Source: an uncultured Nitrososphaerales archaeon (GTDB lineage: Archaea > Thermoproteota > Nitrososphaeria > Nitrososphaerales > Nitrososphaeraceae). Taken from it: 64,000 bases of DNA. Within the stretch, counting starts at the first letter, position 1. The number at the start of each line of letters is the position of its first letter. A program made the translations under genes and the position numbers. Positions 1 through 64,000 of the stretch are shown one piece after another. The stretch spans positions 32,001 through 96,000 of the forward strand of contig CAVOHZ010000008.1 in the NCBI GenBank assembly GCA_963695855.1. Direction: 5' to 3'. The notes under the pieces are model-generated. The model did not search any database and was not told the DNA's origin. It saw only the letters and a list, made by a program, of their open reading frames with translations.

Positions 1-502
1 ATTGTTTAATGTAGAATTATCAACAAGTGTAAAATCATACTTTAGTATTTTTGTGTCTTAATTGTATACAGGACTGTAAAGTTCTATCACAAAGGTATCT
101 TGTTGGCCTTTTTGTATCTCATCAACAATTAAAGCAGGCATTTGGTGGTACTTTAGCATAACTTTCCTCTGCTCCTTTTAGCATATCCCAGACATCTACA
201 AAATGTTGTGTAGTCAATGATGTAACATTTCTATTTGGTATGTCTTTCAAAGAGACTGTTTTATCAGAAACATCATTTAATTGCAATAAATAAGCAGTAG
301 AATTGATTTCTGAAATTGTGCCAGAATTTGCTTGTTGAATGTTTAAAATTCGGGAGGTAAAGAATTTGCCAAGATTATTATCATTTATATCATCTTCTGA
401 ATAGATTGATTGAAATGATGTTCCTGTACTGACAAGTATTGTTGTTATTACAAATGAAAATGACAACAGGCAAAGCAATCTAAAATTTTTAATTTTATTC
501 AC
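1..502 (-). pseudogene. Secreted hypothetical protein, frameshifted; runs off the window start
   Basis: N-terminal hydrophobic signal. After VPPNA a one-base shift continues as ALIVDEIQKGQQDTFVIELYSPVYN*DTKILKYDF, with an in-frame TAA. Confidence 0.6.
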
Positions 503-678
503 TGATATTTGATTACGAAAATGTTTGATATTAAAATTTTGATTTCTTATTTTAGCTATACAATTTGAATTTCATGATTATTACTACATCTACAATAATA
601 TTTCTTCGTTTCTTATCATTCTACCGTTAGAAAAATATTACTTTCTCTTCAATATATTCAAGATGGCATCCGATTATT

Positions 679-1686
679 ATGGAAAGAGTACCAGTTACTA
701 AAGAGAACTTTATTCAGATCCTTGTTGACTATACTGAATGGAAATATAGCGATGAGATCAAAAATTCAATAAATGAATGTACATGGGATCTTGAATTTGA
801 AAGTGATGAATTTATCTATAAACAACTTTTGTTCTGGTTTATCTTTGAAAGAATAAATCCAACCACTGGTAAAACAATACTTGATGAATTTATAGAGTTT
901 ATTTCAACGGATCCCAACAATCGTATTCAGATTGGAAGATTCCTGAGTATGAGAGAAATAATATCAGATACCTTCAAGATAATCGATAGAAAAAAAGATA
1001 ATATGATTGTCCTTAAAGGACTATCAAACCAGAAAAAATACATGGTAAAGATTCTTCCAGAACAGATAGAACAATATACTCCTGGAAGGTTGGTAATGGC
1101 AAAGATTTTTCCTTGGGAAAATTATTACAGGTTTGCTGGAATAACAAAGATAAAAGTATACCAGGACAACAAGAAAAATTTTCAAGGCATTATCACACCA
1201 GAGATGGTAGAACAGATTCAAGACTATTTTGAAAAAAGATTTGTAAAAGATGCAGAATCAATAATTATAAGCAGGCGATCGACTTTATCCGGAATGCTTA
1301 ATAAGTTTCCGTACTGGTGGATAGATGGAATATCGGCTTCATTACTTTTAAACAAAAAAGGGAAAAAAAAGGAAAAAGTAAAGAGAATTGTTGAAGTACT
1401 TGTTAATTCTAACCGATTGAATGATTTGGTCAATAATACCTTACCAAAAGACTCACAACAAGCACTTTTGTTTATTAAGCAAAAAGGAGGTGTAGTAAAA
1501 TACAAAGAGATTGTAGCGAAATATATCGATGATACAAATCTTTCCTGGGGAAAAGATCCACCAAATTCATCTATAGGATTACTTCGTAGACATGGTTTGG
1601 TTATAGCAGGAAGAATGTTAATAAACAATAGATTCTATAAGGTGATTTTGATCCCAAAAGAAATATTGGAAAAACTGAGTTTCTGA
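679..1686 (+). CDS. Hypothetical protein (335 aa), possible C-terminal winged-helix-like region
   Basis: Long ORF in AT-rich DNA; no diagnostic motif recognised. Confidence 0.7.
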   Translation: MERVPVTKENFIQILVDYTEWKYSDEIKNSINECTWDLEFESDEFIYKQLLFWFIFERINPTTGKTILDEFIEFISTDPNNRIQIGRFLSMREIISDTFKIIDRKKDNMIVLKGLSNQKKYMVKILPEQIEQYTPGRLVMAKIFPWENYYRFAGITKIKVYQDNKKNFQGIITPEMVEQIQDYFEKRFVKDAESIIISRRSTLSGMLNKFPYWWIDGISASLLLNKKGKKKEKVKRIVEVLVNSNRLNDLVNNTLPKDSQQALLFIKQKGGVVKYKEIVAKYIDDTNLSWGKDPPNSSIGLLRRHGLVIAGRMLINNRFYKVILIPKEILEKLSF

Positions 1687-1990
1687 ATAAGGAGAAAAAT
1701 TGCTGTATAAATATATTGACAAATAAGTTCCATTGAAATATTGTGAAATTAGGATATCTGGATAGTTACTCTAACGGTAACAATATATAATTTAAAAAGA
1801 TTTAATAATATTGAAACTATTTTTGGTTATATAGTAATCAATTATAGATAAAGTTTCCTGAAATACATATTTAATATTTATTGCTATTTATGAATATGCC
1901 AGTAATATTATCTTCTTTGCATGAACGTCATAATAGTGGATGTTACAAATTTAGTAAAAAGATTTTCTTCTAATGTAGTCCGCTCCAAAA

Positions 1991-2065
1991 ATTAAATTCC
2001 TAATAATTAAATGATATATATGCAAGTTAGTAGAACCCTGCTACATGGAGGATCCAACTCCCGAC
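1991..2065 (+). repeat. Dispersed intergenic repeat copy 1 (variant A, degenerate)
   Basis: ATTAAATTCCT-AATAAT head, then TAGAACCCTGCTACATGGAG and ACTCCCGAC shared with other copies. Confidence 0.55.
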
Positions 2066-2233
2066 AGGCACGAAGATTTTTAGGTGATTTTTTAATTTAG
2101 AAATATGAATAAAATCCGAATAAAATGACATCGTTCAAATTATAAAATAAATTAATATTTAATTTAATTTTCTGTACATTTGAATTGTTATATTCTTGAT
2201 CTAATTATATTGATAAATAACCAATTTGAATTT

Positions 2234-2920
2234 TCAACCTTCATATCCGCATTCACCAGATCTCGGTGAATTGACTATTGACAACATCATTTCTTCACCA
2301 CATTTATGATGTTGTATACAATTATCACAAAACGATGCTTTATTTCTGTCTTTTTCATGGATACAAATAGTACAAATTTTTGAAGCATCTTCTTTTTTAC
2401 ACTTTGCACATTTGAAAACAAGTGTATTGTTTCTGGCAACAAGTTTAATCTTTTCATTTTTTTTATTACTTAGAATCTTACCTGGTCTATCTGAAATAAC
2501 ACTAATTACAAGTTCAGTACTACTTCCATAATCATATATATAATCCAAATTCATTCCAGGTTGAAATATACCGCTTACAGGTATTGACATGCCCTTACGA
2601 TTTTCATATCTTTTACCATTAATAGTAAAATCACTTAAATGACCACAACATTCAAGCCAGGTATCTCTCAAGAACTTGTCTATATCCTTGAGTTTGCTTC
2701 TACCATCAGATTCAATAAACATCCAGTATTCTGGATAATATTTTGAAGAGATTTTTAATAGAAAAATAATATTTTTATTATCACTTGATATATTATTTTT
2801 GAGTATTTCAAAGTGAATATTTTTTCTTTGTTCGCAAGATTCAAGATGTTTAGCCATAGTAATACCATCATAATCTTTTGAGCAATAGGAACAATTTCCA
2901 TAAGTAACTGTCTTTTTCAC
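2234..2920 (-). CDS. pRiA4b ORF-3-like / IS1096 passenger TnpR-like protein with Cys-rich Zn-binding ends
   Basis: DKFLRDTWLECCGHLSDF, YIYDYGSST and C-terminal NSPRSGECGY, plus several CxxC motifs. Confidence 0.75.
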   Translation of the reverse strand: MKKTVTYGNCSYCSKDYDGITMAKHLESCEQRKNIHFEILKNNISSDNKNIIFLLKISSKYYPEYWMFIESDGRSKLKDIDKFLRDTWLECCGHLSDFTINGKRYENRKGMSIPVSGIFQPGMNLDYIYDYGSSTELVISVISDRPGKILSNKKNEKIKLVARNNTLVFKCAKCKKEDASKICTICIHEKDRNKASFCDNCIQHHKCGEEMMLSIVNSPRSGECGYEG

Positions 2921-2999
2921 AATGATACGTATTTTAAATTATTATTTATTAGTTTTGAGTAATATATGGATAATCAGAAATTGAAAACAAAGGCTATAT

Positions 3000-3104
3000 A
3001 TTTAAAGTTACATGATAATAACTAAATATCAAATAAAATTTTAAATATTTTCATTGTATCACAAAATTGGACTCCTTTTTTCGCATCACTATCGGTATTA
3101 CTCC
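3000..3104 (+). repeat. Dispersed intergenic repeat copy 2 (variant B)
   Basis: CATGATAATAACTAAAT head, then TTGGACTCCTTTTTTCGCATCACTATCGGTATTACTCC. Confidence 0.65.
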
Positions 3105-3156
3105 AAATGAAGTGAAACATTCACAAAATTTTAAATTGATTGAATCTATTTTATTA

Positions 3157-4029
3157 TCATTTATTACTTTTGATATAATTCTTAATAAACCACAATAAAA
3201 AATGATTCCATTCATCTTTAGTTTGTGATCTTTCTAATGAATTGTAATAGCTATTTCTTCCTTCATATGGAATATTAAACATAGGATATCCACTTTTATT
3301 TAAAACAAAATTCATCATTAACCTTGATATTCTACCATTTCCATCGCCGAATGGATGAATAGTTACAAATTTTAGATGAACAAATGCTGCTAATTCAATA
3401 GGATGCAACTTTTCTTTTTTATTATACCATTTAAAAAACTCTATTAGTAATGGGTAAATTTCTACTGGTAATGGAGGAATAAACTTGCTACCTGAAATTC
3501 CAACTTTGTGTTTTCTTATATTCCCAGAAATATCTGGTTTTGTATCCTGAAAGAGAACTTTATGCCATTCTAAGATTGCACTATATGATAAATCTTTTTT
3601 ATATTTTAATATTTTATAAAATAATTTTTTATGAGATTCTGCTTCTTTAATATCTTCAATAGGTTTATCTTTTGGAGTAATTCCTTTCTCCAATAAATTT
3701 GCAGTATCTCTTAATGATAATGTTGAACCTTCTATTCTTTGGGTATCATAAGTAAATCTGGTAGCAAATAATACTATTGATTTTTCTTTAATAGATCTTG
3801 GCATATTTTTGATTTCTTTATTGTAATTATTTTTTATGAGTTCAATAGAATCATACAATTCTTTGTAAGATTCTCTAAATATTTTGATCTTTAATTCATC
3901 TATATTTTTAGGTATTTGTTTCCCAATGTATTTTTCTCTATATTCTACTCTACCTGCTTTTCTTATTGTTTGTTGAAGATAATAGTATACATTACCTTTA
4001 TTGTCCTTTTTTTTCTTTATTGATACCAT
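3157..4029 (-). CDS. Fic family protein (class II, N-terminal inhibitory motif)
   Basis: Canonical HPFGDGNGRISR Fic motif; TQRIEG fits the (S/T)xxxE(G/N) inhibitory helix. Confidence 0.92.
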   Translation of the reverse strand: MVSIKKKKDNKGNVYYYLQQTIRKAGRVEYREKYIGKQIPKNIDELKIKIFRESYKELYDSIELIKNNYNKEIKNMPRSIKEKSIVLFATRFTYDTQRIEGSTLSLRDTANLLEKGITPKDKPIEDIKEAESHKKLFYKILKYKKDLSYSAILEWHKVLFQDTKPDISGNIRKHKVGISGSKFIPPLPVEIYPLLIEFFKWYNKKEKLHPIELAAFVHLKFVTIHPFGDGNGRISRLMMNFVLNKSGYPMFNIPYEGRNSYYNSLERSQTKDEWNHFLLWFIKNYIKSNK

Positions 4030-4036
4030 GCAAACT

Positions 4037-4088
4037 ATACCCTTACAAATTGATATTTAAATATAATAATATTAAAATGTAAGGGTAT
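4037..4088. promoter_or_regulatory. Perfect 11-bp inverted repeat flanking the fic promoter
   Basis: ATACCCTTACA (4037-4047) and TGTAAGGGTAT (4078-4088) surround a TTTAAATA TATA-like box. Confidence 0.55.
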
Positions 4089-4118
4089 TCAATTGTTTGA
4101 ATAATTAATTTTATGAAT

Positions 4119-4163
4119 GTTACCATAAAAGCTAAATACATGGTAGTTGAACCCTACTACATG
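4119..4163 (+). repeat. Dispersed intergenic repeat copy 3 (variant A)
   Basis: AAAAGCTAAATACATGGTAGTTGAACCCTACTACATG. Confidence 0.7.
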
Positions 4164-4313
4164 CAGGTTTTACTTTATTTCAAATAAATTTTGGTCAAAT
4201 CTGATAACTTTTCATTATAAATTTTAGTGAACAGCCATTATAAGATACCTTTGGAATTATGGGTTATTATACACATATTTATACTACTAAATATCCTAGA
4301 TGTCATTTTTTTG

Positions 4314-4616
4314 TTAAACCTTATAATATTTAGGTTTTGGTCCGACTTCTGACAGAAGTGTCTTAAAAATACTCTTATTATTGTCTATCTTAGTGATACA
4401 TACTTTGATATAATGCGGTGCTTCACCATGAGCGCAAGAATGAGCAATATCTCCCTCAATCTCATTACACCACACGTAAGCATGAAGGAAATATTGTGGA
4501 GCTTTGGCCTGAACACCACCAGAATAATTATCCCAATGCAGCTTTCTTAATTTAGAACTTTCTACTTCTGCAATCCTCCAATCATTCCACTTACGTCTTA
4601 CGGATATTTTTTCCAA
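4314..4616 (-). CDS. Hypothetical protein (100 aa)
   Basis: ORF with HSCAHG..PH.IKVC, a possible metal-binding cluster. Confidence 0.6.
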   Translation of the reverse strand: MEKISVRRKWNDWRIAEVESSKLRKLHWDNYSGGVQAKAPQYFLHAYVWCNEIEGDIAHSCAHGEAPHYIKVCITKIDNNKSIFKTLLSEVGPKPKYYKV

Positions 4617-4658
4617 ACCAATTAAAATTAATAAGTCACGTATTTTAATTTATTTAAT

Positions 4659-5110
4659 TTAGTATGTTAAAATTATCTTGTACTTTAAAGTAATATTTAA
4701 TCTCTCTTGTACTGATTTACGTGACCACATTTGGGGAACCGGTGGACTCCATGTATCAAAAGTTTCTGCAATTAAACCAATTTTAGGCCCTGAGATTTCA
4801 GGTATACCTTCATAAGATGGTCCTTCATAATTACATATAGTGTCCAATTAATTAATCGTAAAAGCCTCCTTTGTTTCACCAGATGCAAGCTTTGATTTAA
4901 TTTCGTCATTGTTATTATTGGTAATTATTTTTAATTTTGGTTTCTGGTCTTTAATATGCAATTTGTCTATTTTGCTTTCACCTTTGATAATGTAATCAAT
5001 ACTTCCAGTGACGAAGCATACTGTTTCTTCAATAAGCAATGGGTATACTATATTTCTTAACTCTAAATGTTCTAAAGAGTGATGTAATATAATTTCTAAA
5101 TATAGTTTCT
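4659..5110 (-). pseudogene. Degraded hypothetical gene
   Basis: ORFs 4848-5039 and 4659-4847 are in one frame, separated only by a TAA; the frame extends upstream (LEIILHHSLEHLELRNIVYP) without a start. Confidence 0.45.
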
Positions 5111-5524
5111 AGTGGTTTAAAAAATATCTAAAACCACCCATTTATGGAGTACATTTTAAAATACCTATTAATTAAAACAAAATTAACAATTATCTGTATA
5201 ATAATATTAAAGATGCATTTGTAATTATATAATATTTTTAACAAATTTTAAAGAATTTGTAAAATCTTGTTAAGATTAATATATAACTACAAAAGCTCAG
5301 CTTAAATCTGTATATGAGACTTAATACAAAAAAATCTAAATTTATATCAACAGCAACAACAAAAACCAGTGGACAATCCAGCAGAAGACAAAGGCCCTAT
5401 TCCAGTTGTATCAATTCAACAAGAACATAAAGATGAAACAGAAGAAGAGGATAACAACGAACGAAAACAACAAGAAGAACAACAATGAAGACGATTCAGA
5501 TTCAGGGGAGTGAATAAAGAAGAA

Positions 5525-5671
5525 ATGACAACAGTATATACAACAATTTGTATAAGATGCAGAAAGGAGTTTATCGAACAAACGGGAAAGGTTTGCATCT
5601 ATTGTAGTGGATTGGTTTGTCCTTTTTGTTTTAATAACCACATGGAAGAGAGACATAAGGGATGGCTATAA
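5525..5671 (+). CDS. 48-aa Zn-finger microprotein (not in the ORF track)
   Basis: MTTVYTTICIRCRKEFIEQTGKVCIYCSGLVCPFCFNNHMEERHKGWL: three CxxC and two His; stop abuts the convergent gene's stop. Confidence 0.65.
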   Translation: MTTVYTTICIRCRKEFIEQTGKVCIYCSGLVCPFCFNNHMEERHKGWL

Positions 5672-6082
5672 TCAAGGTAGACGCTTTAATTGGGTTTTAC
5701 ATTTCTCACAAAAATTAAATTCTTTATTATTTGGATAACGACAATTCCAACATATAACAAAGTCGACATTTTTAAAAATACGTTGTTTGGCTTTCTCTTC
5801 TAAGGCAGCCAATTCATCTTGATTATTTGAATATATATTATTAAGTACTGTCCTTACTATTGATGCAATAAAAAACATCCCATCTGGCTGTGCTTCTAAT
5901 CTTGTTTTTTGATTCACATTGTCATAACTAACTCCAAATTCTATTTTCAATGGAAGGACATTCTTATCTAAATCCTGATATACGTCTCGACGTATATCCT
6001 CAAATCTTGTCATACATTCCAAAAAAATTGTGTATTCTAATGGGTATTTCTGTTTAAAATATTCTAATGGGTCGTAACTCAT
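5672..6082 (-). CDS. Hypothetical protein with C-terminal zinc ribbon
   Basis: CWNC...N...FCEKCK zinc-ribbon motif. Confidence 0.7.
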   Translation of the reverse strand: MSYDPLEYFKQKYPLEYTIFLECMTRFEDIRRDVYQDLDKNVLPLKIEFGVSYDNVNQKTRLEAQPDGMFFIASIVRTVLNNIYSNNQDELAALEEKAKQRIFKNVDFVICWNCRYPNNKEFNFCEKCKTQLKRLP

Positions 6083-6111
6083 TCATTTGATATTCTGATA
6101 ATATCAATTAA

Positions 6112-6165
6112 ACTTTCACCCACTTTTCAACACCCAAATACAACACCCGAAGATTCAACAGAACC
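6112..6165 (-). mobile_element. Orphan IS6-like terminal inverted repeat
   Basis: Reverse strand reads GGTTCTGTTGAATC, with subterminal CAACACCC repeats; it abuts the truncated IS5 transposase. Confidence 0.5.
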
Positions 6166-6520
6166 AGATTTTTCAATTTCTATCATTTAAAGGAATTCAA
6201 CCAACAATTAAGGTAAGAAAGAATTCTAGATGTAGAAAGACTAACCATTATTTGAGAAACAAGAACGTACAATTACATAAAACCAATCTACAACAATGGA
6301 AGGATAGTGTAGACGATGGACAAAGATGGATTGTAGAAACAGTATTTTCCTGCATTAAGAGAATGTTTGGAGAATATGTTACTGCTATCAGATTTGAGAA
6401 CATGATAAAAGAGATGATATTAAAAGCATCATTGTATAACTGGTTTCAAAGTATAACTGTTACATAATTTACATTAGTAACAAAAAATAGATGATTATCT
6501 AAATGAGTTACGCAACAGAC
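6166..6520 (+). pseudogene. IS5-family transposase C-terminal fragment and element end
   Basis: KGIQPTIKVRKNS...GQRWIVETVFSCIKRMFGEYV...FENMIKEMILKASLYN, typical of IS5 DDE C-termini. Confidence 0.8.
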
Positions 6521-6756
6521 CAAAAATATGTATAAGTGTTTTTTGTAATTCCGAACATAGCCAATATATTTTTTAGTTTATTCAAACAATTATGATTTTA
6601 AAACAAATGTCGTATAATAGATTCAATCTAAGACCAATTTGTTCAATTTTCCAGTTATTGTTGAACAAATCAGATTCATAGAGTATGACATTCCATTCTT
6701 TTTTTTAAACCTTTTGAATTTGAAATATTCAATAGTCAAATAATATCATGATACTA

Positions 6757-6821
6757 TTAATAAAAGTTAAATACAAGGTAATAGAATCTCTACATTAGAC
6801 TCTTATTTTTCGCCTCTATCG
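6757..6821 (+). repeat. Dispersed intergenic repeat copy 4 (variant B, truncated)
   Basis: AAAAGTTAAATAC...ATCTCTACATTAGACTCTTATTTTTCGCCTCTATCG. Confidence 0.7.
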
Positions 6822-6881
6822 TATATCTTAATAAAATTCTAATACTCATTTTTTTTATTTTTTGACGATGGGTGTTAGAGG

Positions 6882-7112
6882 CTACCATAACACCCGCTCG
6901 GAGCAAGAAAGAATAGAGGAGTAGCAACTAATATTAAACCTGAATGAATAAAAATTTTGATTAAGAAGATTCGGAATTATGTTAGAGAAATATCCTACCT
7001 TTTTACATTCATTCATCTTTTCGAATTCAGTATCCCAGTTATCTATAACGTCAAAACCAAATAATACCTCGCCACGTTTAACAAGAGATTCATTGTACTT
7101 CTTGCCGTTCAC
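6882..7112 (-). pseudogene. IS5-family transposase N-terminal fragment
   Basis: KYNESLVKRGEVLFGFDVIDNWDTEFEKMN matches the IS5 N-terminal YN.SLV.RG motif; the sequence then diverges. Confidence 0.75.
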
Positions 7113-7199
7113 ATGTATATCATGACTAGGATATAGGTTATATAGCTAAATGTGTTAGGAATAGTAAGTTAGGCAACAAAGCATTTATTATTCTTAAAA

Positions 7200-7601
7200 G
7201 TGATACTAAATAATATGTCTAATGGTACTAGTCCAAAAAGTTCTTCTAAAAAGCCTACTAAAAATATCACAACAGCGAAGGAAGTAAAAGAAACAAAATC
7301 AGTTCCTATAACCGTACAATTAAACATACTTAAAGTTCTGCTAAATGACCGTTCTCTTATTCCATTATTGAGAATACTAAAAAAGAACAAAGAGTTGCAC
7401 ACAAGAGAATTACTTAGCAATATAGGAAGTTGGGGATATGGACAATCCTTAATGAAAAGAGCCACAAATTTAGGTTTGATTGAAAGAAAAGTAAAGAAAG
7501 AAAAATCTCCTGGGCGAGGTAAACCAAGGATTTATAATTCTTTAACAAATAAGGGTAGAGAAGTAATAGGATTAGCTGATAAAGTCGTATACACAAAGTA
7601 A
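7200..7601 (+). CDS. Winged helix-turn-helix DNA-binding protein
   Basis: LGLIER...GRGKPRIYNSLTNKGREV wing motif. Confidence 0.7.
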   Translation: MILNNMSNGTSPKSSSKKPTKNITTAKEVKETKSVPITVQLNILKVLLNDRSLIPLLRILKKNKELHTRELLSNIGSWGYGQSLMKRATNLGLIERKVKKEKSPGRGKPRIYNSLTNKGREVIGLADKVVYTK

Positions 7602-7962
7602 TTGTTTGGAAAAAACCTCTTATTTAGTATAACGTTACTAGTATTTGAACAAACTTTAGCCATAAGTAGATAAGAATTTTTGTTGTCTGATAGTAACTAA
7701 TAGTATCGAAGTTACTTCAAATATTAATCACTTTATAATGGTTTAAATGTATTAAGTTTTTTATCCTCTCCATAATGTATAACTATTGTAAGTCATGTGA
7801 ATATTAGGTAAGATGAATAGCTACGCTAAAATCATCCCCTGACGTTCACTATTCTGAAAGATTTAAAGAACTAAAATTAGCCATACATACCTTAAGTAAT
7901 GTTATCTAGGTCTAAACTTCTATCTTAAATTTCACATATTTCATTTTCAAAAATAATTAAAA

Positions 7963-8051
7963 ATTAAGTTTCTAATGATAAAAGCTAAATAGCAGGTTGT
8001 AGTATCTCTACATTAGACTCTTATTTTAGCACCGCTATAGGTGTTACTCCC
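7963..8051 (+). repeat. Dispersed intergenic repeat copy 5 (variant B, near complete)
   Basis: ATTAAGTTTCT-AATGAT-AAAAGCTAAAT...TATCTCTACATTAGACTCTTATTTTAGCACCGCTATAGGTGTTACTCCC. Confidence 0.8.
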
Positions 8052-8108
8052 CTACTTGCCTTGTCATATCAGTTTTTACATTTTGATACATTTTTACTTT
8101 TGAGGAGG

Positions 8109-8477
8109 TTATGAAAATATTTTGCTACGTCTTGAGATTATATTAATGGCTAAATAAGAAAGAGGAGAAGCAGCTATAGAAGATAATATTGCTGATTCAA
8201 AAGGTCTGAATCCTATTAGTAATAGTTCATATAGTATTATCCATCGTGATATATTATTAACAATATCAAAGATAGACCACGTAAATATCATCTTCTTTAT
8301 TATTTGTTTGAGGCGATTAAAATTAATCTCGCTACAAAATCGATTAGTATATTTTCGTTTATTATCGATATGAAAAAGTGCTATAAAAGATACCTTATAA
8401 ATTATAAATCCTCCAATCACTGTTATCGTAGAAGTAAATATGGTATTAGGAGAATATATTTTTGTACCTTTAATCAT
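8109..8477 (-). CDS. Membrane protein, probably 5'-truncated
   Basis: About three hydrophobic segments. Confidence 0.5.
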   Translation of the reverse strand: MIKGTKIYSPNTIFTSTITVIGGFIIYKVSFIALFHIDNKRKYTNRFCSEINFNRLKQIIKKMIFTWSIFDIVNNISRWIILYELLLIGFRPFESAILSSIAASPLSYLAINIISRRSKIFS

Positions 8478-8913
8478 ACCACGGTAAGATAAAAAATGGT
8501 TCGTTTCAATTGTAAACTATATAGCAAATGATTTAATAATATAAATGTCAGGTCTAGGACAATTAAAAAATGAAGAGTCTACTTATTAATTGGTCCTTTT
8601 TCTGAGCTTTTTCTCGACTCATCATACATACTACCCAGTTGTTTTCTTTTTATCGTCTTTACTATCTTTTTTCTTTTTTCTAAATCTAGAAAATAGTCCC
8701 ATAAAATTATAAAAGTGGGTTTCAGATAGATAAAGATATCTAGGATAACCTAGGGATAAGACAGTATAGAATATAGATGTTATAATAAAATAAATAAATC
8801 ACACTAGTAGTAAAAAAGATTTACAAATATAATCTAAATACCAAATAAAATCAATATAGATATACAACATTTACCACAACCATGCTTTAAAATAACAAAA
8901 ACCAACAGGTATT

Positions 8914-9078
8914 ATGGAAAAAGAGGAAAGGGATAAATCGCTTTTTGGTGATATTGCATCTGAGTTAAAAATTCAAGATGAAATAGAATCCTATGATAAT
9001 ATCATGGAACAACGCCCAAAATACAAGGTATGGTATAATTTATGTTTGGCATTGGATTCAATAGGATATCAAGAATAA
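8914..9078 (+). pseudogene. TPR-repeat remnant
   Basis: IESYDNIMEQRPKYKVWYNLCLALDSIG resembles one TPR unit, followed by an early stop. Confidence 0.35.
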
Positions 9079-9243
9079 ACCTAAAGTATTATAATAAATA
9101 TATAACGTGGTAGTTATACAATTATTAATGTTTCTCATACCAATTATTTTCATTTTTTATCAATAGATTAAAAAATATTAAAAGTATTGGTTAAGGTATT
9201 GTACTGATTTAATTTTTTAGTTATGACGTAGTTACTGTCTTTT

Positions 9244-9468
9244 CTATTTGTTTTGTATAAGAAATACTTTTTCATTCACACTTGCTATTGTCATTTGAAT
9301 GGATGTATCATTCAATTCCTTTTGTTTTTTTAAGAGGTACTTTGCTCCTCTTTTTTTAAAAATCTTATTTAATTTTTTGGATAGTTTATATAGTTCGTAA
9401 AAAGATTTACTATTTTGTTTTGCTGAAGGAGAAATATCCTCATTTGAAGAAGTATCAAAAGGGGGCAT
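9244..9468 (-). CDS. Hypothetical protein or fragment
   Basis: Short ORF only. Confidence 0.3.
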   Translation of the reverse strand: MPPFDTSSNEDISPSAKQNSKSFYELYKLSKKLNKIFKKRGAKYLLKKQKELNDTSIQMTIASVNEKVFLIQNK

Positions 9469-9939
9469 ATGTCAATGTTCCATCTGGCTGAAGTTTTGGA
9501 TTTGGAATAGCTTTTTGTCTATCAAATTCTACCTTACTTGTTATTGATGGAGAATATATTTAAGGACCATTATTATTTCCACTAGAAGATTTTTTTCGTT
9601 ACTCGCTTTGTTTTTGCCAATAGTCACATACTATACATATACACTCTAATATTTAATAGTTTGATACAATTAAATTGTTATAGCTGGGTGGTCATTATTC
9701 TTTGTAAGCTTCGAATCTCATGCGATTGATATATTTAGGACATTTATATAATATATCCCATACTTATATAGTATTTTTACCAATTTTTTGTAATTTAGTT
9801 ATTATTTTTACCTTAAACAATAAGGAAAGTTTGAAATATTTTACTTTCATAGTATGTGAAGTTATAAAGATTGACCACTTTTTTATGTATATTAATAGTT
9901 TATCTACACCCTTATTTACCTCTCTTCATATGCTAAAAA

Positions 9940-10479
9940 ATGTATGTTAATATGATGTCAACTAAAAAACAAGATAGAAAAGATGATAGTGAGGATTCAA
10001 TCGAAATTCATTCACAAACTGCAGAACAATTTCAACGAGAACAACAACAAACAGTTAACGAAGTAATAGATGAAACTAAAGATAATATCAAAAAAACAAT
10101 AGATGAAGCAAGAAGAGAGATTCCACGTTATACACAAATAGTTAATGATTTTCAGGAAAATAATATTCAGGCTATTAGAGAAATTACGGATAATTTTGTA
10201 GATTCTCAAAAAGATATTCTAAATAATTCATTACGCCTCTGGTCTGAGTGGACAGTTTCTCCAAGACAATTTGCTGAAAACTATGGAAAAATAGTTAGTA
10301 GTATTGCAGATAATACAGTTGCGGCAAGTAGAGTAATAAATAACACTGTATTTGCAAATCTAGATTCTGTCAATACATCTGTCAAGCACACCAAAGATAC
10401 TGTAAATGAACTATCAAAAATAGGAACCAATGTTGTTAAAACAGTTCAACAAGTTTCAAGACGCCAGTTAAAGCAATAA
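9940..10479 (+). CDS. Helical Nitrososphaeraceae-type conserved protein (possibly phasin-like)
   Basis: Q/N/E-rich amphipathic helices (QREQQQTVN...EARREIPRYTQ); family recognised from memory only. Confidence 0.6.
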   Translation: MYVNMMSTKKQDRKDDSEDSIEIHSQTAEQFQREQQQTVNEVIDETKDNIKKTIDEARREIPRYTQIVNDFQENNIQAIREITDNFVDSQKDILNNSLRLWSEWTVSPRQFAENYGKIVSSIADNTVAASRVINNTVFANLDSVNTSVKHTKDTVNELSKIGTNVVKTVQQVSRRQLKQ

Positions 10480-10837
10480 TAAGAAGAAACTCGAATTACT
10501 AACAACAACAATAAAATAAATAATAAGACAAAGAGTATCTATTTAGAGTAACATAAAATACTATAATCTCTTTTTTTTACATTTATTAATCTAGGTCATT
10601 GAACATAAGTATTAAGATAATGATGTTAGGTTTTTTACCAACACTGATGAGAGGCAAGCTGTTGAAAATTGACTTCAATATGTATAAAAATATATTAGAT
10701 GTACAATTTAAAAGTGTGATTCAATCAGTTAAATTATTTTTGCTAATTTTCTTTTTCCTTTATTCATAGATAATACAAATAGATAATTAAACTAAATATA
10801 TCTATATCAAATAGTTCCAATACTGTATAGAAATTGA

Positions 10838-11215
10838 AAACAATTTATTATTTTAACTATAGGTTTATCAATAATCATAATAATAGGTTTATTTTTTATT
10901 TTAAAAGAACAAGATAAAAAACCATACTCATTAGAAATTGACGCTATTAAAGATAAAACCGATATTTCAGGTACTATGTACAGAGTCAAAGCAACCAATA
11001 CAGGAACCAATCCTCTTACAGAACTAAAAGTAAATTTGGGAAAAGGCGATATTCAAAACATGGATTTACTGGAATCAGGACAATCATTTTTCTTTTATCC
11101 TAAACCAGACACTAATACAATTATTGTAAAAGTTACAACTAGCGAGAGAATAGAAAAAGAGAGTAATTGCCGTTCTCCATTAAAAGGATTAGGATTACCA
11201 GGGAGTGGCAGATAA
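10838..11215 (+). CDS. Membrane-anchored small protein, 5' start disrupted
   Basis: The frame of ORF 10976-11215 extends upstream through KQFIILTIGLSIIIIGLFFIL (a TM anchor) to a TGA; a TTG lies one base out of frame. Confidence 0.5.
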   Translation, partial: KQFIILTIGLSIIIIIGLFFILKEQDKKPYSLEIDAIKDKTDISGTMYRVKATNTGTNPLTELKVNLGKGDIQNMDLLESGQSFFFYPKPDTNTIIVKVTTSERIEKESNCRSPLKGLGLPGSGR

Positions 11216-11256
11216 TAAAAGCTAAATACTATGTATTAGAACCCTACTACATGGAC
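11212..11256 (+). repeat. Dispersed intergenic repeat copy 6 (variant A)
   Basis: ATAATAAAAGCTAAATACTATGTATTAGAACCCTACTACATGGAC. Confidence 0.75.
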
Positions 11257-11368
11257 AATTGCAAGACCAAATGATAGCTCTTTCAAGAATATTATTATTT
11301 CAAATGTTATGCATTAGTTTCTAACATTTCTAAAAAACTCTTATTAATTATATTGATAGAATAAGCTC

Positions 11369-11551
11369 ATGTTTCAACACCATGATGAACATGAATTCAA
11401 AAAAATTATCGATGAATTTATTCTATCTTCATCAAATAATGAAACAATAAAAAATATAGATTTTGAAGCATACAAATTCGGAATTTCTTTTTATAAAATG
11501 ATGTTCATATTAATCCAAAAAGATGCTCTCCATAATAGAAAATCTCAGTAA
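11369..11551 (+). CDS. Small hypothetical protein (60 aa)
   Basis: ATG ORF with a TATA-like box upstream. Confidence 0.5.
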   Translation: MFQHHDEHEFKKIIDEFILSSSNNETIKNIDFEAYKFGISFYKMMFILIQKDALHNRKSQ

Positions 11552-11595
11552 GATAAATGACAAACTATTAAACGGATTTTGATTTTTATATTTTA

Positions 11596-11687
11596 ATTAA
11601 GTTTCTAATAATAAAAGCTAAATACAGGATACTACTATCTTTACATTGGACTCCCTTTTTAGAACCGCTATCGGTGTTACTCCCGAC
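11596..11687 (+). repeat. Dispersed intergenic repeat copy 7 (variant B, complete)
   Basis: ATTAAGTTTCT-AATAAT-AAAAGCTAAAT...TACATTGGACTCCCTTTTTAGAACCGCTATCGGTGTTACTCCCGAC. Confidence 0.8.
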
Positions 11688-11908
11688 GGGCCCGTACTTT
11701 TCTAGGGACCACCATATATTCGTAGATTAAGATAATATTATTCGATCAAAATATGTATTAGAAAATAGGTGAGAAAGAGATTTCATTTTCTACTTAAACA
11801 TTATTTTCTATTCTTCTTATTGTCAATAATTCAGAATGATAGAATATTACAAGATCAGATAATGTTCCTTCTAGCCATAGATATATTAAATTCGTATTTA
11901 ACAATGTA

Positions 11909-12085
11909 ATGAGCGATAGTAACATTATGAATGTAGGAAAAGAAACTAAATGTCCTATTTGTATAAAGAAATTCATTGAACATTCAGAGTTACAGGACAA
12001 AATATGCAAAATGATCACAATAATGCAATTTGCAAATATCTCTCCAGGTTTCGATGTTCAACATAGACCTTTCTTTGAAGATTAA
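11909..12085 (+). CDS. 58-aa Zn-binding microprotein (not in the ORF track)
   Basis: MSDSNIMNVGKETKCPICIKKFIEHSELQDKICK...: C-x2-C-x6-H-x7-C, behind the duplicated promoter. Confidence 0.65.
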   Translation: MSDSNIMNVGKETKCPICIKKFIEHSELQDKICKMITIMQFANISPGFDVQHRPFFED

Positions 12086-12161
12086 ATATCTATAATTCTT
12101 CAATTTTAGTTTCTATCTGTTTCTTTAGTATGAACTGCACAAACCAGTGAATGCAGATAAC

Positions 12162-12184
12162 GGGTTCAAATCCCATCCCTTCCA
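12162..12184 (+). repeat. tRNA 3'-end (T-arm/acceptor) remnant
   Basis: GGGTTCAAATCCCATCCCTTCCA with no matching 5' tRNA half. Confidence 0.55.
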
Positions 12185-12384
12185 TGCTAGTCATGCTGAT
12201 ATTATTTCTTATCTTGGGTCTTTCGTGGACCTGTATTGGTTGCTGTAATGCTAGGATTTCACTTTCCACCTAAATATCATTTTCTATTCTTCTTATAGTC
12301 AATAATTCAGCATGATAAAATATTACAAGATTAGATAATGTTCCTTCTAACCTTAGATATATTAAATTCGCATTTAACAATATA

Positions 12385-13098
12385 ATGAGCAATAACAACA
12401 ATAGAATGATAGTTTTTGCTTCTATATTGGGAGCAATACTGGCAACAATTATGCTCGCTCTAAACCCATCAACAATTACATACGCAGGTGCACAAATGTA
12501 CGGAGACCACCAGTACGGATATGATAATAACCATGAAAAAAAGAGTTCTCATACAGATATCCAGAAAATATCCTGTGTAAACAGTAACATAAATGTAAAT
12601 GGTATAGATATTACCCAAATACCTGAAGACACTACTGCTACTGCAGCAGCAAATGAAGAAGCAGGTCCAGACGCAGCAAATACACAAAATGGAAATGGCT
12701 TCGATAAAATAAACTTCGACAGAAACCTGGTAAATATATGTGTAAATGTTAATTTGAATGAGCAACTAAGAAATGTTCGAACATGTGAAAGTTGCTTTAC
12801 AACAGTCCTAAGTCAAAACGAATTAAATGATTTAATACGAGCCATAACAGAAGATGGTGGTCCACTTTCATTACAAGAACTTTGTGACTTTATTGCTGGC
12901 AATCTAGACGAGGAAGGTCGTGCATTCATAAGTGAAAGACTATTCACGCTAGGTGGTAGTGTAGGAATATCAGCAGATAAAATTAATGAGATCTTGGATT
13001 GTCTTGAGGAAGTATTTGGTGGTGATTTTCCAAGAGATATTAATGGCGGCACTTTACAGTCACAACAGATGAATTGGAAATCTATAGGTAATAATTGA
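12385..13098 (+). CDS. Secreted hypothetical protein (multicopy Nitrososphaeraceae-type family)
   Basis: Signal peptide; IQKISCVNSNINVNGIDITQIP block and Cys-containing helical C-terminus. Confidence 0.8.
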   Translation: MSNNNNRMIVFASILGAILATIMLALNPSTITYAGAQMYGDHQYGYDNNHEKKSSHTDIQKISCVNSNINVNGIDITQIPEDTTATAAANEEAGPDAANTQNGNGFDKINFDRNLVNICVNVNLNEQLRNVRTCESCFTTVLSQNELNDLIRAITEDGGPLSLQELCDFIAGNLDEEGRAFISERLFTLGGSVGISADKINEILDCLEEVFGGDFPRDINGGTLQSQQMNWKSIGNN

Positions 13099-13350
13099 GT
13101 TATTACCCGATCAATAATATCCTTTTTATTTTTTTCCTTTTTTTCTTTTTTTTAAATATAAATTAATTAGTCAAAATATTTTGGACCGTCATTCTGTTCA
13201 TAAAACTTTACCAGATTAACTAACCGCTGTCGTTGTAAAGGATTTCTATTTTATTATTTTCTTCATAGAAATCCATAAACCTGTTTAATTCGTCGTCGTA
13301 ACATTCGTTATCCCTACTTTTCATTTTTAACCTGGAAACTGTCTTCCTAC

Positions 13351-13441
13351 GTCGGGAGTAATACCGATAGCGGTGCAAAAATAAGAGTCTATGTTAGAGA
13401 TACTACTACTATGTATTTAATTTTATCATGGAAACATAAAT
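13351..13441 (-). repeat. Dispersed intergenic repeat copy 8 (variant B, inverted)
   Basis: Reverse strand: CATGATAAAATTAAATAC...TATCTCTAACATAGACTCTTATTTTTGCACCGCTATCGGTATTACTCCCGAC. Confidence 0.8.
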
Positions 13442-13783
13442 GATTTTAAAATTCAGAATCCATAATTTTTTTCATCTTTTACAGATTATAGTACTAGAAA
13501 AATAGATTAATCTGAATTATCTTATTCCTATTAATAGTATATGAACCCAATTCGTCAACTGGCTCAGACGATAGTTAACTGTTGATTTTGACACAAATTT
13601 GTATTTCAATAATAGCTTAAATTCCAGATAAAGAAAGAAACTTTTTTATTTGAAATATTAATAAATAAATCAATAAACTAGAAAATATAGAATATTAAAA
13701 CAATAATTATGAATGAGGAATTGGAGTTCTAATTATAACTGGTTCTATTACTCAATTAAAACCCCAGAGATTCAACAGAACTT

Positions 13784-15139
13784 TTGATAAGAATATTTTT
13801 AAACTACGTATATTTTTTAATATTATTAGTGTTTGACTTATCTCTTCAACAACTAACAAAGCAACAAAAGGTTATACTTACTGGATCGTGGCTTGGATGG
13901 GCTCTTGATGGATATGATCTTGTTTTAATGCTTTTTGTAATATCATCAATAAATCAATTATTTTTTCCTTCTAACGATCCATCTTTGAGTCTATTAGCCA
14001 CCTTTGGGACATATGTAGTAACACTAATAATGAGACCTGTTGGTGGAGCATTCTTTGGAAACTTTGGTGATAAACATGGAAGAAAAAAAGCTATGATAAT
14101 AACAATCACAGGTTTTTCTTTAATAACTTTCTTGACAGGTTTATTGCCAACCTGGCAGTCTGTAGGACTTTTGGCACCAATTTTATTGATAATAATTAGA
14201 TTCGCACAGGGCTTTTTCGCTGGTGGCGAATGGGGTAGTGGAGCGGTAATCAGTATGGAATCTTCACCAAAACCTATGCGAGGGCTTCTTTCAGGATTTG
14301 TACAAAGCGGCTTTACATTTGGTTTCCTTCTTGCATCAATTTCATTTAGACTCACCAACTTTGCATTCCCAGGCGATGAATTTATGGAGATGGGTTGGAG
14401 AGTACTATTCTTTACAGGTATAATACCAGGACTAGTGGCATTGTTTGTAAGATTAAAAATGGATGAATCACAGATATGGATCAAGAAAGTAAAAGAAAAG
14501 AAGATTGCTAGACTTCCTTTAAAAAATGTTTTATCTAATAAAGATAATAGAAGACGCTTTTTTTTATCTTTGATAGTCATGACTGGTCTTATGTTTTCTT
14601 ATTATATTTCTATAGGTTTTATGCCTACTTTATTAGAAAAGTACGTAAAATTAGAAAGACAGGAAGTGGCAAATATCATGGTTGTTACTGTAATATTTTC
14701 CTTAATAGGTCATTTATTTACAGGTTTTATTAGTCAATACATTGGTAGATTAAAAATATTAACAATATTTGGTATCGCATCATTAATAGTTGCTATACCT
14801 TCATTGAATGGGATCTTTACTGCATCAAATAGTTTTGAGATTGCTCTTTACTCTTCTTTGTTTGTTTTCTTTGTATCTAGTGGATTTGGACCGATGCCTG
14901 CGTTTTTATCAGAAAGATTTCCTACTGAGATTAGAAATAGCGCAGCAGGGTTCGTTTATAATGGCGGACTATTGATAGGTTCATGGGCACCACTATTCGC
15001 AATTACTTTGTTATCGTATTTTGAAAAATATAATATTACTCTATATTATGCTGTTGCTATAAATGTTATAATAGCTTCTATTATCCTTATAATAGGTTCT
15101 AGGGTTAATCCAGATACCAGACATGTAGATCTTGGATAA
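13784..15139 (+). CDS. MFS transporter (metabolite:H+ symporter-like)
   Basis: GWALDGYD, RPVGGAFFGNFGDKHGRK, GGEWGSG, ERFPTEIR; about 12 TMs. True start may be slightly downstream. Confidence 0.92.
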   Translation: MIRIFLNYVYFLILLVFDLSLQQLTKQQKVILTGSWLGWALDGYDLVLMLFVISSINQLFFPSNDPSLSLLATFGTYVVTLIMRPVGGAFFGNFGDKHGRKKAMIITITGFSLITFLTGLLPTWQSVGLLAPILLIIIRFAQGFFAGGEWGSGAVISMESSPKPMRGLLSGFVQSGFTFGFLLASISFRLTNFAFPGDEFMEMGWRVLFFTGIIPGLVALFVRLKMDESQIWIKKVKEKKIARLPLKNVLSNKDNRRRFFLSLIVMTGLMFSYYISIGFMPTLLEKYVKLERQEVANIMVVTVIFSLIGHLFTGFISQYIGRLKILTIFGIASLIVAIPSLNGIFTASNSFEIALYSSLFVFFVSSGFGPMPAFLSERFPTEIRNSAAGFVYNGGLLIGSWAPLFAITLLSYFEKYNITLYYAVAINVIIASIILIIGSRVNPDTRHVDLG

Positions 15140-15375
15140 TTAATAAAAAATTGAGTTTGTTTTTTAACTCCTTATCCTCTTCAAAATATAGATTTTTCAG
15201 TTAATACAGTTAAAGCTTTAATAAAAGAAGGAGAATTTAAAGCTATGAAAATTCTTACAAGGTATAACCAATGAAATTTACAACATCTTGTATCGTTCAC
15301 AGTGGGATGCAAAACAAATTTGACTAAATTTTTGGCCTCACTTTTGAAAATGTGTAATATTCAAACTTAATATAC

Positions 15376-15840
15376 TTATTTTATTACATTAATATTTAAC
15401 CTAACAAAGTCTAATTTCCATTGTAATTCTTTTGCATTAGTTTCAATTTCCTGTACTACTGATTTAGCAAACTTCTCTTTTAGCTTGTCATTAGGTAAAA
15501 ATTTTAGATAGGGTATTAGAACAATTGTTTTTATGAAAAGAAGATATTCTTCTTTGTTACTAAATTTAGCATCTTTATCTTCCAGAAAGACTTGGATATT
15601 CCTAAAACCTATTTCTTGTAATCTTCTTTCTGTATCTTCTTTTTTGGCAAAATACCATGTTTGATTCCAAATATCTTCTCCTTTATTGTTGCTAAAATAA
15701 TTATAAAATTCCTTTTCCTTGCTAACTTTATTGAGAATGGATAGAGTCTTTGTAAGATCTCTATGTCCACCACATTGAATTAATAGTTGACCTTCAGGGT
15801 TTAGAATTTGCCAGAAGCGTTCAAAAACTTTTTTAAAATA
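15376..15840 (-). pseudogene. 5'-truncated class I SAM methyltransferase (trans-aconitate methyltransferase-like C-terminal half)
   Basis: Startless frame KKVFERFWQILNPEGQLLIQCGG...WYFAKKEDTERRLQEIGF...LDFVRLNINVIK*. Confidence 0.65.
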
Positions 15841-16440
15841 TAAAAATCAATATCAAACTTAAATATCCTTTCTGTGTATATAATAGTATGTTTTGTAATA
15901 TATTCAGTAAACTATTTGGAAAAAAGGAAAAAAAATTAGATAAAATAGATGATAAAAAGCCAGTAGAAAACGCATAGAATTATGCAAATGGATTCTTTCT
16001 ATAGAATGTTTTGTTTGTGATTTACCTGAAACTGCAAGAACTATAGACTTTTCAATCAATCGTTGTACGGAGTCTAAAATCTCCTCATCACTAAGTCCAG
16101 TCCTCTCTTTTAATATGCTATTCTATTTTGTTCATGGACTATTTCGTTTTTGTTAAGAAATTAATTATAGACGTGTTGGTCTTGTGCTTCTGTGGCTTTG
16201 GCTTCCATACCTTAAAATCCTTACGCCTTTGCCTTTAAAAAAACTTATCAAAAATATTTTTTCCTAGAGCAGTCAATTATTAGCGCCTCCTGTTGCATTA
16301 ACCTCTAACTTACTAAGTGTTAACCTATTTCTATCATACATTATAATATTTCTCCTTTATTGTAAAAAAAGTCAAAATATATGGAATTTGTCAGCTCTGA
16401 CGATATGAAAATCTTCTAGTATATTCCATTACTGTATGTT

Positions 16441-16600
16441 GGCTAGGTTCAAACTTAACATACTCCGTATGAGAGTGAGGCTCTGACTGAACCGTATCTT
16501 ATGAATGAATGAATGAGTGGCTATCATAGTACCCTTAGAGGGTGAATGGATGTTTGCCACCTGTTAGCCAACAACAAGAACTAAAAAAGAAGGTGAATGA
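16441..16600 (+). ncRNA. Putative bridge/seek RNA of the IS110 element
   Basis: Two stem/internal-loop modules (GGTTCA/TGAACC; GTGGC/GCCAC with an ACCCT/AGGGT hairpin) and segments matching the reconstituted target and donor junction. Confidence 0.6.
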
Positions 16601-16609
16601 AAAAGAAAA

Positions 16610-17680
16610 TTGAATCATCTTGGAATAGATGTCGGAAAAAGAATATGCAGAGTAGCACTAAAAGATGACATGGGAAAGATACAGGATGAATTCTTCTTTG
16701 GTAACAATTCTCAGGGAATATTAGAATTGATTAAAAGGACACAGAATTATAGAACAAAAAAATGTAATGCAGTACTGGAATCTACCGGTAACATGTGGAT
16801 GAGAATACATGATACACTGGAAGATAATGGAATAGATACTATACTTGCCAATCCATACAAGACAAAGATAATAGTACAAGCAAAGATAAAATCAGATAAA
16901 CTTGATGCTTCTATATTATCTGATCTGCTGAGAACTGGATTGGTATACGAATCATATGTACCTGTAAAGGAATTCAGAGAAAAAAGGAGTCTGGTCAGAC
17001 ACAGGATAGTATTATCCAGAACCAAAACAAAACTAGCAAACAAGGTTCATGCTATTTTAGACAAATATGAATACAGAACAGAACTGGCAGATATATTTGG
17101 AAAATCTGGAATTGAGTGGCTGAAATCACTGTCTGTTTCACCAATAGACAAAATAATACTGAATACGACACTAACATCAATAGAATCTATAGCTAACCAG
17201 ATAGAAATAGTATCAAAAGAGATAGCAAGATATGCCTGGCAAGATAGTCAAGATGTAAAGTTACTTCTAAGTATTACAGGTATAGACATATTTTCTGCAA
17301 TGCTGATATCAACAGAGATAGTTGATATCACTAGATTCTCTACACCATGGAAACTTGTTAGTTATGCAGGATTGGCACCATCTACAAGAGAGTCATCTGG
17401 AAAAATAAAAACAGGTAGAATAACAAAACAAGGTTCTCCATTGCTGAGATGGATACTAGTACAGTGTTCATTATCTGCCATCAGACATGACCATCATATG
17501 AGAACATTCTATGAAAGAATCAAACAGAGAAAGGGGCATGGAAAAGCAATAGTTGCGACAGCAAAAGAAATGCTTGTTGTAATATGGTACATGCTAACAA
17601 GACACCAATTGTATAGATACATGAACAAGACTAGATATGAGGAGAAACTAGAAAGACTGAAGAAGATCGGATCTCAATAA
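16610..17680 (+). CDS. IS110 family DEDD recombinase/transposase
   Basis: GIDVGK, LESTG, KSDKLDA and SYAGLAPSTRESSG...ITKQGSPLLR. Confidence 0.95.
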   Translation: MNHLGIDVGKRICRVALKDDMGKIQDEFFFGNNSQGILELIKRTQNYRTKKCNAVLESTGNMWMRIHDTLEDNGIDTILANPYKTKIIVQAKIKSDKLDASILSDLLRTGLVYESYVPVKEFREKRSLVRHRIVLSRTKTKLANKVHAILDKYEYRTELADIFGKSGIEWLKSLSVSPIDKIILNTTLTSIESIANQIEIVSKEIARYAWQDSQDVKLLLSITGIDIFSAMLISTEIVDITRFSTPWKLVSYAGLAPSTRESSGKIKTGRITKQGSPLLRWILVQCSLSAIRHDHHMRTFYERIKQRKGHGKAIVATAKEMLVVIWYMLTRHQLYRYMNKTRYEEKLERLKKIGSQ

Positions 17681-17937
17681 AGTAAAGGTAATTAGACAAC
17701 AAAAAGACAATGAGCTCTGAGAATAGGAACGTCATATATAGCGGAGGCTATTGTTGACAATGCTTAATAGATAGAAAGACATAACAAAATAAGGCTGAAC
17801 AGGATACAAAAGATAACCAGCATACATGTAGATTTTCATGGATGTTAAGTTAAGGAAAATTTATGAAATAAATTGAAAAATTCTTTTGAAATTGAGCACA
17901 GAACATAATATAAAAGTAGAATATACACATTATTTTA

Positions 17938-18864
17938 GGTAATACCTGTACATTTGGAGCAAAAAATAAACACATGATATGTTATTTTATACATATTTGT
18001 GCGTAAATATGATCCAATAGACCTAGCATCAAGCGATAAGAAAAGTAGTATATATTTTCGTAATCTTAGATGGAATGGAAAAAGAATATGTCCTAGATGT
18101 AGGTATAGACTTCTATATTATCTGAAATCAAATAGGTATGGCTGTAAACGTTGCAGATATAATTTTAGTGAATTTACAGGTACATATCTCGGACAGATAC
18201 GAACATCGCTTAGCAATATCATACACTTACTTTATCTATTTACATTAGGAGTACCTGCATATAGAATTAGATTTTATGTATCATGTGATCTATCAACAAT
18301 AGAAAGAACATTTCGATTATTTAGACAAACGATATATGATAAATCGCTACAACAACTACATGAATTAAAGTTATCTGGTGAGATTGAAATTGATGAAGCG
18401 TTATTTGGTGGTTATAGAAAAGGTGGCAAGAGAGGATGGGGTGTAATTGAGCACAAAAATCTGGTATTTGGTATCTACAAGAGAAATGGAATTGTTATTA
18501 CATTTCCAGTATCTGATAGAAAACATGAGACACTTATTCCCTTGATAAAACAATATACCAAGAAAGGATCGTTGTACTATTCTGATGACCATACTGCATA
18601 TGCAATGTTGAATATGATTGGAAAACATCAAGTCGTTGCACATGGAAGAGATGAATATGTAAGAGAAGATACCCATATTAATAGAATTGAAGGATTCTGG
18701 AGTTATGCCAAGACATGGTTGTATCATTACAGGGGAGTACCTAAACAGTATTTTCATGTATATCTAAAAGAGATAGAATTCAGATTCAATAACAGGGAGA
18801 AGGATATTTTCTATGAATTATCAAAATTAATGATAAAATCTGCTCCAACTATGTAGGTATTACC
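17938..18864 (+). mobile_element. IS1595-family insertion sequence
   Basis: 24-bp imperfect IRs GGTAATACCT...TTGGAGCA at 17938-17961 and 18841-18864; no TSD evident. Confidence 0.85.
17999..18856 (+). CDS. IS1595 family transposase
   Basis: Zn ribbon CPRC...CKRC, EIDE, SDD, HINRIEGFWS, YLKEIEFRFN. Confidence 0.93.
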   Translation: MRKYDPIDLASSDKKSSIYFRNLRWNGKRICPRCRYRLLYYLKSNRYGCKRCRYNFSEFTGTYLGQIRTSLSNIIHLLYLFTLGVPAYRIRFYVSCDLSTIERTFRLFRQTIYDKSLQQLHELKLSGEIEIDEALFGGYRKGGKRGWGVIEHKNLVFGIYKRNGIVITFPVSDRKHETLIPLIKQYTKKGSLYYSDDHTAYAMLNMIGKHQVVAHGRDEYVREDTHINRIEGFWSYAKTWLYHYRGVPKQYFHVYLKEIEFRFNNREKDIFYELSKLMIKSAPTM

Positions 18865-19059
18865 TTTAACAATACATGGTAATAGATATATAATATTATA
18901 AAAATTAAATGGAGGAGGTGGGATTTGAAGGCTCTGTTCGAATCCTGTTTTTTGGATGCATAAATGGGTGATGACATCAATAACTAATTAATATTACTTT
19001 TTATGGTTCTGTAAACTTCCCGTCAGATTTCTAATGTGTAAAAAATCGTCGGATAAATT

Positions 19060-19272
19060 TTACTTTTTATTAATATGAATTATTTTATTATTTATAGATG
19101 GATTTCCAGATACTAATGCTACTTCATTTTTATCATTAACTACAAATTTTATAGATTCAGGATTGCCTAACATTTCTATAATCGGTTTTGGGATGGAACT
19201 AGAATAACCTCTCTTCTCTACGTAATTAACACCTACTTCAAATTCTTTAGTGTCTTTTTTCCATTTAGGCAT
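19060..19272 (-). CDS. Small AbrB/MazE-like DNA-binding protein, divergent from the transposase
   Basis: SIPKPIIEMLGNPESIKFVV fits the swapped-hairpin IP..I...LG pattern. Confidence 0.7.
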   Translation of the reverse strand: MPKWKKDTKEFEVGVNYVEKRGYSSSIPKPIIEMLGNPESIKFVVNDKNEVALVSGNPSINNKIIHINKK

Positions 19273-19280
19273 AATATATT

Positions 19281-19372
19281 ATATACGTAGATATTATTTT
19301 AATGTACCTCGATTATCTACGTTGATAAACGATATATTTATATATCTACGTAGATATATTAACTACGTAGAT
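19281..19372. promoter_or_regulatory. Four palindromic operator-like sites (ATCTACGTAGAT consensus)
   Basis: Copies at 19281, 19315, 19344 (perfect, extends to TATATCTACGTAGATATA) and 19361. Confidence 0.75.
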
Positions 19373-19374
19373 AA

Positions 19375-20493
19375 ATGAGCAAACAGTTAGTAAATCGTGA
19401 AGAATTGGGAAAACAGTTACAAAATCATGTCCAGAGAATTGATGATAAAACTTACTGTATCAAGTCATTAACATCTAACAAAATTTATGAAATTGTTTCT
19501 ACTCAATTAGGATTTGTTTGCTCATGTCCAGACCATATGTTTAGAGGAATAAAATGTAAGCATATTATAGCTACTGAATTAAGTCTCAAAATAAGAGAAC
19601 AGGTTAAGAAAAGAATTATTGAACCAATTGTAAATATTGGCAAGTGTATTTATTGTAAATCTTCTCAAATTATTAAAGATGGTATAAGACATAACAAATA
19701 CGGAGATATTCAGAAATTCAACTGCAAAGATTGCAGAAAATATTTTACAATCAATATTGGCTTTGAAAGAATGAAACACAATCCACAAGGAATTACTACT
19801 GCAATGCAGTTATACTTTAGTGGAGACTCATTAAGGAATACTGCTAAATCTTTAGAGTTATTAGGAGTAAATGTAAGCCATCAAACTATCTACAATTGGA
19901 TTGAAAAATATACTCGACTAATGGACAAATATTTAGAGAGTTTAATTCCAGATGTTTCTAATGCTTGGCGAACGGATGAATTATACTTGAAAGTGAAAGG
20001 AAATAACAAATATTTGTATGCTTTGATGGATGATGAAACTCGTTTCTGGATTGCTCAACAGGTAGGAAATACCAAATATACAGAAGATATAAAACCACTT
20101 TTGCAGAAAGGAAAAGTACTAACAGGTAAAAGACCATTATCATTTATCAGTGACGGAGCAAAAAACTTTCATCAAGCATACAAGAAAGAATTTTTCACAA
20201 TAAATAATCCTCGAACTAAACATATTTCCCATATCAGGTTACAAGGAGACCATAACAATAACAAGATGGAAAGATTAAACGGAGAAATTAGAGATAGAGA
20301 AAAAACCATGAGAGGTTTGAAAAAATGCAATTCTCCTATATTGAAAGGCTACCAAATCTATCATAACTACATTAGAGAACATGAAGGTTTAAACGGAAAA
20401 ACACCAGCAGAAAAATGCGGGATAAAAATTGAAGGTAATGACAAATGGCTTACGATTATTCAAAATGCCGAGAAGGAGCTAAGAAATGAGTAA
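19375..20493 (+). CDS. IS6-family DDE transposase with N-terminal SWIM and Zn-ribbon domains
   Basis: CSCPD..RGIKCKH (SWIM), CIYC...CKDC, HTH (SHQTIYNW), WRTDE, ISDG, NNKMERLNGEIR, HEGLNGKTPAE. Confidence 0.92.
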   Translation: MSKQLVNREELGKQLQNHVQRIDDKTYCIKSLTSNKIYEIVSTQLGFVCSCPDHMFRGIKCKHIIATELSLKIREQVKKRIIEPIVNIGKCIYCKSSQIIKDGIRHNKYGDIQKFNCKDCRKYFTINIGFERMKHNPQGITTAMQLYFSGDSLRNTAKSLELLGVNVSHQTIYNWIEKYTRLMDKYLESLIPDVSNAWRTDELYLKVKGNNKYLYALMDDETRFWIAQQVGNTKYTEDIKPLLQKGKVLTGKRPLSFISDGAKNFHQAYKKEFFTINNPRTKHISHIRLQGDHNNNKMERLNGEIRDREKTMRGLKKCNSPILKGYQIYHNYIREHEGLNGKTPAEKCGIKIEGNDKWLTIIQNAEKELRNE

Positions 20494-20654
20494 AGATAAT
20501 TGTGACATTATAAATCTTGGTCGTTGGTTTCTAGATTTAATTTCTGAAATAATGGATTGTAATTGTAAAAAATAATCGAAAAAGCTAAAGCTAAGTAATT
20601 TTATTATTATTTAGATTTGATTATCAATAAGTATAGCTTGGTATATTCTGAAAT

Positions 20655-21386
20655 ATGCCAGATTGGGTTGCTATTCTCATATCAGGAGGTATCGTTGCAG
20701 CATTGATAACAGTTGGTGCAAATGAATTATCTAAAAGAAGACAGAATGAAATAGAAATAAAAAAACATAGAATGGATATTCTCTCACGGTATGTATCTCT
20801 CTATAACAGATTAGCACTATACACAAATTGGAATATTTCTTGGAAAATACGAGAGGCTAAGGAAGATGAAGGAAAAATTGACTATCCATTGATTATGTAT
20901 TATGTATGTGATTTTTTGCAATTAAGAAAACAATTGATACATTCATTGGGTACATTACAGTTTGATAATCTAGATGCTGACGAAATAATTAATGATTTAG
21001 AAAGAACTATTGTTGGTATAATCAAAAAAGAATTTGATGAAATAGAATTTAGTAAATTATCCTGTTTAGTGGATGATGATACGCCCTATCATAAATTTTA
21101 CGAAAAAATTAATGAAAATGAAAACAAAGAATTGTTTGAAAAATTTAAGAAATTTTTAGGAAATAATAAAGTTAATCTTGAAAAGTATTGTAGATGGTAT
21201 AGTCAATTAATAATGTTTGAATTAACTCATATTTACAAAATATGGTATAAGCAAGAACCAAAGAATTCTAAACTTAGTGAGGATTTACTACAAGAATTAG
21301 AAAAATATCCTACCTATTATAAGAGGATTAAAAAAATTGGTGAAATAGGTGACAGAGTAATATCTTTTAACCCTAAGATTAAGTAA
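20655..21386 (+). CDS. Passenger hypothetical protein with N-terminal TM anchor
   Basis: WVAILISGGIVAALITVG followed by a helical domain; lies inside the IS6 IRs. Confidence 0.8.
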   Translation: MPDWVAILISGGIVAALITVGANELSKRRQNEIEIKKHRMDILSRYVSLYNRLALYTNWNISWKIREAKEDEGKIDYPLIMYYVCDFLQLRKQLIHSLGTLQFDNLDADEIINDLERTIVGIIKKEFDEIEFSKLSCLVDDDTPYHKFYEKINENENKELFEKFKKFLGNNKVNLEKYCRWYSQLIMFELTHIYKIWYKQEPKNSKLSEDLLQELEKYPTYYKRIKKIGEIGDRVISFNPKIK

Positions 21387-21560
21387 AAGTCGGAATAATC
21401 TTCTTTCTAATTATGTGACGACAGTTATCAGACGATTTTTGACAGCTCTTTCAAACCGACAAAGAATTTACAGAACCCTTTTTATTGGATTAAATATAAT
21501 ATTCAAATAAAATTGTTTTATAAGTTGTTACATTAATTAAAATCCAATTGAAATAAACGA

Positions 21561-21584
21561 GTAGGACCAGTGGGATTTGAACCC
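21561..21584 (-). repeat. tRNA 3'-end remnant (att-like)
   Basis: Reverse strand GGGTTCAAATCCCACTGGTCC; partial repeat GTGGGACCAGT about 10 bp further on. Confidence 0.6.
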
Positions 21585-21850
21585 TTCTGTAAAGTGGGAC
21601 CAGTTACTTATTCAATTATATTATGTAATATAGAATAACATAGTTTAAGGATTAAAGAGAATTTTTTGGTGATTGTTAACAACATATCATCTAGGGATAA
21701 CATTGACATCTGTGATATCCCTTTAATTAATATAGTCTCAACGTAAATCGTCTAAAATTTTAAACATGTTGCCAACTTGACTGGTTCTTAAAACTATTTT
21801 GATATACAGATCAGAATAAATAGTATAAAAACTGCTTAGCTATTTACCAT

Positions 21851-22843
21851 ATGGAAAGTTGTTTAGAACAAAAAAATTGCAACCAGGTAATGAATAATAA
21901 TAATTATGGTGGATTTACCAGATACAGGTGGGGCTGGATCTTGTCTATAATATCTCTTCTAGTACTCTTTAACTCATCGGTAGATGATCTGATGCAAAAC
22001 AATAGGATATATGCACAGGATGCATCATCACTTCATTCCTCATCAACATCACAATCCATACTCAAAACACTGGTCGCTAATGCAGTTGAAGCATTAAAGA
22101 TAAACAACACAACAAAAACACTTTTAAATCTAAATATAGTCTTGCAGGCACTAAAAGAATCCAACGAAAATTCATCATCAATAGAAGCAACGAAATTACT
22201 TCTAAATGATGCCATTCAAGCCGTAAACAACAAAGATACTTCTAGAGCATCTGCATATATGGGTTTAGCAAGTCAGCAACTTGAGGCGGGAGCAACTTAT
22301 TATGGTACACCATCTACTGCAAACGCTAATACAGTAGCTAGCAAAAATTTTCTATCATACGAAAATCCTGTTTTTGAAATAAAAATCAAGTATCCAGATA
22401 ATTGGTCATTGAGAACATATGCATACAATCTTGCTTTAAATAATACCGTTGCTGGATTCTATTCGCCTTCAAAAACTGCATCAGAACTTGGAAACATATC
22501 TGGTGTATCTGGACATTTCGTTCCATATCTAGACATATTCGTATTTTCATCAAAGAATAAGACTTTAGATCAGATAATTGATGGGAGAATCAACAGGATA
22601 CAGAATAGCACGTACTTTCTAATAAGTGAATCAGTTCCTTCTATGTTAAAAGGAAATCAATCTGCCTATACATTGGTTTATTCTACTACAGCAGGAAAGG
22701 ATGAATTGTTCAAAAAGATGCAAGTATATACAATATTTAAAGGTAAAGTATATTTGATCACATTCACATCACAAGATGCACTATTTTCAAATTACATACT
22801 AGTAGTGAAAAAGATGATTGATTCCTTTGAATTGGGAAAATAG
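21851..22843 (+). CDS. Secreted protein with C-terminal PsbP-like domain (paralog 1)
   Basis: YENPVFEIKIKYPDNW...KVYLITFTS...KKMIDSFE PsbP-like pattern; N-terminal signal/TM. Confidence 0.8.
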   Translation: MESCLEQKNCNQVMNNNNYGGFTRYRWGWILSIISLLVLFNSSVDDLMQNNRIYAQDASSLHSSSTSQSILKTLVANAVEALKINNTTKTLLNLNIVLQALKESNENSSSIEATKLLLNDAIQAVNNKDTSRASAYMGLASQQLEAGATYYGTPSTANANTVASKNFLSYENPVFEIKIKYPDNWSLRTYAYNLALNNTVAGFYSPSKTASELGNISGVSGHFVPYLDIFVFSSKNKTLDQIIDGRINRIQNSTYFLISESVPSMLKGNQSAYTLVYSTTAGKDELFKKMQVYTIFKGKVYLITFTSQDALFSNYILVVKKMIDSFELGK

Positions 22844-23271
22844 CTACAAAACATAATTTTCTTGTATTTTTTCCCTCTTTTCTTATAGATACTAAATAAA
22901 TATCACAAGGTGTCTGGAATGTTATTACATAAACAGACTTAAAAAAGTAAGTAATGGTTTCCAATAGATATTGTCAGATATTTTGGAATAACTATTTTGA
23001 ATCTTTTCTTGAAATATTGTTGAGAAATATTGTTGAGTATGGATAAAATTTGTATCTATGTATGACAAAATATTCAAGATCCATTACGTAATTAACCGTG
23101 GATAAAATTTATGTCTGGACTAAATACTGAGAATATTATAAATTTCCATATTAGTATTTACCATGAATACATATTCAATCTTTTAAATTTTTGCATGGTT
23201 GCTAATTATGTTATAGTTCTAATGTATTCTTATAGAAAAAACTTAAGTACGATAATGAAAATACATCAGTA

Positions 23272-25122
23272 ATGATTTTTTTTTATGAAAATATGCCGAA
23301 GTTCTCGTTTACCTTGATAGCACTTTTAATTGCTGTCATGATAGGCGGATTTGTTTTAAATGTTTATGCTCAAAATCCAGAAAAGAAACCAAATTTTTTG
23401 GTAATTATGGGAGATGATTTTGGGTATTCTGATATCGGTCCTTTTGGAAGCGAAATTTCTACACCTAATTTAGATGCCCTTGCAAAAGATGGAAAGGTTT
23501 TAACTAATTACCACACAGCACCCACTTGTTCGCCTGCAAGGGTCGCGGTGATGACTGGTGTTGATTGGCATGTCGGTGGAATAGGAACCATGTATGAACT
23601 GATTGCTCCAAATCAGGTAGGTAAACCAGGATATGAGACTTACATAAACGATAGGGTGGTAACTGTTGCAGAATTATTAAGGGATGCAGGATACAACACA
23701 ATGCAATCAGGTAAGTGGCATCTTTCCGGACATGGACATCAACCTGGCACAACTCCTTGGGATAGAGGATTTACTAATGCACTTACTCTTTTAGAAGATG
23801 GGTCTAACCATTTTAACAATCTACCATACGTACCTGGCTGGTCAGTAACATTCACGCAAAATGCAACAGATGCTCCTAGACCTCAGAACGGAACATTTGA
23901 TAGCACTATGTATACTGACCAACTATTAGGGTTCTTTAAGAAAACCGAGTCAGAAAAGAAACCCTTCTTTGCATATCTAGCATTTCAAGTAGCCCACAGT
24001 CCATTCATGTCTCCTCCTGAACTAGTAGACAAATATGATAAAATCTACAGTGTGGGATGGGACAAGATAAGAGATCAGAGATTTGAGAAACAAAAGGAGT
24101 TAGGATTCTGGCCTGCAAATATGACAGACCCTGGAAGAATCCCTCCAAATGCTGTGTGGGAGGGCCTTACCACTGACCAGAAAAGTTATGCAGCAAGAGT
24201 ATTGGCAGTACACGCTGGCGGGATAGAACAGATGGATAAGGATATTGGCAGGGTTATACAATATCTCAAAGATACAGGACAGTATGATAACACATTCATT
24301 TTGTTTACTTCTGACAATGGCAGCAGCGAACCATTTGAAATCGCTCTCTTCCGATATGCTAGCGGTGTAGATCTTACACATGCAAAGCAATTTGTGGCTG
24401 GAATAAATAATACCTTGTCAAATCTTGGAAATCCTACTTCAGATTTTAATTATGGTTCATGGGGAACGTACGTGGCGACTTCTCCATTCTCTGGTTTCAA
24501 GACAAGCCTTTATGAAGGGGGCGTAAGACCGCCAGCTATAATTAAGGAAGCAGAATCGGTTTCTCCAGCACCAGCAAGTACTAGTTCAAGTTCCAACCTT
24601 GTCAAGAGTTTTGTATACGTGACAGACATAACGCCAACAATTTTAGAATTGGCAGGTGTATCACATCCTTCAACTTATCAAGGACATGATGTTCATGCAG
24701 TGATGGGAAAATCACTAAAGCCACTTCTGGATGGAACCATGGATAAAATCCATCCTGATGACGAGGCCATCTCCGGCGAAATGTTCAACAATACGAGCGT
24801 ACGAATGGGTGATTGGAAAGCCACCTCGTATGGGTACCCTCCACAATGGAAACTATACAATCTAGCAACCGACTTGGGAGAGAGTACTGACCTTGCAAAT
24901 GAGCATCCAGATATCCTGGAAAAATTAATTACTGCTTATGACAAGTATGCTCAAGACGTAGGAGTAGTAATTCCAAGGGGAGAGAAATTTTCACAAACTG
25001 CAAAGAATAATTTCCCACCAATAACTGAAAAAGACATCCAGACTATTGACTTGGCTAACATGCTTGTACCAGGCTATCCTTTGAGTGCAAATGCAACTAA
25101 TCCTCAAGCCATCATTAATTAA
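23272..25122 (+). CDS. Secreted arylsulfatase (AtsA-like, formylglycine-dependent)
   Basis: KPNFLVIMGDDFGYSD, CSPAR, GKWHL, FTSDNG, LYEGGVR, LYNLATDLGE; signal peptide. Confidence 0.95.
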   Translation: MIFFYENMPKFSFTLIALLIAVMIGGFVLNVYAQNPEKKPNFLVIMGDDFGYSDIGPFGSEISTPNLDALAKDGKVLTNYHTAPTCSPARVAVMTGVDWHVGGIGTMYELIAPNQVGKPGYETYINDRVVTVAELLRDAGYNTMQSGKWHLSGHGHQPGTTPWDRGFTNALTLLEDGSNHFNNLPYVPGWSVTFTQNATDAPRPQNGTFDSTMYTDQLLGFFKKTESEKKPFFAYLAFQVAHSPFMSPPELVDKYDKIYSVGWDKIRDQRFEKQKELGFWPANMTDPGRIPPNAVWEGLTTDQKSYAARVLAVHAGGIEQMDKDIGRVIQYLKDTGQYDNTFILFTSDNGSSEPFEIALFRYASGVDLTHAKQFVAGINNTLSNLGNPTSDFNYGSWGTYVATSPFSGFKTSLYEGGVRPPAIIKEAESVSPAPASTSSSSNLVKSFVYVTDITPTILELAGVSHPSTYQGHDVHAVMGKSLKPLLDGTMDKIHPDDEAISGEMFNNTSVRMGDWKATSYGYPPQWKLYNLATDLGESTDLANEHPDILEKLITAYDKYAQDVGVVIPRGEKFSQTAKNNFPPITEKDIQTIDLANMLVPGYPLSANATNPQAIIN

Positions 25123-26356
25123 TGGATGGAAAAAAAGTATGCATTTGAAAGGATTAAAAAAGCTCAATTTTTTTCAACCTAATTTTTTTTTGATATTACA
25201 ATCAAAAAAAAAACAAAAGACTAAACTGTATACTCGATATCGATTAAAGCCATACACTTTTCTGTTCTCAATCGTATCTCTCATTTTTACTCTGTCCATT
25301 AACAATATACTTATTATAGTACCGCCAATTTCAGCTCAGACAAATTTAAGCTCGTCTTCTTTATCTGCTGACCAACAAACCCAGGACATTTTAGACCCTT
25401 TACCTTCTTGGAACGATGCCAAAGTAAAACACAATATAATAGAATTCGTACAAAATGTGACAGATTCTGAAAAAACCAATTATTATATCCCTCCTGAAGA
25501 CAGAATTGCAGTTTTTGATAATGATGGAACTTTATGGTCAGAAAAACCAATACCATTTCAAGGTTATTTTTCTATTGACAGAGTTCCTACTGTAGTTGCC
25601 AAAAATCCAGAATTAAAGGATAAATCACCTTTCAAAGAAATTCTGGCAAAGAACATGACTGCACTAAAAGACATGACAGAAAAAGAGGTAATGAACCTGA
25701 TTGTTACAACGCTTGCAAATATATCAGAAATTGAGTTTGATAATCTTGTTAAGAAATGGGCTCAAAATGCCACTCATCCAGAAACAAAAAGACTCTTTGT
25801 AGATATGGTATATCAGCCTATGCTGGAACTCTTGCATTTTCTAAAAACAAAACAATTTAAAGAATTTATTGTTTCTGGTGGAGGAGTAGACTTTATGAGA
25901 GAAGCGCTTTCCTCAGTATATGAAATTCCCAAAGATCAAATAATTGGAAGCAGTCTAAAATACAAGTTTGTAGACAAAATCAACAATACAAATAATGATA
26001 TTAACAACAACAAATCATTTATTTTCAGAGAACCTGTTCTTGTTTCCTTTGATAACACCTATGAAAAACCAGCCAACATTGCACTGCACATAGGCAAAGT
26101 ACCTGTAATTGTAGCAGGAAATTCTGATGGAGATCTGCAGATGCTTGAATATGGTGATGACAATAATCCCACAGGAAAATCTTTGAAAATATTGATTCAT
26201 CACGATGATCCTATACGAGAGTTCTCGTATGACAAAGGTGCAGAAAAGGTATTGGAAGAAGCTAAGAAACGCAACTGGAATATAGCAAGTATGAAGGATG
26301 ATTTTACAACAATATTTCCTTCTGTTGGAAATAAAACTTCTGATGCAAGCAAATAA
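25085..26356 (+). CDS. Secreted HAD-superfamily phosphatase
   Basis: FDNDGTLWSEKP, IVSGGG, AGNSDGDLQML, HHDD.REFSYD. Start probably downstream of 25085. Confidence 0.9.
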   Translation: MQMQLILKPSLINGWKKSMHLKGLKKLNFFQPNFFLILQSKKKQKTKLYTRYRLKPYTFLFSIVSLIFTLSINNILIIVPPISAQTNLSSSSLSADQQTQDILDPLPSWNDAKVKHNIIEFVQNVTDSEKTNYYIPPEDRIAVFDNDGTLWSEKPIPFQGYFSIDRVPTVVAKNPELKDKSPFKEILAKNMTALKDMTEKEVMNLIVTTLANISEIEFDNLVKKWAQNATHPETKRLFVDMVYQPMLELLHFLKTKQFKEFIVSGGGVDFMREALSSVYEIPKDQIIGSSLKYKFVDKINNTNNDINNNKSFIFREPVLVSFDNTYEKPANIALHIGKVPVIVAGNSDGDLQMLEYGDDNNPTGKSLKILIHHDDPIREFSYDKGAEKVLEEAKKRNWNIASMKDDFTTIFPSVGNKTSDASK

Positions 26357-26418
26357 AACAAAATACATTCTCAATTATTTTATTATCTATCAAAACTCCC
26401 AATTCTATATTTAAAATA

Positions 26419-26685
26419 TTGGTTGACTATTTAGAGACAATAAGACTTCGTCGGGCTAGAGGTCTATTACTTGCATTAGATTTTGAAGTAGGAAGTGATA
26501 TTTTAAAAACTATTCTTGTACCTTCAGTTAGAGAACTTACAATATTGGCAGTCATTGTAGGAGTGAGAATTGCATTGAATTGGTCTCTCTCTAAGGAGAT
26601 AGATAGGCATTCAACAGTTATAGAAGAAAATCAACAACAGAAAAATACTACTACTAAACAAAATAAAGTCTCAAGATTTAAATGA
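26419..26685 (+). pseudogene. DUF1622 membrane protein, C-terminal half only
   Basis: GLLLALDFEVGSDILKTI...LAVIVGVRIALNWSLSKEI; lacks the N-terminal TM present in paralog 31908. Confidence 0.65.
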
Positions 26686-26703
26686 CCTCTAATTTATATT
26701 TTT

Positions 26704-27150
26704 ATGTCCTTCAATAATTTCTTGTCCTTTTCTCTTTTTCCTACATCAATAAATATAGAAAATATTATTTATATAATTACTTCATTAATTGATATTATTG
26801 CAATAACAGTAATTGCTGTTACCTTAATTCAGACAATAATTTATCTTTTAAAATACAATCTTAAATTATTATCCCTATTATCATCATAATAACCAAATAC
26901 AAATTTAAAAATTGTTAAAAGAAATTTTATTTCTGGTCTGGTTTTAGCATTAGAATTTGAAATAGCAAATGCAGTATTAAAAATGGGTCTTTTTCTAACA
27001 GTGGCAGTAAATCAGTCAGCATCATCAACAGCAGCAGCAGCAATTACATCAGAAAATTTATTTAATAATTTTTTAATTTTTATAATGATTCTTGCCGTTA
27101 GAATTGCGATTAATCAATCTCTTCAAAGATTTGATAGAAATAATAGATAG
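26704..27150 (+). pseudogene. DUF1622-like membrane protein with two in-frame stops
   Basis: The frame continues past TAATAA (26887-26892) into GLVLALEFEIANAVLK...VRIAINQSL. Confidence 0.65.
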
Positions 27151-27263
27151 AACTTCTATTGGTATTAAGAACAACAAAAAATAGGATCTTTCTAGATTTA
27201 TTCTATTTCTTCTGTTACTCTTTATTAGTTATATAATTTAATAAGATAATAACAATCAAAAAA

Positions 27264-27455
27264 ATGACTACATGTACAATTTTAGATTCTTTGATTTGAG
27301 GCTTTGTTGCTAGTGTTCCTCTACTTATAGGCTCAATAGTTGCATTATATGTTAATTTACCAAAAAATGTAATTGCTTCAATAATGGCATTAGGTAGTGG
27401 AGTATTGATTGCTGCTTTGGCTTTTTTATTAATAGAAGAATCTTTCAAAAGCAAT
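27264..27455 (+). pseudogene. ZIP/GufA metal transporter N-terminal fragment
   Basis: LI*GFVASVPLLIGSIVAL...IMALGSGVLIAALAFLLIEESF. Confidence 0.6.
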
Positions 27456-27589
27456 TCACATAGTGAAGAATTGTCACTATTCTATGGAGGAAAATTTAGA
27501 GAGGTCTTCCAAAAGCGAAACGATATGCTGATGAGATAGCTCCTACAAATAGATGAGATTTAAAAAAAATAACCTTATGTATTATTATG

Positions 27590-28639
27590 TTATGTGGTCC
27601 TGATAATACACCTGAACCCGATATGGGTCATCCCCGTATCGATCATCTGAGGTTGTCGAGCAGCAGGCCGGTATCGTAAACAATAATTCGGAGCGCAGAT
27701 ATGCGAACCACCTTTCACTACTTTTCTTGGGATCTTAAACTGTAGTTGTCTTGGATCATAACTGTATTCGGGTGACGTTACTCGTGGATTGACAGAAGTT
27801 GTGCAGCAAGTTTTGACCTTATTAGCAGATTCATCTAAATGTGGGACATACCAGTCCGATGTCCATTCCCAAACATTACCTGCCATATCAAACAAACCGT
27901 AACCGTTTGGATCAAATGAACCAACAGGAGAAGTGCCTTCATATTTATCTATTAATAAATTCTGGTAAGGGAATTCTCCCTGCCAGGTATTGGCCATGGG
28001 TTTAATAAGCTGTGTATCTTCATTTCCCCAGGTAAAATCCATTCCATCTAATCCACCCCTTGCTGCAAACTCCCATTCTGCTTCCGTGGGCAATTCTTTT
28101 GCTGTCCATTTAGCATAGGCTTCTGCATCTTCATAAGCGATATGAACAACAGGATGATCATCCAATCCAATAATGGTACTGCTAGGTCCCTGCGGATGCT
28201 TCCAGCTGGCGCCCTTCATCCATTGCCACCAGTTTTCATAGTTTTTCAGATCGACAGGTTCATTCCTTTTTTTAAAAACCATGGATCCTGGAACAAGATT
28301 TTCTTCAGGAACAGTGGGAAAATCAGCCAGATTCAATGGTCTTTCTGCTATAGTTATATAATTAGTTGCCGATACAAAATCACTAAATTCTTTATTAGTC
28401 ACCGGGTATTTATCGATCCATAAACCGTCCACTGTAACTTTATGCTCAGGTTTTTCTTCCGGGTAAAATTTATCTGAACCCATCATAAAACTTCCACCAG
28501 CTATAAACACCATATTTTCCTGGTGAAGCGCTCTTCTTTCTTTATTAATTTCTTCTGTTCTGTCTAACATGTTGAATAGGTTTTTTTTGTTGTTATTAAT
28601 GGCTGGCAGTAGCTTCGGACATTTTCGCCATTGCATCAT
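27590..28639 (-). CDS. Formylglycine-generating enzyme (sulfatase maturase, SUMF1-like)
   Basis: FMMGS..FYPEE.P.H, LPTEAEWEFAARGG, GNVWEW, KGGSHICAPNYCLRYRPAAR. Likely start at ~28570 (MLDRTEE). Confidence 0.93.
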   Translation of the reverse strand: MMQWRKCPKLLPAINNNKKNLFNMLDRTEEINKERRALHQENMVFIAGGSFMMGSDKFYPEEKPEHKVTVDGLWIDKYPVTNKEFSDFVSATNYITIAERPLNLADFPTVPEENLVPGSMVFKKRNEPVDLKNYENWWQWMKGASWKHPQGPSSTIIGLDDHPVVHIAYEDAEAYAKWTAKELPTEAEWEFAARGGLDGMDFTWGNEDTQLIKPMANTWQGEFPYQNLLIDKYEGTSPVGSFDPNGYGLFDMAGNVWEWTSDWYVPHLDESANKVKTCCTTSVNPRVTSPEYSYDPRQLQFKIPRKVVKGGSHICAPNYCLRYRPAARQPQMIDTGMTHIGFRCIIRTT

Positions 28640-30143
28640 CTATCGTGAACGAGTTTGGCTTCTGGATGGCTGGGAACTCCTTAAAGGTTTCTGCAAACTT
28701 TCCTGCTGCATACTGAGCCAAGTATACAAAATAAGCATTGTGAATCATCCATTCCCAGTACGAATTCGAAGTGGTATCTGCGAATTCGTATGGATCGGTG
28801 CGAAGGTTGAAAATCTTTGGAATACGAAGGCGGATGAAAGGCTCAGCCCATACTTGGAGGGTTCCCGGGCAGCGCTGTTCCATAAATACGAACTTCCAAT
28901 TATCGAAACGTATGCCAAGTACATCACCATCGTCACTGAAATAGAAATAGATATTGCGGGGACTTTGTGTTACTTCACCAGTAAGGTAGGGCAGCAGGTT
29001 AAAACCGTCGATATGATTCTTATAGGTTCGCCCGATGGCTCTGTATCCCTTCTTGAGTTTCTCCACTACTTCTATATCGCCTGCCAGGGCTAGGAAGGTT
29101 GGCAGCCAGTCGTGGTGCTGAACGATACCATTTGAAATTGAACCGGCCTCGATCTTGCCAGGCCAGCGCACCAGCAACGGAATACGGAATGCCCCTTCCC
29201 AGTTGGTATTCTTTTCACTACGGAATGGGGTCGTGGCTCCATCAGGCCAGGTATTGCTGTGAGGCCCGTTATCAGTGGAATATACGACGAAGGTATCTTG
29301 GGCAATTCCAAGCTCGTCGAGCAGATCAAGCATTTGTCCAACATTTTTATCATGGTCGATCATCGTGTCATGATATGTAGACTGCCAGCGACCTGCCTGA
29401 CCTTTGCTTGAATCTTTGGTATGCGTAATAAAATGCATATGTGTAGTATTTAGCCATACAAAAAAGGGTTTTCCATCTTTATGCTGGCGCTGGATAAAAT
29501 CTTTGGCTGCAGAAACAAATTCATCATCACAGTTTTCCATCCGTTTTGAGGTCAGAGGTCCTGTATCCTCAATTTTTTGCTTTCCAACTTTTCCCCAACG
29601 CGGCATTTCTGTGGGATCATCGGTGTCTGTGGCCCAGGAATGGATCACACCACGAGGACCAAATGTTTCAAAGAATTGGGGAAATTCTTTTTTTGAAGGA
29701 TAGTTGTCCATTTCAGGCTCCTCCTCTGCGTTGAGATGATAAAGATTGCCAAAGAACTCGTCGAATCCATGATTGGTGGGCAACATATGGTTGAGATCGC
29801 CCAAATGGTTCTTACCGAATTGTCCTGTAGCATAACCTTCTTCATTTAACAATGCGGCGATAGTCACGATCTTTTCACTCATCCCTACCGGTGCGCCAGG
29901 CATGCCTACTTTGGACAAGCCGGTGCGGTAAACGCTTTGACCTGTAATAAAGGATGAGCGACCCGCTGTACAGGACTGTTCGCCATAGGCGTCTGTAAAC
30001 ATCATGCCTTCTTTCGCAATACGGTCAATATTGGGTGTTTGGTAACCCATCAATCCGTGCGAATAACAACTGAGATTGGTTATCCCAATATCGTCACCCC
30101 AGATGACAAGAATATTAGGTTGTTTTTGTTTTCCTTTTTCCAA
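28596..30143 (-). CDS. Cytoplasmic arylsulfatase
   Basis: PNILVIWGDDIG, SCTAGRSSFITG, GKNHLG, STDNG, WEGAFR; no signal peptide. Confidence 0.95.
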   Translation of the reverse strand: MEKGKQKQPNILVIWGDDIGITNLSCYSHGLMGYQTPNIDRIAKEGMMFTDAYGEQSCTAGRSSFITGQSVYRTGLSKVGMPGAPVGMSEKIVTIAALLNEEGYATGQFGKNHLGDLNHMLPTNHGFDEFFGNLYHLNAEEEPEMDNYPSKKEFPQFFETFGPRGVIHSWATDTDDPTEMPRWGKVGKQKIEDTGPLTSKRMENCDDEFVSAAKDFIQRQHKDGKPFFVWLNTTHMHFITHTKDSSKGQAGRWQSTYHDTMIDHDKNVGQMLDLLDELGIAQDTFVVYSTDNGPHSNTWPDGATTPFRSEKNTNWEGAFRIPLLVRWPGKIEAGSISNGIVQHHDWLPTFLALAGDIEVVEKLKKGYRAIGRTYKNHIDGFNLLPYLTGEVTQSPRNIYFYFSDDGDVLGIRFDNWKFVFMEQRCPGTLQVWAEPFIRLRIPKIFNLRTDPYEFADTTSNSYWEWMIHNAYFVYLAQYAAGKFAETFKEFPAIQKPNSFTIDDAMAKMSEATASH

Positions 30144-30779
30144 TTTTCTTTTCCTTTTACAATTACCAATTCTATTACTTAAGATTACCTAAGATTACCA
30201 AATTGGTTAATTGTCTGGGGTTACAGCAAATTTGGGAACCATAATTCATACAGCCGGTTTCATATGTAACTGCCATTGGAAAAATACTTCATATATAGAA
30301 GTTTTTTCACATATCCCTCATAAGCATTTTAATACAAAACAGAAAAGACACTATTCAAAAAGACATTCAGGAAAATTTTAATCAATTAATTAATGAGATT
30401 AAATCACAATAAAATTTTAGTTCTGTTGATTCACATCTTTTATTAGTCTCTCATAATTTCATAAATGGGAGAATATTGGAAGGGTTATCTGAATTGAAAT
30501 CTGCAAATGAAGAATAGAAGAATTCTAGTATGACAATTATGAGAATAGGAAGTGATTTTATTTCTATTGCTAAAAATAATACTACATATACAAATTACAG
30601 TACAGGAGAGATTTTAGATAATTTTGATAATATTTCAATAAATATTGGAAAGAAAATTATAAATTTAAGAATTCAACTCTCTAATTGACACACAGCTATA
30701 TCTGTACAATCAGGCTATGCCATTTTGAAAAAAAATATTAACTAAAGTTTTCTTTACATGATAATAAGATGATTACAAG

Positions 30780-31706
30780 TTGAATGTGCAAGTAAAAGAA
30801 ATCGAAATAATAGATGTAAATTATATTTATGAATTTATTAGCGAAAGAGAATGCAAAACAATAACTAAAATTATTATGAATGTACCTCCAAATATAGACA
30901 GATATAATCATAGTATTAACAATATGGTATATGGTCTGAAAGTTACTGACCATAAAGGTGTTGAATTGACCATAGTTGATAATGAAAAAACTAAAAGAAA
31001 ATTCCAATCTAATGATAAAAATGAAAACATTAAATTACAACGAAAAGATAGTGTACGTGAAAAAAACCAACCCAAATCAATAACAATTTTATTATTTCCT
31101 TCTGACCAACATTCTGAATATGGTTATGAAAATTATGAAATAAACATCTCGTATACTCTTTACAATAATTCTCAATTTAAGGGATTCTTTAAAGATTCAA
31201 TAGAATACCAAGAATTCTTAATTGGAAATGGATTTAATTTAATTACTGAAATTAAAGTTCCTGAACATTATAATATTGATGTTAAAACCTTAAAGTTAAA
31301 TACGTTAGAATCAGCTAATGTTAACAATAAGACTATTCCATTTAACTTTATCTTAAAAGACCCTAAACATGTGATCATTCAATCAACACAAAATCGTAAA
31401 ACAGATTTTACCATCCTAATGTGGAAAATTATTATAAACAAAATAAGTTTAAATTGGATCCGTTTTGGTTTCTATAGTTGGTGTTTCATAATAACATTTA
31501 TTCCACTCTTAACTTTTTTTCATCCGCCATCCGTGACATCTATTGTGGGAACACTCGGAGCATTACTTGCTTCTTTACTATCAATTAGACTTAAAATTAT
31601 GTTTGAAATATCATTAATAGAAAGATGGAATAATATTTACATCTGGATGTTAGTTTCTATTTTTATAGAATCAGGTTTCCTATTATTTGTAAGATTCTCC
31701 TTATAA
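30780..31706 (+). CDS. Hypothetical membrane protein (about 3 C-terminal TMs)
   Basis: Beta-rich N-terminal part and hydrophobic C-terminus. Confidence 0.65.
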   Translation: MNVQVKEIEIIDVNYIYEFISERECKTITKIIMNVPPNIDRYNHSINNMVYGLKVTDHKGVELTIVDNEKTKRKFQSNDKNENIKLQRKDSVREKNQPKSITILLFPSDQHSEYGYENYEINISYTLYNNSQFKGFFKDSIEYQEFLIGNGFNLITEIKVPEHYNIDVKTLKLNTLESANVNNKTIPFNFILKDPKHVIIQSTQNRKTDFTILMWKIIINKISLNWIRFGFYSWCFIITFIPLLTFFHPPSVTSIVGTLGALLASLLSIRLKIMFEISLIERWNNIYIWMLVSIFIESGFLLFVRFSL

Positions 31707-31907
31707 CTACGATAAATACCATTACTTATTTTTATTGTAAAAATACCATCGCTAATATATAATGACTCGAAAGATTATAAAAAATTACATTAAATCAATT
31801 ATTTTAAAGGATGAGAATTACTGAGAAGATATTATTTAAAATATAAGCATATTTAAAAAATATCTACAGCTTTATTATGTACTCATTTTGATACTTAATT
31901 AGATAAG

Positions 31908-32270
31908 ATGGAATATCCTATATTGAACCCAGAAGACTTGATTCGACCTTTTTTAGAATATCTTACATTGATAATTGATGTAGCTGCGGGAATAGTTATT
32001 GCAATATCAGTGACACGTGGATTTATCATGTATTTAAAAATATTACGCAAATCCGCACTAGAGCAAACAAAGGAAGAGGAAGGCATTAAGCATTATGTAG
32101 GGAATGGACTAATTCTTGCACTGGACTTAATGATAGGAAGTGATATTATTAAAACAATACTAATCCCAACAGTACAAGAGCTTTTAGTACTTGCTGTAAT
32201 AGTAGCAATAAGGATAATCCTTAGTTGGTCATTATCAAAAGAAATGAGGCTCATATCTGGAAACAAATAA
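31908..32270 (+). CDS. DUF1622 membrane protein
   Basis: GLILALDLMIGSDIIKTI.IPT.QELLVLAVIVAIRIILSWSLSKE. Confidence 0.85.
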   Translation: MEYPILNPEDLIRPFLEYLTLIIDVAAGIVIAISVTRGFIMYLKILRKSALEQTKEEEGIKHYVGNGLILALDLMIGSDIIKTILIPTVQELLVLAVIVAIRIILSWSLSKEMRLISGNK

Positions 32271-32595
32271 GACAGCGAGTAATTCTTTTTAAAATACATT
32301 AAACCGATGGACCCATATTTTTCTCGGGTTCATCTATTTGAACATACTTCTAAAAACATCGTTCTACTTCCAACTTCCAACATCTATAAACTACATGTTT
32401 TTTATATATATCTACCAAAGTCTCTGCTATAAGCATTTTTTCTCATGATAAACAATGATAACTTTAGAATTAGACATTAACTAAATGGTTGGATCATTAT
32501 AAGACATCTATATGTCATTAAATTATTGTAAAATAATACCAAAATATCTTACCAAACCGAAGAAAACATAATGTACTATTTCTTTTAATATTATA

Positions 32596-33446
32596 TTGAG
32601 TAAGTTACTGTCCTTTATAACAGCTAAATTAGTATTAAAAAAATCTGGAATAAAATCATCAAAGGTGGGATGGTTTTGGCTATTTCAAATAATTTTGACA
32701 ATAATAGCTACAAGATTTATTGATAAAGCTATTGGATTCTCAATTGATGTAGCTAATAATCGTTGGGAACCTGGAACATATTTGGAAGGAGTTACTGGCC
32801 TTTTGGCTATAATTGGAGCAACTATATTTGCCATAATACTTATTCTCATGCATACAGGTAAGATAAAGGAGGATCAACCAAAAGATAAAGAAAAAGTAGA
32901 TGATGATGATATTATAGAAGTAATTAAGGAAAAAATTGATATTGATTCAAAAATAGGATTTGCAAAAGAAGAAGTGGATATTGTACTAGACTCTAGTAAA
33001 TATTTCAAACATGGTAGTGACATATTAAAAAGATGTATAAATACTAATACGATAAGTAAAACTCGAATATTAATAGGCTCGTCTGTGGTAGATTACAATG
33101 GAACTAGAGAAAACAAGCAACAAACTTCAAATATAGATACCAATGAGAATTTACTATTTCAATCATTATTACAGGTAATAAAAGACTTTAAAACAGAAAA
33201 AAATAAAACAATTGAGATAAGAATGCTAAATTTCCCTTTGTTTCAATCCATGATAATTATAGATCCATTGTCAATAGAATACGGACAGATATACTTTGAG
33301 CATATATTTTTCCCAACAAAGGAAAAAGAATACAGAAGCATTTCAGAATCTTAAAAAGGTCAAAAAACACAGATACAGAAAATATCTTTAAAATTACATA
33401 TGACATCTTTCTAAATCAATGGAATAAAGCAATTCTAATCCAATAA
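32596..33446 (+). pseudogene. 2-TM protein with a PLD-like (DUF5919-like) C-terminal domain, frameshifted near the 3' end
   Basis: IEIRML.FP...MIIIDP; the shifted frame continues KHFRILK...YDIFLNQWNKAILIQ*. Confidence 0.55.
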
Positions 33447-33469
33447 GACATTTTTATTTTTGTTTCTAA

Positions 33470-33840
33470 AAAATAAATAAATTCGTTTCAAGCATCAATT
33501 GTAGTGTTATCTTGCCAATTATCAGAAATGTGTTTTATATTATTCACCATGATATTGCTATAAAATTTGATGTATTTAGGTAAAAATAACGGTTGAATAA
33601 TTTTCCTATATTGTCTATGAGAATCTCCTTCATTTAATGATAAACCATTACCTAAAAACTGTCTTAATTCTGCTGCTCTTGTTTTAGAAAATAATTTGTA
33701 ATCTCATGTAAAAATTTGCTCTATATGATCAGGATTACTTAAAATATAAACATCATCTTGTTTTAACTTCATGTAAAATAATATCTCCATATTTTGTATT
33801 AAATCCATTAGAAAATTTCTTTATCCAATAATATAAAATA
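33470..33840 (-). pseudogene. Cytochrome P450 N-terminal fragment
   Basis: YGDIFYMKL...SNPDHIEQIF...FLGNGLSLNEGDSHRQYRKIIQPLF...IKFYSNIM, with frameshifts and stops. Confidence 0.65.
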
Positions 33841-33871
33841 ATAAAAAGCATTTGTTAATGTTAATGATAGA

Positions 33872-34924
33872 ATGAAATGGATATTGATAATAATAATGCT
33901 TCTTTCAGTATTTTCATTTTCTATCTTTACAAACGACTTAATAATGCAAAACAATATAATATATGCACAAGTTGAACCTTCACTACCATCATCACCATCA
34001 TCTGACCTTTTAACAACAGCTCAATCTATATTGAAAACACTGGATGAAAATGCAGTTAAAGCATTGGAGAAAACGAATACGATAGAACCTCCACTACCAT
34101 CATCATCATCGGAGTCTTTAACAACACCTCAATCTATACTGAAAACACTGGTTGATAATGCAGGTGAAGCATTGAAGAAAACGAATACGACAAAAACACT
34201 TTTAAATTTAAATATAGTCTTACAAGCATTAAAAGAGTCCAATGAAAATTCATCATCAATAGAAGCAACAAAATTACTTCTAAATGATGCCATTCAAGCT
34301 GTAAACAATAAAGATAACTCTAAAGCATCTGTGTATATGGAACTTGTAAGTGAACAACTTGGAGCTCAACCAACTAACAATGGTACCTATCCTACTGCCA
34401 CAAATGCAAATACCATAGATAGCAAAAATTATCTATCATATCAAAATCCTCTTTTTGAAATAAAAATCAAGTATCCTGATAATTGGTCGGTTAGAACATA
34501 TACATATAATCTTGCATTAAATAATACCATTGTAGGATTCTATTCTCCTTCAAAAACCGCATCTGAACTTGGAAACATATCTGGTGTATCTGGTCTTTTC
34601 GTTCCATATCTAGACATATTCGTATTTTCCTCAAAGAATAAAACATTGGATGAAATAATTGATGGAATAATTAACAGAATACAAAACAGTACATACTATC
34701 TAGTTAGCAAATCAGAACCCTTTATGTTAAAAGGAAATCAATCTGCTTATATGTTGGTTTATTCCATTACAACGGGAAAGGATGAATTATTCAAAAAGAT
34801 TCAAGTATATACAATTTTTAAAAGTAAAGTATATTTGATAACGTTTACTGCACAAGACTCATTGTTCTCAAATTACATGCCAGTAGTGAAAAAGATGATA
34901 GATTCATTTGAATTTGGAAAATAG
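33872..34924 (+). CDS. Secreted protein with C-terminal PsbP-like domain (paralog 2)
   Basis: Highly similar to 21851-22843; internal tandem duplication of EP.LPSS...QSILKTL...ALxKTNT. Confidence 0.85.
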   Translation: MKWILIIIMLLSVFSFSIFTNDLIMQNNIIYAQVEPSLPSSPSSDLLTTAQSILKTLDENAVKALEKTNTIEPPLPSSSSESLTTPQSILKTLVDNAGEALKKTNTTKTLLNLNIVLQALKESNENSSSIEATKLLLNDAIQAVNNKDNSKASVYMELVSEQLGAQPTNNGTYPTATNANTIDSKNYLSYQNPLFEIKIKYPDNWSVRTYTYNLALNNTIVGFYSPSKTASELGNISGVSGLFVPYLDIFVFSSKNKTLDEIIDGIINRIQNSTYYLVSKSEPFMLKGNQSAYMLVYSITTGKDELFKKIQVYTIFKSKVYLITFTAQDSLFSNYMPVVKKMIDSFEFGK

Positions 34925-35090
34925 TCACACATGACAATTATTATCTTCTCATCATAGCCGATCAGTCAATATCAATATGAATGAAATTTTGTTATATATA
35001 GATGGAATGTCCAAAAATAGAAAATATTATTATTGTAAAGCATTGGGATTTTTTGTCTCATGGATAATAACTTTAACGTGTATATACAAA

Positions 35091-35861
35091 CTATTCTGGA
35101 GGTGTTATTTCAATATCTTTGGGAAAATCTACTCCAATATTATTGAGAATCTTGCATTGTCCTGCTACCGTATCCCCCTTCGAAGGATTATAATCTAGAA
35201 TTATTCCCTTTCCAATTCCACCACAATCAAAAGAATTACTTCCTCCTCCTCCATACATAATAGTAGAACCCGATCCACCACCAATAAGAACATCATTATC
35301 CGAACCTCCTACTAGAAGGTTGTTTCCAATACCGCTGACAAGTACATCATTTCCAGGACCTCCATCTAGTAAGTTGCTTCCAGCACCTGAAATTATAATG
35401 TCATCGTCATTTCCACCGTATAGCTTATTATCTCCTGATCCTCCATAAATTATGTCGTTTCCACCTTTAGCATAGACTTCATCTATTCCTGCTAATGTAT
35501 ATATTATTTCATCACTTTTACCTCCTTCGATAAAGTCATCGCAATTGGTTCCGGTTATTAAATCCCCTTTTTGGGTAATATCAGAAGTTCCTCCTGAGAG
35601 GGCACTTAAAATACACTTTGAATCTTGAATAGATTGTATAGGTTTAGAATTCAATAACGAAAGAATGAGATCTTTAATTATACTTGGATTTGATAGGTCA
35701 AGTAAATCCGACTCTTCTACTAAATCCGATGGTTGTGCATATGAGATGATAATATTTCCAGAAAAAGGAAAGAAGAATATGATAATAATAATAATACTAG
35801 TTGTAATCATCATCATCACCATCATTATTCCAATGATTCTTACAAACTCTATACAGATCAT
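35091..35861 (-). CDS. Hemolysin-type (RTX-like) calcium-binding repeat protein
   Basis: Multiple GGxGxDxL nonapeptides; C-terminal ILDYNPSKGD. Confidence 0.85.
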   Translation of the reverse strand: MICIEFVRIIGIMMVMMMITTSIIIIIIFFFPFSGNIIISYAQPSDLVEESDLLDLSNPSIIKDLILSLLNSKPIQSIQDSKCILSALSGGTSDITQKGDLITGTNCDDFIEGGKSDEIIYTLAGIDEVYAKGGNDIIYGGSGDNKLYGGNDDDIIISGAGSNLLDGGPGNDVLVSGIGNNLLVGGSDNDVLIGGGSGSTIMYGGGGSNSFDCGGIGKGIILDYNPSKGDTVAGQCKILNNIGVDFPKDIEITPPE

Positions 35862-36002
35862 ATATTGAGATATAATCTAATCTAATCTATTATTAATAAG
35901 AAATAAGATGAAGTGGATTAGAATAAAAAGTGTGTTAAAGTTAACATAAAAATTTGTAATAATAGAGATCTAGTAGAGTAATAATATAATTTTTAATTAA
36001 AT

Positions 36003-36701
36003 CTAATTTGGCTCGATATCGATGTCAGGTATGTCATTAGAACGTGCTTGACCTTCAGTATTTACTATCTTGCATTGTCCTGCTATGGTATCTCCATTGT
36101 CAGGGTTGTAGTCAAGTACTACTGCTCTGGCTAATCCTAACAAAGATATAGGACAATCAAAATGGTTGGCACCAGAACCTCCATCCATAACACTATCTCC
36201 AGTACCACCAAACAACTTGTCATTTCCTTTTCCTCCTACAATCAACTGGTTCCCAAGGCCACCTAACATCACATCATCACCATTACCACCATCAATTAGT
36301 GCCTTTCCAGGACCACCAAGGATCAGATCGTCGTCTTTTCCTCCATACAATTGATTATCAGCACCCCCATAAATCATATCATCTCCATCTAGAGCAAATA
36401 CCTGTTCGTGAATCCCTCCATATATAATGTCATCTTTATTTGATCCAATACATGTAGCAAGATCCGAACATGTCATTACGTTTCCAAAGAAAACACCTGA
36501 ATTAAAATCAAGGTCGCCAATTTTGTCATTCAATTTTGTTAATTTGGTGACCCCTCCAGTTTCACCAAAAATTTCTGGTATATTTACAACGACTAATAAA
36601 CCTATAAAAATAAATGATAAACCTAAAATAAATACTATTGATTTCCTATTTATAAATAATATAGGATCTCTTTGACACACAACAAAGATAATTAGTTCCA
36701 C
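36003..36701 (-). CDS. Hemolysin-type (RTX-like) calcium-binding repeat protein (tandem paralog)
   Basis: GGNGDD and GGKGND repeats; VLDYNPDNGDTIAGQCK. Confidence 0.85.
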   Translation of the reverse strand: MELIIFVVCQRDPILFINRKSIVFILGLSFIFIGLLVVVNIPEIFGETGGVTKLTKLNDKIGDLDFNSGVFFGNVMTCSDLATCIGSNKDDIIYGGIHEQVFALDGDDMIYGGADNQLYGGKDDDLILGGPGKALIDGGNGDDVMLGGLGNQLIVGGKGNDKLFGGTGDSVMDGGSGANHFDCPISLLGLARAVVLDYNPDNGDTIAGQCKIVNTEGQARSNDIPDIDIEPN

Positions 36702-36980
36702 TTATTTAATATTTCACAAACTAATTCTATATATTTAATTTAAAAAAATATAAGGAAAAAATTTCCGAAATTTCTTTGGAATTTTTAAGAGATTTTACAG
36801 GTTTATCTTTTAAAATAAGATCTAATAAGAACTTCTTAAAAATTAAAAATTGGTAAAAAAATAATAAATAGGAAAGAGATAGGGAAATGAAATAAAATAA
36901 AATATCAAGAATAAATCTTGATGAAATGAAATGAAATGAAATAGGAAAAGGATCTACAATTTCATATTTGTATGTTTTTC

Positions 36981-37790
36981 TTAGTGCAGTGGAACACTAC
37001 CTAGATTAGTTACTGCCACATAGGGAACAACAAATATAGTTATAAGATGTGCAGAGGCAGGTCCACTGGTATTATTCTCTATACCAAAGAGAGAACCGAT
37101 ATCAAGCAACCCCATTGTAATAGTACGCGGATACTGCCAGTTCCCTGCAACAATACTCCCTGTTCCAAATTGAATATCTTTTAACAATTGGAATGGCCTA
37201 ATAGAACTCAACGGATCTGAACCAGTCTGACCTCCTAAGAGTCCTCCAGTTTGTCCTATTAGACTGCTCAGAGGACCGGGATTGCTAGTTCCCAGACCAC
37301 TAGTGTTGGCTTTATTACGCATTAATCCTGAATCCTTTACCAAAGATAGTATATCCTCTAGGTCGCTGACTGGAACTCTAACGGCCGTAACAGTTACTGG
37401 TGTAGTGATGTTGGCATTGGTATTCCCACCATCTACCTGTTTCAAAGTTACGGATATTTCAGTATCTCCAAAATTCACTCCGCTTACCTGTATCCCTGGA
37501 ATTTCACTTATCCCTGTTATGACAGTAAATGGTGTTGACAGTAGCTGTTTTAGTTTACCAAGATCGGTTTTTAACACACTAGTAGTGGCATTTTCTATGG
37601 CTTTCAGTCCACTTCCTGCAGCAGTACCGTTTTGCACGTTTGCGGGTGAAGATTGTGCAAACACTTCCTTGAAAAATGGAGTTGTTGATGATATAGATAG
37701 GAAGAGACCTGCCAAAGTAAAACTGCCGATAAGTAATATTAAAAATTTCTGATTCATTAGATAAATAATTTTATAAAATAACCACCACAT
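36981..37790 (-). CDS. Secreted hypothetical protein
   Basis: Signal peptide ending near VFAQ; G/S/T-rich. Confidence 0.75.
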   Translation of the reverse strand: MWWLFYKIIYLMNQKFLILLIGSFTLAGLFLSISSTTPFFKEVFAQSSPANVQNGTAAGSGLKAIENATTSVLKTDLGKLKQLLSTPFTVITGISEIPGIQVSGVNFGDTEISVTLKQVDGGNTNANITTPVTVTAVRVPVSDLEDILSLVKDSGLMRNKANTSGLGTSNPGPLSSLIGQTGGLLGGQTGSDPLSSIRPFQLLKDIQFGTGSIVAGNWQYPRTITMGLLDIGSLFGIENNTSGPASAHLITIFVVPYVAVTNLGSVPLH

Positions 37791-38055
37791 AAATTTTATT
37801 CGCCTTTTCGAGAAATATTACAGCCAAGCTTAAAGCTATAAAACAAGCATCATAGATGTGTTTAAATTAACTACCTCACTTCCTGATTGATGAAAGTTGG
37901 TGTACCAATTATGGATAAGAAAGTTAATATGTCTAAACAACTACGACTTATTTCCCGACATATTCCAAAACATTCTAGTTTATTCATAACCATAGAAAAG
38001 ACAAGAGAACAAAGACTTATGGAGATTCTTTGCTGTCGGTAACTGAACAGATTTA

Positions 38056-38508
38056 ATGACGAACATGAATTCTACTTATTGTATTATGAAAGTCTCTGAT
38101 GAAGTTCAAGGCATCATTACTTATAGTGATGTTATTTCCTTACTTCAAGAAGAAGAAAAGTTTGAAACTATTCCTATTTTTCTTATGGGGCTGCCAGATG
38201 ATCCTTTTGAAGCGGAGCTGGCAAAATCGAAATTCAAAAATATAGTTCAATATATGAAAAAGATTTATCCAGACATAGAACAAGCAAAGTGTCGTATCAA
38301 AATGAGAGATACTCCTTCTCCGAGAAAACGATATGAAGTTACGATAAACATTATGGCAACACATTCTAGTTACCACTACTCTGACATTGGCTGGGACCTT
38401 AAAAATATTTTTGATCAAATAAGTAATGCTATGAAGAAAAAAGTTGGCCAGAGAAGTAAAAGGAGACAAAGAAATACTATGAGAAATATGGAGATTCCAC
38501 AAGAGTAA
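38056..38508 (+). CDS. Truncated CBS plus HPF/RaiA-like protein (C-terminal part)
   Basis: Starts with a CBS tail (VQGIITYSD), then GLPDDPFEAELAKSKF...RYEVTINI...GWDLKNIFD, an HPF-like topology. Confidence 0.55.
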   Translation: MTNMNSTYCIMKVSDEVQGIITYSDVISLLQEEEKFETIPIFLMGLPDDPFEAELAKSKFKNIVQYMKKIYPDIEQAKCRIKMRDTPSPRKRYEVTINIMATHSSYHYSDIGWDLKNIFDQISNAMKKKVGQRSKRRQRNTMRNMEIPQE

Positions 38509-39827
38509 GGTACATGCAGGTTATCAAGTTGTACATGAAAATTATAAACTGAGGATTGATGGCAGATTGAACGCAAGTTGGTATATGATGCATCGTAAAA
38601 TTATAAAATTGTCGGTGACAATATTTAACTGACTATATGGATAGAGAAATATAGATTCTTAAGGGCTTATAACTACCCTTTGTATTGCTAGTAAACGCAT
38701 CAGAATACGGATTGTTTTTAGTATACCAATTCATTTTATTGGACCTTTTTGAAAATCTTGGTAGAAGCAGAAGATATAGTCTTCTGACTCATTAGTTAAA
38801 AAGACACATTTCAAGATGAATTATATTATACAAAGGACTATTGATAGCAAATTTGATCATTCTGATCAATTTCATGTCGTAATCCCTGAATCTCTCTTTT
38901 GTTAAATTGTTATGCGTATCTCCGTGGTTTCATTTTTCACTTTTCTTTACGCACTACATTTCTTAATGAACTTGGAAGAATACCTGTTTTTTCATCGACT
39001 GTTTGCATGAATACCTTAACGAAACAAGTTCCCTGACAATTCCCATGCCTGTTGCAAATCCAGTGATAACAGTTGTTATAAAAAATTTTTCGAAAGTGTT
39101 AGCATTAGCTGGAGAAAAGAAACTTTTATCTCTTCTTATCCTTCTTACATGATTAACTTTTTCGTTTTTTTGTCACAGTTTATTTTTGGTTTTTCAAGCT
39201 TTTAAAGATCCTATGGATCTGTTTTTATATTTTATCCAATTCATTTTTTTAAAAATCTGTGAACACATAAAAATATAAATATTAAATAGTTTCTCCTCAA
39301 TCAGTATATTTTATACAAAATAAATTGAAAAAAATAGATTAAATTTCAAGGAGATTTTTGAAATAATGAAAGATGTTGCAAATAGAAATCTCAATATGGA
39401 ATTGCAGCTTTCTTAACCGCCCTTGATCATCAGGGAATTAGGTATTGATGAAACAACTAGTCTTATTTAGAAATAAGAGCGACAACTCTTAATGAAGGGA
39501 AAGACTTCTTTATTTCTATGGCTCAAAATGACTCCACTCTATAAATATGGATGATAGTAGAAAAGAAATTTTAGATCATTTCAGAAATATTTTGGTGAAC
39601 TTGGGAAAGAAAGTTGAAAATTTGAGAATTACACTATCTAATTGATCTGTCTATATACAACGAGATTATTGTTTTAAAAATATGAAAATATATTAATTGG
39701 AGTTTTCTTTAAATGATAATACCTAGAAGATAAACAAGTTGGATGTGTCAAAGAAATTGAAATAAAAGCTTTCTCTACACGTATTTATAATGTAATTGAA
39801 TCTCTTATTTTAGTGACTATTATATAA

Positions 39828-40940
39828 TCATTTAAGGTCTGATTGAATCATTACGAGTTTATCAGTTGCCGATTCTGCACCCCATACTTCTCCTGACCGT
39901 CCGAGAATCTGACGTACTTCGGCATCTTCGCTAGGCAAGGAATATATCTTAAAACTTTGTTGAATCGGATCAAATCTAACTAAGGCATTAGCTCCGAAAT
40001 CGCTTAACCATACAAAATCATTCGTATCTACATATATAGCATAAGGTTGCGGATTCACTCCTGGAAGTCTCCACTCCGTCCATTTGTCTATAGTAGAATT
40101 ATAGACGGCCAGTTGTCCTGCATTCCACTCACTAACCCATAAATTTCCATGAGAGTCGGACCAAATACGTCTAGCCCCTTGGTCAGGTGTAGGTGGTTCT
40201 AACACAGTACCAGCTCCCGTTTCTAAATCAATATTTACTATATGGCTTCCAGCCAATGAGGCATAGTAGATGCTACCATTTGGTGTGGTGGTAATCCCAT
40301 AAGGTCCTCTTCCTTCAGGTGCATTGAAGATTTCAACATGCCCAATTGATGGATCTAGGCGACCATAAATGCCACTCTGTCCAGTAAACCATAGAACACC
40401 ATCATTGTCGAATGTAGCAGTATTCAGATTAGCATAACTACTATTTGCAGGTAACGGAAAGAGTCTGATCTCTTCAGTTTCGGGATCAACACGTACAATT
40501 GCATTCAGACCACCATCTGTTATCCAAGGTGCACCATCCGGGCCTACAATGACACCGTGAGGTGCTGAGCCGTAACCGAGTTTAATGTGATGGGTCTTAC
40601 CAGTAACTGGATCTAATTGACCCAATTCACCAGATCCTTGTGCAGTATACCATACATTTCCATCAGGGGCAGGAGCAACATCATGTGGACGTGAGCCTGC
40701 TGGAATGGGAAATTCTTTTATAATGTGGTTGACTGATGGTTCAGCATCAATCAATTTAACCATTGTCATAGAAATAAATTTAGACAATAAAATTTCAGTA
40801 TGAAGAGAAAGATCTATTGTAGGTACTGTTGATTCTGGGAGTACTGGCTGAACTGCTGTCTCGATTATATAACCAGAACAAGACCAGATTACCAATAGTC
40901 CTATTAAATATTTTGTAGTTATACTCCATGAATCTAACAA
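39828..40940 (-). CDS. Vgb (virginiamycin B lyase)-family beta-propeller protein
   Basis: PHDVAPAPDGNVWYT, PHGVIVGPDGAPWITD, GPYGIT, GARRIWSDS repeats. Confidence 0.88.
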   Translation of the reverse strand: MLDSWSITTKYLIGLLVIWSCSGYIIETAVQPVLPESTVPTIDLSLHTEILLSKFISMTMVKLIDAEPSVNHIIKEFPIPAGSRPHDVAPAPDGNVWYTAQGSGELGQLDPVTGKTHHIKLGYGSAPHGVIVGPDGAPWITDGGLNAIVRVDPETEEIRLFPLPANSSYANLNTATFDNDGVLWFTGQSGIYGRLDPSIGHVEIFNAPEGRGPYGITTTPNGSIYYASLAGSHIVNIDLETGAGTVLEPPTPDQGARRIWSDSHGNLWVSEWNAGQLAVYNSTIDKWTEWRLPGVNPQPYAIYVDTNDFVWLSDFGANALVRFDPIQQSFKIYSLPSEDAEVRQILGRSGEVWGAESATDKLVMIQSDLK

Positions 40941-41810
40941 TTCCTATTGTATAATTTATAATAAATATATTAAAACCATTTCTTATGTTTTGGAGTGAAT
41001 AACCTAAATTTCCGAGATAGAAGATATTGAGTTCAGTAGATTTGAACCTTAAATTTGATCTATAGATAAAATATTATTTTAAACCCCACGACGGTAGGTT
41101 GAAGATCAAAAATTATATTAATTTTATAAACTAAATACGTGTATTCACAAGTTTATATAATTTCCAAAAATATAAGGTGTGCTGTATTTGACTTTTTTAA
41201 ATGTTCGAGTTGAAGAGAGAAGGGCAAGATTTTCAAACGTAAAAAATAATAGCAACGCTCCAAGAAAAAAACTTAAAATAAAATAGGACTTAAACCCCAA
41301 AATGGGACTAAAAGAAAAATCGGAAATTTAAACTACTTGACTATGACGATTAAATCGATTATGCAACAATAAACCATCCTGAACCTATGATCTTACGAAT
41401 TTTTTGTAGATTCGCTAAAATATTACAGATTATCCGGGAAGGGATTATAATTCAAGTGATTTTAATACTAAGACGAAATACAATTTATAATAGAAAATCT
41501 GAATATTCAAGAAATTGCTAATATAAAGAATAGTTTTTGTTTATTGTTATGTTATATTACATATGGACAAAATATTTACTGATGAATAGCTGTAATAAAG
41601 TACGAAATATATACTATTTTCACTCCTGTTTTTTTAGTAATGATAATACCAATTTTAGTACCTAAGAATGGTATTAAGAATAATTAATTATTGTTAGAAT
41701 CATAAAATATAAGACGACTATTTATGTATACACAATCTAGAAAGTACTTTTCACCTCGTTAATAACGCTATTTAATTTATATTTGTTAGTAATTCGAACC
41801 GAGGAATCAA

Positions 41811-41917
41811 TGGAGGAGGTGGGATTTGAACCCACGAACCCCTAAAGGACGGGATCACCCATTATTCAGGATTTGATCTTGAGTCCTGCGCGTTTGACCA
41901 GGCTTCGCGACTCCTCC
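41811..41917 (-). tRNA. tRNA-Leu(CAA) with a 22-nt intron at 37/38 (41856-41877)
   Basis: GGAGGAG acceptor stem, D-arm, CT-CAA-G, intron, long variable arm, GGTTCAAATCC T-arm. Confidence 0.92.
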
Positions 41918-42493
41918 AACTCAAAACTAGAGTTTAACAATTTTGCCTGACAATAATACAATTTTAGCTTAGATATTTAGAGTTATCATCTCAAATCAAC
42001 TGACAATAGATCCGGTATTTTTAATTTGAATTTGATCCTGACTAATTTTGATACCAAAATTCTGATGATTTTTGTACTCTGTTTTGAATTTAAAATACCT
42101 ATATACAATAATTTTTTTCTTCTTGAAAAACAATGATCATCATTAAACACAAAATGAAATATAATGGAAGATTTTCATTTTATTTGCAATACCAATAGGC
42201 AACAAGAATACATATATTTTCATTAACTTTTAAATTGGTGATAATTTTTTATTAATACGTTATTTGTTTTTAAATATGAGCCTTTTTTCATTATTAAAAA
42301 ATATAAAAATTATAGCATCAAACTCATGAGTTAATTTTGATTCAACTATAATGTGTTTAATGGGTCATATAATTGCAAACATTTTCTTTAGAATAAGACT
42401 ACGCTGTGAGTATGCCGTCAAATGAAAATTATACCAACTTTTCCACTAATTGCAAAGAATTTAATAAATATCAGGTGCAAATTGATATAGCAT

Positions 42494-43486
42494 TTGTCGG
42501 ATCAAAATAATAAGAGTAATACAACTATTGATGAATTTGCCAGAGATGTAAAATATGGATTAGGCCGAAAAAGAAAGAGACTTGACCCAAAATACTTTTA
42601 TGATAAGACAGGCTCAGAACTTTTTGAATCAATTTGTACTCAACCTGAATATTATTTAACTAGAACGGAATATAAAATAATACTAAAAAATATGGGAGAT
42701 TTAGTTAATTATTTTCACAATCAAAATGTGTCCATTATTGAATTAGGTAGTGGTAGCTCTAAGAAAACCAAAATAATCCTCAAATATTTTCTAGAAAAAC
42801 AAGAGAACAAATTGCATTATTTTCCAATAGATGTATCTTATGAAATGTTGTTCAATAGTAATAAAAAACTGCTAAAGGATTTTCCAAAAATTACGAGTTA
42901 TCCAATATCCTCTGATTATTTTGATGGAATAAGACAAGCTAATGAATATATTCATTCTAATGGTAACATTCCAGATAAAAAATTGATACTATTCTTTGGT
43001 TCAAGTTTGGGAAACTTTCAACCAAAATATGCGATAAGCTTTTTAAGATCCATTAGAAAAGGATTAGCCCCAGATGATTCTTTTTTGATAGGATTTGATC
43101 TTGTAAAGAAAAAGGAGGTTTTGGAAGCAGCTTATAACGACGGAAACGGAATAACAGCTCAATTCAATTTAAACATTTTAAGGAGAATAAATAATGAATT
43201 AGATGGAGAATTTGATTTAGAATCATTTAAGCACTTTGCTTACTTTAACGAAAAAAAAAGTAGAATTGAAATGCATCTTGTTTCAAAAATCAAACAAAAT
43301 GTTAAGATAGGAAAAATTAACAAATCATTTAATTTTTTAAAAAATGAATCAATCCACACTGAAAATTCTTACAAGTACAAGATAGAAGATATTAAAAATT
43401 TCGCTAAAAAAAGTAGTATGAAGGTGGAAAAAAACTTTTTAGATGACAACCACTGGTTTAGTTTATCTCTGTTGGTTCCAAATTAA
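42494..43486 (+). CDS. egtD: L-histidine N(alpha)-methyltransferase
   Basis: PKYFYDKTGSELFE.I..QPEYYLTRTE, ELGSGSSKKT, GSSLGNF, AYND..GITAQFNLN, IHTENSYKY. Confidence 0.95.
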   Translation: MSDQNNKSNTTIDEFARDVKYGLGRKRKRLDPKYFYDKTGSELFESICTQPEYYLTRTEYKIILKNMGDLVNYFHNQNVSIIELGSGSSKKTKIILKYFLEKQENKLHYFPIDVSYEMLFNSNKKLLKDFPKITSYPISSDYFDGIRQANEYIHSNGNIPDKKLILFFGSSLGNFQPKYAISFLRSIRKGLAPDDSFLIGFDLVKKKEVLEAAYNDGNGITAQFNLNILRRINNELDGEFDLESFKHFAYFNEKKSRIEMHLVSKIKQNVKIGKINKSFNFLKNESIHTENSYKYKIEDIKNFAKKSSMKVEKNFLDDNHWFSLSLLVPN

Positions 43487-43488
43487 GA

Positions 43489-44828
43489 TTATTTTGCACA
43501 ACGAAATCCTGCAAAGAGGATCCGTTCGTGGGGTTTGAAGTAGTTTCTATAGCTGGTTCGAATTTGACGTCGTGGTGTTGCAAAAGATCCGCCGCGTAAA
43601 ACTTTTTGGTTTATAGCCCATTTATCGGTGTATCCGGAAATTTTGGTTGAAATCCTGGATAAAGGGAGTATTCAGAGCTTGTCCATTCCCAAATATCACC
43701 AATCATTTGATAACATCCGTAGAAGCTCTTTCCCTTTTCATAACAACCACATTTTGATGTTTTCCAAAGAAATGATTCTAACAGATTGGCGTTTTCAGGC
43801 TTTGGAGAATCATCCCCCCAAGGATAAATTGTTTTTCTATTTAGATCTTCATTCCAACTAGATGCCTTTTCCCATTCTGCTTCAGTAGGTAGTCTTTTTC
43901 CTGCCCATCTTGCGTAAGCATCAGCTTCATAGTAACTGATATTTATTACAGGTTCATCGGGATCTACTGGATTTATTCCAAAAAAATCCTTTTTCATCCA
44001 AACACCCTGCCTTTTAAACCAGTAAAGAGGACATTGCCAATCAAATTCTTGAACAAGATCCCACCCATCAGAAAGCCAATACCTGTATTTTTGGTATCCA
44101 CCTTCGTCAATAAATCTCATGAAATCTTCGTTGGATACGGGTGTAGTATCTATTTTAAAGGGATACAAAAACACATTGTGTTCTGGTAGTTCATTATCAT
44201 AAGAGAAACCTTTTCCAGAAAACCCAAGTTCATATATTCCACCCGGGATAGATATCATCTCTTTACGTTGTTCTTCTGAAATAGTTTTTTCTGGGTCCTT
44301 GTTAACTTTAAAAGGTTTGTAGTTATCATGTGGATCGGGAAATCTCTCAAAATAGTTTTGAAAATCATAAATCATCAATTCTTGATGTTGCATTTCATGT
44401 TGATTCCCTAATCGTATATCATACAGGATGTTTGGCAAGAGGTGGTTTTCATTGCCTACTGCTTCTAAAAAGGAAATGACATTCTTTTCAATTTGCTTTC
44501 TGTAGATAAGACTCTCTGATACAGTAGGTCGTGGAAATCTTCCTCTTTCATTTTTTGGTAAAATCGTTTCAAATTTTTGATAATAAGAATTTAAATAATC
44601 TAAATTTAGATTTTCAAAAGATACCTTAATTCCATATTTTGTCAATATCTTATGAAAGAACCATGTTACATGAGATATATGCCAATTTGGCGGGCTTCCA
44701 AACGGGTCGGATTGGATAACCGCATCCTCTGTCTTGAGGGACTTGAAAAGGTTATCAGTTAATTTTCTGACGTCCCCAAATTCAGAAATAAGCGACGAAA
44801 TGCCCTCAGTTATCACCTTAGCCATCAA
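43489..44828 (-). CDS. egtB: Ergothioneine sulfoxide synthase, with a 1-bp frameshift at ~43634
   Basis: WHISH..WFF, NSYY, HEMQHQEL and an FGE-like domain; the shifted frame restores YTDKW..NQKVLRGGS...YRNYF...FAGFRCAK*. Confidence 0.9.
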
Positions 44829-44966
44829 TATTAATTGTGCTTAAAATTAATTAAATCTTTACCTTTTTTTAAATAGGTGAGAAAAAATAAGTTGTTAAAC
44901 AATAAATTGACATAAATAAATATAACATAAATTAATCGATTAATATCTGCTGGAAGTTATGTACAA

Positions 44967-45812
44967 ATGAGTCGCTTTTTCTCCCCTGATAGTGAATCGA
45001 ATCTAATAGAAAAATTAGTTAAAAATTCTTTCAGGTCAATAGATGAAGGGTTGTATGAGGTAGCAAATTTCGATCGTACACATGATGCAATGAGTCTTCC
45101 AAACAACATTCGTTCCATGATCAATATAAGAAAAGTACCGATCATAACAGAAGTAAAATTTTCTTCTCCATCAAAGGGAAATATTGTTGATAGTCAAAAG
45201 GTAAATCCAGTAAATATAGCTAATCAAATGATAAGAGGTGGAGCCATAGGACTCTCTGTTTTAACACAAAAGTATTTTTTTAACGGGTCGATAAATAACT
45301 TTATCGTTATTAGGAAAAATACTAGTGTTCCAATGTTGATGAAAGATATTATCGTGAGTGAAAACCAAATTGATTGTGCTAAAAAAATTGGCGCTGACTA
45401 TGTATTGTTAATAAAGACAGTATTTGATAAAAATTTAGCTGAAGCAAGCATAGAAAAATTTTCAGAGTATTCATACAGAAAAGGATTGAATATTTTGTAT
45501 GAGGTTCATTTAGACGATGAATTCAAAGAGATCCTTGATTTTAAAGTCAGAAGAAATGATTTAATTGGAATCAATAATCGCAATCTCAATAATCTGAAAA
45601 TTGATTTAAAAACTACTGAAAATCTGTTGAAAAAATATGACAAAGGAAGGAACTTGATTGTAAGCGAAAGTGGCATTGAGAGTACAGAACAAATAAGATA
45701 TCTGAAAAAGGCAGGGGCAGATGCATTTTTAATAGGGACGAGCATAATGGAAAAAGCTGAAAATATCTCGTCCAAAGTAAAAGAACTCGTTAATGGTACG
45801 AGTAGCTACTAA
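44967..45812 (+). CDS. trpC: Indole-3-glycerol-phosphate synthase
   Basis: ITEVKFSSPSKG, LSVLT, MKDII, IGINNRNL, VSESGI, FLIGTSIM. Confidence 0.95.
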   Translation: MSRFFSPDSESNLIEKLVKNSFRSIDEGLYEVANFDRTHDAMSLPNNIRSMINIRKVPIITEVKFSSPSKGNIVDSQKVNPVNIANQMIRGGAIGLSVLTQKYFFNGSINNFIVIRKNTSVPMLMKDIIVSENQIDCAKKIGADYVLLIKTVFDKNLAEASIEKFSEYSYRKGLNILYEVHLDDEFKEILDFKVRRNDLIGINNRNLNNLKIDLKTTENLLKKYDKGRNLIVSESGIESTEQIRYLKKAGADAFLIGTSIMEKAENISSKVKELVNGTSSY

Positions 45813-46777
45813 CCAGCCAAGACCCCCCCAGAAATAATCGGATTCCTTGAGTAATATCGCAACTCTAGCCAATATTAGATTACCTTCGTTAATTGCTTGT
45901 TGTTACAAAATTGGTATATGATATAGCCTCATTTCATATCGCCACACCAGTAATGTGATAAAGTTTTAGAGATTTTAGAATAATTGCAATTTTAAAATAT
46001 TCGATCTCCATAATCAGAAATATAGGAATTTCCTGCCGATAATTTAATGAATTTTTGTTTATATCTGTAATATCTTTCTGTATTGGTTCTGGAAATATAC
46101 TACCAATAATAATTGCGAAACCTTTACAGAAAAGGAGGAAAAACGTTTCATATTAATGCCTTCTTTTGTCTATACTTTTTCTTTTTGTTTATATCTTCGA
46201 TAGCATTCGGATAGTTATTTGTAAAGACGCTGCTACATAATATTAAATTGAATTTTTAACAAAAAATATATTACTTTATTGTAAATATTACACACATTTT
46301 TGTTTATATCTGCAAACCTCGATGATTTCAATCAATTAAAATTGGCTATTAAATGAAGTGTATACCTCAAAAGTTATGGAGGTCTATCACTTGGATTTGA
46401 TAAAATTTAGTTGTATTATTAATGGCTATCTAATACTCTGGAAAAAATTCGAAAGTTAGAGAATTTCTAGTAAATTGCCGTTTTGTGAAGAAACTTTTAG
46501 GTAATTGAGGTAGTTGATATTCATCAAACCAGTATCGACAGTACTGCATTCCAGAAATTCCTACCATGCATTCCTATTATGCTCGAATTTTTTTTAAAAT
46601 GTTAGTATCAGGTGAAAAAAATAAATTTTAATATATTGGTAGCAGCTCTTTCAATATTTTAATAACGATGATAGGAATTTATTTGGTATACAATTAATTT
46701 ATCTTTTATTTTTATACCAAAATTAAGTATATCAATTCATATTGTCTATAAATTGAATTCATTAACAGCATTACAAG

Positions 46778-47965
46778 ATGAAATATAATTTTCCAAAAGA
46801 TGGCAGATATGGAAAATTTGGTGGGAAATATATTCCAGAAACCTTGATTCCTGCTATAGAAGAATTAGAATATTCATATAAAAAATATAGTAATGATCCG
46901 GATTTTAAAAGAGAACTATCAGAATATTTGAAAGACTATGCAGGAAGACCAACACCCTTGTATTTTGCTAAAAATCTAACAAAATATGTTGGAGGCGCAA
47001 AGATTTACATTAAAAGAGAAGATTTGCTTCACGGAGGAGCTCATAAGACAAATAATACCATTGGACAGTGCATTCTAGCAAAAAGAATGGGCAAGAAGAG
47101 AATAATCGCAGAAACAGGGGCTGGACAACATGGTGTTGGTACCGCTTTAGCATCGGCGGTTCTTGGACTTGACTGTGAAGTTTATATGGGTTTAAAAGAT
47201 ACTGAGAGACAGAAACTTAATGTCTTTAGAATGAAATTATTAGGATCCAAGGTTCATCCTGTACTGTCTGGTTCACAAACACTAAAAGATGCAATTAACG
47301 AAGCACTACGGGATTGGATAACCAATGTCAAAACTACCTATTATGTAATTGGTTCAGTAGTTGGTCCTCATCCTTATCCAATGATAGTTAGAGATTTCCA
47401 GAGTGTTATTGGCAAAGAAATAAAACAACAATGTAATGAGAAATTTGGTGGATTACCCAACGCAATAGTTGCCTGTGTGGGTGGCGGCAGTAATGCAATA
47501 GGTTCATTCTATCCCTTTATTGACGATAAGGAAGTATCTTTGTATGGAATCGAAGCAGGAGGACGTGGTACAAAATCTGGAAAACATGCTGCAACTTTAG
47601 TATCAGGATCTATAGGAATCCTTCACGGGATGAAGACCTATCTACTACAGGACAGCACAGGACAGGTTTCTGAAACACATAGTGTATCTGCGGGCCTTGA
47701 CTATCCAGGTGTAGGTCCAGAACATTCCTATTTGAAGGAGATAAGGCGAGTAATTTACAAATCCTGTACAGACGAACAAGCCATACAAGCCTTCATGACA
47801 CTATCGAAACGTGAGGGAATAATTCCTGCACTCGAATCAGCTCATGCTATCAGCTATGGAATGAAATTAGCGGAAAAGATGCGGTCAACAGAAAAGATTG
47901 TCATCACTTTGTCGGGAAGAGGAGATAAAGACGTAGAAATAGTTCAAAAATATATTGAGAAATAA
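46778..47965 (+). CDS. trpB: Tryptophan synthase beta chain
   Basis: [51 protein letters not shown]. Confidence 0.98.
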
Positions 47966-48817
47966 TTGGAGATGGCATTTTTGACGAAAATTGTATCAAA
48001 CAGAATAGATAAAAAATTTAAAGAGTTAAAAGAAAAAAAAGATAATGCTTTAATATGTTATGTTGTGGCCGGATATCCAGACATAAAAACTTCTGAAGAT
48101 ATTATTGTGGCTCTGATTGAAGGGGGTGCAGATATGATAGAGATTGGAATTCCTTTTTCAGACCCCATTGCGGATGGTAATACCATACAGGAAGCTATAC
48201 ATCAATCCTTACTATCAGGAATTACACCAGAGCAGTGTTTGGAATTATCACAAAGGATTAGGAACAAATTTCCAGACGTACCATTAATTATAATGACATA
48301 TTCTAATATTTTATTCAGGAAAGGTTATGAAGAGTTCCTGAGCTTGGCAAAGGAAAAAGGTATCGATGGATGTATATTACCAGATATTCCCTTTGAGGAA
48401 TCAGAAGAATATGTTACTGCAGCAAGAAAGACAGGTATTGCTACAATTTTCTTGACAGCCCCTAATACTGAAGAAAAGAGGCTGAAAGATATTAATGACA
48501 TTTGCTCTGGATTTCTATATGTTGTTTCGGTATTTGGAATAACTGGCGAACGTAAAAAGTTTGACAGATATACATATGATGTAATAAAGAAAGTCAAAAA
48601 GATAACTAAGAACAAGATACCTATTGCAGCAGGATTTGGAATAAGCAAACCTGAACATGTGAGGGATATGCTTCAAGCGGGTGCAGATGCAGTGATTGTT
48701 GGAAGCGCTATTATAAGAAAAATAAAAGAAACTGAAAATAAGAAAAACTTACCAAGTATATTAAGAAATTTTACAGTGGACATGAAAACTACTTGTCATG
48801 AAATTAGAGGAATATAG
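47966..48817 (+). CDS. trpA: Tryptophan synthase alpha chain
   Basis: EIGIPFSDPIADG..IQ, GITG, GFGIS, GADAVIVGSA. Confidence 0.97.
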   Translation: MEMAFLTKIVSNRIDKKFKELKEKKDNALICYVVAGYPDIKTSEDIIVALIEGGADMIEIGIPFSDPIADGNTIQEAIHQSLLSGITPEQCLELSQRIRNKFPDVPLIIMTYSNILFRKGYEEFLSLAKEKGIDGCILPDIPFEESEEYVTAARKTGIATIFLTAPNTEEKRLKDINDICSGFLYVVSVFGITGERKKFDRYTYDVIKKVKKITKNKIPIAAGFGISKPEHVRDMLQAGADAVIVGSAIIRKIKETENKKNLPSILRNFTVDMKTTCHEIRGI

Positions 48818-48842
48818 AGTTAAAATACTCTAATATAAATAA

Positions 48843-49169
48843 TCAACAAAGGACTAATCCCGAGATATCTTTTGCAAACAACATATTATTAATAGTAATA
48901 TGATACGATCTTCCATGTCTATCAACTATTAATTCGATATCATCTAATCTTTCTGAAACCAATCCACCTTCATATTTTTTAATTACAACATGAATAGTTT
49001 CATGGGATATCAGGGATTCCATGAAAGGTTCAATATATTGAAAATCATTATTGGAAGACATCGCACCGGATCTGGATTGAATGATAATCATGCTATCTTC
49101 ATTGTCATATGTAAAATATGCTGGCGAATCATCAATAGAACATGCGAAAATAAAATCCCTAATAGACAT
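48843..49169 (-). CDS. Conserved hypothetical protein with HExxH motif
   Basis: ISHETIH. Confidence 0.65.
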   Translation of the reverse strand: MSIRDFIFACSIDDSPAYFTYDNEDSMIIIQSRSGAMSSNNDFQYIEPFMESLISHETIHVVIKKYEGGLVSERLDDIELIVDRHGRSYHITINNMLFAKDISGLVLC

Positions 49170-49273
49170 CAGAAGTATATCAGAATGTATTTTAATTAAC
49201 TGTATTTATCGGAAATACATGAAATTGCTTTTATTACAAAAAATACATGAAATAAAAATCACAAATAAAATTG

Positions 49274-51802
49274 CTATAGAATGAAATATTCTGCCTCAGG
49301 ATGATGGACTACTATAGCGGCAGTAGACTGGTCTGGTATTATCTGTCCAGATTCTGTTAATGTCATTCCTGATTTTGACGGATCTAAAAGAGTCCATACT
49401 AACTTATGTTGAGAAATGTCTGGGCAGCTTGGGTATCCCCAGCTATATCTAAGACCACGATTAGATTCCAGTTTTAGATCTTTACGGATTAAATTGTTAG
49501 TCCAATCAGCTAATGCTTCAGCAGTTTCAACTGCAAGACCATGTAAAAAATATGCATCAGTATATAGATTTTCTAAATTCCATTTTTCGATAATCTCAGA
49601 AACCTTCACTCCAACAGTAACTGCTTGAAATGCCACGATGTCGTCCTTTCCAAAATAGTCAGTTATGCACAGGTTTTTTCTCTTTGTAGATCGCGGAAAG
49701 TCAAATACGACCTGACTACCATCGGCAGAATCAACAACAAGTTTATTTCCGTTGTTATGACATCTAAAGTAGCCATACACTACTTTGGGTGAAAATAGAT
49801 CTTCATCTATAACTTTTTTTTTCCATTCTATGAATAACTTTTCTGATTCATCAGATAATCCCTTTGCTGCCTTTCCCCGAAAACTCCAGGAAAGAACAAA
49901 AAGCGATTTTTTATTTATGAATTTCCACACTTCGTTGAGATCGATACTCTCTGATTCAAGTCTAATAGGGATATTCATGTTAGGGGGTATTGGAGGTTCA
50001 ACTGGTTTGATGCCGCTATGTGGAAGTATTTTTTCAGTTGTCCCTATCGCAATTTTTGATTCTTTCCATTGCTGTAATCTTTGTCTCCAATTTAGTACAT
50101 ATTCCTCTCTTGTATCAGACATTATATTATTGACAACATTTAATCCTTCAAAGGCTGTCTTGCAATAGAAGACTCCTGGTTCATAAATTTTTTTTCCTTT
50201 AGCAATTCTGTTAATATAATTACTGTTTATTGCGGCTCCTCCACACAATACGGGTATCCTTAAATTATGTTCTCTTGCGTAATCTACAAATATCTGCATC
50301 TGTTTTGATGTTGACACCAAAAGCGCAGAAAGTCCAACTGCATCTGCTTTTACTTCTTCAATTTTGTCAAGAATATTTTGTAATGGAACCTGTTTACCAA
50401 GGTCATATACTGAATATCCGTTATTTGTCAAGATAGTTTTAACTAGATTCTTTCCAATATCATGAACATCACCATAAACAGTACATAATACAATCTTACC
50501 TTTTGATACATCTTTCTGTTTAATGAGATATTTTTCGAGCTCAGCAACAGCTGCCTTCATACATTCTGCCGATTTAAGAACAAATGGTAAAATTATTTCT
50601 CCGGCTCCAAATTTATCTCCGACTTCTTTCATTGCTGGAAGAAGAGTATCATTTAGAGTCTGGACTGCAGCATCATGAATATCTTGTTTAGAGACAACGT
50701 CAAAAAGTATCTCAAGAGAATCTATCTTTGTTCCTCCTTGTTCTTCTTTTTTCTTATTTGTTATATTGTCCTTTATTGCGCCAATTACATCTCGCTCAAT
50801 ACCATCGGGCAATCTGTTAACAATTCTATAGTAACATTTTTTATCATAACTCCATTTAGGATCTAAATCTAATTTTGTAACCTTTCCTATTTTCTGATCT
50901 GATTCATTTTTGTTTTCAAAATAAGATATCAATTCAGCTAACGCGTTATTATTCAGATTAAATATCAGATTTTCAACGAGTTCCCTTTCCTTAGGTACAA
51001 TATCAGTATATGCTACTATGTCTTTAGGATTTATTATCACCGAATCCAATCCGGCTTTTATTGCATGATATAAAAAGACTGAATTAACTATTTTCCTTGC
51101 TTGAACTGGAAGTCCAAAACTAACATTGCTTAAGCCTAATGTGGTAAAGCAGCCGGGAAGATTTTGTTTTACAAGGCGGATACCTTCTAATGTGTTTTTT
51201 GCAGAATCAAGAAATTCTTCCTGTCCAGTAGCCAAAGTAAATGTTAATACATCAAAAACGAATTGCCAGGATTTTAAACCATATTTCTTTCCTGTTTCAA
51301 ATAAGAGCTGGGCAGTTTCTAGTTTCTCTTGTGGGGTCTTGGCCATTCCCTTTGGACCAATACACATTGCAATTGCTGGTAATCCATATTTTGCCATAAG
51401 AGGTGCTAAAAGATGATATCTGCTTCCATCTCCTTCCAAATTTATTGAATTTATTATTGGTCTTCCTGGAATCTGTTTAATTGCTGCTTCTACTACAATA
51501 GGGTCTGTAGAATCTATTACCAACGGTGCTTCGATCTCTAGACTTAGCTTTTTGACTAGTTTACACATGAAATCCAGTTCGTCGGATCGTTCAGTAGTAG
51601 CAACACATACATCTAAACAATGAGCTCCTTCCTCTACCTGTGTTCTTGCTAAATTTACTAACCCATCAAAATCATCACGTAATACCATATCCTTGGCTTT
51701 TCTTGAGCCTTGACTGTTTACACGCTCTCCAATAATAAGTGGAGGAGGATTTTGTTGTATATCAACTGCATTTAATGCAGAACTAATTCTTGGGATCATC
51801 AA
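49274..51802 (-). CDS. metH: B12-dependent methionine synthase: pterin-binding, cap, cobalamin-binding and activation domains
   Basis: IIGERVN..GS, IDST, INSINLE, GLSNVSFG, GDVHDIGKN, RYSWGYPSCP. Confidence 0.95.
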   Translation of the reverse strand: MMIPRISSALNAVDIQQNPPPLIIGERVNSQGSRKAKDMVLRDDFDGLVNLARTQVEEGAHCLDVCVATTERSDELDFMCKLVKKLSLEIEAPLVIDSTDPIVVEAAIKQIPGRPIINSINLEGDGSRYHLLAPLMAKYGLPAIAMCIGPKGMAKTPQEKLETAQLLFETGKKYGLKSWQFVFDVLTFTLATGQEEFLDSAKNTLEGIRLVKQNLPGCFTTLGLSNVSFGLPVQARKIVNSVFLYHAIKAGLDSVIINPKDIVAYTDIVPKERELVENLIFNLNNNALAELISYFENKNESDQKIGKVTKLDLDPKWSYDKKCYYRIVNRLPDGIERDVIGAIKDNITNKKKEEQGGTKIDSLEILFDVVSKQDIHDAAVQTLNDTLLPAMKEVGDKFGAGEIILPFVLKSAECMKAAVAELEKYLIKQKDVSKGKIVLCTVYGDVHDIGKNLVKTILTNNGYSVYDLGKQVPLQNILDKIEEVKADAVGLSALLVSTSKQMQIFVDYAREHNLRIPVLCGGAAINSNYINRIAKGKKIYEPGVFYCKTAFEGLNVVNNIMSDTREEYVLNWRQRLQQWKESKIAIGTTEKILPHSGIKPVEPPIPPNMNIPIRLESESIDLNEVWKFINKKSLFVLSWSFRGKAAKGLSDESEKLFIEWKKKVIDEDLFSPKVVYGYFRCHNNGNKLVVDSADGSQVVFDFPRSTKRKNLCITDYFGKDDIVAFQAVTVGVKVSEIIEKWNLENLYTDAYFLHGLAVETAEALADWTNNLIRKDLKLESNRGLRYSWGYPSCPDISQHKLVWTLLDPSKSGMTLTESGQIIPDQSTAAIVVHHPEAEYFIL

Positions 51803-51913
51803 ATTTTCTATCCTCGCTAATATCTATTTCCTCTTTAATTGGGTATACAGAGTAATATTCGTTTTAATAATCATATAAAGTATTGATAACAACGAATCAT
51901 TCTGAAGGTTTAG

Positions 51914-52885
51914 TTAGATGTGTTTATTATCATTTTTATTATATTTATCAAGCATTTTGTGTAATTGTGAAATGTGCTCAGGTGTTGTACCACAACAGCC
52001 TCCTATAATTCTGACTTTCTGAAATTTTAATATAAATTCCTCTAATTTCTTTCCCAATTGTTCTGGTGTCATCTTATAGAGTGCTTTACCTCCATCATTG
52101 AGTGGCATTCCTGCATTGGGAACTATCAAGAGAGGAAGTTCATTTTGTTCATTTAACCATATCACGCTAGGAGTCATCTCATCTGGACCTGTGGAACAGT
52201 TTAACCCAAAGACATCAATTCCCATATCGCTAACAGTAGTAAATGCTGCTTGTACATTGGTTCCAAGAAGCATCTTTCCGTATTGGTCCAAAGTGACATT
52301 GGCAATAAGTGGAATCTTCTTTCCTAGTTTAGACATGGTATTCCTACATGCCTCTATTACTAACTTTACCTCGAGAATATCCTGACTCGTTTCAATTAGC
52401 AACGCATCAACACCTCCAAGAATCAGACCTTCAGCCTGTAATGCAAAAGATTCTATTATCTGTTCCAATGGTATTTGACCCAAATCTGGATCATTTGAGC
52501 TTGGAAGAAATCCAGACGGACCCATTGAGCCTATAACATATCGCGGTTTATCGCGAAATTCATTACATACTTCTCGTGCTAATTCCGCTGCTCTTTTATT
52601 GAATTGAACTGTCTGATCCCCAAATCCATATTCATCTAATTTGAATTTGTTGCCGCCAAACGTATTGGTCTCTATACAATCTGCACCTGCATTTAAGTAA
52701 TTTCTATGGATTTGTTTTATCCATTCTGGTCTACTCAATATCAAACCATCATTAAAACCATCTTTATTGTTTGGAAAATCCTGAGGTTCTGGGTTTAATT
52801 TCTGTATTTCTGTACCCATTGCACCATCAAAAAGCAGTATTCGTTTTTTTAGCTCCTCAGAAAAAGATTCATTCATGTGAAACAT
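51914..52885 (-). CDS. metH: Methionine synthase homocysteine-binding subunit (split MetH)
   Basis: LFDGAMGTEIQ, AGADCIETNTF, GLNCSTGP, IGGCCGTTPEHI. Confidence 0.95.
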   Translation of the reverse strand: MFHMNESFSEELKKRILLFDGAMGTEIQKLNPEPQDFPNNKDGFNDGLILSRPEWIKQIHRNYLNAGADCIETNTFGGNKFKLDEYGFGDQTVQFNKRAAELAREVCNEFRDKPRYVIGSMGPSGFLPSSNDPDLGQIPLEQIIESFALQAEGLILGGVDALLIETSQDILEVKLVIEACRNTMSKLGKKIPLIANVTLDQYGKMLLGTNVQAAFTTVSDMGIDVFGLNCSTGPDEMTPSVIWLNEQNELPLLIVPNAGMPLNDGGKALYKMTPEQLGKKLEEFILKFQKVRIIGGCCGTTPEHISQLHKMLDKYNKNDNKHI

Positions 52886-52951
52886 AATCGGATAGAATAA
52901 AGTTCAATTTATTATATTCTGTTGATAAATCGACAGATTCACTTTTTCCGG

Positions 52952-53431
52952 TTAGATTTTTTTATTTTTACCATAATCCCATGTGGAAAAATACAGGGGT
53001 GTAATTTCTAAAATAACCGAATTTCCTTGTTCAACATTTTCTAGTAGAATTTTTGCCATATCGTTATCTAGACTTCCTAGATATTTGATCATGATTTTTT
53101 TAGATATCATTAAATTGAAATCAAATGATCGAGAAATTGCTGTTTTGCCTTTTCCTCTTACTCCTTTATATGGAGGTTTGGGATCATCAATACAGAAATA
53201 AATGGTTTGGTTATTTGAGATATTTTGAATTTTTTTTGAGTTTCTATTAGTTTCAACATATATTGTATTCTTATTTGGATCATAATAGTACCAGGTTGGA
53301 TGAATATTTGGATCCTTTTTTTCATCTATTGTACCAAGATGAATGTTATGTGTTTGATTAACAAGAAAAGATACAATTTCGTCTTCCGTTAATGGATCAC
53401 TAAATCCCGGACTAGCGTTAAAAATTTTCAT
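52952..53431 (-). CDS. Pyridoxamine 5'-phosphate oxidase-like (flavin/F420) protein
   Basis: LGTID...P.IHPTWY, S.KIQNI..N, PPYKGVRGKG, STWDYGK. Confidence 0.85.
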   Translation of the reverse strand: MKIFNASPGFSDPLTEDEIVSFLVNQTHNIHLGTIDEKKDPNIHPTWYYYDPNKNTIYVETNRNSKKIQNISNNQTIYFCIDDPKPPYKGVRGKGKTAISRSFDFNLMISKKIMIKYLGSLDNDMAKILLENVEQGNSVILEITPLYFSTWDYGKNKKI

Positions 53432-53593
53432 AATAAAAAGAGCTCATAATAGCATATAAGATTTTTTTTCTTTAATACCCCAAATAATAAATAATACTGT
53501 TTATGTTATGAAAATTGAAAATAAATAAAAATGTTAAAAATTTATTTATTTATTATTAATCTATAAGATAATAATTATGACTATTGTTTACCA

Positions 53594-54652
53594 CTAAAAA
53601 GATAATAATTTTGAATCATCAAGAGGATAGACGTATGTATTAGCCCGTTCATCTCCAATTGGAGACGAATGCAGTAATATAGAGTCACGTAATTCGCTGC
53701 CATCAAGACCTGAGCCACCAATACCAAGAGTACATTCTTCCAACATTTGAGAATTGTGTGGATCAATCAGGGTTTTACCGGGATAAGGTTCCAGGGTTAT
53801 TCTCTCTTCACCAAGCACACCTGCAATTTTAAATCCATTACACATAATTCTACCTCCATCATTCAAAATTAGATCTATTTTATGATCCTTTCTTAAGGAT
53901 AATAATGCTTTGAACAGGTTAAATGTTGAACCAGTGTTAATGTATTTTATAAAATCAGATTCGGGTATATATTTTGAGCCATAATCGTATCCTTCTTGGC
54001 TGGTCAAAAAAATGACTTTTCTGATATCTTGGTTCAGAATTGCAATTTCTTTTTTTAAATATGATTCGATTATTCCAGATTTTTTAAAAGAATTTGCTGT
54101 TCGGGAAACGATAATAAAATAAGTTGAATCGCGTTTCTGTTTGTATTGTTGATAAAGTTTACACAAATCATCGTAAACACCAGAATGACTGCTCCTTATA
54201 TGATTGCCAAAAAAAGTCCAATCCCAGATCTGACTTTTACTTGCCATAAGGTTGTTGATACTGAAGAGAATTGCCCTATAACCTAACAAGATTCTGTGTG
54301 TCGATGCAAATACATTGTCACCGATATTTCTTTTATTTCCTGTCAATTTTATTACCCCGCCTCCAGGATATCCAGGTACCTTGTAGATGTACCTTCGACT
54401 TTTAGGAGCAAATTCCGCAGCAAGAAAGCTAGTTGCCTGATATGGGATTTTTAGTCGAGATATGTACTGTTTAGATGCCCCTATGACAATCTTTGGTAAG
54501 ATAGAAGATAAGAATTTTAGTTTTAAATCATCCTGAGTGTCAATGACCTGAATACCACGTTTACGAAGATGTTCCAATTGTTCCAAAGTAAGTTTATTCT
54601 TTTCGTACAGATGATTTAGATTTTCTTTAAATTTTTGTTCAATAGTGTTCAT
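53594..54652 (-). CDS. Hypothetical protein with a RibD C-terminal reductase-like fold
   Basis: IIVSRT and LLSLRKDHKIDLILNDGGRIMCNGF resemble the RibD-C ..EGG.....F segment. Confidence 0.55.
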   Translation of the reverse strand: MNTIEQKFKENLNHLYEKNKLTLEQLEHLRKRGIQVIDTQDDLKLKFLSSILPKIVIGASKQYISRLKIPYQATSFLAAEFAPKSRRYIYKVPGYPGGGVIKLTGNKRNIGDNVFASTHRILLGYRAILFSINNLMASKSQIWDWTFFGNHIRSSHSGVYDDLCKLYQQYKQKRDSTYFIIVSRTANSFKKSGIIESYLKKEIAILNQDIRKVIFLTSQEGYDYGSKYIPESDFIKYINTGSTFNLFKALLSLRKDHKIDLILNDGGRIMCNGFKIAGVLGEERITLEPYPGKTLIDPHNSQMLEECTLGIGGSGLDGSELRDSILLHSSPIGDERANTYVYPLDDSKLLSF

Positions 54653-54862
54653 TATGGTAAATTATATATTCAAATATGCCTAGGATTTATATTGTTAATT
54701 CATATATTTTATAGGTTGATTTCTAATGTAATGATGTTGACAGTACAGTACCAATCTAAAAATATAAAAATATAATAGCATCCAATATTGCAAATGTAAT
54801 TAGTATATTTCTAATAAGACAATATTAAATATTTCAGACAATCAATATTTGTAAGTATAAAT

Positions 54863-55792
54863 TTGATTTATAGGCCTGCAATTGATTCAGACAAAGAGCA
54901 AATATTTGATTTTTGTAATAATACTTTTGAATGGGGTGATTATATCCAAGAAGTCTGGGATTGCTGGATTAATGAAAAAGATAGTTTGTTACTGGTAGCA
55001 CAAACAATGGATACGATATCATATGCTAAAAAAATTGTTGCAATGATACATGGAAAATTATGTCATAAAAATATGATTTGGGTTGAGGGAATACGGGTTC
55101 ATCCTGAATATAGAGAGAAAGGCATTGCATCTAGTTTAATTAAAAATATTCTTACATATGGAAAAGATAAAGGAACAACTCTAGCCTCGTTGATAGTATC
55201 TATAGATAACATTGAATCGAGAAAGCTAATGGAAAAATTGGATTTCAATCCAGTTTCTAGATGGATATTCGCAAGCATCAAAGGTCTCAAGAATATCTAT
55301 GAGTATTGTCATATAATAAAAAGAGCAGAGATTAAAGATCAGGAAAGAATATACAATTATTTAACAGGATCAAAATATACAAGATATGTTAAGTCATGGA
55401 GGTGGTACATACTAACAAATTACGATTTATTTAGGATGATAAATAAAGGTCAAATATATTTTTTCGATGATCAGAATATCAGGGGTATTGTGATTATAGA
55501 TATAACAGATTTGTGGAATGGCCAAGACAATTATAGAATTTGTTATTTGGATGGAGATTCCAAAGAGATAATTAGTAGCATGTTAGAATATTGTATATAT
55601 GTTTTTTACAATTATAACAATTATTATTCCCAAAAGGATAAAAAAGAGCAAAAAGATAAATATGAAACTAAGGATAATAGAAATGATAGAGTTCAAATAT
55701 TCTGTCCAGATACCGATTTTAATTTCTCAGTTCTAAGTGACCAAAAGAAAGGATATTTTACAAAACTTATTCTTTATGATAAAGAGATATAG
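54863..55792 (+). CDS. GNAT family N-acetyltransferase
   Basis: WVEGIRVHPEYREKGIAS; N..SRKLMEKLDF. Confidence 0.88.
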   Translation: MIYRPAIDSDKEQIFDFCNNTFEWGDYIQEVWDCWINEKDSLLLVAQTMDTISYAKKIVAMIHGKLCHKNMIWVEGIRVHPEYREKGIASSLIKNILTYGKDKGTTLASLIVSIDNIESRKLMEKLDFNPVSRWIFASIKGLKNIYEYCHIIKRAEIKDQERIYNYLTGSKYTRYVKSWRWYILTNYDLFRMINKGQIYFFDDQNIRGIVIIDITDLWNGQDNYRICYLDGDSKEIISSMLEYCIYVFYNYNNYYSQKDKKEQKDKYETKDNRNDRVQIFCPDTDFNFSVLSDQKKGYFTKLILYDKEI

Positions 55793-55968
55793 TATAGAAA
55801 CAACAAGATTGTAGAAGAAAGAAGATAATGGGAGGAACTATCTATGGTTAAAGGTTGCTGATAGTTACTTTTAGAAGAAGATTTGTAAAAGATCTATAAA
55901 GTAATAGAAACAAAAATAATGATATTTGAGTTTTTAGTTTAATTAGAATTTTTAAATGTTCCCTGCAC

Positions 55969-57168
55969 TTACCCAAAAAACTGAGATATTCTTAACTGTT
56001 GTCCATAATTTTTGTAAAGTTTACTTTTATTTATCCAATCTGAAATAGAAACTTTGAAATCTTTGCATGAGTACATTAACGCAGATTGAAAATGATCAAA
56101 GATCTCAGCCGATCCACTTCGTAGAACTTCTCTTATCCCTTCTCTAATTTGCCACACTCCAAGAGGAATAATATAATCTGGATGTATCTCTCTAAAGATC
56201 AATACAGCAGCATTTCTTTTCATTCTTGACAAATATTCTGCAACTGCCAATCTAGCTGCAAAGTAGGCTCCTGCAATCTTTGGATAATGATCTAAACCAT
56301 TTGCATCCTCAAAATCTGATTCTAATACAAATTTTTTATTCGCATCATCGTACCAAGCTTCAACCATTTCAAAATTCCAGACTTCATTTGGAAGTAAAAT
56401 TACAGAGTAATAATTTGAAAAGTGGTTATACTTAAGAACAGTAAATGAATCTATTGAAGGATTTTGTTCCAATTCTTTGATTAAATACGAAGATACTATG
56501 TCATCTGTTGCAGAGATGCTCCATCTAGTTGGAACTAGTTTTCTATTCTTCTTTTTTCCTAGCATGCCCAGGCTCAATATCTTATTTATTTGACTAATCT
56601 CAATCCCTTTTTTGTAAAGTTCTACTACTGCTTTAGCGGCTTTAATATCACCATCAGAAAAATAATATTCAATTTTTTTGTTTGTAGTTATAGATGATAC
56701 TTTAAAAGATTTTAGTTCAACTTTGGGTCCGAAAGGAGGGGATTCAAAGTTGAAACTGGAATTTTGACTGAAAATATTTGAATATAACTGCTGAGGTTTG
56801 GAGTGGAAATTCATTTCGCTTTCTGCGGATTTGGAAGACATTATTAATTCCTGTAAGGACGTGATGAATCTTTGATTAACGTCTGTCACCTTAAAGGAAT
56901 TTACACCACGTACAAGAGATAAACGATAATCTAGAATTTCCTGTAGATTTTTTCCAATCCACATTTCTGGAGAATCCAAAACCTTCGTATCTCCATGCAA
57001 TGGAGGGACCATAGGACCTAAATTCACTCTAGGATATCCATATTGTCCTACAAAAACAGATGGCGGGCTAGCACCAGAAATACTGGAAGAAAAATTTTTT
57101 ATATTTTTATTAAGATAGTCTATCCAATATTTTTCCAACCGTTTTTTAATATCTTCGTAAGATACCAC
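55969..57168 (-). CDS. nreA: Nre family archaeal DNA repair protein
   Basis: SPPSVFVG..GYP, RKLVPTRWSISATD, GAYFAARL, PLGVWQIRE; C-terminal PIP box QLRISQFF. Confidence 0.9.
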   Translation of the reverse strand: MVSYEDIKKRLEKYWIDYLNKNIKNFSSSISGASPPSVFVGQYGYPRVNLGPMVPPLHGDTKVLDSPEMWIGKNLQEILDYRLSLVRGVNSFKVTDVNQRFITSLQELIMSSKSAESEMNFHSKPQQLYSNIFSQNSSFNFESPPFGPKVELKSFKVSSITTNKKIEYYFSDGDIKAAKAVVELYKKGIEISQINKILSLGMLGKKKNRKLVPTRWSISATDDIVSSYLIKELEQNPSIDSFTVLKYNHFSNYYSVILLPNEVWNFEMVEAWYDDANKKFVLESDFEDANGLDHYPKIAGAYFAARLAVAEYLSRMKRNAAVLIFREIHPDYIIPLGVWQIREGIREVLRSGSAEIFDHFQSALMYSCKDFKVSISDWINKSKLYKNYGQQLRISQFFG

Positions 57169-57403
57169 CTGTTTTACTTGACAAAATATTGTTTTTATAT
57201 TATATTAGTTGTATCATAAATTTATTTAACCTCTGTCAGTCTCACTATCAAATACATGAAAATTATTTCGTTTGAAGAAAAGAAGCTAGTAAAAGAAGAA
57301 TTGACAAAGCAGATTATTAGATGGAGGCCTGGGTGGGTGGGTAGACTTTTAATGAGCATTTGATAAGGTTAATACGTAATACTCTATTATTTGGAATTAT
57401 ATT

Positions 57404-58417
57404 TTGATTATACTAAAAGAGCTTACCAAAAAATTTGATAATTTTACTGCTGTTGATAACATCTCCCTGACTATCCAAGAGAATGAGGTTTTTGGACTGT
57501 TAGGCCAGAATGGTGCTGGCAAAACTACAACTATACATATGCTAGCTACGTTATTGAAGCCTACCAGTGGTACTGCCACTATTAATGACTATGATATAGT
57601 CAAACATCCATCAAAGGTAAGAGACAACATTGGGATCGTTTTTCAAGCTCCCAGCAGCGATGATATGCTAACTGGCTATGAAAATTTGAAGATTTATTCA
57701 TATCTTTATAATGTCTCAAACAAAGATAGGGAAAAAAGAATTTTAGAGTTGTTAGAATTGGTGGGGCTAAGTGAGAGAAAAAATGATCTCGTCAAGAAAT
57801 ATTCTGGGGGTATGAGAAGAAGATTGGAAATTGCAAGGGGGTTAATACACAGGCCCAAAGTTATTTTCTTGGATGAGCCTACCCTTGGATTAGATCCTAA
57901 TAGCAGGAAACTTATGTGGAAATATATCCAAGAACTAGTAAGAGAAGAAAAGATAACTGTCATACTAACAACACATTATATGGAGGAGGCGGATCTTCTT
58001 TGTGACAGAATAGGCTTCATTAATAAGGGAAAAATCATCGCTATTGATACTCCTTCGAAGTTAAAAAGTATGATAAATAGAAAAGTTGGAGGAGATATTG
58101 TAAAACTAAGATTTAAAAATGCAGACAGAGACAATGCTAATATCAAAGTTGATGGAGATAATAGTAACAAATTCATTTTAAAAACTATAAAAGGATTTGA
58201 TTTTGTACATGACTTTAGATTAGACAATAATCTATTGACGTTGACTGTTAAGAATGCAAGGTTTAATTTACCGGTTTTATTGAAAGTATTAGATAATGTA
58301 GAATCAGTGGAATTTTCTGAGACCACATTGAATGACGTCTTTTATAAATTTACAAATGAAAATATCAATGAACAACCAGAAGGGGGATTCATGGAAAAGT
58401 TTGCCCAATATGACTAG
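57404..58417 (+). CDS. ABC transporter ATP-binding protein (DrrA-like)
   Basis: GQNGAGKTT, YSGGMRRR, FLDEPT, TTHYMEEAD. Confidence 0.95.
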   Translation: MIILKELTKKFDNFTAVDNISLTIQENEVFGLLGQNGAGKTTTIHMLATLLKPTSGTATINDYDIVKHPSKVRDNIGIVFQAPSSDDMLTGYENLKIYSYLYNVSNKDREKRILELLELVGLSERKNDLVKKYSGGMRRRLEIARGLIHRPKVIFLDEPTLGLDPNSRKLMWKYIQELVREEKITVILTTHYMEEADLLCDRIGFINKGKIIAIDTPSKLKSMINRKVGGDIVKLRFKNADRDNANIKVDGDNSNKFILKTIKGFDFVHDFRLDNNLLTLTVKNARFNLPVLLKVLDNVESVEFSETTLNDVFYKFTNENINEQPEGGFMEKFAQYD

Positions 58418-58444
58418 AATTATTTAAATGGAGATAAAGCTGAT

Positions 58445-59233
58445 TTGAAAAGTACCATAGCAAACACAAGTTATTCTGTTATCAAAAATATTTATGCTAT
58501 TTGGTTAAGGGAGATCAAGGTTTTCTTAAGAGAGAAGAGCAGGTTAATAGCTTCATTATTTACACCTTTATTATGGTTATTTATTGTTGGTTCAGGCCTA
58601 GGATCATCTACTAATACTTCTACTGGTAGTGAATTTAGTTATCAATTGTTTATTTTTCCAGGCATAGTTAGTATGTCTATAATATTTACATCAGTTTTTT
58701 ATGGAGCCTACATAATCTGGGATAGAAAATTTGACTTTCTAAAGAGTGTAATGGTGACACCTGTAAGGAGAGAGGTCATATTTTTAGGGAAAACCATAGG
58801 AGGAATGACAAATTCAATGATACAGGTTATTGTGTTACTGTTTATTGGATTCTTAATAGGAGTTGACTATTCTGCTCTGTCGCTAATACAAATTATTTTT
58901 ATTAGCCTATTACTATCTTTCCTGTTGACTTCGCTTGGTCTTGGTTTAGGAAGTTATATGTACAGCTTGGAAGGATTTCAAATGATCGTAAGTTTTGTAG
59001 TTTTTCCCCTATTTTTTTTGAGTGGTGCTTTATTTCCTCTAAAAAATTTGCCACAATGGTTATATGTATTAACATCTGTTGATCCGGCAACATATGCAGT
59101 AGACGCCCTAAGAATTTCAATGCTAGGAACAGGAAATTTTATCTTTGAGTATGATGTTTTGATATTATTTGGTTTTACTTTAGGATTTGGTCTATTCGGA
59201 ATGTTATCGTTTAAGAGGATGAAGGCGGTTTGA
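58445..59233 (+). CDS. ABC-2 type permease
   Basis: About 6 TMs, FFLSGALFPL...P.TYAVDALR. Confidence 0.93.
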   Translation: MKSTIANTSYSVIKNIYAIWLREIKVFLREKSRLIASLFTPLLWLFIVGSGLGSSTNTSTGSEFSYQLFIFPGIVSMSIIFTSVFYGAYIIWDRKFDFLKSVMVTPVRREVIFLGKTIGGMTNSMIQVIVLLFIGFLIGVDYSALSLIQIIFISLLLSFLLTSLGLGLGSYMYSLEGFQMIVSFVVFPLFFLSGALFPLKNLPQWLYVLTSVDPATYAVDALRISMLGTGNFIFEYDVLILFGFTLGFGLFGMLSFKRMKAV

Positions 59234-59507
59234 TAAAAAAAGAGGTTCTATAATTAAATCATATTTTTATTAAATAATGAAATTATTGGTCCAATAACAT
59301 AAGTATATGTTTATCCTTAATCGGAAACATTTAATTGATCATAATGTAAGTAACAAAAAGAAAAATAAATTCCACATATATAAAATCAAATAAAAATATC
59401 ATGAAAATCAAGTAATAAATCGATTTATGGAAGAAAAAATGAATTTCATTTGGTTAATAATTTCAGTGTACATTTAATAATAGCATTCATTTATTTGAAT
59501 AATTTGA

Positions 59508-59603
59508 GGGGCTATCGTCTAGCTTGGATCAGGATACCATCTTCAACTTGAGGGTATAAGCCTGGGGCGCTGGCGGTCGTGGGTTCAAATCCCACTGGCC
59601 CCA
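59508..59603 (+). tRNA. tRNA-Pro(GGG) with a 20-nt non-canonical intron in the anticodon stem (~29/30; 59540-59559)
   Basis: GGGGCTA/TGGCCCC acceptor; removing 20 nt gives CCAGC-CTGGGGC-GCTGG and a 76-nt cloverleaf. Confidence 0.9.
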
Positions 59604-59759
59604 TTACCAACCTGTCTCTTTATTTAGACCCATTGTTATATAGGATATGGAAATAATGTCAATCAATAATGTTCTCGCTGAAATAATTTCAAATGAAGGA
59701 CACAATAAACAAGAACTGACTCCATATCTAATGTTCTAATATGCGATTAAAACAGAGAT

Positions 59760-59989
59760 TAACCTTGTAGAAGCAGAATAAAAGACTGCAAGCTACGACC
59801 CCAAGATAAAACCGATCTATCAGAGAATTGCAAAAAAAGAAAGGAAATCAGAAAGCAAGGGTTGCAGTAGCAAGAAAGATGCTCGTCAGTATATATCATG
59901 TATTAATAAGGAACGAATTGTACCATAGTCATAAACAAGATGTACAGATAAGAAAGAATAAAAAAATGATACAAAAAATAGGACATTAA
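59760..59989 (+). pseudogene. IS110 transposase C-terminal remnant
   Basis: LVEAE*..SYDPKIKPIYQRIAKK/KGNQKARVAVARKMLVSIYHVL, paralogous to the C-terminus of 16610-17680. Confidence 0.7.
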
Positions 59990-60176
59990 AGGAAATTCAT
60001 ATAAGTAAAGCTCTACCTATCAGAAATAATTGTCAATCTAGGCATTTACATAACTGTTAAGGTAAGTCTAAAAGGATATAACATTAAATGAATAGTGGAA
60101 AAATTAGGTAAATGTTTGTCCATCAGCCATTTTTCAAATAAATATTCTTATTAACGAGTTTTAATTAATAGGTTCC

Positions 60177-61220
60177 ATGAAAGAATCAAGAAAAGCCAAT
60201 AAAATACTTTTAAGAAATGGATTAATTGTTGGGATATCTATCGCTTTATTTTCGTTATTTACTATCGGAGTGGAAGCACAACCCGACAATAAAGTGATAA
60301 ATATTCCAGTAGAAGATGGACCACTTTATCTGGCATATGATCCAGTAAATAAGAGGATGTATGTGACTGTTTTTTTAACTCCTAGTGTCGCCGTAATTGA
60401 TACTACTACAAACACAGTAACAGGCAGCCCGATTAATGTATCAGAAAATACTGGAATGGGAGACATAGAATATGATCCAGTAAATAAGAGGATGTATGTT
60501 ACTCATTTTCCGTATAATGTCTCCGTAATTGATACTACTACAAACACAGTAATAGACAGTCCAATTTCAGGAGGAGATAAACCAGTAAACACAACGTCTA
60601 GCTTCATAGAATATGATCCAGTAAATAAGAGGATGTATGTTACTCATTCTAATCTAGATAGCGTTCCTGTAATTGGTACTGTTTCTGTAATTGATACTAC
60701 TACAAACACAGTAATAGGTAGTCCAATTTCAGTAAGAGATGGACCTAGAGACATAGAATATGATCCAGTAAATAAGAGGATGTATGTGACTAATTTTTCT
60801 AATGGTACTGTCACCGTAATTGATACTACTACAAACACAGTAGAGAGTCATATTCCAGTAGGAGGTAATTCAACAACAAACATAGAATATGATCCAGTAA
60901 ATAAGAGGATGTATGTGACTAATTTTTTTGATGGTACTGTCACAGTAATTGATACTACTACAAACACAGTAATAGGCAGTCCAATTTCAGTAGGAAATGG
61001 TACATATGGTATAGAATATGATCCAGTAAATAAGAGGATGTATGTGACTAATTTTTCTAATGGTACTGTCACCGTAATTGATACTACTACAAACACAGTA
61101 ATAGGCAGTCCGATTGATGTAATAGATAGAGGAGCGAGAATAGAATATGATCCAGTAAATAAGAGGATGTATGTTGCTAGCTTGTTCGGAGGAACTGTTT
61201 CTGTGATAAATGTAAGGTAA
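60177..61220 (+). CDS. Secreted YVTN/YncE-family 7-bladed beta-propeller
   Basis: Signal peptide plus seven YDPVNKRMYV...V.VI repeats. Confidence 0.92.
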   Translation: MKESRKANKILLRNGLIVGISIALFSLFTIGVEAQPDNKVINIPVEDGPLYLAYDPVNKRMYVTVFLTPSVAVIDTTTNTVTGSPINVSENTGMGDIEYDPVNKRMYVTHFPYNVSVIDTTTNTVIDSPISGGDKPVNTTSSFIEYDPVNKRMYVTHSNLDSVPVIGTVSVIDTTTNTVIGSPISVRDGPRDIEYDPVNKRMYVTNFSNGTVTVIDTTTNTVESHIPVGGNSTTNIEYDPVNKRMYVTNFFDGTVTVIDTTTNTVIGSPISVGNGTYGIEYDPVNKRMYVTNFSNGTVTVIDTTTNTVIGSPIDVIDRGARIEYDPVNKRMYVASLFGGTVSVINVR

Positions 61221-61655
61221 TGAGACCTATCAATAGCACCACCTTTCCCTGTATCTTCTTATATTTCTTAAATGTACTTCCACGAGGCTGGGATCGGATT
61301 CAGGAGGACTGATTATGCTGGAAAAATACGGTTAGTGGGCCTATTTATTCTGTAAACACTATTATTGTAAGGACTGTCACAGAATACCTCCGGAATTCAA
61401 TTGTATAGATTATCTCAATTCCATTTCTGAAAAAATTGCGTCTCCTTTAGGGACTATAATGACAACGCTAGGAGTAATTGTGGGAAGTATTGTGGGTGTT
61501 AGTAAATGGTTCTTTAGCCAGAAAAAAGTCGATGAGAAAAAAGATAATACATGATATTAACTTGTAATAAAAGAATATTTTACGCGAATTATTGATTGTG
61601 AAGTTTAGCACAAATAGTAAATTGAGCAAGGGACCAAAAATTAGGTCAAATTTGT

Positions 61656-61677
61656 TTCACATCCTACTGGCCCCATT
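61656..61677 (+). repeat. Degenerate duplication of the tRNA-Pro 3' end (att-like)
   Basis: TTCACATCCTACTGGCCCCATT versus TTCAAATCCCACTGGCCCCATT (59584-59605): 20/22 identical. Confidence 0.7.
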
Positions 61678-62060
61678 GTAATATCAGTCCTCAAATTGGA
61701 TCGACTCAATAATGTTAGTAGTGATTTATTAATTCAAAATATACAACGACAATTGTAACAACAACAAAAAGAAAAAGAAGAATTGTGATCTACCGCATGC
61801 ATACAATTGTATATGATTGTTCATATACTGGTATAATATAATGATTAGAAATCTTTTACAAATATTATGAATACTATTGTATTAGATTTTAAAATTCTTA
61901 TTTATCTTAATAAATTTGTAAATAAATGAATAATACAAGTAAAGGTTAATTTCCTAGTTTATATCATGTTATTACTTCATAAATTCTTCTACTGAAAATA
62001 AAGATTGAAATTGAGTTCAATGAGTGCTCTGGGATGTGACCTTTGACATAGAATTGTGTA

Positions 62061-63077
62061 TTATGCTTCAATAGCCTTAACTTCCGCTTTTATTTCTGGT
62101 CTGGAAGAAAAGAATTCAGAAATCTTTTCAGCAATTACGTCACAATCTTCTTCTAAAGCAAAGTGACCGGTATCAAGAATGTATGTCTCTATATCTTTTA
62201 GGTCTCTTTTGTATGGATGTGCTCCCGATTCTGGGAAGATATAGTCGTTTTTACCCCACACAACTAATGTAGGAGGCTGATACTTTCTAAAATTCTTTTG
62301 CCATTGTGAATATAGTGGTGGATTAGTTTTATAATCATAAAGCATTGCTAGTTGAATTGCAGCATTTGCAGGACGGTTCAATCTGGTCTGATCGATTATC
62401 CAATTGTCAGGACTGATTGATTGAGGATTTCTTGTTCCGTTAATATATTGCCACTTTGTTGTCTCTTCTGTTACCAAGTAATGAAGTTTCTTTTCATTTT
62501 CGAGAGTTTTATTATTCCACCAATCTTTAATGGGATTCCAAAATTCTCCTAGACCTTCATCATATGCATTTCCATTTTGTATAATAAATACCTGTACTTT
62601 TTCTGGCTGTATTGAAAATAGTCTGAAACCAATTGGTGCACCATAATCCATCATGTAAAGACTATATTTTTCCAATCCAATTGTTTCTGCAAATTCAAAA
62701 ATAATTTTGGCCATATTTTCAAAAGTATAATCAAACTCATCGACTGTTGGCATAGAGCTGTTTCCATATCCTGGATAATCTGGTGCTACAAGATGGAAAT
62801 CATCAGACAGTTTTTGTATTAGATTCCGAAACATGTGTGATGATGTCGGAAAGCCATGCAACAACAAAATTGTTGGGGCATTCCTTGGACCTGCTTCTCT
62901 GTAAAAAATATCGAGACCATTTATTTTGACAGTTTTGTATTCTATGATGTATTTGGTTTGGTATTTATTCATAAGTATATTATATAACAAAAGAAATATG
63001 AGTAAGCCGGAAATTTTTTTTCCAAAACTAGTCCGATATGGACAAGATTTTAGGTATAAATCATTATTAGATAGCAA
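62061..63077 (-). CDS. Alpha/beta hydrolase (epoxide hydrolase/dehalogenase-like)
   Basis: LLHGFPTSS, APDYPGYG, MDYGAP nucleophile elbow, TGHFALE. Likely start at ~62972 (MNKYQ). Confidence 0.92.
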   Translation of the reverse strand: MLSNNDLYLKSCPYRTSFGKKISGLLIFLLLYNILMNKYQTKYIIEYKTVKINGLDIFYREAGPRNAPTILLLHGFPTSSHMFRNLIQKLSDDFHLVAPDYPGYGNSSMPTVDEFDYTFENMAKIIFEFAETIGLEKYSLYMMDYGAPIGFRLFSIQPEKVQVFIIQNGNAYDEGLGEFWNPIKDWWNNKTLENEKKLHYLVTEETTKWQYINGTRNPQSISPDNWIIDQTRLNRPANAAIQLAMLYDYKTNPPLYSQWQKNFRKYQPPTLVVWGKNDYIFPESGAHPYKRDLKDIETYILDTGHFALEEDCDVIAEKISEFFSSRPEIKAEVKAIEA

Positions 63078-63125
63078 TAATGTCCAATATGGAAAAGTTA
63101 TTATCTAGTTATTTATAGAAAAATT

Positions 63126-64000
63126 ATGCTTGATAAAGTAGACAAAATTATTCTAGCTCAACTGGGAAAAAATGCCAGATTATCATCACAAGAACTACGA
63201 AAAATTCTTCAAGCTACTGGACATACTATTACAGACAGAGGAGTAAGACACAGAATACAAAAATTAGAAAAAAATAACGTAATTTTAGGATATTCGACAA
63301 TTTTAAATCCTAACATAATCTCAGAAAAAATTAATCGTACCGTTCTATTGAAATTCAAGTATGGAAGGTCGTCACAGGAAAAAATCAAACAATTAACTGA
63401 CTATGTGAACCAATCATCATTTTGTTTATATTCTAACCGATTAAGTGGCGATTATGACTGGATTTGTAATTTTATATTTGATTCAATCGAACAATATGAA
63501 TTGGAATCTGATAATTTTTTAAATAGATTTTCTTCATTGATTTCAGATTTTAGATCTTATGAATCTAAAATGATTAAATCTTCACCATATTCAGTTTACG
63601 ATGAGGAAGGAATTAAGGAGAAAAAAGAAAAGGTATTTCAAATTTTAAGTTCTGTTAGAAAGTACAATACTCTTAATGATAGATTACAGCTAATTGTAGA
63701 AGGTTTGGTAAAATATTTTGATGCTGCATTTGCCAGGGTTTGGTTTGTTGATAAAAATCAAAAATATCTGATTTTAAAGTTTAGCGCAGGAATGTATACT
63801 GGAATAAAGGGAGAATTTTCAAAAGTATCCATTAATTCATTAAAAATTGGTCCTGCAGTAAAAACAAAAAAACCGGTTGTCACAAATGATGTTGCAAATG
63901 ATCCAAGAATAAAGCATCCTGATTGGGCAAAAAGAGAAAATCTAAAGTCTTTTGCTGCATACCCACTGATATACAGAGGAAAATCAGTTGCAGTTTTAGC
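63126..64000 (+). CDS. Lrp/AsnC-family regulator fused to a C-terminal GAF domain (cut by the window end; not in the ORF track)
   Basis: MLDKVDKIILAQLGKNAR...RIQKLEKNNVILGY; then ARVWFVD...TNDVANDPRI..PDWAKRENLKSFAAYPL. Confidence 0.88.
   Translation, partial: MLDKVDKIILAQLGKNARLSSQELRKILQATGHTITDRGVRHRIQKLEKNNVILGYSTILNPNIISEKINRTVLLKFKYGRSSQEKIKQLTDYVNQSSFCLYSNRLSGDYDWICNFIFDSIEQYELESDNFLNRFSSLISDFRSYESKMIKSSPYSVYDEEGIKEKKEKVFQILSSVRKYNTLNDRLQLIVEGLVKYFDAAFARVWFVDKNQKYLILKFSAGMYTGIKGEFSKVSINSLKIGPAVKTKKPVVTNDVANDPRIKHPDWAKRENLKSFAAYPLIYRGKSVAVL

Follow-up and report, generated by a model that had tools for sequence, protein, structure and literature searches.

The repeat copies that punctuate the first 13.4 kb of the window, a 64,000-nt stretch of archaeal DNA analysed here, are most likely attP/attR-type ends of integrative elements that target a single tRNA 3' end, probably that of tRNA-Lys UUU, as judged by sequence comparison. 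The arrays formed by these copies are unusually long and separate small accessory-gene blocks. An earlier note on this DNA had proposed a gene-module array driven by XerA or another tyrosine recombinase acting at a dif-like repeat head; this was right in spirit, but wrong as to site and enzyme. Our reading would account for the building and shuffling of accessory-gene regions in widespread uncultured soil ammonia-oxidising archaea, with one tRNA 3' end, in about 85 copies, marking nearly all junctions in these regions.

Repeat finding combined with reading of the sequence placed eight copies in the window, near the coordinates reported earlier. A whole-genome nhmmer search with A-type and B-type profiles recovered exactly these eight (Table 1) and none between 13.4 kb and 64 kb, confirming that the core half of the window is free of the repeat. 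Genome-wide, the search yielded 85 copies with a median spacing of 1754 nt, and the family was present in all searched genomes of the genus. The repeat family is far above chance, with 0–1 matches for shuffled motif controls versus 5–22 for the real motifs. Almost all copies (176 of 179) are intergenic. Variants A and B were both recovered, A being B minus 21 nt. The alternation of repeats and genes described at 2–4.6 kb also held, with minus-strand ORFs at 2234-2920, 3157-4029, and 4314-4616 alternating with copies.

Table 1. Positions of repeat copies, their parts and cargo modules in the window.
Feature	Position	Strand	Description
Copy 1	1989..2090	+	A-type, degenerate head; T-arm-like GGATCCA, then tRNA 3' core with two mismatches (ACTCCCGACAGGCACG), then tail
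Cargo module, 228-aa cysteine-rich ORF	2234..2920	-	No Pfam match
Copy 2	3001..3109	+	Degenerate B-type, core ~3066 to 3105; similarity ends past ACTCCA; ~50 nt from stop codon of convergent Fic gene
Cargo module, Fic/DOC-family gene	3157..4029	-	Pfam E=5e-23
Copy 3	4108..4165	+	A-type; TATA part of head (ATAAAAGCTAAATAC) and GAACCCTACTACATG; truncated ahead of tRNA-derived core
Copy 4	6746..6821	+	B-type, decayed core (TCGCCTCTATCGTATATC)
Copy 5	7962..8051	+	Full head H1 at 7966-7992, TATA-like GCTAAATA, B core 8012-8051; similarity stops past ACTCCC, 6 nt inside tRNA-identical block
Copy 6	11197..11253	+	A-type; TATA box and GAACCCTACTACATGGAC, then divergence; end of ORF 10976-11215 replaces left part of head
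Cargo module with 60-aa ORF 11369-11551	11263..11594	+	
Copy 7	11595..11711	+	Most complete copy in window; head H1 11599-11625, TATA-like box 11617-11624, predicted transcript start near 11647-11649, B core from 11645
Copy 7, proposed att core	11679..11694	+	ACTCCCGACGGGCCCG, the last 16 nt of tRNA gene G000:C8:2734-2821
Copy 7, arm	11695..11711	+	TACTTTTCTAGGGACCA; type b arm
Copy 8	13350..13441	-	Inverted; decayed head, B core; first 9-10 nt of tRNA-derived core (reverse complement GTCGGGAGT at 13351-13359), then tail GTAGGAAGACA

The tRNA gene whose 3' end matches the proposed att core of copy 7 lies 29 kb upstream on the same strand, is probably tRNA-Lys UUU, and is the only tRNA in the genome with that acceptor stem. 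As in an att site, a stretch of the repeat is identical to a tRNA 3' region: besides the 16-mer, there are 11 genomic occurrences of the 13-mer CTCCCGACGGGCC, of which one lies in the tRNA and the other 10 all fall inside repeats. A-type copies have 21–23 nt in common with the tRNA; for core B, homology to the tRNA upstream of the 16-mer was without statistical support. Downstream of the genuine tRNA, five arm types were distinguished over 17 readable places in the genus, and four of these types are the tails seen past the 16-mer in repeats. The type b arm follows the genuine tRNA in five of the 17 readable relatives.

A second mark of an att site, an integrase gene adjoining the site or its tRNA, was also present. 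In one tail class, 100 nt separate the repeat from a downstream gene for a 427-aa tyrosine integrase, an assignment based on a PHROG integrase match (E=4e-7) because Pfam gives only E=0.029. The tRNA itself is directly followed by an 80% identical paralogue, and this locus has the same 16-mer and arm. Across 17 genomes, the tRNA 3' end directly precedes the arm and integrase gene at 16 of 17 integrase loci, and ARAGORN called a tRNA in eight of the 12 loci submitted. The order repeat, arm, integrase gene was seen at C8:291644, L027, and L070, and one integrase gene is bracketed by two repeat copies. These loci beside the tRNA or repeat bear out the suggested link to integration by a tyrosine recombinase, whereas XerA as the recombining enzyme is not supported; a member of this integrase family would be the acting enzyme. 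In another genus, the same family accompanies clean attL/attR pairs 27–33 kb apart (three genomes), with a TATA-like box ~40 nt upstream of the attR core.

Breakpoints cluster in the tRNA-derived block. Similarity to the consensus ends within the 16-nt tRNA-identical block in 113 of 179 copies, and elsewhere in the arm (26), at the end of the arm (33) or in the core (7). The losses inside the block give indirect support to recombination at the att core. The breakpoints, expected earlier at a 6-bp spacer in the head, thus lie at the opposite end of the repeat. Of the 59 neighbouring pairs separated by less than 10 kb, 53 have both copies in the same orientation (runs test on orientation, z=-4.6 for C8 and z=-3.0 for C10), and the 13 '+' copies at 21.7–43.6 kb of C8 lie on the same strand as the tRNA at 2.7 kb.

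Flanks and recurring blocks both supported the view that the repeats lie where independently assorting gene modules meet. The left and right flanks of copies assort independently. The end of a repeated segment of at least 250 nt is contained in 45 of the 85 copies, and 85 of 1192 such ends fall in copies (3.3% expected, 2.1-fold enrichment, p=1e-10). The block at 3066-4177, carrying the Fic gene whose identity was confirmed (Table 1), recurs with different neighbours in another species (L120), where its boundaries are again one B and one A copy. The ORF at 2234-2920, previously described as pRiA4b-like, matched no Pfam family at E<=0.01 and recurs by itself in a relative, on a separate contig (G017:C178, 92%). 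The module containing the 60-aa ORF and the H1-B copy that follows it recur together in many genomes of the genus, and C10:925533 and C8:296220 share a ~430-nt module with a B copy on one side and an A copy on the other.

In archaeal promoters, a BRE hexamer rich in purines accompanies a TATA box of 8 bp ~24 nt upstream of the start. The right half of the 11-6-11 head is better read as such a BRE/TATA box, that is, as a predicted promoter, which the earlier note had mentioned as an alternative. An unrelated second head (H2) that replaces H1 sets its TATA box at the same distance, 19–21 nt before the core start; the fit of both heads was judged by eye from this constant distance and against the archaeal consensus. 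The 28-mers previously singled out in the best copies (ATTAAGTTTCT-AATGAT/AATAAT-AAAAGCTAAAT) are indeed present at 7963 and 11596, but in only these two of the eight window copies. The arms of each pair at 8/11 positions, which is not beyond chance because 261 positions in the 64-kb window score equal or better in 11-6-11 geometry. Head H1 including the left arm is found in only 37 of the 85 genome copies, and the left arm is absent from H2 and truncated copies.

A full copy would accordingly read as four parts: an element-borne BRE/TATA promoter (head H1 or H2), an element arm of ~35 nt (core B or the shorter core A), 16–23 nt identical to the tRNA 3' end as the putative site of strand exchange, and, past the crossover, host DNA or the integrase-side arm of an older element. 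While the element is circular, transcription from the promoter would run via the att core into the integrase. After integration, the integrase would sit beside the tRNA and the promoter at the far end, firing outward; this severing of the integrase from its own promoter suggests a simple regulatory design. Long co-oriented arrays could arise as elements integrate again and again at the tRNA and at scars already present, and decay of inserts together with recombination between scars could reduce spacing to 1–2 kb and set small accessory-gene modules apart.

Several observations weigh against reading the copies as att scars. Arrays at C8 177–315 kb, C10 913–945 kb, and C3 66–83 kb are distant from the tRNA, and the median spacing is far below the 27–33 kb of intact elements. 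The 16-mer is retained with at most two errors in only 24 of 85 copies, most copies having lost part of the core. The integrase family, found in 17 of 18 genera, ranges much more widely than the repeat, which is essentially limited to one genus; in that genus, four of the 13 genomes carry many copies and no integrase match at E<=1e-30. No clean attR was identified in G000 for the element now resident at the tRNA, and no excision product, circular junction or empty site was found.

It is possible, though unlikely, that the copies form an active cassette platform, in which an integrase working in trans would cut out single-gene att-bearing modules as circles and insert them again at other repeats, much as integrons do or as happens when cis-mobilisable elements accrete. 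Equally tentative is its fuller form, a genus-specific, integron-like gene capture based on the att site of tRNA-Lys-targeting integrases, in which one- or two-gene modules, each with its own tRNA-derived att core and outward promoter, would be cut out and re-inserted in trans at any earlier scar, giving arrays of a dozen or more cassettes. The short spacing and co-orientation of copies would fit, as would the Fic module, which in two species has a copy at each edge and different neighbours, the ~430-nt B-to-A module at two sites, and the one bracketed integrase gene. However, the search for a circular junction or empty site was negative, the far side of many shared segments is without a copy, genes lie in either orientation relative to copies, most copies have lost part of the core, and homologous recombination between scars would yield the same mosaics. 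If single modules are mobile, an integron-like system would have arisen independently from ordinary tRNA-site integration.

Integron cassette arrays exist in archaea too, and they likewise have co-oriented recombination sites punctuating short unrelated cargo and a tyrosine recombinase linked to the site. The integron analogy drawn earlier nevertheless fails on attC structure and gene orientation. The site here is tRNA-derived and has no imperfect palindrome of the attC type, which in integrons closes the 3' end of co-oriented, mostly promoterless cassettes; right-hand gene neighbours lie on the same strand in 80 cases versus the opposite strand in 75, and each site has its own predicted promoter with a TATA head instead of one shared Pc. 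Integrons use an IntI-type integrase; the integrase here gave Pfam and PHROG integrase matches. Bacterial ICEs and cis-mobilisable elements (CIMEs) accrete at tRNA genes, in known cases as a few elements of several kb each. Integrase-less att-flanked segments similarly pile up in tandem and could move in trans, but here there are dozens of units of 0.1–5 kb, and in an archaeon.

It is improbable that the head promoter drives transcription of the copies as small RNA genes or as a shared 5' leader, with the core kept for RNA function. The TATA distance is fixed in two unrelated heads, conservation is high from -17 to +22, and G-U pairs of the arm hairpin work on the + strand only. Against this, covariation equalled that of controls (76.3% of cells paired, equalled or beaten by 263 of 500 shuffles), RNAalifold retained only three pairs, folding z-scores ranged from -1.1 to +1.1, Rfam gave no matches, and about half of the copies end before the hairpin. 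The small RNA once offered as an alternative left no covariation signal, and the tRNA acceptor strand and the element arm account for the hairpin.

Spread by a transposase, as a MITE or an IS200/IS605-derived miniature transposon, is very improbable. The high copy number, intergenic placement, fairly sharp left edge of head H1, and 14 IS110-family matches in the genome would be compatible with it. However, we found no terminal inverted repeats, target-site duplication or empty site, and no cognate transposase (no TnpB domain, no Y1 transposase above the curated cut-off); copies are strongly co-oriented, and the right end varies inside the tRNA-identical block.

We give still less credence to leaderless micro-peptides encoded by the copies (A: M-E/D-x-S-T-P-D/E..., 9–19 aa; B: L-D-S-Y-F-C-T-A-I-G-I-T-P-D...). 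The 21-nt difference between A and B keeps the frame, in most A copies the predicted transcript start coincides with an ATG, and a few changes look synonymous. Yet codon-position conservation is 0.86, 0.92, and 0.89, and therefore shows no wobble pattern, most B copies have TTA at the would-be start codon, stop positions vary, and 'TPDGP' is simply what one reading frame of the tRNA T-stem and acceptor yields. A truncated gene start for variant B, as had been considered, is likewise unsupported: ORFs starting there reach 62 aa at most, and no pattern by codon position was seen. Least plausible of all is shuffling of modules by XerA at the 28-bp head as a Xer/dif-like site: the geometry and pairing at 7963 and 11596 are at chance level, there are 85 copies where Xer/dif has one site per replicon, H2 copies are entirely without the 28-mer, and breakpoints lie 60–90 nt off, within the tRNA-derived block.

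For the preferred reading, ends of elements integrating at a tRNA, the closest known system is the attL/attR scars and tandem arrays of archaeal integrative elements that target tRNA genes and carry class II, pNOB8-type integrases following the lambda paradigm (thaumarchaeal iMGEs, Krupovic et al. 2019, PMC6563490; review PMC8371274). According to the former source, integrated elements of thaumarchaea insert for the most part at tRNA 3' ends, their median att site is 17 bp long, and arrays of tyrosine-recombinase elements are known (PMC6563490). Shared with the elements as described there are a tRNA 3' identity block (16–23 nt here), an intact integrase gene adjoining the tRNA, direct repeats with re-use of the same site, and module exchange between tandemly integrated elements. 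In contrast to those descriptions, there are 85 copies per genome here rather than 2–3, spaced ~1.8 kb (median) rather than tens of kb apart; arrays lie far from the tRNA; every scar has a conserved promoter-like head and a 35-nt arm; and the repeat family is genus-wide, the integrase family family-wide. In pTN3-type integration, as that review presents it, insertion into a tRNA gene separates the integrase promoter from the catalytic part (PMC8371274). Similarly, the integrase promoter would here come to lie at one end after integration, with the coding part downstream of the tRNA promoter; the gene is split there (suicidal integrase), whereas here it is intact as a whole beside the tRNA.

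For a thaumarchaeal integrase family as yet uncharacterised, the 16–23 nt block offers a candidate substrate. Assembly breaks occur at the tRNA because of the repeats, which could also help find mobile cargo in metagenomes of the genus. The tail of copy 8 was also found at G000:C8:201738 and in L086.

The intergenic repeat represents a known kind of scar that has been amplified strikingly, and specifically in this genus. A full copy comprises a promoter-like head, a core (short in variant A, long in variant B), a tRNA-derived 16-nt block and an arm. A five-seed profile matched the genome (GCA_963695855.1; 3.55 Mb, 11 contigs) 56 times at E < 1e-3, and A-type and B-type profiles combined yielded 85 copies at E < 0.01. 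Contig CAVOHZ010000008.1 (C8) makes up 17% of the genome, yet carries 45 of the 85. Copies were concentrated at 0–50 kb and 175–325 kb of C8, 900–950 kb of contig C10 and 50–100 kb of contig C3. The repeat was detected in each of 18 genomes from the genus, and none of 12 from the order's other families contained it; a second draw gave 13 of 13 genus genomes and, within the family, six of 107 genomes from 17 other genera. The idea that those genera hold a single ancestral locus was rejected, the six weak matches being ordinary low-copy members with heads. Scanning 185,579 species genomes with a 19-mer returned 90 stretches, of which seven were bacterial chance matches without flank similarity and the rest were titled Nitrososphaeraceae or Nitrososphaerales MAGs. 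From this genome and the scanned loci, 179 distinct copies were anchored (176 intergenic). In the literature searched, no publication was found that describes this repeat or is relevant on thaumarchaeal MITEs.

The window (C8:32001-96000; G+C about 30%) holds the eight related copies reported in the earlier note, as seen by repeat search and direct reading, and whole-genome nhmmer with both profiles limited the family to these eight within it. Copies alternate with three minus-strand ORFs at 2.2–4.6 kb, as described. Of these, Pfam backed only the Fic identity (E = 5e-23); the ORF claimed to be pRiA4b-like matched zero Pfam families. Across its first 16 kb the window is mosaic, with modules that were found singly on other contigs of 24 relatives, in alignments that begin or end at copies. 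The Fic module lies between a B copy and an A copy both here and in a relative's locus (L120), with different neighbours.

Coordinates of the features discussed, in the window unless a contig is named
Feature	Position	Strand	Remark
Repeat copy 1	1989	+	
Repeat copy 2	3001	+	
Repeat copy 3	4108	+	
Repeat copy 4	6746	+	
Repeat copy 5	7962	+	
Repeat copy 6	11197	+	
Repeat copy 7	11595-11711	+	contains ACTCCCGACGGGCCCG
Repeat copy 8	13350	-	
ORF claimed as pRiA4b-like	2234-2920		
IS5-like DDE transposase fragment	6252-6467		within array
IS5-like DDE transposase fragment	6882-7112		within array
Multi-copy segment	7175-7707		
ORF in multi-copy segment	7200-7601		133 aa, small, basic; no Pfam match
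149-nt direct repeat, first unit	11779-11927		
Partial tRNA 3' half	12148-12185		T-arm GGGTTCAAATCCC plus acceptor strand
149-nt direct repeat, second unit	12255-12403		
ORF	12385-13098		
IS110-family transposase gene	16610-17680		3 kb past last copy
tRNA call	41811-41917	-	
tRNA call	59508-59603	+	
tRNA before integrase paralogue	C8:2734-2821		acceptor GGGCCCG
Integrase paralogue, 80% identity	C8:2892-4172		
Integrase ORF, 427 aa	C8:290264-291544		
Repeat copy near integrase	C8:291644		
N-terminal integrase fragments	C8:124585, 126906, 205459; C10:1327188, 1328854, 1364785; C3:91202, 370438; C5:7216		first 55–86 residues only

Counted from the G of GCACCG, positions -17 to +22 form an invariant block, ATTAGACTCTTATTTTTGCACCGCTATCGGTATTACTCCC, and conservation drops stepwise past +19, +22 and +25. 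Roughly one copy in two runs on through GACGGGCCCG, nine variable bases and CGGGTTCAC before diverging. Variant A is variant B minus 21 nt, with the end unchanged. Upstream stand two unrelated heads, H1 (AAGTTTCTAATAATAAAAGCTAAATAC...) and H2 (...AAAGTAAATCTTAAATATTATC...), both with a TATA-like octamer 19–21 nt before the core start and a purine/A-rich hexamer ahead of it. Of the readings in the earlier note, BRE/TATA suits the head better than a dif-like site: by eye, both heads fit the geometry of an archaeal BRE/TATA promoter, with a predicted start at the A/G of TTAGAC/TTGGAC, about 24 nt past the TATA box. The orientation of neighbouring genes was not fixed (right-hand neighbours: 80 on the strand of the repeat, 75 on the other; left-hand neighbours: 96 and 61), and their proteins were diverse.

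In one right-flank class, the repeat lies 100 nt upstream of an ORF of 427 aa that is, judged from its sequence, a divergent tyrosine integrase. It matched PHROG integrase families (E = 3.8e-7 and 1.2e-5) and Pfam Phage_integrase at just E = 0.029; no homologue with a solved structure was found by sequence. The genome has three more full-length or near-full-length homologues (80%, 61% and 61% identity), the last beginning at residue 47 and containing internal stops, and many N-terminal fragments. The fragments listed in the table could represent decay or a second, gene-splitting integration mode. None of the 12 Phage_integrase matches in the genome adjoins arrays.

The regions upstream of 17 integrase genes from 17 genomes were examined, and in 16 the gene directly follows a tRNA gene. 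The order at those loci is T-arm, acceptor strand, about 9 nt, a (C)GGGTTCATATAC-like box, about 60 nt, a ribosome-binding site and ATG. ARAGORN called the tRNA in eight of 12 submitted loci, the remaining loci having introns. In the window's genome, the 80% paralogue comes after the only tRNA with its acceptor sequence, which is probably an intron-containing tRNA-Lys(UUU). The tail of the repeat near the 427-aa ORF is identical to the last 16 nt of this tRNA, ACTCCCGACGGGCCCG, plus the arm beyond. All 10 occurrences of the 13-mer CTCCCGACGGGCC outside the tRNA fall in repeats. By these identities, what the earlier note took for a hairpin consists of the tRNA acceptor strand with an element arm after it. 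By eye, core B looked suggestively similar to the tRNA anticodon and T arms, but the scores did not exceed those of shuffled sequences.

Across the genus, 20 of 25 genomes contained the tRNA 3' end with at most one mismatch, giving 25 places in all. Genuine tRNAs accounted for 21 places; the other four are pseudo-tRNA ends, two of them A-type copies matching the tRNA at 22 of 23 nt. At four of the 21 genuine tRNA-Lys loci of relatives (L158, L160, L166 and L170), the contig stops no more than 1 nt from where the tRNA ends, as a repeat boundary would predict, evidently because att repeats break short-read assemblies there. The 17 readable downstream sequences comprised five arm types (three, five, five, two and two places), four of which are exactly the tails found after the 16-mer in different repeat copies. 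The tRNA is thus a hot spot shared by several families of elements. From sequence comparison, each repeat resembles the attP of one such family, or else its attR joined to the arm of an older attL.

In three genomes of another genus, the 3' 14-mer of the tRNA-Arg beside the integrase family turns up one or two more times on that strand, 27–33 kb away. These attR copies also carry a degenerate T-arm and, some 40 nt upstream, a TATA-like box. Two loci (L027 and L070) preserve the unbroken order TATA, core, 16-mer, arm and integrase gene. From this order and the attR form, we infer that the head serves as the integrase promoter of the element and reads through attP. The predicted promoter would transcribe across attP into the gene, and integration would part the two. 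In PMC8371274, pTN3 insertion is described as leaving the integrase promoter and catalytic part on opposite sides, and tandem integration as favouring module exchange. According to PMC6563490, most thaumarchaeal integrated elements use tRNA 3' ends, their median att length is 17 bp, and site re-use lets tyrosine-recombinase elements build arrays. Loci L150, L152, L154 and L155 of the other genus hold 27–33 kb elements that are integrated at tRNA-Arg(TCG) and bounded by clean attL and attR sites; in one such genome, two attR copies mark a tandem pair.

Similarity to the consensus was lost inside the tRNA-identical 16-nt block in 113 of the 179 copies; it ended in the arm in 26, at the arm end in 33 and in the core in seven. 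Pairs of copies have either the left flank and head or the right flank in common, left and right assorting independently. Ends of repeated segments of at least 250 nt were 2.1-fold enriched in copies (p = 1e-10), 45 of the 85 containing one. On C8 the orientations run 13+, 3-, 1+, 4-, 1+, 17-, 4+, 2-; runs tests gave z = -4.6 for C8 and -3.0 for C10. Neighbouring pairs less than 10 kb apart were co-oriented in 53 of 59 cases, and the median copy spacing was 1754 nt. The 13 '+' copies, which include the window's seven, share the strand of the tRNA 19–41 kb upstream. Most arrays lie away from the tRNA, array units are far smaller than intact elements, and the 16-mer is kept with at most two errors in just 24 of 85 copies. 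The integrase family was found in 17 of 18 genera and 88 of 121 genomes, a tally that takes in the unpublished genomes G069 and G107 (the genus count is unchanged without them), and in nine of 13 genomes of this genus (E ≤ 1e-30). As the integrase family is wide and the repeat essentially genus-bound, the proliferation of the repeat is genus-specific, and the integrase is not a sufficient explanation by itself.

In its broader form, the earlier note's recombinase-made module array stands, with the proposed tRNA-derived att core as the site in place of dif/XerA. The dif/XerA reading is wrong: the arms of the 28-mer pair at eight of 11 positions, a level that 261 positions in the window attain, and H1 heads just 37 of the 85 copies. 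A MITE was rejected, as no inverted ends, target duplications or empty sites were found when the flanks on both sides of every copy were checked against this genome and relatives' loci. That comparison gave tandem copy-number differences only; in the best empty-site candidate (L079 versus C8:294227), the two sites differ by a single unit of a B-linker-A composite. The suggestion of a structured small RNA found no support in folding z-scores of -1.1 to +1.1 and three pairs retained by RNAalifold. Covariation did not beat shuffled controls: among 56 sequences selected on the 5' arm alone, the paired share of cells was 76.3%, which 263 of 500 shuffles equalled or exceeded, and Rfam had no match for the repeat (window at gathering threshold, 11500-12500 by E-value). 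A truncated gene start is contradicted by a longest in-frame ORF of 62 aa among the 27 anchorable copies of 56, and by codon-position conservation of 0.86, 0.92 and 0.89. An IS200/IS605, omega-RNA or PATE origin was dismissed, the TnpB domain not being found and the Y1 transposase falling below cut-off.

Several smaller features accompany the array. The partial tRNA 3' half, uncalled by ARAGORN and Rfam, may have been left as a scar when an element integrated into a second tRNA; a 29-nt match to it adjoins a repeat copy in another species (L120). The region around it is bracketed by the 149-nt direct repeat (89% identical), which sits just upstream of an ORF. The multi-copy segment recurs in this genome and most genomes of the genus at 85–96% identity. 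The genome has 14 IS110 matches. At the two tRNA positions listed together in the table, Rfam called a 107-nt tRNA missed by ARAGORN, which probably contains an intron, and ARAGORN called an odd tRNA with a four-base anticodon elsewhere than the 107-nt one.

Follow-up and report, generated by a model that had tools for sequence, protein, structure and literature searches.

An intact archaeal IS110-family element with IS1111-type ends and candidate target and donor guides in its leader

The described systems closest to the element reported here are bacterial. One comprises IS621 and ISCro4, of the IS110 group, whose rules we took from PMC11208160, PMC11208158 and section 4 of PMC13626964; the other comprises the IS1111 elements ISEc11, ISPa11, ISKpn4 and ISPst6, for which we followed the seekRNA rules given in PMC11187229. 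With IS621 and ISCro4 the archaeal element shares a DEDD and Ser recombinase, an RNA upstream of the gene in which a target loop precedes a donor loop, loops that each read both strands with guide 3' ends at a 2-nt core, and a 2-nt handshake after each 3'-side guide, matching the non-cognate DNA. With the IS1111 elements, as PMC11187229 describes them, it shares subterminal inverted repeats with extensions of 7 nt on the left and 3 nt on the right, an RNA in which the complement of the top strand lies 5' of the bottom-strand match, and natural reprogramming among relatives. IS1111-type seekRNAs of 70-100 nt, described there with target matches only, co-purify with their transposases. MITEPpu9 of Pseudomonas putida has IS110-family ends and the sRNA gene ssr9 but no recombinase; this small module has been proposed to hitch-hike on the ISPpu9 transposase (PMC12288879).

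Here we describe an intact, compact IS110-family element of a Nitrososphaeraceae-like, soil ammonia-oxidising-type archaeon, lying in a stretch of 64,000 nucleotides (the window, to which all positions refer). The mechanism is known from bacteria and the archaeal element is a new form of it. Sequence analysis established its ends, core, target and fold and showed that each of the four guide/DNA pairs covaries. A preliminary description of this DNA had also seen an intact, compact archaeal IS110-family element whose leader carries readable target and donor guide segments, and this reading holds.

Ends, core and target

We set the ends from a comparison of 12 copies of the element's own genome and about 45 of related ones. 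Identity between copies begins at ACGATATG and ends at ...CATGGATG, with the flanks diverging upstream of GGCTCTG. This places the termini at 16400 and 17842; a TG core adjoins each of them (16398-99 and 17843-44), and the element measures 1,445 bp when the right-hand core copy is counted in. This short core is found at both junctions and as a single TG in empty sites, without other target duplication. The features of the element and its target are:

16400-17844, + strand: insertion sequence, delimited by the start and stop of identity among copies
16393-16399, + strand: left target half AGCTCTG, its last two nucleotides being the core TG; empty copies read GGCTCTG followed by TTAAGTT
16405-16414, + strand: left subterminal inverted repeat ATGAAAATCT, reverse complement of 17830-17839
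16610-17680, + strand: recombinase gene (356 aa, TTG start, AGGTGA 15 nt upstream), from its open reading frame and profile matches
17681-17842, + strand: 3' non-coding region and right end, retained in recombinase-less mini copies
17843-17853, + strand: core TG and right target half TTAAGTTAA, the inner part of an IS6-like inverted repeat

The left subterminal repeat is conserved in all copies, including a 59%-identical relative from Bathyarchaeia, and may double as an A/T-rich element of the RNA's promoter. With its right-hand counterpart AGATTTTCAT (17830-17839) it forms a repeat of 10 perfect base pairs, or 11/12. The terminal extensions are TGACGAT on the left, where the core is counted, and GGA on the right, that is, 7 and 3 nt; in a second family, F2, they are TGAATAC and AGA. 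The 162-nt downstream region (17681-17842), which contains the right repeat and GGA, is conserved, and we found no guide matches in it; the guides lie in the 210 nt that precede the recombinase gene (16400-16609).

The element interrupts the terminal inverted repeat of an IS6-like IS or MITE 7 nt from the tip, the left target half being the outermost 7 nt of that repeat. Empty sites read GGCTCTG followed by TTAAGTTAAGG (uninserted target GGCTCTGTTAAGTTAAGG), and a search allowing up to 3 mismatches found 93 contiguous, unoccupied repeat-tip sites in the genome. The target repeat borders IS6-like units of about 723 bp and MITEs of about 110 bp, and for this reason we rejected its assignment to a neighbouring IS1595-type ORF; at this locus a MITE remnant continues from the right target half to about 17937, a loose contig end. 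IS4321 and IS5075, of the IS1111 family, reportedly use the terminal inverted repeats of bacterial Tn21-family transposons as insertion sites. The archaeal element too enters the terminal repeat of another family, although its targets are an IS6-like IS and MITEs and theirs are Tn21-family transposons.

The recombinase matches PF01548 (DEDD_Tnp_IS110; 75.6 bits, cut-off 29), PF02371 (Transposase_20; 79.1 bits, cut-off 21.3) and NF033542 ('IS110 family RNA-guided transposase'; 226.5 bits, cut-off 140). It aligns to both solved proteins, IS621 and ISCro4 (E about 2e-9), at the GID, E(S/A)TG, K(S/T)DxxDA and ES(S/G) motifs. In the alignment to IS621 the D, E, D, D and Ser residues are D7 (GID), E57 (LESTG), D96 and D99 (KSDKLDA) and S262 (RESSG), facing GID, EATG, KTDTVDA and YESGS; assuming a +2 offset in chain numbering, they would correspond to D11/E60/D102/D105/S241 of PMC11208158. 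The best plasmid matches (tblastn), from haloarchaea (40%) and rhizobia (38%), are genes labelled 'IS110 family transposase'. Other names among the plasmid matches (ISAtu7, ISBth13, ISSso6, ISEc45 and ISShdy1) are not assignable to a group.

The predicted leader RNA and its guides

The leader has a predicted minimum free energy of -43.1 kcal/mol (z -2.85), and none of 200 shuffles was equally stable. In the predicted fold two internal loops sit on a three-way junction and a long-range stem closes both. The stems named in the preliminary description, GGTTCA/TGAACC (16446-51/16488-93) and GTGGC/GCCAC (16517-21/16556-60) with its inner ACCCT/AGGGT hairpin, are present. The outer stem of loop 2 is paired by U-A in 10 sequences and by C-G in 10, and its inner hairpin also shows compensatory changes. 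The features of the leader are:

16436-16576, + strand: predicted bridge/seek RNA gene of about 140 nt, its approximate extent taken from fold energy, compensatory changes and RNA-library contigs
16438-16446, + strand: 5' strand of the closing stem, TGTTGGCTA, pairing with 16565-16573 (TAGCCAACA) in the MFE and centroid structures
16452-16460, + strand: 5' guide of loop 1 (target-binding), AACTTAACA, antisense to the core TG and right flank TTAAGTT
16479-16487, + strand: 3' guide of loop 1, GGCTCTG, with handshake AC; sense to the left flank and core, AC being element nucleotides 1-2
16522-16525, + strand: 5' guide of loop 2 (donor-binding), TATC, antisense to element nucleotides 3-6 (GATA, 16402-16405)
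16546-16554, + strand: 3' guide of loop 2, ATGGATG, with handshake TT; sense to the right end and core (17838-17844), TT being right-flank nucleotides 1-2

Contigs from two RNA libraries, from two studies, span 16455-16650, which is weak evidence as such libraries may contain DNA. Logan contigs of three RNA-library runs leave 16300-16411 uncovered and show traces only at 16412-16467, and are uninformative on the start site. In an Rfam scan of 15500-18800 (E <= 10) the leader fell in no family, the four weak matches being due to chance. We also considered a transcript from the opposite strand, in which guide 5' ends would meet the core and the handshake nucleotides would lie 5' of the guides, and rejected it because this is contrary to the IS621 guide layout as given in PMC11208160 and PMC11208158.

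All four guide/DNA pairs covary among copies and relatives, the check that the preliminary description had proposed for its guides. The covariation set holds 57 of 61 parsed copies, G035 being left out. The 5' guide of loop 1 matches at 9/9 positions in the window copy and is exact against core and right flank in 15 of 35 copies, where shuffles give a mean of 4.9 and 0/50,000 reach 15; one position shows C/G, G/C and A/T pairs alike, and covariation extends to the variants TTCACTT and TAAA... For the 3' guide proper (GGCTCTG, 16479-85) the left flank is matched exactly in 35/57 copies (shuffle mean 17.3; 0/50,000 reach 35). Among the 23 non-consensus guides 12 are identical to their own flank, and these comprise nine distinct variants: GGTCCTG, AGTTGTG and GGCCCTG twice each, and GGTGCTG, GGCTGTG, GGCTATG, AGTTCTG, GTTAATG and GGGTTTG once each. 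Copies that mismatch their own flank number 22/57 on the left, the window copy (6/7) among them, and 20/35 on the right.

On the donor side, the 5' guide of loop 2 is exact against element nucleotides 3-6 in 40/46 copies, with five covarying states (GATA, TATA, GACA, TACA and AGGA), and its 3' guide against the right end in 25/31, with three (ATGGATG, ATAGATG and ACGGGTG). Donor-side covariation is confounded by shared descent. The handshake AC is invariant within the set, like the element start, and in family F2 both are AA; the loop-2 handshake agrees with right-flank nucleotides 1-2 in 28/31 copies (TT in 24, TA in 4; p about 7e-4). The same guide grammar is found in F2, which is 42% identical and present in the element's own genome and in G012; its loop-2 5' guide pair is TACA/UGUA. 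In the single Bathyarchaeia copy all four bases of nucleotides 3-6 and of the guide are changed (AGGA/UCCU), as are two at the right end, and the guides match the left flank and both ends, with the right flank mismatched.

The four core-adjacent nucleotides of the donor left side, TGAC on the top strand, lack a complementary segment in the 5' strand of loop 2 in every lineage. Pairing of TGAC with the rest of that strand (AUAGU and variants) was tried without a break, with a bulge of 3 nt and in alternative registers (UCAUA with TATGA); all of these proved inconsistent across lineages and were rejected.

Mini copies, proposed mechanism and alternatives

Some copies are only 318-350 bp long. 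These mini copies lack the recombinase, their internal part being deleted, and keep both ends and an RNA gene with matched guides of its own: the mini right end CATAGATG pairs with the guide AAUAGAUG and the mini left end ACTATA with UAUA, so that the donor guides fit the variant ends of the minis and not those of the full element. A joint 16493>17830 in one contig of a DNA run (side 24) most likely derives from such copies. In the Logan contigs of four runs we saw no circle joint (right end-TG-left end), which is not evidence of absence, and no empty-site joint.

We consider it very probable that 16400-17844 is an intact IS1111-type IS110 element whose recombinase is guided by the leader RNA, loop 1 specifying the target and loop 2 the element's own ends, that it inserts at a TG core and that the minis are moved in trans. 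That the RNA is produced and bound by the protein, that a circle forms, and the chemistry itself are inferences. In this scheme the 356-aa DEDD/Ser recombinase would be guided by the RNA of about 140 nt from just upstream of its gene; loop 1 would read the target GGCTC-TG-TTAAGTT, the inverted-repeat tip of the IS6-like IS and MITEs, and loop 2 the joined ends of the element. AC and TT, after the 3' guides, would match the partner DNA arriving after strand exchange, as IS621 handshake guides do. Recombination at TG would integrate the circular form of the element into the foreign inverted repeat, 7 nt from its tip. The expected circle junction would be ...TTTTCATGGA-TG-ACGATATG..., or ...CATAGA-TG-ACTATATG... 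for a mini; excision would be expected to restore GGCTCTGTTAAGTT sites, and internally deleted minis that keep the RNA gene and both ends would be moved in trans.

The preliminary description had instead placed the ends at the two ATGTT copies (16436 and 17846), read as a 5-bp direct repeat, with ACTGT-ATGTT-AAGTT as the target and TAGCCAACA and ATGGATGTT as the donor arms. The strings it listed do exist: ATGTT at 16436-40 and 17842-46, the 356-aa ORF at 16610-17680, AACTTAACATAC at 16452-16463, ATGGATGTT at 16546-54 (identical to 17838-46) and TAGCCAACA at 16565-73. The 12-nt match of AACTTAACATAC to the reconstructed target is exact, but the real target accounts for just 9 of these nucleotides (TGTTAAGTT); the 12-mer occurs exactly once in the window and, with up to one mismatch, four times against 0.79 expected (1/100 shuffles reached 4), one of the four being the right junction itself. 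These ends are refuted by the other copies, whose ends correspond to 16400 and 17842: the 36 nt that precede the first ATGTT (16400-16435) are kept in every copy and in the minis, the adjoining flank GCTCTG is likewise conserved in all other copies, and there are the 93 contiguous GGCTCTGTTAAGTTAAGG-like sites. The 'empty target' ...ACTGTATGTTAAGTT..., neither needed nor seen, and the 'circle junction' ...GGATGTTGGCTAG... were thus reconstructions from wrong ends. As to the guides, TAGCCAACA pairs within the RNA, with TGTTGGCTA in the closing stem; the second target guide, sought in CCGTATG or ACCGTAT, is GGCTCTG with AC at 16479-87, which covaries with the true left flank; and 16546-54 does match the right end as claimed, but its partner is TATC (16522-25), for element nucleotides 3-6. 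We regard the ATGTT ends as extremely improbable.

Loop 1 could also be the sole guide, as in a short seekRNA of the IS1111 kind, with the protein recognising the ends through the subterminal repeats and the loop-2 matches inherited and non-pairing. The 70-100-nt seekRNAs of PMC11187229, the 10-bp repeats at the ends, a loop-2 5' guide that pairs over 4 nt and misses the core, and the confounding of donor-side covariation by descent all fit this. It is nevertheless unlikely, given the five covarying states at nucleotides 3-6 and three at the right end, the changes on both sides in the Bathyarchaeia relative, a loop-2 handshake that tracks the right flank (TT or TA) and loop-2 stems kept paired by compensatory changes. 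Finally, the protein might itself read the IS6-like repeat, the leader being a 5' UTR or regulatory region and the guide-like matches a result of shared ancestry or gene conversion; the target repeat is conserved, and 23 of the 35 exact left matches involve the consensus. However, the flanks are foreign to the element, being tips of a different IS family, and they vary independently; nine different variant guides are identical to the variant flanks of their own copies, and a single right-flank position shows three kinds of base pair. The family model NF033542 is moreover annotated as RNA-guided and relatives have been shown to be RNA-guided (PMC11208160 and PMC11187229), and we hold this explanation to be very improbable.

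Relation to IS621 and IS1111, and implications

The strand rule of IS621 does not hold for the archaeal RNA. [quoted passage not shown] Compared with IS621 the core is TG and not CT, 10-bp subterminal repeats are present, a long-range stem closes both loops and the host is archaeal. The donor 5' guide is just 4 nt long and set away from the core, whereas in IS621 PMC11208158 describes 8 contiguous pairs where the archaeal TGAC is unpaired. The preliminary description had suspected a guide order unlike that of IS621, and this was confirmed: AACTTAACA (16452-60) precedes GGCTCTG (16479-85), which is the IS1111 seekRNA order, though with the RNA upstream of the recombinase. Judged by ends and guide order, the element thus appears to be IS1111-type rather than IS621-type. 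In contrast to IS1111 elements, whose RNA as described in PMC11187229 usually lies downstream of the recombinase gene, with few upstream exceptions such as ISMtsp17, the guide region here is the 210 nt upstream, in place of the long downstream non-coding region that characterises that group. The archaeal RNA has a clear second, donor-matching loop, and the repeat, at 10 bp perfect (11/12), compares with a usual 11-13, or 7-17 in another source. The layout may already figure in the bridge-RNA diversity of Durrant et al. (Fig. 6/Extended Data 10) or in the supplementary ISfinder survey of Siddiquee et al.

Our literature search for earlier descriptions of guide-RNA-bearing mini elements turned up MITEPpu9 only. 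According to PMC12288879 its Ssr9 is not a guide RNA and is dispensable for transposition, whereas the archaeal minis keep the guide RNA itself. We tentatively suggest, as a possibility somewhat short of even, that the minis are guide-only parasites, whose own bispecific RNA, on a recombinase supplied in trans, sets both cargo and landing site, and that in minis and full elements alike the target guides follow the variant IS6-like tips.

For this archaeal member of the IS110/IS1111 elements a full map of the guides is now available at sequence level, with two for the target, two for the donor and two handshake dinucleotides. It combines features used to separate the two groups, IS1111-type ends and guide order with an IS621-like upstream two-loop RNA and handshakes, which bears on the relation between the two layouts. 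With natural reprogramming visible in dozens of copies, it becomes possible to design reprogramming experiments directly. To our knowledge, soil ammonia oxidisers of the Nitrososphaeraceae are without genetic tools; at 356 aa and about 140 nt, a compact native programmable recombinase would be a candidate tool for them. Minis with matched RNA suggest that the guide RNA itself can be a selfish unit and, if our suggestion is true, minis and full elements would represent transposon-on-transposon hyperparasitism run by an RNA code in ammonia-oxidising-type archaea.

Ends, copies and insertion sites of the element

The assembly to which the window belongs (3.55 Mb in 11 contigs) contains five full-length copies of the IS110-family element, A to E. 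Copy A, that of the window, and copy B are intact. Frameshifts are present in C and D, and in E the recombinase gene is split by an insertion of ~1.03 kb (contig C10, 167345-168373). Besides these there are seven mini copies in the genome, 318-350 bp long, that lack the recombinase gene. The preliminary description had placed the ends of the element at two copies of ATGTT, the first at 16436. In all own-genome copies conservation on the left reaches 36 nt further, to ACGATATG (ACTATATG in the mini copies), upstream of which lie GGCTCTG and then unrelated DNA; on the right it ends at ...CATGGATG (mini copies, CATAGATG), followed by TTAAGTTAAGG. Uninserted sites read GGCTCTGTTAAGTTAAGG. These conservation limits and the sequence of the uninserted sites contradict the ATGTT ends and place the element at 16400-17842, with a TG on either side. 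The subterminal inverted repeats ATGAAAATCT/AGATTTTCAT are separated from the left end by 5 nt (7 nt if the core is counted) and from the right end by 3 nt, and the conserved 3' non-coding region is 162 nt long. The A/T-rich, conserved ATGAAAATCT lies ~25 nt upstream of 16436-38, a spacing that would suit an archaeal TATA element.

The recombinase is intact and compact, as previously described: the ORF at 16610-17680 encodes 356 aa with both IS110 domains detected, scores 226.5 bits with NF033542 ('IS110 family RNA-guided transposase') and aligns to IS621 and ISCro4 (E ~2e-9). Its catalytic motifs would be occupied by D7, E57, D96, D99 and S262, in a putative residue numbering.

The target, 18 nt long, belongs to a ~723-bp insertion sequence, where it forms the tip of the terminal inverted repeat; in the 700-749-bp size class this genome has 21 repeat pairs. 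The 219-aa ORF of this host element scores 38.5 bits with PF13610 and 102 bits with NF033587 ('IS6 family'), the latter below the cut-off of 125. MITEs of ~110 bp are bounded by the identical tip (9 pairs), and 93 contiguous tip sites with up to 3 mismatches occur in the genome, their left variants including GGTGCTG, GGCTGTG, GGCCCTG and GGTCCTG and their right variants TTAAGTT, TTAACTT and TTAATTT. The insertion point is invariably 7 nt inside the repeat, and either end of the host element is used (copy L008). Within the window, the 12-mer AACTTAACATAC is found just once in exact form; allowing one mismatch gives 4 matches, where 0.79 would be expected, the right junction being one of them.

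Mobile DNA is nested here: the recipient MITE (17845-17937) is cut at ~17937 by another repeat unit (17938-18900) carrying an IS1595-type transposase ORF (17999-18856; PF12762 plus zinc ribbon), and a 372-aa IS240/IS6-like DDE ORF with a SWIM finger lies downstream (19375-20493). Truncated remnants of the element are numerous (C10:1382470-1382514 in this genome; loci L066, L069, L074, L082, L094 and L096), some consisting of the left end alone, or of the left end with loop 1 and one half of loop 2, before the sequence passes into unrelated DNA. This pattern suggests that deletions or secondary insertions are frequent at these elements. One 281-nt contig of RNA-library run X17 (depth 3.8) joins 17807-17842 to 17398-17640: the right end, exact and with its TG, is fused to a site within the recombinase gene (..CATC-TG-GAAAA..). 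Insertion of one copy into another at an off-target TG would give this product; the contig is single, of low depth and from the population of another organism.

The predicted leader RNA and its guides

The sequence strings in the preliminary description were confirmed: AACTTAACATAC is present at 16452-63, flanked by GGTTCA and TGAACC, ATGGATGTT occurs twice (16546-54 and 17838-46), and the GTGGC/GCCAC stem encloses ACCCT/AGGGT as described. TAGCCAACA is also present at 16565-73, but the donor-arm role proposed for it does not hold, this segment being the 3' strand of the closing stem in the fold. The strings, stems and ORF stand, the ends do not, and the interpretation built on them is supported in part. 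The segment 16434-16576 folds at -43.1 kcal/mol (z -2.85; none of 200 shuffles equally stable) into a predicted three-way junction, in which each arm carries an internal loop and an inner hairpin.

Predicted stems and guide map of the leader RNA (loop 1 reads the target, loop 2 the donor; the 2 nt 3' of each 3'-side guide are the handshake)
Closing stem: 16438-46 with 16565-73
Arm 1, outer stem: GGUUCA/UGAACC
Arm 2, outer stem: GUGGC/GCCAC
Loop 1, 5' side: AACTTAACA, reverse complement of TG+TTAAGTT
Loop 1, 3' side: GGCTCTG, left flank plus core; next 2 nt AC, element nt 1-2
Loop 2, 5' side: TATC, reverse complement of element nt 3-6
Loop 2, 3' side: ATGGATG, right end plus core; next 2 nt TT, right flank nt 1-2

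No partner was found in loop 2 for the core-adjacent donor top strand TGAC. In a 21-sequence alignment, the outer stem of arm 2 shows U-A in 10 sequences and C-G in 10, its inner hairpin has compensatory changes at three pairs, and arm 1 is nearly invariant. The linker between the arms (16497-16514) contains a 4-nt repeat (ATGA/TGAA) of variable copy number; 4 nt are missing in copy B and in contigs of runs X15, X16 and X1, and linkers are far shorter in other lineages. In genome G100 (L027) the loop-2 hairpin has an expanded (AG)n run.

Covariation of guide and target, named in the preliminary description as a check, was found across copies and orthologs. From the own genome and related-genome loci 61 copies were parsed and 57 kept, four being dropped on a criterion that took no account of the match; genome G035, which is unpublished, was left out. 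The left flank matched the 3' guide of loop 1 exactly in 35 of 57 copies (shuffle mean 17.3; 0 of 50,000 shuffles reached 35), and 12 of the 23 non-consensus guides, in nine different sequences, were identical to their own flank. The right flank matched the 5' guide of loop 1 in 15/35 (shuffle mean 4.9; 0/50,000); one position shows C:G, G:C and A:T pairs, and double changes occur on this side too, guide AAGTGAACA being paired with flank TTCACTT. Since flanks are foreign DNA, these target-side counts are free of inflation by shared descent. Flank mismatches are frequent (left 22/57, right 20/35), chiefly in decayed or mini copies. The donor-side counts, which shared descent inflates, were 25/31 for the right end and the loop-2 3' guide (three states), 40/46 for element nt 3-6 and the loop-2 5' guide (five states, AGGA/UCCU being that of a Bathyarchaeia relative with a 59% identical recombinase) and 28/31 for the loop-2 handshake and the right flank. 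The loop-1 handshake AC is invariant among these copies, and is AA in the 42%-identical element F2, which begins with AA. The window copy matches its DNA at 6/7, 9/9, 7/7, 4/4, 2/2 and 2/2 positions.

Contigs from two RNA libraries of two studies span 16455-16650, from the leader into the gene. Such coverage would be expected of an RNA that is processed out of the 5' UTR, but DNA carry-over is possible.

Mini copies, related elements and distribution

Mini copies have the left end and the RNA gene joined through an A-rich stretch to the 3' non-coding region and right end. All seven carry their own two-loop RNA gene; their longest ORFs (27-79 aa) have none in common between copies.

IS110-family mini copies and further elements of the own genome
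Mini copies (L007-L013): C10:1746112-1746449(-), C10:1354508-1354844, C10:1407618-1407950, C8:113675-114012(-), C8:187906-188223, C3:37349-37669(-), C3:465565-465914
F2 (42% aa identity): C10:287645-288700(+) and C10:289954-291009(-), inverted pair ~1.3 kb apart; also L046 in genome G012
F3 (34% aa identity): C10:140729-141742, 267175-268188 and 1598722-1599735, three near-identical copies

Two mini copies at separate loci are 100% identical, and a third shares 99.7% identity: movement was recent. The donor guides of the minis fit their own end variants, whereas the RNA of the full element would have one mismatch per mini end. At least five related genomes contain comparable minis (L086, L089, L090, L097, L098, L100). 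In F2 the subterminal repeats measure 12 bp, the extensions are again 7/3 and the RNA lies upstream; its guide grammar is that of the element, with the left-flank guide CTTGTTG+AA, or TGTGTTG+AA in the G012 version. F3 is laid out as in classical IS1111, with a short upstream and a ~390-nt downstream non-coding region; the conserved part on its left starts GGCTCTGTAGG and contains a GCTCTGT/ACAGAGC hairpin.

The own genome contains archaeal SSU and LSU rRNA. Named recombinase relatives come from MAGs of Nitrososphaeraceae, Nitrososphaerales and Ca. Nitrosocosmicus and from one Bathyarchaeia MAG. At E <=1e-30 the protein is present in 20 of 121 sampled family genomes and 8 of 18 genera (own genome counted), and the leader in 25/121, or 24/120 without the unpublished genome. 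Soil-metagenome runs from several studies contain most of the stretch. The closest annotated plasmid genes, 'IS110 family transposase', are haloarchaeal (40%) and rhizobial (38%).

Comparison with IS621 and IS1111

As described for IS621, both guides are directed at the CT core, two handshake nucleotides follow the 3'-side guides, and the left target joins the left, RNA-bearing end (PMC11208160, PMC11208158, PMC13626964). Our element resembles IS621 in its two-loop RNA with handshake guides, in guide lengths (9 and 7 nt), in direction toward the core and in handshake positions. In contrast to IS621, its guide strands are exchanged with respect to the gene, in agreement with the different guide order suggested before, as if the RNA-recombinase cassette had been turned round in the circle. 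Transcription from the opposite strand does not fit, as the core would then fall at the 5' ends of the guides.

In the account of Siddiquee et al. (PMC11187229), IS1111-type seekRNAs have the top-strand complement first, an IS110-type element being reversed, and IS1111 is defined by subterminal repeats, extensions of 7/3 nt and a non-coding region downstream, which in a few exceptions lies upstream. Our element shares the subterminal repeats, the 7/3 extensions and the guide order, but its RNA region, unlike that of typical IS1111 members, lies upstream of the gene. For the mini copies the nearest precedent is MITEPpu9, whose sRNA, according to PMC12288879, is not the guide.

The element is real and intact, it belongs to a known kind of RNA-guided insertion sequence, and the mechanism proposed is very probably the one it uses. 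What appears to be new is that an upstream two-loop RNA is combined with ends and a guide order of IS1111 type, and that mini derivatives carry their own guides.
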